The position numbers were made by a program, and so were the translations under genes. This document shows positions 1 through 10,150 of a DNA stretch of 10,150 nucleotides, piece after piece. Below the pieces are notes generated by a model. The model saw only the letters and a list, made by a program, of their open reading frames with translations. It was not told where the DNA came from and searched no databases. The stretch is taken from the UHGV virus genome UHGV-0195723; one strand, 5' to 3'. How positions within the stretch are numbered: position 1 is the first letter of the stretch; each line of letters starts with the position of its first letter. Source of the stretch: a virus.

Positions 1-1116
1 ATTGTACGTGACCGGATCGTTAAACGTTATCATGCTAAATCCAGACAACCGTTTGATTTATTGTCAGAAATAGGGCGAGACAGCGTTGGTGCCGTGACGT
101 TAGTCCCCGAAGATGAAACCGTAACGTGTCCGATAATGGCATGGGAAAAGCTTACTGAAGCCAGACTTGAAGAAGTATTAACGGCTTATAAAGCAGATAT
201 CCCGTTAGGCATGATTAGAGAAGAAAATGACTTTCGCATCTCGGTTGCTGGCGCACAGGAGAAGACTGCGCTGCTCAGAATAGGCAATGACTGGTGCATT
301 CCGAAGGGAATAACGCCAACGACGCACATTATCAAATTGCCGATTGGCGAAATCAGACAGCCCAATGCGACGCTCGATCTTAGCCAAAGCGTTGATAATG
401 AGTATTACTGTTTGCTGCTGGCGAAAGAACTCGGGTTGAATGTTCCGGACGCAGAAATCATTAAAGCGGGAAGGGTGCGCGCGTTAGCGGTCGAACGTTT
501 TGACAGGCGTTGGAATACTGAGCGAACGGTTTTACTTCGCTTGCCACAGGAGGATATGTGCCAGACATTCGGTTTACCTTCATCGGTGAAATATGAATCA
601 GATGGAGGCCCCGGTATCGCGCAAATTATGGCTTTTTTGATGGGGTCCAGCGAGGCGCTGAAAGATCGCTATGATTTTATGAAGTTTCAGGTCTTCCAGT
701 GGTTGATTGGCGCAACGGATGGCCATGCAAAAAACTTCTCCGTATTTATTCAGGCTGGCGGCAGTTATCGGCTCACACCATTTTACGACATCATTTCGGC
801 ATTTCCGGTCCTTGGCGGTACGGGAATACACATCAGCGATCTCAAACTGGCAATGGGGCTTAACGCATCCAAAGGCAAAAAAACGGCAATCGATAAAATT
901 TATCCGCGACATTTTCTGGCGACAGCAAAGGTGCTGAAATTCCCGGAAGTGCAGATGCATGAAATCCTGAGTGACTTTGCCAGAATGATTCCGGCAGCAC
1001 TGGATAACGTGAAGACTTCATTACCGACAGATTTTCCGGAGAACGTGGTGACGGCAGTTGAAACCAATGTGTTGAGGTTGCACGATCGGTTAAGCCGAGA
1101 ATACGGTATTAAGTAA
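1..1116 (+). CDS. hipA: Serine/threonine kinase toxin HipA, C-terminal ~370 codons (5' end lies beyond the window start)
   Basis: Frame 1 is open from base 1 (IVRDRIVKRYHAKSRQPFDLLSEIGRDSVGAV...) to TAA at 1114-1116. The translation matches E. coli HipA nearly residue for residue from memory. The ORF-track start at 61 is an internal TTG, not the true start. Confidence 0.9.
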   Translation: MVRDRIVKRYHAKSRQPFDLLSEIGRDSVGAVTLVPEDETVTCPIMAWEKLTEARLEEVLTAYKADIPLGMIREENDFRISVAGAQEKTALLRIGNDWCIPKGITPTTHIIKLPIGEIRQPNATLDLSQSVDNEYYCLLLAKELGLNVPDAEIIKAGRVRALAVERFDRRWNTERTVLLRLPQEDMCQTFGLPSSVKYESDGGPGIAQIMAFLMGSSEALKDRYDFMKFQVFQWLIGATDGHAKNFSVFIQAGGSYRLTPFYDIISAFPVLGGTGIHISDLKLAMGLNASKGKKTAIDKIYPRHFLATAKVLKFPEVQMHEILSDFARMIPAALDNVKTSLPTDFPENVVTAVETNVLRLHDRLSREYGIK

Positions 1117-1194
1117 GATATGGGGTTTTGGTCGTTGTTAATGAGCAGAACAATCATGAACCGCCAACGACTGGATTCGCCCTTGGTTTATATT

Positions 1195-1226
1195 GGTGCG
1201 CATAATGTCTACGCGTTATGTTGAAA
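1195..1226. other. dif-like hybrid recombination site (prophage attL): GGTGCGCATAA-TGTCTACGCG-TTATGTTGAAA
   Basis: The 11-nt XerC arm is identical to E. coli dif. It is followed by a 10-nt spacer instead of the 6-nt TGTATA core, then an arm matching the dif XerD arm at 10 of 11 positions. It lies 78 bp past the hipA stop and in direct orientation with the perfect dif at 8507. Confidence 0.7.
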
Positions 1227-1263
1227 AGGCCGCTGCGAAAATCTCTCCCGCGGCGGCCTCTTT
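1227..1263 (-). terminator. Intrinsic terminator for the reverse-strand ORF at 1285..1626
   Basis: GC-rich inverted repeat AGGCCGCTGCG / CGCGGCGGCCT (one mismatch) with an 11-nt loop. Read on the minus strand the stem is followed directly by TTTT (complement of AAAA at 1224-1227). On the plus strand it is followed only by CTTT. Confidence 0.5.
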
Positions 1264-1284
1264 AGCATAACGTCATTGTGCGCA

Positions 1285-1626
1285 TCAGCTTGCGTCTTGC
1301 AGCCGTTTCCTGACCATTTCGAATGCTCGCTGCAACGTTCCTTTATCGGATATGTGCATGATTTCATTTGCCAACATTTTCAAAACATCATCGTTTAATT
1401 CTTTTGCCAGAACTAGGGCGCTCATTCCTAATGTGAATCGTGGTGATATGGGAACAGGCATATTGTCTTCTTCGAAGATGGCGTTTAATTCTTTCTGAAC
1501 AGATTTTTGCATGCTTGAAAAATCCTTTTCAATGAACAGGTTACGACATGTATTTATCAGCATATCTTTACGCTCTACGTTCAGCATGCTGTCAACCATC
1601 GCGTCGATTATTGATGAATCGCTCAT
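1285..1626 (-). CDS. Hypothetical protein, 113 aa, acidic, no transmembrane segment evident; prophage-encoded, function unknown
   Basis: ATG at 1626-1624 is preceded on the minus strand by AAAGGA about 7 nt upstream. A terminator follows the stop. No family recognised by eye. Confidence 0.6.
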   Translation of the reverse strand: MSDSSIIDAMVDSMLNVERKDMLINTCRNLFIEKDFSSMQKSVQKELNAIFEEDNMPVPISPRFTLGMSALVLAKELNDDVLKMLANEIMHISDKGTLQRAFEMVRKRLQDAS

Positions 1627-1755
1627 TGTTAATCCTTTGTTAATTATTCAGTGACTTTTCGTCTATCCAACTAATTAATACTTCAACCATCAAGCCTGCT
1701 CGATTGTTCACATTTTCGCCGCGAAGCGGTTCGGGGTTCTGTGACACCCGAACTT

Positions 1756-1781
1756 TGGTGCGGTTTCCCGCACTTATTTTT
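1756..1781 (+). terminator. Plus-strand stem-loop with T-run (terminator-like; alternatively a ssDNA origin or packaging hairpin)
   Basis: GTGCGG (1757-1762), loop TTTC, CCGCAC (1767-1772), then TTATTTTTT. It is one of three consecutive hairpins between 1717 and 1781. There is no obvious plus-strand gene upstream for it to terminate. Confidence 0.35.
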
Positions 1782-2082
1782 TGTACAGACCGTTTTTTTC
1801 GTTCTCTTCATAAGCTTTATTCACTCGATCATGCCGCCTTTTTTCTGCTTCTTCGTGCGCTTCGTAGAATCGAGTGTGATTCTCTGCCTCTAATGCTTTT
1901 CTTCTTATGTTGCTTACCACATCTTTAGCAGCATCTTTTGCATAATTATCAATAAGATAATTAACTATATCCGTCCATGCTATAGATGCCCCTGCTTCTT
2001 GGCTTGCATCGATAGCCAATCGTTCCATTTTGATTTTACGCTCGGCAGTAATTGCCATCGTAGTTCGCTTGAATAGTGCCAT
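1774..2082 (-). CDS. Hypothetical protein, 102 aa; candidate DNA-binding regulator (possible ribbon-helix-helix-like N-terminus, charged helical C-terminus)
   Basis: ATG at 2082-2080 with AAAGG about 12 nt upstream on the minus strand. It is divergent from the replication gene across a promoter/palindrome region, positionally like rstR-type repressors of integrative inoviruses. The fold assignment is a guess from the residue pattern only. Confidence 0.5.
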   Translation of the reverse strand: MALFKRTTMAITAERKIKMERLAIDASQEAGASIAWTDIVNYLIDNYAKDAAKDVVSNIRRKALEAENHTRFYEAHEEAEKRRHDRVNKAYEENEKNGLYKK

Positions 2083-2154
2083 CTCATTTCTAACCTTTGG
2101 GTGGAATCAGGATAGGTATCTTATCGTAGTGCATGTGCTTGCGTATCTACATGC

Positions 2155-2184
2155 TTGCATGCACTTGTATCTGTGTGCTATAAA
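2155..2184 (+). promoter_or_regulatory. Candidate sigma70 promoter for the replication gene: -35 TTGCAT (2155-2160), 18-bp spacer, -10 TATAAA (2179-2184)
   Basis: Hexamers read directly from the sequence. Two copies of the palindrome TGCATGCA (2156-2163 and 2202-2209) bracket the -10 element. Not verified experimentally. Confidence 0.4.
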
Positions 2185-2226
2185 TTTTTCATCGGTATAC
2201 GTGCATGCAGGCATAAGGACTTTGTC

Positions 2227-3342
2227 GTGTTCTACGATTGGTTGAGTATTGAACAGGATTTTGGCTACCAATTACCCATCCTTTCAGATGTGGCTTATCA
2301 GCGCATTCATCTTGATAGCGGTGAAGCCAGTGCCTTATCTCAACCAACCTTCCAGCACCGTGGATCTTTCTGTGATGTTGTCTCGATCTCGATCCGTGGT
2401 TCAGTGTTAAAAATGACTGGAAACCCTTCCCGCTGGGGACGTCTTGATAATCTCTTTGGCCTTCCAACTGTAGATACTTGTGTAATGGTATTTAATCAGA
2501 TCCTTACTGAACTGAAATTACCCTTATTTACTAAATGTACAAAATTGATGCCAGGACAATCTAAAGAAAATGAAAAGGCTCATTTAATAACTGATGGTGC
2601 ATTGATTAAAGAACTGCATATAACATCTAATAAATCAGTAGGGAAGGGTAATGAGGATGATTATATTTCTGGCCTTTCTACACAACCCTACAGAAATAGT
2701 GTTCCCCGACTACACTCCAATGGTAAGTCAGTTGACTGGCTTTCCAAAAAAGGTAATGTCAACCTTATATACCCAACAGTATATAACAAAGCTCATGAGC
2801 TTGAGTTGCATAGCCTTGCGAAAATTAAAAATAAATTCTCAGAGGAATCTAAAGAATTTAATTACATAATAGATATTATTAATTACTGCAAGGACAACGG
2901 CATTGTCAGGTTTGAGCAGAAATTAAAGTCTCGTTTTCTTCAAAAACAATCCCTGTGCTATTGGGGACTTTCTGATTATTCTTTGTTAAATAAGTTACAT
3001 TCTGAGTTTCTTGATCTTGATGAAAAGTTATCGGTGAATGCTATGGACTTTGAAACTATTAGTGAACATCTCATTAGTCGTGGTGTCGTTGATACAATTC
3101 GAGCTGCCAATACAACAGCCATGTATGCAATTCAATGGTTTCACGGTCATTCTTTTGATTTAAATAAAAGGCAAGTAAAACAGCATCGAGCAAGATTAAG
3201 AATGATAGGGATTGACATAGCTCAAAAATGTAATGTCTCCAAATTCTCTCCTGTTGTTGTGAAACAAACAAGGGAAATTAAAGTGACTGACTGCGTTATT
3301 CCATCATGGTATTTAAAACCATCACATTTGCGTGTGGCTTAA
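2227..3342 (+). CDS. Rolling-circle replication initiation protein, gene II-like (Phage_CRI family), about 371 aa
   Basis: Synteny as first gene of the Ff-type block. It carries a KASPAK-like block (SIRGSVLKMTGNPSRWG) and a VRFEQKLKSRFL block resembling M13 pII VRFEARIKTRYL. GTG at 2227 has AAGGA 8 nt upstream and gives an N-terminus (FYDWL) aligning with the pII N-terminus (MIDML). The ORF-track start (TTG 2155) lies inside the predicted promoter. Start codon is uncertain. Confidence 0.65.
   Translation: MFYDWLSIEQDFGYQLPILSDVAYQRIHLDSGEASALSQPTFQHRGSFCDVVSISIRGSVLKMTGNPSRWGRLDNLFGLPTVDTCVMVFNQILTELKLPLFTKCTKLMPGQSKENEKAHLITDGALIKELHITSNKSVGKGNEDDYISGLSTQPYRNSVPRLHSNGKSVDWLSKKGNVNLIYPTVYNKAHELELHSLAKIKNKFSEESKEFNYIIDIINYCKDNGIVRFEQKLKSRFLQKQSLCYWGLSDYSLLNKLHSEFLDLDEKLSVNAMDFETISEHLISRGVVDTIRAANTTAMYAIQWFHGHSFDLNKRQVKQHRARLRMIGIDIAQKCNVSKFSPVVVKQTREIKVTDCVIPSWYLKPSHLRVA
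3043..3342 (+). CDS. Possible gene X analogue (in-frame internal start within gene II, C-terminal 99 aa)
   Basis: In-frame ATG at 3043 preceded by GGTGA, by analogy with Ff pX. This is purely positional inference. Confidence 0.25.
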   Translation: MDFETISEHLISRGVVDTIRAANTTAMYAIQWFHGHSFDLNKRQVKQHRARLRMIGIDIAQKCNVSKFSPVVVKQTREIKVTDCVIPSWYLKPSHLRVA

Positions 3343-3358
3343 TTTAAAAGGTGTTTAT

Positions 3359-3652
3359 ATGAGTAGTAATTTAGGAAATCTAGAAACGACAGTTACCGGA
3401 AAAATTAAACGTTTTAACAGTAGTGGTGGTTTCTATTACACAACAGTTGTCTCTCCGGCTGCCGATGCTTACAGCTTTCCTCCTGTAATACGCATCAAAT
3501 CAAAAAAATCCTTAGGCCGTGTTGGCGAGGAAATTGTTGACGTTCCATGCCGTGTAACGGGGTACGAGCGCAGCTTCCCTTACACTGACAAGCAAACTGG
3601 CGAGCAATCTAAAGGTTACAACGTTGATATGCTGCTTGAATTGTTGGAGTGA
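3359..3652 (+). CDS. Putative ssDNA-binding protein (gene V position), 97 aa
   Basis: ATG at 3359 with AAAGGTG 5 nt upstream; stop TGA at 3650-3652. Small, beta-rich-looking, and located between gene II and gene VII. No recognisable similarity to M13 gVp by eye, so the call is by synteny only. Confidence 0.45.
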   Translation: MSSNLGNLETTVTGKIKRFNSSGGFYYTTVVSPAADAYSFPPVIRIKSKKSLGRVGEEIVDVPCRVTGYERSFPYTDKQTGEQSKGYNVDMLLELLE

Positions 3653-3654
3653 TT

Positions 3655-3753
3655 ATGGGATCGACAGATTTCCAATCCCTTTATCAACTAATCTTTAACG
3701 CCGGGCTTGTAATTTGTTTCGGCCTCGGCGTTATAAGTGGTGGTCAAAGATGA
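3655..3753 (+). CDS. gVII: Minor coat protein pVII-like, 32 aa
   Basis: Translation MGSTDFQSLYQLIFNAGLVICFGLGVISGGQR matches M13 pVII (MEQVADFDTIYQAMIQISVVLCFALGIIAGGQR) in length and C-terminal motif. It starts 3 nt after the gene V stop. Confidence 0.7.
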   Translation: MGSTDFQSLYQLIFNAGLVICFGLGVISGGQR

Positions 3754-3848
3754 GTGATTTATCTTATTTCTTTGCTGCTTATTGTATCGGCTGGGTGATT
3801 TCTCACTCCATCCTTGTGTTTAAAAAACTTTCTGAGGTTTCAACATGA
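3750..3848 (+). CDS. gIX: Minor coat protein pIX-like, 32 aa
   Basis: Translation MSDLSYFFAAYCIGWVISHSILVFKKLSEVST has the length and hydrophobic pattern of M13 pIX. Its start overlaps the gene VII stop (ATGA) and its stop overlaps the gene VIII start (ATGA). Confidence 0.6.
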   Translation: MSDLSYFFAAYCIGWVISHSILVFKKLSEVST

Positions 3849-4072
3849 AAAAATCTGTTATTTCTAAAATTGTTGCAGGTTCAACTCTGGTAATTGGTTC
3901 TTCAGCTTTTGCTGCTGAAGGTGATGCTACCTCTCAGGCGAAAGTTGCTTTTGATTCTCTCACCGCACAGGCTACTGAAATGTCCGGCTATGCCTGGTCA
4001 TTGGTTGTATTAGTTGTTGGTGCAACAGTGGGAATCAAACTCTTTAAGAAATTTGTTAACCGCGCATCTTAA
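3845..4072 (+). CDS. gVIII: Major coat protein pVIII precursor, 75 aa
   Basis: Signal peptide ending SAFA, then mature AEGDATSQAKVAFDSLTAQATEMSGYAWSLVVLVVGATVGIKLFKKFVNRAS. Close to Ff/If1-type pVIII (acidic N-terminus, GYAW, GIKLFKKF, basic C-terminus). Confidence 0.93.
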   Translation: MKKSVISKIVAGSTLVIGSSAFAAEGDATSQAKVAFDSLTAQATEMSGYAWSLVVLVVGATVGIKLFKKFVNRAS

Positions 4073-4110
4073 TATTAGCCTTTCTTTTACCTGCCAACAC
4101 CGTAAGTTAA

Positions 4111-4133
4111 TGGGTGGCTTACGCCACCCCTTT
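4111..4133 (+). terminator. Rho-independent terminator after gene VIII
   Basis: Perfect 7-bp stem GGGTGGC / GCCACCC with loop TTAC, followed by CTTTT. Ff phages have a strong terminator at the same position. Confidence 0.7.
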
Positions 4134-4145
4134 TAGGCATTAAAA

Positions 4146-5438
4146 ATGAAAAGATTACTTCCGCCTTTATTATTCGCATCTTTCTTTGCTAATGCTGCAA
4201 CTGATGCCGAATGCATTGCAAAACCAGAATTTGAAGCATCTATGACAAACGTCTGGAAAGATGACCAGACATTAGATCGTTATGCTAACTACGAGGGCTG
4301 TTTGTGGAATGCTACTGGTGTTGTTGTTTGTACTGGTGACGAAAATCAATGTTATGGCACATGGAAGCCTATTGGCGCAGCTATTCCTGAAGGTGGCGGC
4401 TCAGGAGGTAATGAAGGAGGAGGGGGCTCAGGTGGCGGTGATGGTGGTAACACTGGAACAGATCCAAAACCCGGATATACATATGTTAATCCTCTAGATG
4501 GAACTTATCCGCCTGGTTCCGAACAGAATCCGAATAATCCCAATCCAACGCTATATGATGAACAACCATTAAATACATGGGTTTTTCAGGGGAACAGGTT
4601 TGTAAATAAACAAGGGGCATTAACCGTTTATACTGGTTCTGTATCTACAGGCACAGACCCCGTGGTAACTAAAATTCAATATACGCCAGTTTCCTCTAAA
4701 GCTATGTACGATTTATTCTGGAATGGTAAGTTTCGGGATTGTGCTTTCCATTCAGGATTCAACGAAGATCCTTTTGTTTGTGATTATCAAGGCCAGCCAT
4801 CAGAAATTCCTCAACCTCCAGTTAATGGCGGTGGTTCAGGTTCTGGCGGTGGCGGCTCCGGTGGTGGTTCCGGTGGTGGTTCCGGTGGTGGCGATGGTGG
4901 CTCCGGTGGCGGCTCCGATGGTGGAAACACTGGAGGTGGTGACGGTGGAGGTTCTGGCGGAGGCTCAGGGACCGGAGATTTCGATTATGACCGTATGGCT
5001 AAGGCCAACAAGGACGCCATGACGGAAGAATTCGATTCTTCTGCAATTCAGTCTGATATTTCTTCCTCTTTGGATGGAACAGTCCAGAACCTTACAGACT
5101 CTGTAAAAGGCCTATCTGACAGCGTTGGCGGTCTTCTTGGTGCTGGTACTCCTGTATCTCCGGAGTTTTCTGGTGCATCTGCTGATATGCAAAAAATTGG
5201 TTCTGGTGACAGTTCACCATTGCTGGATGCTTTTACTAAAGGAAAGTTATTTCCTTCATTACCATCGGCAAAACAATGTACTCCCTTTGTTTTTGCTGCC
5301 GGAAAGAAATATGAATTCACTATAGAGTGCAAATATATTGACATGTTTAAATCTGTATTTGCATTTATTCTTTATTTCTGGACTTTTGTTACCGTTTACG
5401 ATTCTTTTGCCGGGATACTCAGGAAAGGTAAGGAGTAA
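4146..5438 (+). CDS. gIII: Attachment (adsorption) protein pIII, 430 aa, with N1 and N2 domains, two glycine-rich linkers and a C-terminal membrane anchor
   Basis: N1 segment [40 protein letters not shown] and N2 segment [16 protein letters not shown]...[12 protein letters not shown]...[21 protein letters not shown] are near-identical to M13 g3p. The C-terminal domain (GDFDY...[12 protein letters not shown]...) and hydrophobic anchor are conserved. Confidence 0.95.
4826..4972 (+). repeat. Tandem GGTGGTGGTTCC-type repeats encoding the second Gly/Ser linker of pIII
   Basis: Two perfect 12-nt units at 4860-4883 flanked by degenerate copies. A shorter first linker lies at about 4391-4450. Confidence 0.7.
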
Positions 5439-5440
5439 TT

Positions 5441-5782
5441 ATGCCAGCGTTTTTAGGATTGCCTTTGCTTGCGCGTTTTATTGGGTGGCTAGCGGGGGCT
5501 TTAATCGGTTATTTTGCAAGGTTTATTACATTAGGCATTGCACGTATTGCACTTGCAATAACACTTTTTCTGGCCTTAATTGTTGGCCTTAACCAATTAC
5601 TGGTCTCTTATTTGTCTGATTTAGTTGCAGCATTGCCAGCAGAAATATCAGATGCAATATCTTATATTATCCCTTCAAATGCACTACCTTGCCTTTATGC
5701 AATCTTTTCATTGAAGGCTGCGATTTTTATATTTGATGTAAAAGACCGCATTATTGGTTATCTTGACTGGAATAAATCATAA
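5441..5782 (+). CDS. gVI: Minor coat protein pVI, 113 aa
   Basis: AGGAG RBS then ATG at 5441. Translation aligns along its whole length with M13 pVI (LSDxxAxLP, IPSNALPC, KAAIFIFDVK, YLDW). Confidence 0.9.
   Translation: MPAFLGLPLLARFIGWLAGALIGYFARFITLGIARIALAITLFLALIVGLNQLLVSYLSDLVAALPAEISDAISYIIPSNALPCLYAIFSLKAAIFIFDVKDRIIGYLDWNKS

Positions 5783-10150: not shown

Follow-up and report, generated by a model that had tools for sequence, protein, structure and literature searches.

Within the 10,150 nucleotides of the viral contig UHGV-0195723 (hereafter the window), positions 1195-1226 hold a dif-like site whose XerC and XerD-like arms lie 10 nucleotides apart. This raises the question of whether so long a spacer reflects damage, an accident or the regular form of an attachment site of another kind. 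We conclude that the site is very likely attL, the hybrid junction of a CTXphi-type 'IMEX' filamentous phage that entered the E. coli dif by means of a folded attP. The long spacer is the centre of the phage attP1, most of it a bulge, and is neither damage nor accident.

The left junction and the restored dif

The elements at the two ends of the insertion are as follows:

1195-1205, plus strand: XerC-binding arm GGTGCGCATAA at the left junction, the same sequence in chromosome and phage
1206-1215, plus strand: extended central region TGTCTACGCG, 10 nt, the TGT of which is the XerC side of the dif core TGTATA
1216-1226, plus strand: XerD-like arm TTATGTTGAAA, 9/11 to dif, phage-derived (attP1) and conserved in the family
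8507-8534, plus strand: reconstituted perfect dif (GGTGCGCATAA TGTATA TTATGTTAAAT), 28 bp, at the right junction

Direct reading of the window gives GGTGCGCATAA, TGTCTACGCG and TTATGTTGAAA in this order across 1195-1226. The XerC arm is identical to that of E. coli dif (11/11) and the XerD-like arm agrees with TTATGTTAAAT at 9 of 11 positions, so the letters bear out the original prediction of a spacer of 10 nt between a perfect XerC arm and a near-perfect XerD-like arm. It had also held that the XerD side fits poorly if a core of 6 nt (TGTCTA) is assumed: direct comparison of that side, CGCGTTATGTT, yields just 2/11 matches. Hence, as it maintained, neither reading amounts to a canonical XerCD site, the centre being 10 nt long in one and the XerD side matching at 2/11 in the other. 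In the central region identity to dif is confined to the TGT beside the XerC arm, with divergence beyond it, and we infer that the XerC crossover falls at the A1205/T1206 boundary. The exact 11-mer of the XerC arm occurs twice, at 1195 and 8507, against an arithmetic expectation of about 0.005 in 2 x 10,150 positions.

The chromosomal setting of the site is well defined. The 3' part of hipA forms an ORF at 61-1116, the left junction lies just after this gene, and the first 1,194 bases of the window show 100% identity to many E. coli chromosomes. An empty site is available in FDAARGOS_144 (L003, 2695-2722), with an identical left flank and a right flank that differs by one SNP over the stretch read. 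Since the left flank in this genome runs straight through GGTGCGCATAATGTATATTATGTTAAAT into the sequence found 3' of 8534 in the window, the window contains a 7,312-bp insertion at dif, followed by the perfect dif at 8507-8534. The site at 1195-1226 occupies the exact position of dif in FDAARGOS_144 and is, as originally proposed, the left attachment junction of an element. A chance match at 1195 is ruled out by the exact 11-mer at the dif position, the known empty site and the recurrence of the site elsewhere.

The right-hand dif, a 28-bp perfect match seen in none of 200 shuffles, is itself composite, with its XerC arm coming from the phage end and its core and XerD arm from the chromosome. 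The phage-end sequence upstream of it, GCTTATCTGCGCACT, matches that of a related replicative form and of the junctions between tandem prophages (see below), while its 3' flank matches the empty site. The prophage thus has a hybrid site with a whole hairpin at one end and an intact dif at the other, and the left junction, the right junction and the empty site agree base for base with the predicted integration product. The expectation that just one functional dif is left holds, this being 8507-8534. Because the chromosomal flank directly follows this dif, the prophage in the window is solitary, a single copy.

An inverted partner and a conserved predicted hairpin

Mismatch and repeat searches independently recovered a second dif-like site in the opposite orientation, 33 nt downstream of the first, the repeat search returning it as nested inverted repeats (1194-1207/1274-1287 and 1214-1237/1249-1272). 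With it the following features can be recognized:

1260-1286, minus strand: inverted second dif-like site (attP2-like), with XerC-like GATGCGCACAA (9/11), the 5-nt centre TGACG and XerD-like TTATGCTAAAG (9/11)
1227-1259, plus strand: distal GC-rich stem-loop, AGGCCGCTGCG, an 11-nt loop and CGCGGCGGCCT, closing the hairpin
1194-1287, plus (phage-sense) strand: complete folded site attP(+) as given by fold prediction, retained at the left prophage end

In the predicted fold, the XerC arm pairs with its inverted copy, the XerD arm with its own, and the GC stem-loop closes the structure. In the centre, TG and GCG pair with the 5-nt partner, leaving TCTAC (1208-1212) as a 5-nt unpaired bulge. The plus strand of 1194-1287 is predicted to fold as DNA with a dG of -30.6 kcal/mol (z -6.5; none of 200 shuffles folds as well), the minus strand reaching only -23.3. 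The fold includes two G.T wobbles, 1223/1263 at position 8 of the XerD arm and 1196/1285 at position 2 of the XerC arm; the same two wobbles appear when attP1 and attP2 of CTXphi El Tor (PMC3089051, Table II) are paired by hand, which is either a coincidence or a shared functional feature. No known RNA family was found in the window, and a promoter and terminator scan of 1100-2300 returned nothing at the site, the 11-nt loop of the distal stem exceeding the limit of that scan.

To examine relatives of this structure, we scanned species-representative genomes and viral contigs for GGTGCGCATAATGT followed by 5-10 nt and TTATGTT, which yielded 12 loci in the former and 31 of the latter; among the genomes are Yersinia pestis, Erwinia, Enterobacter, Kluyvera, Lelliottia and Rosenbergiella. 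Queried on its own in blastn, the hairpin matched 51 complete E. coli genomes at a coverage of at least 80%. The comparison with attP of related phages that the original prediction called for thereby gave the same architecture in 38 distinct sequences of a module of about 92 nt. The original prediction had allowed that related elements might expose the site as an unrelated chance match; they conserve it instead.

The spacer is 9 nt long in two of these versions, 10 nt in six and 11 nt in 30, and there are 21 different spacer sequences among them, the 6-8 nt after TGT being hypervariable. Such variability in both length and sequence fits an unpaired bulge. The centres of the relatives, 9-11 nt, are paired with 5-6 nt in the partner. 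Since the search pattern prescribed the XerC arm, TGT and TTATGTT, these do not count as conservation; sharing of the TGT is seen independently just in the window, in L001-L016 and in the replicative form.

The fold was assessed in 37 distinct versions after alignment, with G.T scored as a pair. The predicted pair cells are paired in 96.1% of cases, as against 27-56% after displacing the partners by 1-3 columns. In four pairs both members have changed, and on none of the five measures used did any of 500 shuffles attain the observed value, the 37 versions being close relatives (mean column identity 90%) in which the covariation comes from few events. For instance, L005 has a compensatory C-G to T-A change in the distal stem (AGGTCGC/GCGACCT), the last centre pair has gone from G-C to A-T in Rosenbergiella, and the pair of XerD arms in Erwinia tracheiphila shows several joint changes. 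Variation across the module versions is concentrated in the bulge and the loop: outside the columns fixed by the pattern, mean column entropy is 0.90 at unpaired and 0.18 at paired positions (p = 6e-7). The fold is more stable on the plus than on the minus strand in 36 of the 37 versions, because G.T pairs become A.C on the other strand. As all structural genes lie on the plus strand, this advantage fits the plus strand being the packaged one.

A related phage is represented by its replicative form, a 7,439-bp circle deposited as 'plasmid unnamed4' of E. coli A37 (L001, NZ_CP195780.1), a strain that also has a chromosomal copy (hit H7). In the circle the phage end, ...CTGCGCACT, stands directly 5' of GGTGCGCATAA TGTGCTACACG TTATGTTGAAA and the hairpin; its attP is intact, and the XerC arm directly precedes the phage spacer. 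The strain SW071618 and the IMG/VR contig L045 carry prophages that are about 96% identical and arranged in tandem with the same junction between copies; such tandem-copy junctions with an uninterrupted site are seen in L002 (1594, 8781) and L045 (27, 7336). In general the relatives form tandem arrays at dif (L002, L045, L061, L062).

A more distant second family of hairpins (L026, 3970; L035, 2; L018, 131, minus strand) shares the XerC arm and has a centre of 9 or 11 nt, with a much longer and unrelated distal stem-loop. The inverted XerC arm is perfect in L026 and L035 (TTATGCGCACC) and imperfect in L018, which has the 11-nt centre. The host labels of this family (Actinomadura, Pseudomonas sp.) are odd for an E. 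coli-type dif arm, and contamination may explain them.

Routes of integration

An established system with this architecture is CTXphi, the cholera-toxin phage of Vibrio cholerae, in which attP1 has a 12-bp centre and the inverted attP2 one of 5-7 bp, neither being usable as duplex, and in which integration proceeds by XerC-only exchange and is irreversible (PMC4246890). The two sites pair in the (+) single strand to form attP(+) and replication completes the process; the hairpin is masked in duplex DNA, so that the prophage cannot be excised (PMC4246890, PMC3442271, PMC3089051). The element in the window resembles CTXphi attP(+) (Val et al. 2005, as reviewed in PMC4246890, PMC3089051 and PMC3442271) in having two inverted dif-like sites, with an over-long centre that starts with TGT in the left-junction site (12 nt in CTXphi, 10 here) and a short one in the partner (5-7 nt in CTXphi, 5 here). 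The difference between top and bottom centres is about 5 nt and the XerD arm starts with TTATGTTGA in both; both also restore an intact dif at the far end, do so without a phage integrase and have relatives in tandem arrays. In contrast to CTXphi, where the arms are about 90 nt apart and the hairpin is forked, here they are about 33 nt apart and are closed by a simple GC stem-loop. Further differences from CTXphi are the E. coli host and an Ff/If1-like backbone with its own gIV secretin; the fold here is known as a prediction.

To the anatomy, the junctions and the conserved, co-varying predicted fold described above, the analogy with CTXphi would add XerC-only catalysis, a single-stranded substrate and irreversibility. 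In this scheme, the two inverted sites, attP1 with its 10-nt and attP2 with its 5-nt centre, would anneal in the packaged (+) single strand into a duplex with a XerC site, a short bulged centre and a XerD site, closed by the GC stem-loop. As in CTXphi, host XerC and XerD would bind this hairpin and dif, XerC would exchange one pair of strands at the boundary between the XerC arm and TGT, and replication would turn the resulting pseudo-Holliday junction into a prophage. The product would consist of the chromosomal XerC arm, the phage TGT through the XerD arm, the loop, the inverted attP2, the phage genome, the phage XerC arm and finally the chromosomal core and XerD arm. The order seen in the window is that expected if the cut in a single-stranded circle follows the XerC arm within the 5' arm of the hairpin.

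The fate of the prophage can be considered along the same lines. The left junction would be inert for XerCD/FtsK and give no Xer excision because the duplex attP halves lack a usable centre (10 and 5 bp), while dimer resolution would use the restored dif at 8507-8534. By analogy with CTXphi, Xer excision would not occur at all, since the double-stranded state of the prophage precludes the hairpin. The earlier view that XerD exchange and excision are poor at this site agrees with the CTX model, its reasoning being incomplete in that the inverted partner at 1260-1286 was missed. Likewise, dependence on XerC only, which it had proposed for excision, would in that model suit integration and not excision. 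Production of CTXphi virions from the chromosome needs a tandem array. On this analogy the solitary copy in the window is probably locked in; it may not produce virions, and may be silent unless a replicative form persists. For Ypfphi, insertion of a superinfecting phage between the copies of a tandem array has been reported, at the counterpart of this imperfect site and perhaps through homologous recombination (PMC4266046); judging from this report, the imperfect site may be not fully inert.

The junction products would be identical if a double-stranded attP1 met dif via XerC, as in an IMEX of the VGJphi type; the duplex 1195-1226 would then itself be attP, both junctions would be usable and XerC excision would be possible. 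In the centre, identity to dif is restricted to the XerC side, a trait that VGJphi shares (PMC4246890) and that is compatible with this route, as is the coexistence of circular and integrated copies in E. coli A37, although circles are equally expected from replication of a tandem array or from unintegrated infection. However, attP of VGJphi is a single 29-bp dif-like site (PMC4246890), whereas the centre in our modules measures 9-11 bp, its length differing between near-identical versions, and an extended centre is what makes duplex attP1 of CTXphi unusable (PMC4246890). Moreover, an inverted partner that is conserved and co-varies would be superfluous for a duplex attP. With its 10-bp centre, its conserved inverted partner and a left junction that is not dif-like in spacing, the prophage departs from the VGJ type, and we regard this route as improbable.

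Alternatively, the hairpin might be mainly a terminator or a replication or packaging structure, with incidental arms and a left site that is the decayed dif of an old insertion. Functional hairpins abound in the intergenic regions of filamentous phages, and the distal stem (1227-1259) is followed on the minus strand by TTTTC, right after a leftward ORF that ends at 1285. Yet this account leaves unexplained the inverted XerC-like and XerD-like arms around the stem, the perfect XerC arm and TGT at the exact crossover, and the repeated presence of the entire module at dif across many hosts. As the replicative form carries the intact site, this is phage-encoded and not a decayed chromosomal dif. 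We therefore judge the account very improbable as a whole; termination is plausible as a second function of the distal stem, which may double as terminator of the leftward cargo ORF, and the conservation of the stem could partly reflect it.

An IMEX of the TLCphi/GGI type, in which integration is reversible and begins with a XerD exchange at a site combining a degenerate XerD arm with a dif-identical centre, would share the location at dif and the lack of an integrase but is scarcely credible here, since the TLC type has a centre almost equal to that of dif and a XerD arm with very little similarity to dif (PMC4246890), as against a XerD-like arm with 9/11 matches and a centre that diverges after TGT (3 nt). 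A CTXphi-type folded site hence remains the preferred reading.

Backbone, cargo and the spread of the module

On sequence similarity the prophage is an If1-like inovirus with a full set of inovirus genes (gII, gV, gVIII, gIII, gVI, gI and gIV) on the plus strand:

1285-1626, minus strand: ORF of 113 aa, proximal to attP, without a family match, in a variable cargo slot
1774-2082, minus strand: ORF of 102 aa, phrog_2503 (function unknown), at the position of repressor-like genes in related phages
2155-3342, plus strand: gII (G2P), rolling-circle replication protein, 80% amino acid identity to If1
3332-3652, plus strand: gV, ssDNA-binding protein, 88% amino acid identity to If1
3845-4072, plus strand: gVIII, major coat protein, by family match and If1 comparison
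4146-5438, plus strand: gIII, attachment protein, of which just the C-terminal part aligns to If1
5441-5782, plus strand: gVI, minor coat protein, by family match and If1 comparison
5782-6846, plus strand: gI, assembly ATPase (Zot family), by family match and If1 comparison
6800-8113, plus strand: gIV, secretin, by family match and If1 comparison

If1 is the closest named phage: most structural genes are 72-75% identical to it as DNA, and gII, gV, gVIII, gVI, gI and gIV are 77-89% identical as protein. The gene gII probably starts further 3' than the TTG at 2155. In gIII, alignment to the If1 protein is confined to the C-terminal 150 residues (69%); the N-terminal receptor-binding part differs, and the phage for this reason probably has another receptor or pilus specificity than If1. 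Scans of the prophage ORFs yielded no integrase or recombinase, every ORF scanned being a canonical inovirus gene or an ORF of about 100 aa without a recombinase match. Neither Pfam nor PHROGs nor NCBIfam assigned a function to the two small leftward ORFs; at the position of the 102-aa ORF, L060 and L062 have an HTH gene.

A hairpin-rich block of about 65 nt at 1705-1769 (DNA fold z -3.25) recurs with 85-92% conservation in many dif-integrated inoviruses whose backbones have otherwise little DNA in common with the window, and matches the major intergenic region of If1 (5052-5101) at 92%. It can be regarded as a candidate for a single-strand origin or a packaging signal.

The slot following the attP hairpin holds unrelated cargo in different prophages, the 113-aa ORF being that of the window. 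For example, it is occupied by a hypothetical ORF and then a TIR-domain protein in E. coli A20, a DUF2971 protein in LD39-1, whose array members differ in cargo, and a protein of the STM4504/CBY_0614 family in NC101 (slots at 10155-11460 in L060, 10095-10895 in L061, and 820-1749 and 10088-11017 in L062). The hairpins beside the TIR, DUF2971 and STM4504 genes do not belong to non-phage islands, since wider views of these loci reveal inovirus gene sets, whether full or decayed, which identifies these genes as cargo inside prophages. Some of the slot genes look like candidate defence genes of filamentous prophages.

The module itself has been met before. Ypfphi and CUS-1phi are listed as CTX-type members (PMC4246890), the attP sites of CUS-1 and Ypf have features for ssDNA integration (PMC3089051), and Ypfphi has an inverted pair of XerC/XerD sites with dif restored at the 3' end (PMC4266046). 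Ypfphi of Y. pestis and CUS-1phi of E. coli O18:K1:H7, which are 99% identical over 7.1 kb (PMC4266046), carry essentially the same module of about 92 nt as the window. The spacer in Ypfphi is 11 nt long, unlike that of the window; in the CUS-1-like tandem prophage of NC101 it is TGTCAACGCG, one base off the window's. The other genome parts of both phages are without detectable DNA similarity to the window, and different cargo ORFs lie beside the site. By blastn, the Y. pestis locus L020 is 92% identical to the window over 88 nt and shares no other DNA with it. With just this 88-nt module aligning, membership in the CUS-1/Ypfphi lineage is ruled out at the backbone level.

If1 (Infulavirus), for all the 77-89% likeness of its backbone proteins, is site-less, unlike the prophage here: we found no site resembling the XerC or XerD arm in If1, which is annotated without an integration function, and it is thereby ruled out as carrier of the module. 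Integration of a classical Ff-like lineage at the E. coli dif has a precedent in UPphi901, a temperate relative of I2-2/IKe present in tandem with only about the first 15 dif bases repeated (PMC7307601). It belongs to another, Lineavirus-like lineage, and a hairpin is not described in PMC7307601. We found no description of an If1-like dif prophage in the literature searched, and the absence is limited to that literature. As the site type and the module are already on record for CUS-1phi and Ypfphi, only the If1-like backbone carrying the module is new.

One might go further and see in the folded attP of about 92 nt a portable cassette that moves between unrelated enterobacterial inoviruses (If1-like, CUS-1/Ypfphi and others) and makes non-integrating Ff-type phages dif-integrating, with a bulge of 6-8 nt that may be non-neutral. 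We consider this proposal in its entirety rather unlikely. Were the bulge non-neutral, it could tune the XerC-only exchange, or could let the duplex junction act as a secondary landing site, as the tandem insertion of Ypfphi hints.

The apparently defective dif is explained without a new principle, its long spacer being the signature of a folded single-strand attachment site. For annotation, a XerC arm, TGT, 6-8 nt, TTATGTTGAAA and an inverted partner form a pattern that marks the left ends of dif-integrated filamentous prophages in Enterobacterales. The relevance for phage evolution and for judging prophage stability is modest: a close relative of the site-less If1 can be lysogenic at dif by way of a module known from phages of plague bacteria and K1 E. 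coli.

Follow-up and report, generated by a model that had tools for sequence, protein, structure and literature searches.

Three consecutive hairpins on the plus strand of an Escherichia coli prophage, lying between its two reverse open reading frames (ORFs), form one unit of roughly 70 nt that is probably the core plus-strand (viral-strand) origin of rolling-circle replication (RCR) for the pII-family replication initiator (Rep) encoded downstream. This assignment comes from sequence comparison, in which the element recurs at more than 100 loci and each of its three stems shows compensatory changes. The original prediction had taken the hairpin cluster for an origin-region element of the Ff kind, i.e., a minus-strand origin and packaging signal; that the cluster is a conserved, structured element of the replication region on the packaged strand is borne out, while its assignment to minus-strand origin or packaging is not favored by the evidence given below.

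The window, by which we mean the whole 10,150-nt stretch of DNA that was analyzed, is E. coli chromosome carrying a 7.3-kb If1-like inovirus prophage at dif. Its flanks, 1-1194 with the end of hipA and 8507-10150 with a fimA-like gene, align at 99.7-99.9% identity with strains in which the two adjoin; a perfect match to the dif site is located at 8507-8534, and the dif-inserted prophage has a folded attP. Rep is encoded on the plus strand at 2155-3342 and matches Pfam G2P_X_C (6.2e-24) and Phage_CRI (1.7e-4) as well as the phrog_702 replication protein (1.5e-104), with its conserved region starting at about 2224 (VFYDWL). The other prophage genes code for an ssDNA-binding protein, a major coat protein, an attachment protein, a pVI-like protein, Zot/pI, and a secretin. 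The structural genes all read along the plus strand, which is therefore the strand expected in virions, and the hairpins thus lie on the strand expected to be packaged, as had been predicted. The two reverse ORFs are found on the minus strand at 1285-1626 and 1774-2082. The latter, ORF102, belongs to a family of unknown function (phrog_2503) and has homologues at the same position in many loci; its N terminus looks like that of a ribbon-helix-helix regulator, and it sits between the element and rep, a place equivalent to that of rstR in CTXphi.

With the covariance model R1 described below, the whole element, made up of a T-tract, hairpin 1 (hp1), hp2, a TTT spacer, and hp3, was located at 1709-1779 on the plus strand with a score of 89.3 bits (E = 1.4e-21). 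The three hairpins had been placed at 1717-1781 and are present as described, with their positions refined to 1719-1729, 1729-1753, and 1757-1774, followed by a T-run. As read from the sequence, hp1 (CCGC-GAA-GCGG, 1719-1729) has a d(GCGAAGC) mini-hairpin as its core (1721-1727) and abuts hp2, with G1729 common to both. In hp2 (GTTCGGG-GTTCTGTGACA-CCCGAAC, 1729-1753), a 7-bp stem carries an 11-nt loop at 1736-1746, and in hp3 (GGTGCGG-TTTC-CCGCACT, 1757-1774), a 7-bp stem carries a 4-nt loop. The T-run after hp3 (about 1775-1783, plus strand; tail TATTTTTT / TATTTTTTG) overlaps the ORF102 stop codon (1774-1776, minus strand). When 1700-1795 was folded as ssDNA, hp2 and hp3 (and hp1) formed on either strand. 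The plus strand folded with -16.2 kcal/mol (z = -2.33), with 2 of 200 shuffled sequences folding equally well, and the z scores of the minus strand were -2.41 as ssDNA and -3.05 as RNA. The single-sequence fold is only modestly better than chance (z of about -2.3 as DNA, on either strand), and hence the case for the element rests on comparison between sequences. In the regions searched, 1117-2230 and 8100-8510, hp2 is the sole perfect hairpin with a stem of at least 6 bp and a loop of 7-13 nt.

A sensitive blastn search with 1600-2160 matched the If1 "major intergenic region," Alteromonas phage phiAFP1, and a CTX-like Vibrio element, and these matches fall exactly on the hairpins. Scanning of viral contigs for the exact pattern gave 29 loci; a structure-aware regular expression found a single copy in each locus, with zero spurious matches, and R1 was built from an alignment of 41 distinct copies. 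In a model-guided alignment of 49 distinct sequences, which by being fitted to the model favors the structure, 87.3% of the cells were paired compared to 75.3% in shuffles, double-change cells numbered 97 compared to 32, and the covariation score of 0.323 (0.147 in shuffles) was reached by none of 500 shuffles; a MAFFT alignment gave the same picture. Controls with slid registers scored at most 0.116 for covariation. When Rfam was searched, only a sub-threshold match to DUF3577 RNA (RF02954) was obtained, which scored 19.7 bits on the minus strand (gathering score, 42.6; E = 0.74).

In hp1, the GCG-N-AGC form is retained with the loops GAA, GCA, GGA, and CTA, and double changes occur in all 3 pairs. 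The stem of hp2, 97.7% of whose cells are paired, is found as GTTCGGG, GTCCGGG, GTTTGGG, GTGTGGG, GTGGGTG, GTGGGGG, and GTTGGGG, always opposite a complementary 3' arm; the 3' half of its loop, (C/T)(T/A)GT(G/T/A)ACA, is nearly fixed, and the 5' half is free. Double changes affect 6 of the 7 pairs of hp3, which has at least 10 stem variants around a conserved GG-TTTC-CC apex, and its wobble pairs (20 G.T versus 7 A.C) favor the plus strand. Since the stems of hp3 differ among loci whose Reps are 90-99% identical, hp3 appears to act as a structure and not as a sequence-specific site, unlike the sequence-specific beta/gamma repeats of Ff.

The last hairpin had alternatively been predicted to end a plus-strand RNA antisense to the reverse ORFs. 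Indeed, a terminator scan of the plus strand reports 1757-1774 plus TATTTTTTGT, so that hp3 fits the terminator consensus in the window, where with its T-run it may also stop plus-strand transcription before this runs antisense into ORF102. Among the relatives, however, a T-run follows hp3 in only roughly 60%, as judged by eye from the aligned sequences, being missing in loci L002, L006, L021, L022, and L030 and in most distant variants; termination is therefore at most a secondary role. It is quite unlikely that an intrinsic terminator is the sole function, with hp3 and the T-run ending structural-operon transcripts or a short antisense RNA and with hp1 and hp2 being incidental. A G+C-rich stem that covaries freely is typical of terminators, and one locus (L152) has kept hp3 and lost hp2, but the near-invariant loop and stem of hp2, the presence of hp1, and the Rep-clade specificity of the element would all be left unexplained, and no promoter-like site was found upstream of the element on the plus strand within 1100-2400.

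The association with Rep was examined from both sides. Starting from Rep, a search yielded 58 viral loci with 33-99% Rep identity. In 46 of these, R1 found exactly one copy of the element, on the Rep strand and at a distance of 127-713 nt upstream of rep. For 10 of the 12 misses, fewer than 400 nt of upstream sequence are available, leaving L081 and L096 as the only true misses. In the window, element and rep are co-oriented and 376-445 nt apart; the gap extends to 2.2 kb in If1 because a TnpB gene is inserted there. Starting from the pattern, with one genome per species, true copies scoring 33-64 bits were found in Pasteurellaceae, Shewanella, Pseudomonas, and Alteromonadaceae, and a Rep of the window type (50-55% identity) lies downstream on the same strand in all 17 loci with enough downstream DNA. 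The genome loci that show this linkage span Enterobacterales, Vibrio, Alteromonas, Pasteurellaceae, Shewanella, and Pseudomonas.

By comparison, the structural genes and the left-flank gene vary independently across the loci that bear the element. This has a bearing on the predicted role as a packaging (morphogenetic) signal, which would be read by assembly proteins. Such a signal might well look like a cluster of hairpins in non-coding DNA of the packaged strand, but the element follows the rep gene and not the host or the structural and assembly genes: in phiAFP1, whose Rep is 51% identical to that of the window, hp2 is identical to the window's, although tblastn with the window Zot and secretin gave no match in this phage. 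Moreover, the signal of Ff and IKe is one long hairpin directly after gene IV, a position held here by a conserved hairpin at 8125-8160 (82% identity to that of If1) that is distinct from the element and is the better candidate for a packaging signal, and the element is located some 500 nt past attP in the prophage. We therefore regard a packaging function of the element as extremely unlikely. The element is also a mosaic junction, at which the left flank recombines independently of the right one, as expected at an RCR origin.

The gene beside the element varies as well, being an ORF102-like gene, an RstR-like HTH gene, a gene for a 140-aa membrane protein, or none; in L072 and L086, which have no reverse gene, the element is 127 nt from rep. 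These loci weigh on the possibility that the hairpins are the structured 3' end of the reverse-gene mRNA, i.e., a minus-strand RNA, or a binding site of the reverse regulator. In its favor, the element starts 1 nt past the ORF102 stop codon, and it is as minus-strand RNA that the region gave the z score of -3.05. The element is unchanged, however, where the adjoining reverse gene differs or is absent, no U-run follows on the minus strand, and the wobble pairs favor the plus strand, all of which makes this possibility highly unlikely.

A natural swap of Rep was found in loci of the L006 type, which are enterobacterial prophages with the same dif-type attP and the same flanking reverse gene, together with a canonical Phage_CRI Rep whose pairwise similarity to that of the window is marginal and limited to short segments (BLASTP E = 0.003). 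The element scored at least 54 bits in 5 of 33 such loci, was decayed in 3 (21-26 bits), and gave no match in the other 25, although remnants of it are visible by eye in 3 of the latter (L141, L143, and L155). The breakpoints are inside the element or at its right edge. A hairpin pair of their own is present in 29 of 31 L006-type loci; with a single exception, it is placed 331-647 nt upstream of rep, and it consists of CGTGCAG-[TGT(A/T)GGTAATA]-CTGCACG and TTT followed by either GTACCA-TTCG-TGGTAC or GTCTCA-TTCC-TGAGAC. This pair is identical to the element in geometry, TTT spacing, and position, and its second hairpin covaries; it differs from the element in sequence (CGTGCAG-TGTTGGTAATA-CTGCACG), in having no equivalent of hp1, and in the clade of the accompanying Rep. 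Signals read by host enzymes, such as a minus-strand origin or a terminator, or by the assembly machinery should be indifferent to the Rep clade, whereas a plus-strand origin should not, and the dependence on the Rep clade thus favors a plus-strand origin.

The same loci bear on a minus-strand origin, as which the cluster had been predicted, or a related single-strand initiation signal, where the folded hairpins of the plus strand would stay free of SSB and recruit host primase or RNA polymerase to prime the complementary strand, be it as the sole function of the element or combined with a plus-strand origin. A minus-strand origin of the Ff type consists of two long promoter-mimicking hairpins, is primed by RNA polymerase, and is independent of the phage initiator; the G4-type signal for priming by primase consists of three stem-loops, stem-loop I being followed on its 3' side by the conserved CTG at which priming starts. 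The element resembles G4 oric and the G sites in having three consecutive hairpins on the viral, packaged strand, one of them a mini-hairpin of the GCG(A)AAGC type, and a CTG nearby, here in the accessible loop of hp2, and the excess of G.T over A.C pairs in hp3 points in the same direction. The GCG-N-AGC / GCGAAGC mini-hairpin is known to recur at ssDNA priming sites, e.g., in hairpin I of G4 oric (PMC13037366). Yet the GNA hairpin is the 5'-most in the element and the 3'-most, next to the start site, in G4; the CTG is not conserved, with CAG and TAG as variants; and blastn comparison with the intergenic regions of M13 and IKe and with G4 oric returned chance-level short words only, with no similarity to the M13/IKe minus-origin hairpins [B] and [C] or to G4 oric. 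Above all, a host-directed signal should be independent of the Rep clade, whereas, among loci with enough upstream DNA, the element is nearly always there when the Rep is of the window type, in five bacterial orders, and is absent or decayed where another pII clade is combined with the same attP and flanks. A role as minus-strand origin is consequently unlikely.

The closest structural parallel to a plus-strand origin is provided by Ff and IKe. The viral-strand origin of M13 reads GAGTCCAC-GTTCTTTAATA-GTGGACTC, T, TGTTCCA-AAC-TGGAACA, and that of IKe reads GAGTCCAC-TATGTTTAATA-GTGGACTC, T, GTTGCA-TTT-TGCAAC, these hairpins being annotated as the stem-loops of the viral-strand origin in the IKe record (NC_002014). 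As in the element, a hairpin with a stem of 7-8 bp and an 11-nt loop is followed by a T spacer and by a second hairpin with a stem of 6-7 bp and a loop of 3-4 nt, such that hp2 is the counterpart of Ff hairpin [D] and hp3 that of hairpin [E]. M13 and IKe likewise have a conserved first hairpin, in whose loop the 3' half is fixed and the 5' half free, whereas their second hairpins covary. The initiators are of the same family (Phage_CRI / G2P_X_C), and the origins are upstream of rep and co-oriented with it. In contrast to Ff and IKe, the window has a reverse regulator gene between origin and rep and an additional hairpin on the 5' side of hp2; hp1 is a GCG-N-AGC mini-hairpin added in the clade of window-type Reps. 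A third (delta) repeat, present in Ff, was not seen at the window element. R1 gave at best 10.9 bits on M13 (E = 0.26, out of register) and no match on IKe. With R1 and blastn failing on the M13 and IKe hairpins, the link to Ff is one of geometry and Rep family and not of demonstrated sequence homology.

A similar arrangement is known from CTXphi. Its ori(+) hairpins are found immediately 3' of rstR, which is a reverse gene, and the second of them carries in its loop the G^T step that is nicked by RstA (PMC4439123; PMC8265649). The layout of attP, origin hairpins, reverse repressor, intergenic region, and rep is shared with the window, as is prophage insertion at dif with a folded attP, and in both cases the nick hairpin, predicted as such in the window, is the second of several and combines a G+C stem with a 10-11 nt loop containing (C/T)(T/A)GT. 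In CTXphi, this hairpin is CCCCCG-TCTAGTATTA-CGGGGG, with a 10-nt loop, and hairpins of the form CCCCCG-N10-CGGGGG are found in CTXphi, VGJphi, fs1, and an E. coli Rep_trans prophage, with the loops TCTAGTATTA, AGCTGTATCA, and TCTTGTAACA. Loops of the element such as ..CTGTGACA, ..CTGTTACA, and ..TAGTAACA are close to these, the CTGT/TAGT motif being common to both. The two systems differ in that RstA is a Rep_trans protein and the window Rep is Phage_CRI/G2P_X_C, and the CCCCCG/CGGGGG stem and the loop length are unlike those of hp2; R1 gives the CTX hairpin no score. Comparison of the window-type Rep with RstA by hhalign was not significant (E = 0.12), with only a YNKA segment in common, and R1 found no match on the reference Vibrio phages fs1, VGJphi, Vf33, and fs2. 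The blastn match to a record labeled "CTXphi" had raised the possibility that the element is the CTXphi origin itself; this was rejected, as the canonical CTXphi ig-1 is without the element and the labeled match is a variant element with a Phage_GPA Rep.

If the element is a plus-strand origin, its mode of action can be proposed by analogy with Ff and CTXphi. Rep would bind the double-stranded RF, or the integrated prophage, in the hp2/hp3 region and would nick the plus strand near CTG^T^G (1741-1743), within the 11-nt hp2 loop. A host polymerase would then extend the 3'-OH with displacement of the old plus strand, and the regenerated hairpin would be cut and resealed by Rep, releasing circular ssDNA. 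The analogy with CTXphi predicts the nick at G1741^T1742, and a position-for-position alignment with the Ff loop, using what we take to be the nick position there, predicts it at T1742^G1743.

Some copies of the element are found beside non-cognate Reps, namely RstA in L028, a Phage_GPA Rep in L002, and L006-type Reps in the 5 loci mentioned above. Mismatches are present in hp3 of L002 and L028 and in hp1 of L028. In some Vibrio elements, a CTX-type hairpin lies 18-110 nt from the element, e.g., 18 nt in L089, a phage with a pII-like Rep. The copies beside non-cognate Reps, like that of L089, may have been left behind by recombination or may belong to composite origins on which two initiators can act. 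The GCGAAGC mini-hairpin and the G.T excess in hp3 also make an additional single-strand role possible. There is accordingly a small but appreciable probability that the element is a compact dual origin, with hp2 and hp3 as plus-strand origin and with hp1 and the loop priming the minus strand, or that it takes part in composite origins in Vibrio. In such a dual origin, the nuclease- and SSB-resistant hp1 and the exposed hp2 loop on the displaced plus strand may prime minus-strand synthesis; composite Vibrio origins, if real, would allow a single phage or satellite to be replicated by initiators of two unrelated families.

Two further leads were pursued and rejected. In the GenBank records PQ189297 and PQ189303, the sequence stops within the loop of hp2, which suggested physical nick ends. 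We inferred a gene-based border method instead, given that the study describing these records used first-to-last gene as one of three border methods and that a predicted reverse ORF in them stops at a TAA made from the TTACA of the loop. The element is also carried by 688 of 5426 complete E. coli genomes and by 441 plasmids, most of which appear to hold relics. The plasmid matches had suggested an ssi, i.e., a backbone priming signal, of conjugative plasmids, but inspection of three contexts, on a PLSDB plasmid, an E. coli plasmid, and a chromosome, showed a relic in every case, each made up of a reverse cargo gene, the element, and an IS annotated as ISNCY.

No prior description of the element was found in Rfam, in the GenBank records examined, in the phiAFP1 paper, or in a literature search; the kind of element is well known, and this particular one appears to be undescribed. 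As a plus-strand origin it would be an expected part of such a phage, and the view of how these phages replicate is unchanged. Plus-strand origins have, however, been mapped for only a few filamentous phages (such as Ff, IKe, and CTXphi), and the element supplies a signature in sequence and structure, along with a prediction of where the nick falls, for the large clade of Reps with members from E. coli, Klebsiella, Vibrio, Alteromonas, Pasteurellaceae, Shewanella, and Pseudomonas. It may be of use in annotating inovirus prophages and their relics, in marking module boundaries in mosaic phages, and possibly in phagemid or ssDNA-production vectors beyond the Ff system. Altogether, the results suggest a simple rule for the pII family, whereby every Rep clade would have its own hairpin pair while the geometry stays the same.

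At one end of the prophage, two inverted dif-like sites on the plus strand (window positions 1194-1287) form a long hairpin with a predicted folding energy of -30.6 kcal/mol (z -6.5) and a 5-nt bulge at its central region, resembling the folded single-stranded attP of CTXphi. This attP block is approximately 90% conserved across more than 25 related loci, and the opposite end of the prophage carries a perfect dif site (8507-8534). The prophage is rare among complete E. coli genomes: at least 80% of the window was covered in only 1 of 5,426, that of strain SW071618 (NZ_CM129854.1; 95.8% identity), in which the window was matched at five places. In the locus L018, tandem copies are spaced 7,309 nt apart.

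Between attP and the three-hairpin element is a slot for a variable reverse "cargo" gene, occupied in the window by ORF113 (1285-1626, minus strand), which has no family match. In other loci, the slot holds a TIR-domain protein, an AbiJ_NTD4+DUF7014 protein, or a SIR2_2 protein, whose genes look like defence genes; the slot coordinates are 3082-3945 in L036, 4004-4945 in L038, and 4610-5962 in L039. In If1, "ORF348" (6040-7086), annotated as similar to eryA, was identified as TnpB (OrfB_IS605, 4.7e-33; Cas12f1-like TNB, 1.9e-24), indicating an IS605-type insertion between the reverse ORF and the Rep gene.

An insertion sequence annotated as ISNCY family, with the end TTTGTATATAATATCATTGAAG, is inserted within the third hairpin of the element, hp3, in L038 (~5054) and L039 (~6054) and immediately past the hp3 T-run in L036 (~4066). 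Because there are two distinct insertion points at one hairpin, this IS may target hp3. The element occurs in 688 E. coli genomes and on 441 plasmids; in most of these, judging from the three contexts inspected, it is probably part of an element-IS relic.

Two downstream features could serve as packaging signal and minus-strand origin, namely, an imperfect hairpin directly 3' of the secretin gene (8125-8160; 82% conservation versus If1 4844-4889) and a block of four small hairpins (8215-8331) that is kept in L010, L019, and L030 and includes a second GCGAAGC at approximately 8263-8269.

Prophages whose Rep is of the canonical Phage_CRI type carry a conserved hairpin pair of their own, CGTGCAG-[TGTTGGTAATA]-CTGCACG TTT GTACCA-TTCG-TGGTAC, present in 29 of 31 loci (within L138-L171; e.g., L140 2147-2195), and this pair is probably their plus-strand origin. 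In Vibrio elements, a CTX-type origin hairpin, CCCCCG-TCTAGTATTA-CGGGGG, is located 18 to 110 nt upstream of the window-type element (L089 2403-2491, L002 2891-3074, and L028 2839-3022), and the Rep encoded downstream is pII-like, RstA (the CTXphi initiator), or Phage_GPA. These Vibrio arrangements, joining a CTX-type hairpin to a window-type element, may be composite origins.

Follow-up and report, generated by a model that had tools for sequence, protein, structure and literature searches.

The window, as the whole analyzed stretch of 10,150 nucleotides is called here, contains an If1-like filamentous (inovirus) prophage integrated at dif. Two sites upstream of its replication gene, gene II, designated O1 and O2, are probably operators of the RstR/ig-2 kind, to which a ribbon-helix-helix (RHH) repressor of 102 amino acids (aa) would bind and thereby repress gene II. 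The evidence for this assignment comes from the comparison of loci and from homology. The 144-bp region between the divergent gene for the 102-aa protein and gene II would then be an immunity/operator region of the type known as ig-2 in CTXphi. Switches of this type are well known, and the example described here is an ordinary one, albeit previously uncharacterized, which leaves the general understanding of phage repression unchanged. The prophage encodes gene II, gene V, coat genes, gene III, gene VI, gene I (Zot), and gene IV (secretin). The following features are located in and around the divergent region:

1774 to 2082, minus strand: gene for the 102-aa RHH-type, RstR-like putative regulator; the N-terminal approximately 55 aa are a predicted DNA-binding domain, and the C-terminal part is predicted to form a long helix
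2118 to 2123, minus strand: candidate leftward −10 motif TAAGAT of the putative promoter of the 102-aa gene, within the invariant block TATCTTA (2117 to 2123)
2129 to 2146, no strand assigned: O3, GTGCATGTGCTTGCGTAT, candidate weak third site just upstream of the leftward −10 motif
2151 to 2164, no strand assigned: O1, ATGCTTGCATGCAC, candidate operator with the core TGCATGCA at 2156 to 2163, overlapping the −35 motif of the gene II promoter and the beginning of its spacer
2155 to 2160, plus strand: putative −35 hexamer TTGCAT of the gene II (replication) promoter; CTTGyAT is at a fixed distance from the −10 motif in 25 loci
2176 to 2184, plus strand: extended −10 motif TGcTATAAA of the gene II promoter, within the invariant block 2171 to 2184; (TGn)TAnnnT followed by a T-run in all loci
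2201 to 2214, no strand assigned: O2, GTGCATGCAGGCAT, candidate operator with the core TGCATGCA at 2202 to 2209, at about +11 to +24 of the predicted transcript
2215 to 2219, plus strand: ribosome-binding site AAGGA for the start codon GTG 2227, kept in close relatives
2227 to 3342, plus strand: gene II, encoding the rolling-circle replication initiator (Phage_CRI and G2P_X_C), the gene proposed to be regulated

Palindromes and promoters upstream of gene II

The initial annotation had pointed to two palindromes embedded in near-inverted 14-mers, and this was confirmed. The sequence TGCATGCA occurs at the two positions listed and nowhere else in the 10,150 bases, where 0.34 copies are expected; 11 of 200 shuffles contained two or more. 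The 14-mers of O1 and O2 are reverse complements of each other with one mismatch, the sole such inverted pair within the window, and the offset between both sites is 46 bp. Among 500 dinucleotide shuffles, 36 contained an 8-bp palindrome that was repeated at a distance of up to 60 bp anywhere in the window, and 47 a 14-nt inverted repeat with up to one mismatch. These values correspond to a p of about 0.07 to 0.09, before the position of the repeats in the 144-bp intergenic region is allowed for, so that the pattern is weak when the window is considered alone. With such marginal statistics, it becomes convincing only through the comparison with relatives.

A third copy had been assigned to a position at about 2128 to 2146. 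The GTGCATG is indeed present there, a full copy is not. O3 has only GTGCATG and a TGCTTGC direct repeat in common, and because it was not recovered by a search with the 14-mer that permitted up to three mismatches, it is at best a degenerate half-site. Only ATGT...TGCGTA of O3 is kept in the Klebsiella relative. Clearer third copies at the equivalent position exist in five other loci (L012, L013, L010, L030, and L034).

It had also been stated that the palindromes overlap the −35 motif and lie just downstream of the −10 motif of a candidate replication-gene promoter, and this arrangement holds. The −35 and −10 motifs are separated by a spacer of 18 nt, transcription should start near A2191, and the position of the promoter is kept in 25 loci. 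A scan for consensus promoters did not call it, and its −35 motif matches the consensus at three of six positions. The end of O2 directly precedes the ribosome-binding site of gene II. The most likely start codon of gene II is GTG 2227, in agreement with the RefSeq annotation of the copy in Escherichia coli SW071618 and with the ATG of If1-like phages; at the DNA level, gene II is 76% identical to that of phage If1. On the opposite strand, relatives contain TATAAT or TATACT at the position equivalent to the leftward −10 motif. A structure in the leader RNA of gene II was also considered and dropped, since the fold of the 5′ leader was no better than that of shuffled sequences (z = +0.24).

The repeats may have no dedicated binding protein. 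They could be by-products of the −35 motif TTGCAT and of the local base composition, or sites for host factors. The marginal repeat statistics in the window are in agreement with a by-product, as is the inclusion of the −35 hexamer in O1. O2, however, contains no promoter element and nevertheless copies O1 in nearly every clade, with a clade-specific sequence. Host factors would leave unexplained why phages of related hosts contain different motifs, and a search for the LexA box CTGT-N8-ACAG with up to one mismatch gave no match between 2083 and 2226. An origin of the repeats without a dedicated protein is consequently judged very improbable, and operators for a phage-encoded protein are preferred.

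Repeats and replication genes in related loci

About 30 loci encoding homologs of the 102-aa protein were compared, which came from Klebsiella, Yersinia, Dickeya, Pectobacterium, Xenorhabdus, Providencia, Rosenbergiella, Izhakiella, metagenomes, and Vibrio. In every locus fetched, the RHH gene was divergent from and upstream of the replication module, and this included loci with differing Rep families, namely Rep_trans in L009, L010, and L013 versus Phage_CRI/G2P_X_C. For the comparison of the layout, the loci were anchored on the −10 element. About 25 loci had a common promoter, composed of a −35 motif CTTG(C/T)AT, a spacer of 17 to 18 nt, and (TGn)TAnnnT followed by a T-run. One repeat spanned the −35 motif and the spacer, a second one began about 14 to 17 nt past the −10 motif, and there was often a third repeat adjoining a TATAAT, TATACT, or TAAGAT on the minus strand. 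In most loci, the second repeat was offset from the first by 44 to 46 bp. Five close relatives shared four invariant blocks with the window, at 2150 to 2163 (O1), 2171 to 2184 (extended −10 motif), 2202 to 2209 (core of O2), and 2117 to 2123 (leftward −10 motif).

The two repeats of a locus have a clade-specific motif in direct or inverted orientation; the sequence varies from clade to clade, and both copies vary together. When 14 clade representatives were analyzed, the repeats matched the other repeat of their own locus better than those of other loci, with a mean of 10.7 compared to 8.4 bases (permutation p = 0.00025). The conservation of the motif in related prophages, which had been proposed as a check, thus applies to the layout with two copies about 45 bp apart, while TGCATGCA itself and the inverted form are clade specific. 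The pattern GCAT-N4-GCAT occurred 7.4 times per kb in these intergenic regions compared to 0.06 times per kb elsewhere in these loci, an enrichment of about 120-fold for a pattern that was derived after the fact from these very loci. The repeats and the putative β-strands of the respective RHH proteins were as follows:

TGCATGCA: window and Klebsiella; KRTTMAITAE
TGCATACATGCAT: L012, L006, L008, L005, and If1; KRTTMAI(T/V)AE, in L005 KRTTVAIVAE
TTGTATAwGTG: Xenorhabdus; KRTTMAIVAE
TGAATACATGAAT: L010 and L030; KRTTISI(N/S)QE
CTTGTAT: L011; KKYTSIRISE
TCATGA: L032; KRKSYNVPNE
CTCATGAGTTCA, three copies: L034; KRATYNVTEE
GCATGCAATAT: pre-CTX; GDTTVRINEQ

Changes in the repeats broadly but imperfectly parallel those in the putative β-strand, and all of these correlations are confounded by shared ancestry. 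The Xenorhabdus loci, for instance, have the same KRTTMAIVAE as L006, yet their repeats are of the TTGTATAwGTG type.

Alternatively, the repeats may be elements of a replication origin that bind Rep, or that bind an RHH accessory factor aiding Rep in nicking at a nearby plus-strand origin. TraY and TraM help relaxases at oriT; the closest structural matches of the 102-aa protein include the relaxosome accessory protein TraM, and one Dickeya homolog is labeled TraY by UniRef. The plus-strand origin and the pII-binding repeats of Ff phages are similarly placed, just upstream of gene II. The sequence of an Ff-type origin should covary with the Rep family, but that of the O1/O2 repeats does not. 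The same motif and the same β-strand exist in L012 with its Phage_CRI Rep and in L013 with its Rep_trans Rep, and the motif differs between the window and L034, which possess the same Rep type. Because the motif follows the RHH gene instead of the Rep family, this explanation was rejected as unlikely to a high degree. Moreover, the sites fall exactly on promoter elements, the homologous rstR genes are placed and annotated as repressors, and If1 propagates despite an IS200/IS605 element between its RHH gene and the operator/promoter region. The non-coding element at 1720 to 1769, described below, is also a more conserved candidate for an origin.

The 102-aa protein and the proposed switch

The 102-aa open reading frame matched a single family, phrog_2503, which has no known function. 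It has 24 close homologs, and in a library of 1.84 billion proteins the family comprised 98 clusters at 50% identity, most members of which are 60 to 90 aa long. The N-terminal 55 or so residues are strongly conserved (KRTTMAItAERKlKlERLAIDAS...WTDIVNyLIDNYAKDA). An AlphaFold model of the monomer (pLDDT 87) shows an extended N terminus, a helix from residue 12 to 29, and a long helix from residue 35 onward. This is the order of an N-terminal β-strand and two helices within about 45 to 50 aa that characterizes RHH proteins, and structure comparison assigns an RHH fold to the model. A Foldseek comparison of the full-length monomer model with the PDB gave no matches. ParG was the only recurrent sequence match in Pfam and PDB, and it remained below the threshold, with 10 of 22 members, a best E value of 0.0041, and a cutoff of 21.4 bits; the match to PDB entry 1p94 had an E value of 0.055, also below the threshold.

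A search of phage genomes by tblastn with the 102-aa protein recovered If1 itself and rstR of a pre-CTX phage and of some CTXphi records. The rstR allele matched with an E value of 3e-6 and 42% identity by tblastn, with an E value of 9e-14 by BLASTP, and with a probability of 98.7% by hhalign. The homologous allele is solely the “environmental” allele of Vibrio pre-CTX/CTXphi (KR063268 and GQ466611), not RstR-ET. RstR-ET, which has been studied well, belongs to the helix-turn-helix proteins and has no sequence relation to the 102-aa protein. Further homologs are the “RstR-like” genes of VAI1/VAI2. Judged by their primer-encoded termini, MKKKYTSLRV... and ...QKTDLKR (PMC11509585), the product of rstR6 may resemble the family, too; when the phage collection was searched with a chimeric query composed of these primer ends, rstR6 was not recovered. 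No paper in the limited literature library used linked RstR or inovirus repressors of the 102-aa family with an RHH fold.

The window agrees with RstR modules in having a divergent gene that is homologous to rstR, and type-specific repeats over the rep promoter. As in CTXphi and pre-CTXphi of Vibrio cholerae, a small repressor gene is divergent from the gene of the rolling-circle initiator, rstA in these phages, repeated allele-specific operators overlap the promoter in a short intergenic region, and the prophage resides at dif with an attP in the form of a single-stranded DNA (ssDNA) hairpin. The pre-CTX rstR allele is a true homolog of the gene for the 102-aa protein, and its ig-2 (L035, 1348 to 1480) contains three GCATGC-containing repeats, CGCATGCGTGCATG, AGCATGCAATAT, and GCGCATGCAATATGCG, around the rstA promoter. 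The annotated start of this rstR appears to be 21 codons too far upstream. Each of eight rstR alleles repressed its own ig-2 promoter in lux reporter assays (PMC11509585), and RstR binds as a dimer of dimers according to Kimsey and Waldor (2004), as cited in PMC8402870. In contrast to the window, CTXphi also uses LexA, and it differs in host and phage genus, since the window is If1-like and from Enterobacterales. The 102-aa protein, moreover, possesses a C-terminal helical extension of roughly 45 aa that distinguishes it from the RstR of CTXphi.

Other inovirus repressors, FpsR of Shewanella phage SW1 and Pf4r of Pseudomonas phage Pf4, act at the promoter region by the replication or structural operon (PMC3411601, PMC4762005, and PMC8402870), although Pf4r is a protein of the c-repressor type. 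TraM of pED208 resembles the model of the 102-aa protein, with an N-terminal RHH domain and a C-terminal helical oligomerization domain, but is a conjugation accessory factor with another motif. ParG of plasmid TP228, the sole sequence-level match, functions in partition and represses parFG, likewise with another motif. ParG reads 4-bp boxes at a spacing of 8 bp, and these resemble GCAT-N4-GCAT, which is a lead only. The small RHH repressors Arc/Mnt of phage P22 and CopG of pMV158 bind pseudo-palindromic operators over promoters; Arc acts on divergent promoters, and CopG controls rep of a rolling-circle replicon. They agree with the proposal made here in being small RHH repressors at promoter-overlapping operators. 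In contrast, they have no detectable sequence relation to the 102-aa protein, they use single operators instead of two sites 46 bp apart, and copG is cotranscribed with repB, not divergent from it.

Taken together, the shared architecture, the covarying repeats, and the homology to rstR argue for the repressor operators that had been suggested for this region of a lysogen. The protein binding to O1 and O2 is most likely the product of the 102-aa open reading frame, as indicated by its homology to rstR and its linkage to the sites. The residues around KRTTMAITAE would form the two-stranded β-sheet with which dimers of the RHH repressor enter the major groove at the GCAT-containing boxes. Since O1 covers the −35 motif and the upstream part of the spacer, a repressor bound there would exclude RNA polymerase from the gene II promoter. 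O2, located 46 bp downstream, may add cooperative occupancy or act as a roadblock, and the long C-terminal helix may join the dimers at both sites; since 46 bp does not correspond to an integral number of helical turns, this spacing gives simple in-phase looping no obvious advantage. The weak third site by the leftward −10 motif may contribute to an autoregulation of the 102-aa gene. As a result, the rolling-circle initiator would be silenced in the dif-integrated prophage, along with phage replication, and a sequence-specific superinfection immunity would be conferred as well. In this scheme, we infer binding, direction of regulation, stoichiometry, cooperativity, and the transcription start site.

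Prophage ends, cargo slot, and phage If1

The prophage is flanked by hipA and, at its right end, an exact E. coli dif site (8507 to 8534). The left end at 1194 to 1287 contains two inverted dif-like sites, GGTGCGCATAA...TTATGTTGAAA and its partner, and as ssDNA this region folds into a forked hairpin of −30.6 kcal/mol (z = −6.7). This is the layout of a CTXphi-type attP hairpin for single-strand integration by XerCD, present here in an E. coli-type If1-like phage. A near-identical prophage exists in E. coli SW071618 (L002, 9100 to 19180) as a head-to-tail tandem at dif, and CTXphi requires such a tandem arrangement for virion production from the chromosome. A dif-integrated, tandem-forming lifestyle means that the replication gene must be repressed.

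A non-coding cluster of three small hairpins is located at 1720 to 1769, immediately beyond the 3′ end of the RHH gene. Its identity to If1 5052 to 5101 is 92%, compared to 71 to 79% in the neighboring coding DNA, so that it is better conserved than this flanking DNA. Its last stem contains compensatory changes relative to If1. The cluster is a candidate for a replication origin or a packaging signal.

The 14-mers of O1 and O2 may also function in the packaged or replicating ssDNA, pairing as a 14-bp stem with a 36-nt loop that would serve as an origin of the minus strand, as a hairpin mimicking a promoter, or for packaging. Promoter-like hairpins serve as the minus-strand origin in Ff phages. 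In L025, the bases flanking both palindromes were changed symmetrically, from C to T and from G to A, and the hairpin on the plus strand reached −13.2 kcal/mol with a z of −2.26, which is, however, only moderately better than shuffled sequences. The inverted relation is lost in L012, L013, and Xenorhabdus, where 5 to 7 complementary bases remain (not significant) and direct repeats are kept at the same positions instead. The structures at 1194 to 1287 and 1720 to 1769 are, moreover, far stronger and better conserved. A structural role of the paired 14-mers is therefore considered extremely improbable, and an occupation of O1 and O2 by the repressor remains the preferred explanation.

The 113-aa open reading frame at 1285 to 1626, downstream of the RHH gene, had been named together with the 102-aa protein as a possible partner of the operators. 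It has no family match, and in SW071618, which contains the same operator region and the same 102-aa gene, the slot is occupied by a gene for a 64-aa excisionase-like protein (L002, 9192 to 9386). Other relatives have a gene for a 108-aa protein (Klebsiella), a gene for a Fic-domain protein (Yersinia), or unrelated genes in this position, and If1 has none. The slot looks like an insertion point for cargo (moron) genes. Because its gene is swapped in relatives, the 113-aa protein was dropped as an operator partner. The same variability bears on the idea that the 102-aa RHH protein could be an antitoxin paired with the downstream gene, with the repeats as the autoregulatory operator of this pair. 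A partner gene that is unrelated between loci and absent from If1 does not agree with such a pair, nor does the distance between both genes of about 110 to 150 nt with the conserved hairpin element, whereas the genes of typical pairs overlap. In addition, the rightward gene II promoter contains two of the three sites. On the grounds of gene variability and spacing, a toxin-antitoxin pair was rejected as the least probable explanation of the repeats.

If1 (L001) encodes an RHH protein as well, in an unannotated gene at 5119 to 5310 on the minus strand, inside the “major intergenic region.” An IS200/IS605 element (Y1_Tnp and OrfB_IS605) is inserted a few base pairs upstream of the ATG of this gene, with tnpA at 5388 to 5831 and tnpB at about 5853 to 7086, the latter with an apparent frameshift (entire region, L001 5119 to 7130). 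The element parts the RHH gene from the operator/promoter region, which still adjoins gene II. If1-like genomes free of the element are present in IMG/VR (L026 and L027). A transposase in If1 had already been noted (PMC4632390), without mention of its position relative to a repressor gene.

E. coli, Klebsiella, Yersinia, and related genera frequently contain prophages of filamentous phages at dif; these prophages carry variable cargo genes, and their silencing is largely unstudied beyond CTXphi and Pf. If the assignment of O1 and O2 is correct, the repressor and the operators of the If1-like group have been identified, these phages are tied to one class of rstR alleles of cholera phages, and a simple, testable specificity code for superinfection immunity is provided. 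The position of the IS200/IS605 element would also point to a possible reason why If1 behaves as a freely replicating phage. As a more tentative extension, to which we give somewhat less than even chances, the 102-aa protein may represent an unrecognized RHH class of “RstR” immunity repressors in CTX-like vibriophages and If1-like enterobacterial inoviruses. The operator specificity of this class, with GCAT, GAAT, GTAT, or TCAT boxes, an 8-bp spacing, and a CATG core, would be predictable because a few β-strand residues would determine it. If1 would then be a natural derepressed variant, since the IS200/IS605 element cuts its repressor gene off from the promoter/operator region. The annotation of gene II of If1, moreover, omits about 150 nt; the homologous start codon ATG occupies 7316 to 7318, and the reading frame looks broken.

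Follow-up and report, generated by a model that had tools for sequence, protein, structure and literature searches.

An If1-type G5P gene in the gene V position of a filamentous prophage encodes a predicted OB-fold protein outside the Ff gVp sequence family

The open reading frame at 3359–3652 of the window (the whole 10,150-nucleotide stretch of DNA analysed here) belongs to the If1-type G5P family, as indicated by a profile match, by identity to phage If1 and by gene order. Its product is likely to be the ssDNA-coating protein of the surrounding prophage, a functional analogue of the gene V protein (gVp) of Ff phages, for which we infer binding to ssDNA. Along its whole length the protein aligns with PHROG 8473, “single strand DNA binding protein” (E 4.7e-41; residues 2–97 on positions 6–100 of the 100-position profile). 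Furthermore, 84 of 95 residues (88%, E 1e-65) are identical to those of the gene 5 product of phage If1 (NP_047352.1), which is annotated as “ss-DNA binding protein.” If1 gene 5 equals the window gene both in length and in its slot before gVII; in the circular If1 record it occupies 1–291 and follows ORF320, whose end is at 8432. Residues 51–371 of the window gII product are 82% identical to this ORF320 (locus L001, NC_001954, 7464–8432), and ORF320 is therefore If1 gene II. ORF320 is apparently mislabelled as “homologous to R-pyocin” and annotated short at the 5′ end. The whole element shows about 74% DNA identity to If1 across 74% of its length, and while the window copy is a dif-flanked prophage next to hipA, If1 is a free I-pilus phage.

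Names for this protein already exist. Near-identical proteins from Salmonella, Citrobacter, Klebsiella, and Enterobacter are called “DNA-binding protein G5P” at NCBI, while the identical protein WP_033559364.1 is a “hypothetical protein” in RefSeq; there is no Pfam or NCBIfam model for If1-type G5P, and the PGAP labels are therefore inconsistent. The uncharacterised status implied by the initial annotation thus has to give way to the names of If1 gene 5, PHROG 8473, and the NCBI proteins. Since GenBank, PHROGs, and NCBI already have names for the gene, it is an ordinary one of low novelty. That If1 gene 5 and PHROG 8473 are labelled “ssDNA-binding” seems to be based on gene position; a literature search returned no paper on either If1 gene V or the If1-type G5P family, and no biochemistry on any member.

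The window holds a 7.3-kb filamentous (Inoviridae) prophage, dif-flanked and adjoining hipA, whose genes are listed in Table 1. As read from the sequence, the G5P gene runs from an ATG at 3359 to a TGA at 3650–3652 and encodes 97 residues. It is preceded by a Shine–Dalgarno sequence, of which AGGTG pairs with the anti-Shine–Dalgarno, in agreement with the strong ribosome-binding site proposed initially. The gII stop codon (TAA, 3340–3342) lies 16 nt upstream of the gene, and the start codon of gVII follows 2 nt past its stop. The GGAG of gVII is located within the 3′ end of the G5P gene, and the RefSeq orthologue has an identical G5P–gVII spacing. Because gII is upstream and gVII abuts downstream, the open reading frame occupies the position of Ff gene V, and the placement of a 97-residue product in this slot by the initial annotation was correct. 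The tight abutment of gVII would allow translational coupling of the kind cited for genes V and VII of Ff phages in PMC7697814. When the window was scanned in six frames with the family HMM, this open reading frame was the sole match (E 3.6e-36). It is a genuine conserved gene, and a chance open reading frame is ruled out.

Table 1. Genes and other features of the prophage and its host flanks (window coordinates).
Feature	Position	Strand	Remarks
hipA C-terminal part, left host flank	61–1116		PF07804 E 2e-52
Replication/regulation module (two leftward ORFs, gII, G5P)	1194–3656	+	Extent of megablast similarity
Leftward ORF, 113 aa	1285–1626	-	No family found
Leftward ORF, 102 aa	1774–2082	-	phrog_2503 (unknown function) E 4.8e-25; faint ParG/HLH hints
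Gene II-type rolling-circle replication initiator	2227–3342	+	PF05155 E 6e-24; PF05144 E 1.7e-4; phrog_702 E 1.5e-104
Shine–Dalgarno AAGGTG	3348–3353	+	5 nt before the G5P ATG; read from sequence
If1-type G5P gene, 97 aa	3359–3652	+	Predicted OB-fold ssDNA-binding protein, gene V slot
Gene VII, tail virion protein G7P	3655–3753	+	PF19978 E 1.1e-17
gIX	3750–3848		
Major coat protein	3845–4072		PF19199
g3p	4146–5438		PF05357
g6p	5441–5782		
gI/Zot	5782–6846		PF05707
Secretin gIV	6827–8113		PF00263
Fimbrial subunit gene, right host flank	9292–9903		PF00419 E 7e-31

The family is widespread, and its members stand in similar surroundings. When 1.84 billion representatives of clusters at 50% identity were searched exhaustively with HMMER, 291 matched the family at E<=1e-3, 40 of them at E<=1e-10. 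All proteins among the representatives listed are small, and family members have about 100 residues; the 150 members that were aligned show a median length of 105 aa, a median pairwise identity of 31%, a median net charge of +2, and a median pI of 8.5. A further word-indexed protein search with the alignment added only six members, all distant. Among 50,697 GenBank phage records, the family is present only in If1 and “WC36-1,” while 8 of 5,426 complete E. coli genomes carry the gene with a median of three copies per carrier. Named hosts include Enterobacteriaceae, Arsenophonus, and Ralstonia. A Pfam scan of the 150 members gave no consistent family.

Genomic context was checked for seven other members with 30–47% identity. 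Six of them (P0151, P0167, P0021, P0023, P0045, and a Ralstonia solanacearum prophage, whose member is annotated as “single-stranded DNA-binding protein”) lie directly 3′ of a PF05144/PF05155 Rep gene and 5′ of small coat genes and Zot; the exception, P0073, has an integrase and a rolling-circle initiator of the Rep_trans type nearby. Counting If1, the gene is thus found directly 3′ of a gene II-type replication gene in seven of eight other elements. The proteins at the coat and gene VI positions are of the PF05356 and DUF2523 families in other elements but of PF19199 and DUF5455 in the window. Because these families differ among the elements, the conserved partner of G5P is the replication gene.

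In a megablast search, about 82% similarity was found with E. coli PEC148, G5, and the A37 7,439-bp circular element; it begins at the left dif-like site and stops at window position 3656 (query 2557), where the G5P gene ends. The structural genes of these elements differ from those of the window; in A37, for example, the coat genes are different and the gene VI position is taken by a DUF2523-type protein. On the other side, window positions 4245–7811, from gIII to gIV, share about 70% DNA identity with phage f1; for the region of gII and gene V, the DNA comparison gave no Ff match. Judged from these alignments, the genome is a mosaic in which a block of regulator, gII, and G5P is combined with an f1-like gIII–gIV block, and gII and G5P behave as a single exchangeable replication module among phages with different structural genes. 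A non-Ff “gene V” precedes an Ff-like morphogenesis block because G5P belongs to this exchangeable module. The two leftward open reading frames between the left dif-like site and gII are probably a regulatory module. The start of gII was set by its 371-aa RefSeq orthologue.

The difficulty of aligning the product with M13 gVp, stated in the initial annotation, was confirmed by all of the comparisons made. BLASTP of the window protein against M13 gVp gave no alignment at E<=100, and the protein has no match to Pfam PF02303 (Phage_DNA_bind) at E<=1, while M13 gVp, as a positive control, matches this model at 1.3e-42. Neither the If1 nor the A37 orthologue matches PF02303 at E<=10, and none of the 150 family members does so at E<=0.1. 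An hhalign comparison between the 150-sequence family alignment and M13 gVp with five PF02303 proteins yielded a probability of 0.25%; a gVp HMM run over the entire window found nothing (best E 2.1), and reciprocal HMM searches between gVp and the If1-type family scored at chance level. One 7.7-bit match of the gVp HMM to a family member (P0121) was rejected as chance, being non-colinear, with the N-terminal wing of gVp placed on the C-terminal hairpin of the family. An NCBIfam search with the window protein gave no match. By these sequence criteria, G5P of the window is outside the Ff gVp family (PF02303). The searches produced neither a confident gVp profile match nor a match to a family without nucleic-acid binding, either of which would have spoken against the initial reading.

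An AlphaFold2 model made from 14 close relatives was poor (pLDDT 57.9) and was replaced by a run with the 150-member alignment, which reached pLDDT 94.0 and pTM 0.78; none of its five models fell below 90. The model is all-beta, with strands at residues 9–22, 25–31, 43–48, 58–76, and 83–95; DSSP assigned no helix to it, including the stretch between beta3 and beta4, and the chain ends right after beta5. The window protein is accordingly predicted to consist of nothing more than a five-stranded OB-fold domain, about 97 residues long. The closest solved structural neighbours of the model are SSB and PriB, MCM N-terminal OB domains are also found among its neighbours, and RPA32/14, Stn1, and aaRS anticodon-binding domains rank lower; Foldseek searches of the model against PDB and BFVD returned SSBs. 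A “distinct ssDNA-binding fold,” as considered in the initial annotation, is therefore not what the model suggests: the predicted fold is an OB fold, the broad class of gVp itself, with SSB and PriB as nearest solved structures.

The likeness to SSB and PriB is one of fold. The model has the SSB-type OB fold in common with cellular SSB, PriB, and mitochondrial SSB, but differs from SSB and PriB by lacking the helix between beta3 and beta4, and from SSB also by lacking the disordered linker and the acidic C-terminal tip. Pfam and NCBIfam searches gave no SSB or PriB match for the window protein. Only 1 of 150 family members matches PF00436, at a non-significant E of 0.028. No SSB is present among the 60 matches listed in a profile search of all PDB sequences, and this search returned no true relative. 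An hhalign comparison with E. coli SSB, for which a single sequence served as template, gave a non-significant probability of 1.5%, covering only the beta4–beta5 hairpin. By sequence, the window protein belongs to neither the SSB nor the PriB family. Antibody VH matches in the PDB profile search (E>0.01) were spurious, and an Ig_3 match of the window protein (E 0.1) was rejected as a generic beta-strand pattern.

Conserved residues of the family (window numbering) are G14, K/R15, Y27, T28, P33, A34, D36, Y/F38, S39, P41, R/K47, S48, G53, G68, Y/F/W69, R/K71, F/Y73, D77, K78, T80, G81, and E82. In the family alignment, position 38 is aromatic in 100% of members, position 15 is K/R in 97%, and position 69 is aromatic in 87%. 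Likely DNA contacts predicted from this pattern are the aromatic residues Y27, Y/F38, Y/F/W69, and F/Y73 and the basic residues K/R15, R/K47, R/K71, and K78. The surface of an ssDNA-binding OB fold is expected to present a set of aromatic and basic residues, conserved on its strands and hairpins, and the pattern seen here would fit this expectation.

The assignment as an ssDNA-coating protein draws on gene position, the module partner, the predicted fold, and the absence of another candidate: Pfam, PHROG, and gVp HMM searches revealed no other ssDNA-binding candidate in the 7.3-kb element. By analogy with Ff gene V, the protein would be made abundantly from a gII–gV–gVII operon and would bind the plus-strand circles that the gII nickase releases as rolling-circle replication proceeds. 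The coat would block reconversion of the plus strand to double-stranded RF, and the protein-coated ssDNA rod would then be passed to the gI/gIV export machine, where G5P may be exchanged for coat protein. Cooperativity, oligomeric state, and a role in the switch from replication to assembly are likewise inferred from the Ff system.

How such a protein came to stand in the gene V slot can be read in two ways. A tentative proposal, which we hold with rather less than even confidence, is that If1-type G5P is a non-orthologous replacement of gVp, in which an SSB/PriB-like OB domain was recruited into an inovirus replication module. If this is true, the phage ssDNA coat may have an oligomeric architecture unlike the dimer superhelix of gVp, and many filamentous phages would form a pre-assembly nucleoprotein complex that departs from the Ff textbook model.

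The second reading keeps the gVp function but regards G5P as a true, though extremely diverged, homologue of Ff gVp, with a common ancestor in the phage ssDNA-binding OB-fold group. G5P and gVp share the gene position between gII/X and gVII and a small size (97 vs 87 aa), both are all-beta OB-type barrels, the window protein by prediction, and they presumably have the same role. The helix between beta3 and beta4 is absent from the gVp structure too, and its lack in the model is thus a gVp-like trait. Furthermore, gII of the window is itself weak on PF05144, so that the whole module is highly diverged from Ff. Even so, we regard common descent with gVp as unlikely, and recruitment of an SSB/PriB-like domain as the somewhat better account of the two.

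Other functions are less probable still. G5P might be a replication accessory rather than a stoichiometric coat, acting for example in PriB-like primosome or helicase loading or in modulation of the gII protein. This is improbable, since some protein has to sequester the ssDNA of a filamentous phage and the searches revealed no other candidate in the element; as with Ff gV, the gene is tightly linked to gVII and to the coat genes, and the resemblance to PriB is confined to the fold. The “replication or packaging accessory” offered as an option in the initial annotation is disfavoured by the predicted fold, the position, and the conserved synteny. That the protein is an OB-fold protein with a non-nucleic-acid function, for example as a chaperone in assembly or as an adaptor in packaging that acts on proteins, is very improbable, although the OB fold is versatile and serves other functions too, and the window protein is near-neutral (weakly basic, pI 7.8, net charge +1).

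For the family, “DNA-binding protein G5P” of the If1 type, which is widespread in inoviruses yet has neither a Pfam/NCBIfam model nor a structure, the analysis provides a confident predicted fold, that of an SSB/PriB-like OB domain. A curated profile of If1-type G5P could lead to better inovirus annotation. The family also bears on the reach of the Ff gVp model of ssDNA sequestration beyond Ff phages. The practical value is limited.

Related prophage copies form head-to-tail tandem arrays. E. coli SW071618 has prophage copies at five places in one chromosome (locus L002, 2001–11174), and a 316-kb plasmid of Klebsiella sp. LY, conjugative according to PLSDB and with an IncU replicon, has them at four places (locus L011, 1–10586), with a 100% identical 97-aa protein. 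The GenBank phage record PP701473.1, “Phage WC36-1-filamentous” (locus L012, 1–6255), carries the flag UNVERIFIED_ORG and gives a deep-sea member of the Lentisphaerae as host. All of its 6,255 nt match, at 100.0% identity, a megaplasmid prophage found in four strains of Ralstonia solanacearum. The host assignment of this record looks doubtful, and contamination is possible.

The ends of the window prophage are recognizable. At the right end, an exact 28-bp E. coli dif is present at 8507–8534 (0 matches in 200 shuffles), and at the left end, right after hipA and 7,312 bp from the right dif, a dif-like half-copy, TGGTGCGCATAATGTCTA, is present at 1194–1211. With an exact dif and a left dif-like copy, the prophage therefore looks Xer-integrated at the chromosome dimer-resolution site. 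An Rfam search of the window gave no match. At 8126–8160, 13 nt past the gIV stop, the GC-rich intergenic region 8114–8506 (GC about 0.5, DNA fold z-score -2.1) contains a GC-rich hairpin with a perfect 16-bp stem and a loop of 3 nt; in Ff phages, the packaging signal and terminator sit at the corresponding place. Gene III contains two glycine/serine-rich linker repeats of the GGGS type with 9–15 nt periodicity, at 4391–4445 and 4823–4985, and such linkers are likewise found in Ff g3p.

Follow-up and report, generated by a model that had tools for sequence, protein, structure and literature searches.

Ff-type receptor-binding domains on an If1-type C-terminal domain in the gene III protein of a dif-integrated filamentous prophage

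The stretch of viral DNA analysed here (the window, 10,150 nucleotides) carries gene III of an intact filamentous prophage that is integrated at dif. The encoded attachment protein (g3p or pIII; 4146..5438, with all coordinates on the plus strand unless noted) joins Ff-type N1 and N2 domains to an If1-type C-terminal domain, and probably adsorbs to an F-type pilus and uses TolA during entry.

The reading frame is uninterrupted, comprises 430 aa plus a stop codon, and has exact ends at these positions; gene III is thus intact. Its identity follows from the list of open reading frames, from matches to proteins of known structure and from the family PF05357 (Phage_Coat_A), which scores 127.8 bits, above its curated cut-off of 20.8. 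In phmmer comparisons with PDB sequences, full-length f1 g3p (8b3o) matches over aa 19-427 with an E-value of 5.4e-166, the N1-N2 fragments of fd (2g3p) and M13 (1g3p) give 1e-108 and 6e-106, and the N1 domain of If1 (2x9a) and the TolA-binding domain of IKe (4eo1) give 4.7e-12 and 4.9e-9, respectively. All eight cysteines align with those of fd (C7, C36, C46, C53, C188, C201, C354 and C371). As judged from these alignments the protein is modular, with a signal peptide, an Ff-type N1, a first glycine linker, an Ff-type N2, a second glycine linker and, last, an If1-type C-terminal domain that carries a membrane anchor. The signal peptide (4146..4196, aa 1-17) has a predicted cleavage site after ANA, placed by alignment with the M13 and If1 precursors, from which it is equally distant.

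In Ff phages, N1 binds TolA and N2 binds the F pilus at its tip. The N1 domain of the window protein (4197..4391, aa 18-82) begins with a head (aa 18-33) that is assignable to neither the Ff nor the If1 type. The core that follows (aa 34-82) is Ff-type, being identical to M13 at 45 of 49 positions (92%) and to If1 at 17 of 47 (36%) in MAFFT-based alignments. Cysteines 23, 52, 62 and 69 match fd positions 7, 36, 46 and 53, which form the disulfides C7-C36 and C46-C53, and residues 70-72 (4353..4361) form the YGT sequence, a named TolA-contact motif (PMC10424213). Since the core is 92% identical to M13, YGT is kept and If1 pIII likewise binds TolA-C (reviewed in PMC7911016), the TolA usage proposed in the initial annotation is well supported.

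The N2 domain (4452..4826, aa 103-227) is also Ff-type. Over aa 108-227 it is identical to M13 at 95 of 120 positions (79%) and to If1 at 26 of 118 (22%, in a forced alignment), while nothing of IKe could be aligned (MAFFT-based figures). N2 therefore stands nearer to M13 than to If1 or IKe, the reverse of the relationship that the initial annotation had named as evidence against its Ff-type assignment. Cysteines 199 and 212 match fd C188-C201, and residues 222-227 (4809..4826) form the hinge sequence PQPPVN. In fd N2, which contains the C188-C201 disulfide, the Gln212-Pro213 hinge locks N1 to N2. Identity to M13 is unbroken for 25 aa at aa 42-66, for 21 aa at aa 192-212 and for 12 aa at aa 178-189, the three longest such runs, so that the earlier description of N1 and N2 as almost identical to M13 in key stretches is accurate, with the whole domains at 79-92% and hence not near-identical. 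An AlphaFold2 model of N1-N2 (aa 18-229) reached a low mean pLDDT of 48.5 from an alignment of nine rows, so that an fd-like docked horseshoe is predicted from sequence identity (about 80% to 1g3p and 2g3p). In fd the two domains are docked, with the TolA site covered, and in If1 they are independent. A deep alignment is out of reach for so narrow a family: a search of 1.84 billion representatives with N2 as the only query returned a single full-length match, an Ff relative at 82%. Use of an F-type pilus by this N2 is a reasonable homology inference; M13 g3p itself has been tested for binding to F pili and for inhibition of F conjugation (PMC3102678).

The C-terminal domain (4977..5435, aa 278-430), which includes cysteines 378 and 395 and the membrane anchor, has a different affinity. 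It is 69% identical to If1, 44% to M13 and 31% to IKe, and contains a run of 17 aa identical to If1. The same division is directly visible in the DNA, where homology to If1 covers 2228-4261 and 4968-8171 and homology to M13 covers 4245-5027. The protein is therefore a mosaic of an Ff-type N1-N2 on an If1-type C-terminal domain, and is a clear case from nature of receptor domains being exchanged, at conserved junctions, within one phage protein. The presence of Ff-type receptor domains on an If1-like phage is a new combination of modules, although of a well-known kind. A recent import of N1-N2 from M13 was considered and rejected, given that DNA identity to M13 in this region is merely about 69%.

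The remainder of the prophage (1209..8506, 7298 bp, present as a single copy) has an If1-like backbone. Gene II (2227..3342, 371 aa) encodes the replication initiator (PF05155, PF05144; phrog_702, E 5e-105); its GTG start was placed by reference to 371-aa homologues, and gene X is presumably nested in frame within it. It is followed by gene V for the single-stranded-DNA-binding protein (3359..3652, 97 aa, phrog_8473), gene VII for a minor coat protein (3649..3753, phrog_7781), whose homologues in relatives are annotated G7P-2, and a putative gene IX (3750..3848, 32 aa), assigned by position and size and without a match in the family search. Gene VIII (3845..4072, 75 aa, PF19199) encodes the major coat protein. 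Downstream of gene III lie gene VI for a minor coat protein (5441..5782, 113 aa, PF17537, 80.5% identical to If1), gene I for the assembly ATPase of the Zot family (5782..6846, 354 aa, PF05707, 77.6%) and gene IV for the secretin (6827..8113, 428 aa, PF00263, PF21305 and PF03958, 80.6%). All ten phage genes are intact and equal in length to those in the tandem copies of relatives. Two accessory ORFs of unknown function are located on the minus strand, one of 113 aa (1285..1626), which has the same length in relatives and gave no match in Pfam or PHROG, and one of 102 aa (1774..2082, phrog_2503).

Two hairpins border these genes. Between genes VIII and III, sequence and folding identify a GC-rich hairpin (4112..4129, GGGTGGC-TTAC-GCCACCC, then CTTTT). 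Ff phages have a terminator at the corresponding position, on which basis this hairpin is a candidate terminator or attenuator; a scan for consensus promoters and terminators around gene III gave nothing convincing and left it uncalled. Directly 3' of gene IV lies a hairpin with a 16-bp stem (8126..8160; DNA fold of 8114..8506, z = -2.1), which from its position is a candidate packaging signal or terminator.

The backbone identities bear on whether the prophage could simply be an integrated Ff phage of the M13/fd/f1 type, as might be thought from the fact that the best full-length pIII matches in the PDB and in phage databases are Ff proteins. Ff phages, the workhorses of phage display, are the textbook filamentous phages that are F-specific and do not integrate. 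The window pII is 81.7% identical to If1 ORF320 but 24% to M13 pII, pV is 87.5% identical to the If1 ssDNA-binding protein but 17% to M13 pV, and pVIII is 90.5% identical to If1 but 56% to M13. Across pV, pVIII, pVI, pI and pIV the values are 78-90% for If1 versus 17-67% for M13. Ff phages share 98.5% DNA identity with each other (PMC10175506), whereas M13 matches to the window are patchy at 67-72%, with pV at 17% and pIV at 55%. Together with the If1-type C-terminal domain, the DNA identity of N1-N2 to M13 (about 69%) and the fact that M13 has no attP, these identities refute an integrated Ff phage, an origin that is scarcely credible. The initial annotation had overlooked both the mosaic nature of pIII, with its If1-type C-terminal domain, and the If1-like rather than Ff-like character of the backbone.

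The integration of the phage, correctly recognized in the initial annotation, is documented at both junctions. The left junction is a hybrid attL (1195..1226), in which the XerC arm and the first central-region bases of the host dif are joined to phage attP, reading GGTGCGCATAATGT followed by CTACGCGTTATGTTGAAA. The right junction (attR, 8507..8534) is an exact E. coli dif, GGTGCGCATAATGTATATTATGTTAAAT, with 0 mismatches and 0 matches expected by chance. Identity to an empty E. coli site (L003), against which the insertion was delimited, stops at 1208, and the empty site of other E. coli strains holds a single dif. The prophage thus occupies the E. coli chromosomal dif, flanked by hipA and a fimA-like gene. 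An attP of the form GGTGCGCATAATGT-N7-GTTATGTTGAAA is found on the tandem-copy junctions of relatives, where the repeating unit measures 7300 bp, and on free contigs of about 7 kb; one phage-sized contig (L014) has 17 identical bases at its two ends, which fits a circular molecule. A dif-like attP is absent from M13 and If1. No recombinase families were found among the scanned prophage ORFs. After entry the replicative form would recombine with dif through its dif-like attP by means of the host XerCD, with no encoded integrase. The two attachment junctions also set the phage apart from the episomal, non-integrating life cycle of the Ff group.

The two glycine-rich linkers differ from the folded domains in their variability. 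Linker 1 (4392..4451) contains a Gly-Asp unit, GGTGAT, that is present in different numbers of copies among alleles. Linker 2 (4827..4976), with 50 aa the longest of the compared alleles, includes three consecutive 12-nt units of TCCGGTGGTGG(T/C) at 4857..4892. TRF detects tandem repeats at 4830..4924 with periods of 12, 21, 33 and 45, among them 6.8 copies of a 12-nt period at 4847..4924, bearing out the tandem nucleotide repeats noted earlier for this linker. Near-identical alleles vary almost solely in how many whole repeat units each of the two glycine linkers contains, with lengths of 26, 28, 30 or 32 aa for linker 1 and 42, 44, 46 or 50 aa for linker 2, while the folded domains show 0-3 residue differences; one E. 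coli allele (P0021) equals the window protein less one GGGS unit. These whole-unit differences confirm the slippage that had been expected for the second linker, and extend it to the first. Replication slippage at the glycine codon repeats would thereby generate in-frame length variants continually, and the allele series documents such slippage in both linkers.

Proteins identical or near-identical to the window pIII are encoded in Klebsiella, E. coli, Salmonella and Enterobacter, frequently in tandem arrays; the phage belongs to a temperate, dif-integrating lineage that spans several genera. Host spread was drawn from the names of cluster members and from plasmid and assembly matches. Among the species-representative genomes scanned, no enterobacterial representative carried the window pIII, and one odd Actinomadura contig matched. 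The spread of the same pIII across genera fits a plasmid-encoded primary receptor. No published description of the lineage was found.

Which F-like pilus is recognized is a separate matter, since N2 may have kept its fold and shifted its specificity to other MPF_F pili (e.g. Klebsiella IncFII(K)-like), with classical F recognized poorly or not at all. The F-like pilins of Klebsiella differ from F TraA. Many carriers are Klebsiella, which make up most of the named carriers among the cluster members listed, and one carrier replicon is an MPF_F/MOBH conjugative Klebsiella plasmid. N2 is just 79% identical to M13, differing at 25 of 120 aligned positions, and its N-terminal segment is five residues shorter. 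Moreover, the N2 domains of lineages with the same module (P0002, P0003) differ by 28-34% from one another, whereas those inside the Ff group (M13, P0004, P0005) are far less diverse, with identities of 79-93%. (Matrix values for N2 between the Ff and If1 types, e.g. 67, 75 and 100%, arise artificially from short alignments with free ends and were disregarded; N2 comparisons use within-type matrix values and MAFFT-based figures.) A shift is nevertheless unlikely: the M13-identical blocks of 21 and 12 aa sit inside N2, and the same allele is found in E. coli and Salmonella too. The searchable literature yielded no residue-level map of the pilus-binding surface, and the f1 cryo-EM paper makes domain-level statements on pilus binding. 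The natural set of diverged N2 variants, 66-99% identical among themselves, is a ready resource for such a map.

Adsorption to F-type pili, combined with the use of TolA, is still the preferred reading. Virions would use N2 to attach to an F-type conjugative pilus at its tip, and pilus binding would free N1 from N2 by opening an fd-like lock of which the conserved Gln-Pro hinge is a part. The If1-type C-terminal domain, paired with an If1-type pVI, would then open the virion tip and insert into the inner membrane. By analogy with CTX-phi, the window prophage might yield virions poorly, as it is present as one copy at dif with a hybrid attL. Its pIII could accordingly act within the lysogen, sequestering TolA and interfering with pili so as to cause superinfection exclusion and reduced conjugation, and serve no new infections. 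When cells produce pIII or N1, tol phenotypes appear and phage uptake falls by 4 logs (PMC10424213), and one relative carries a frameshifted allele of 388 aa (P0026). Such a purely resident role is quite improbable, considering that all ten phage genes are intact with the lengths seen in relatives, that the folded domains differ by 0-3 substitutions across genera, and that phage-sized contigs carry the same module combination. Domain conservation across genera and the phage-sized contigs argue for ongoing horizontal transmission as virions.

The Ff N1-N2 module thus also occurs naturally on an If1-like, dif-lysogenizing backbone in several enterobacterial genera. If it binds F-type pili, these prophages would be a heritable natural supply of a protein known to block both F-mediated conjugation and uptake that depends on Tol, with a bearing on the ecology of F-like resistance plasmids. 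More tentatively, and on balance doubtfully, an F-type-pilus-specific lineage that integrates by XerCD/dif may circulate in clinical Klebsiella, E. coli, Salmonella and Enterobacter, also as tandem arrays on MPF_F conjugative plasmids, with an N2 that may suit non-classical F-like pili and a constitutively produced prophage pIII that may make lysogens less active in conjugation and in Tol-dependent uptake. If so, the lineage would act from the chromosome to modulate how F-like resistance plasmids spread.

Compared with known phages, the window pIII shares with Ff g3p (M13, fd, f1; Inovirus) the order of domains, the disulfide cysteines, YGT, the Gln-Pro hinge and the GGGS-type linker repeats. 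Ff g3p differs in its C-terminal domain (44%), its N1 head, unassigned in the window protein, and its longer N2 N-terminal segment, and the genomes of the Ff phages are unlike that of the window phage, which integrates at dif. By contrast, the backbone of If1 (Infulavirus) resembles that of the window phage in the genes it contains, in their order and in their sequence, and the DNA is collinear at 72-75% over about 5.2 kb. This divergence is too great for a single species, and "If1-like" refers to the backbone. If1, which is specific for IncI pili, has an N2 that is unrelated to the window N2 and about 70 aa longer, an N1 core at 36%, an extra ORF348 and long intergenic regions; it lacks attP and is not known to integrate. 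True If1 relatives (L025, L026, L028) keep an If1-type N2, a type to which the window N2 does not belong. In IKe, which is specific for N pili, and I2-2 (Lineavirus), g3p has a homologous TolA-binding domain, 44% identical to the window N1 core, as well as glycine-rich linkers and a C-terminal anchor. However, the pilus-binding domain of these proteins is placed before the TolA-binding domain and bears no relation to the Ff-type N2, and their C-terminal domain is 31% identical to that of the window.

Integration at dif by way of a dif-like attP without a phage integrase is shared with CUS-phi/Ypf-phi and CTX-phi, and relatives of the window phage form tandem arrays; the adsorption and morphogenesis modules of these phages differ from its own. 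The UP-phi group also consists of inoviruses, often in tandem, that are integrated at dif in E. coli, Klebsiella and Salmonella (PMC7307601). The UP-phi901 group shares with the window phage the reverse-oriented accessory ORFs beside dif and a gene III that varies mainly in how many glycine-rich repeats it has (PMC7307601). The core-gene proteins of its members are reported to be at least 98% identical to those of UP-phi901. UP-phi901 itself is IKe/I2-2-like in the covered genes (about 70% aa identity over about 70% of the genome), its genes II and V are >85% identical to those of Ypf-phi, and its authors suspect IncI pili as the receptor (PMC7307601). Membership of the window phage in this group was rejected: its proteins are 32-55% identical to IKe, its morphogenesis genes are If1-like and its N1-N2 is Ff-type, which sets it apart from UP-phi901 as published. 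The closest prophage is carried by E. coli strain SW071618. A second dif-integrated E. coli prophage among those sampled (L002) encodes a pIII unrelated to that of the window, yet its pII is 91% identical.

The ORF at 4146..5438 (+ strand, 430 aa, uninterrupted, coordinates exact) finds its best match among all PDB sequences in full-length f1 g3p (8b3o, E 5.4e-166, residues 19-427). N1-N2 crystal structures of fd (2g3p) and M13 (1g3p) score 1e-108 and 6e-106; the N1 of If1 (2x9a) reaches only 4.7e-12 and the TolA-binding domain of IKe (4eo1) 4.9e-9. The protein is assigned to Pfam PF05357 (Phage_Coat_A) and the PHROGs "attachment protein" family (E 6e-214), and similarity of this order identifies it, far beyond chance, as a real g3p-type attachment protein. 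In a MAFFT alignment, the signal peptide and N1 head (aa 1-33) are roughly equidistant from M13 (41-44%) and If1 (47-50%). The N1 core (aa 34-82) is 92% identical to M13 vs. 36% to If1, and N2 (aa 108-227) 79% vs. 22%, with no IKe residues aligned to N2. The Ff-type N1-N2 proposed in the initial annotation is therefore upheld by the alignment with M13, If1 and IKe that it called for. By contrast, the C-terminal domain (CT, aa 284-430) is 44% identical to M13 and 69% to If1, and its membrane anchor includes a 17-residue run identical to If1.

These domain identities describe a mosaic pIII on an If1-like, dif-integrating backbone, a feature absent from the initial annotation. pIII is the sole protein nearer M13 overall (64.7%, against 47.9% for If1). 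Global identities of the backbone proteins to If1 and M13, respectively, are 81.7% (ORF320) and 24% for pII, 87.5 and 17% for pV, 90.5 and 56% for pVIII, 80.5 and 58% for pVI, 77.6 and 67% for pI, and 80.6 and 55% for pIV. In DNA comparisons, homology to If1 extends over 2228..4261 and 4968..8171 (72-75% identity) and homology to M13 over 4245..5027 (~69%). These extents place the left switch point at ~4245-4261, at the NVWK motif conserved in N1, and the right one at ~4968-5027, where the C domain begins with the conserved GDFDY...MA-ANK; homologous recombination could plausibly have joined the segments at either place. A boundary in linker 2 would have a structural reason, since the If1-type C domain must co-assemble with If1-type pVI. 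The Ff-type segment has diverged from M13 to the same degree as the backbone from If1; the lineage is old, and a recent import of this segment from M13 is rejected. A different dif-integrated tandem inovirus occupies the same dif locus in E. coli CMZE120 (L002). Its pII and pV are 90.6 and 81% identical to those of the window, its pIII shows no relationship to those of Ff, If1 or IKe, and its pVI is a DUF2523 protein, a pattern that indicates independent assortment of the replication and adsorption/morphogenesis modules.

All eight cysteines of the window pIII align with those of fd (C7, C36, C46, C53, C188, C201, C354, C371). N1 carries at aa 70-72 the motif YGT, which contacts TolA (PMC10424213), and the hinge PQPPVN is kept, including the Gln-Pro that corresponds to fd Gln212-Pro213. 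In fd g3p, N1 is docked on N2 and the TolA site stays hidden until the pilus is bound; in If1 pIII, which binds IncI pili, the site is always accessible (PMC10175506, PMC7911016). An fd-type mechanism is expected for the window pIII because the N1 core, N2 and hinge are conserved. Structure prediction of N1-N2, as a check of the docked fold, gave a pLDDT of 48.5 from a shallow alignment, and the docked fold is predicted from ~80% identity to crystal structures. The predicted use of TolA was read correctly and is robust, as TolA-C binding is reported for If1 pIII too (PMC7911016) and PMC10424213 lists IKe as a phage that binds TolA. Use of the F-pilus is a prediction, plausible at 79% N2 identity, but specificity within F-type pili could have shifted, given the 25 N2 substitutions relative to M13 and the predominance of Klebsiella among carriers. 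By analogy with established Ff biology, N2 would attach to the F-type pilus tip, pilus retraction and hinge opening would release N1, the released N1 would attach to TolA-C, and the If1-type C domain would mediate tip opening and membrane insertion.

Near-identical alleles differ mainly in the linkers. TRF arrays with periods of 12, 21, 33 and 45 lie at 4830..4924, and three TCCGGTGGTGG(T/C) units follow one another at 4857..4892. Among 16 near-identical alleles, linker 1 measures 26, 28, 30 or 32 aa, stepping by Gly-Asp (GGTGAT) units, and linker 2 measures 42, 44, 46 or 50 aa, stepping by GGGS (12-nt) and GD units, with only 0-3 residue differences in the folded domains. The E. coli allele P0021 equals the window protein, which has the longest linker 2 of those compared, minus one GGGS unit. 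Aligned at the DNA level, the alleles show in-frame indels, each precisely one repeat unit long. This comparison of relatives confirms the slippage suggested for linker 2 and extends it to linker 1; the g3p of UP-phi reportedly behaves in the same way (PMC7307601). The Klebsiella sp. LY allele (P0026, 388 aa) has a frameshift within the C-terminal domain, a sign of decay in at least some copies.

Both flanks of the insert come from the E. coli chromosome, with 99.7-99.9% identity to strains of ST131 type and others. hipA lies to the left and a fimA-like fimbrial operon to the right; in the compared E. coli strains the two flanks are contiguous, joined at a single dif site. Host identity ends at 1208 and restarts at 8506. 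attR is an exact 28-bp dif (8507..8534), and attL (1195..1226) is a hybrid of GGTGCGCATAATGT and CTACGCGTTATGTTGAAA. The inovirus genes of the 7298-bp insert are complete and canonically ordered (II, V, VII, IX, VIII, III, VI, I, IV), and two reverse-oriented ORFs without known function lie next to attL; no recombinase family was found among the prophage ORFs scanned. The attP, read from tandem copies in relatives, is GGTGCGCATAATGT-N7-GTTATGTTGAAA. It also occurs on phage-sized contigs of ~7 kb and is absent from M13, If1, IKe and I2-2. Dif-derived junctions, this attP and the lack of a detected recombinase form the signature of integration at dif by host XerCD, a mechanism we infer by analogy with CTX-phi, CUS-phi/Ypf-phi and UP-phi. 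Both attP arms are conserved, while the 7-base centre (window 1209-1215; L001, L002 and L008-L015 among compared genomes) varies by lineage (CTACGCG, CAACGCG, GCGAATC, GCTACAC, GCCACAC) and is longer than dif's own 6-bp central region. From gene IV to dif the sequence is non-coding (8114-8506). This stretch opens with a 16-bp-stem hairpin (8126..8160), the GC content of the window peaks within it (0.54), and its fold is slightly more stable than those of shuffled sequences (z = -2.1); the packaging signal and origin probably lie here.

The window pIII is already in databases as an uncharacterised protein, RefSeq naming members of its 97%-identical cluster (103 sequences) "attachment protein [Enterobacteriaceae]". 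Hosts are Klebsiella pneumoniae, K. oxytoca, E. coli, Salmonella enterica and Enterobacter cloacae, and we infer that near-identical alleles across genera are as expected for a phage with a plasmid-encoded primary receptor. A single allele is indexed in 148 blocks of an assembly collection, often in tandem arrays (CP152890.1 holds three 7300-bp copies); most of the element is present in only one of 5,426 complete E. coli genomes. An array of at least three copies also lies in a 316-kb conjugative Klebsiella plasmid (L018, NZ_CP022441.1 / NZ_MH681289.1, MPF_F/MOBH), so that a phage predicted to use F-type pili sits on a plasmid encoding an F-type mating apparatus.

More distantly related proteins encoded on contigs of 6.6-7.5 kb (P0002, P0003, L021, L022, L023/24) likewise combine Ff-type N1-N2 with an If1-type CT; their N2 domains are 66-96% identical to that of the window, and several of the contigs carry the attP. 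True If1 relatives keep an If1-type N2 and are without attP. The combination is a family, not a one-off, and If1 itself may be the phage that exchanged its pilus-binding domain relative to this clade; the exchange may have run either way. In L021 (IMGVR_UViG_3300031418_000477, 7514 bp), N2 and CT are 96 and 99% identical to the window but the N1 core only 82%, which suggests further exchange, or faster evolution, limited to the TolA-binding domain. An exhaustive N2-only phmmer search of 1.84 billion cluster representatives gave a single full-length match, an Ff relative at 82%, besides two partial and distant N2-like modules, indicating that Ff-type N2 is a very narrow family. The distant, shorter N2-like segments (...YDAxDxGKLxxCAFxSGFN...) of P0027 (401 aa) and P0028 (519 aa), one with If1-like N1 and CT and the other with an unrelated architecture, may be distantly related to the Ff N2 fold.

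No deposited genome in the phage collection encodes a window-type pIII (best, Ff at ~61% and If1 at 48% coverage), and the literature search found no published description of this lineage. The UP-phi group also integrates at dif, but is IKe-like and hence different (PMC7307601). The window phage and its pIII bring a new module combination to two well-known kinds, XerCD-integrating inoviruses and g3p attachment proteins. It bears on the ecology of plasmid-dependent phages, and its pIII and relatives offer natural variation for mapping the pilus-binding surface. A short Actinomadura monticuli contig (L019, contig44, 8359 bp) encodes a pIII C domain of If1 type, with 72% identity over aa 332-429, most likely through contamination of this actinomycete draft assembly by an enterobacterial inovirus.

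Two short sequences of the prophage left end recur in about 996 plasmids (945 conjugative, mostly E. coli). They are 97 and 85% identical in the single plasmid examined, pECO-816c (L017, IncFIA; window 1217-1282 and 1719-1785; plasmid 1501-1566 and 3004-3070). The pair flanks ORF 1285..1626 in the window and, in the plasmid, a cassette of ~1.5 kb with genes for a hypothetical and a TIR-domain protein. The left shared flank begins exactly at the XerD-arm half of attP (TATGTTGAAAAGG), and the plasmid sequences appear to be what remains of a related Xer-site-integrating element after an exchange of cargo.
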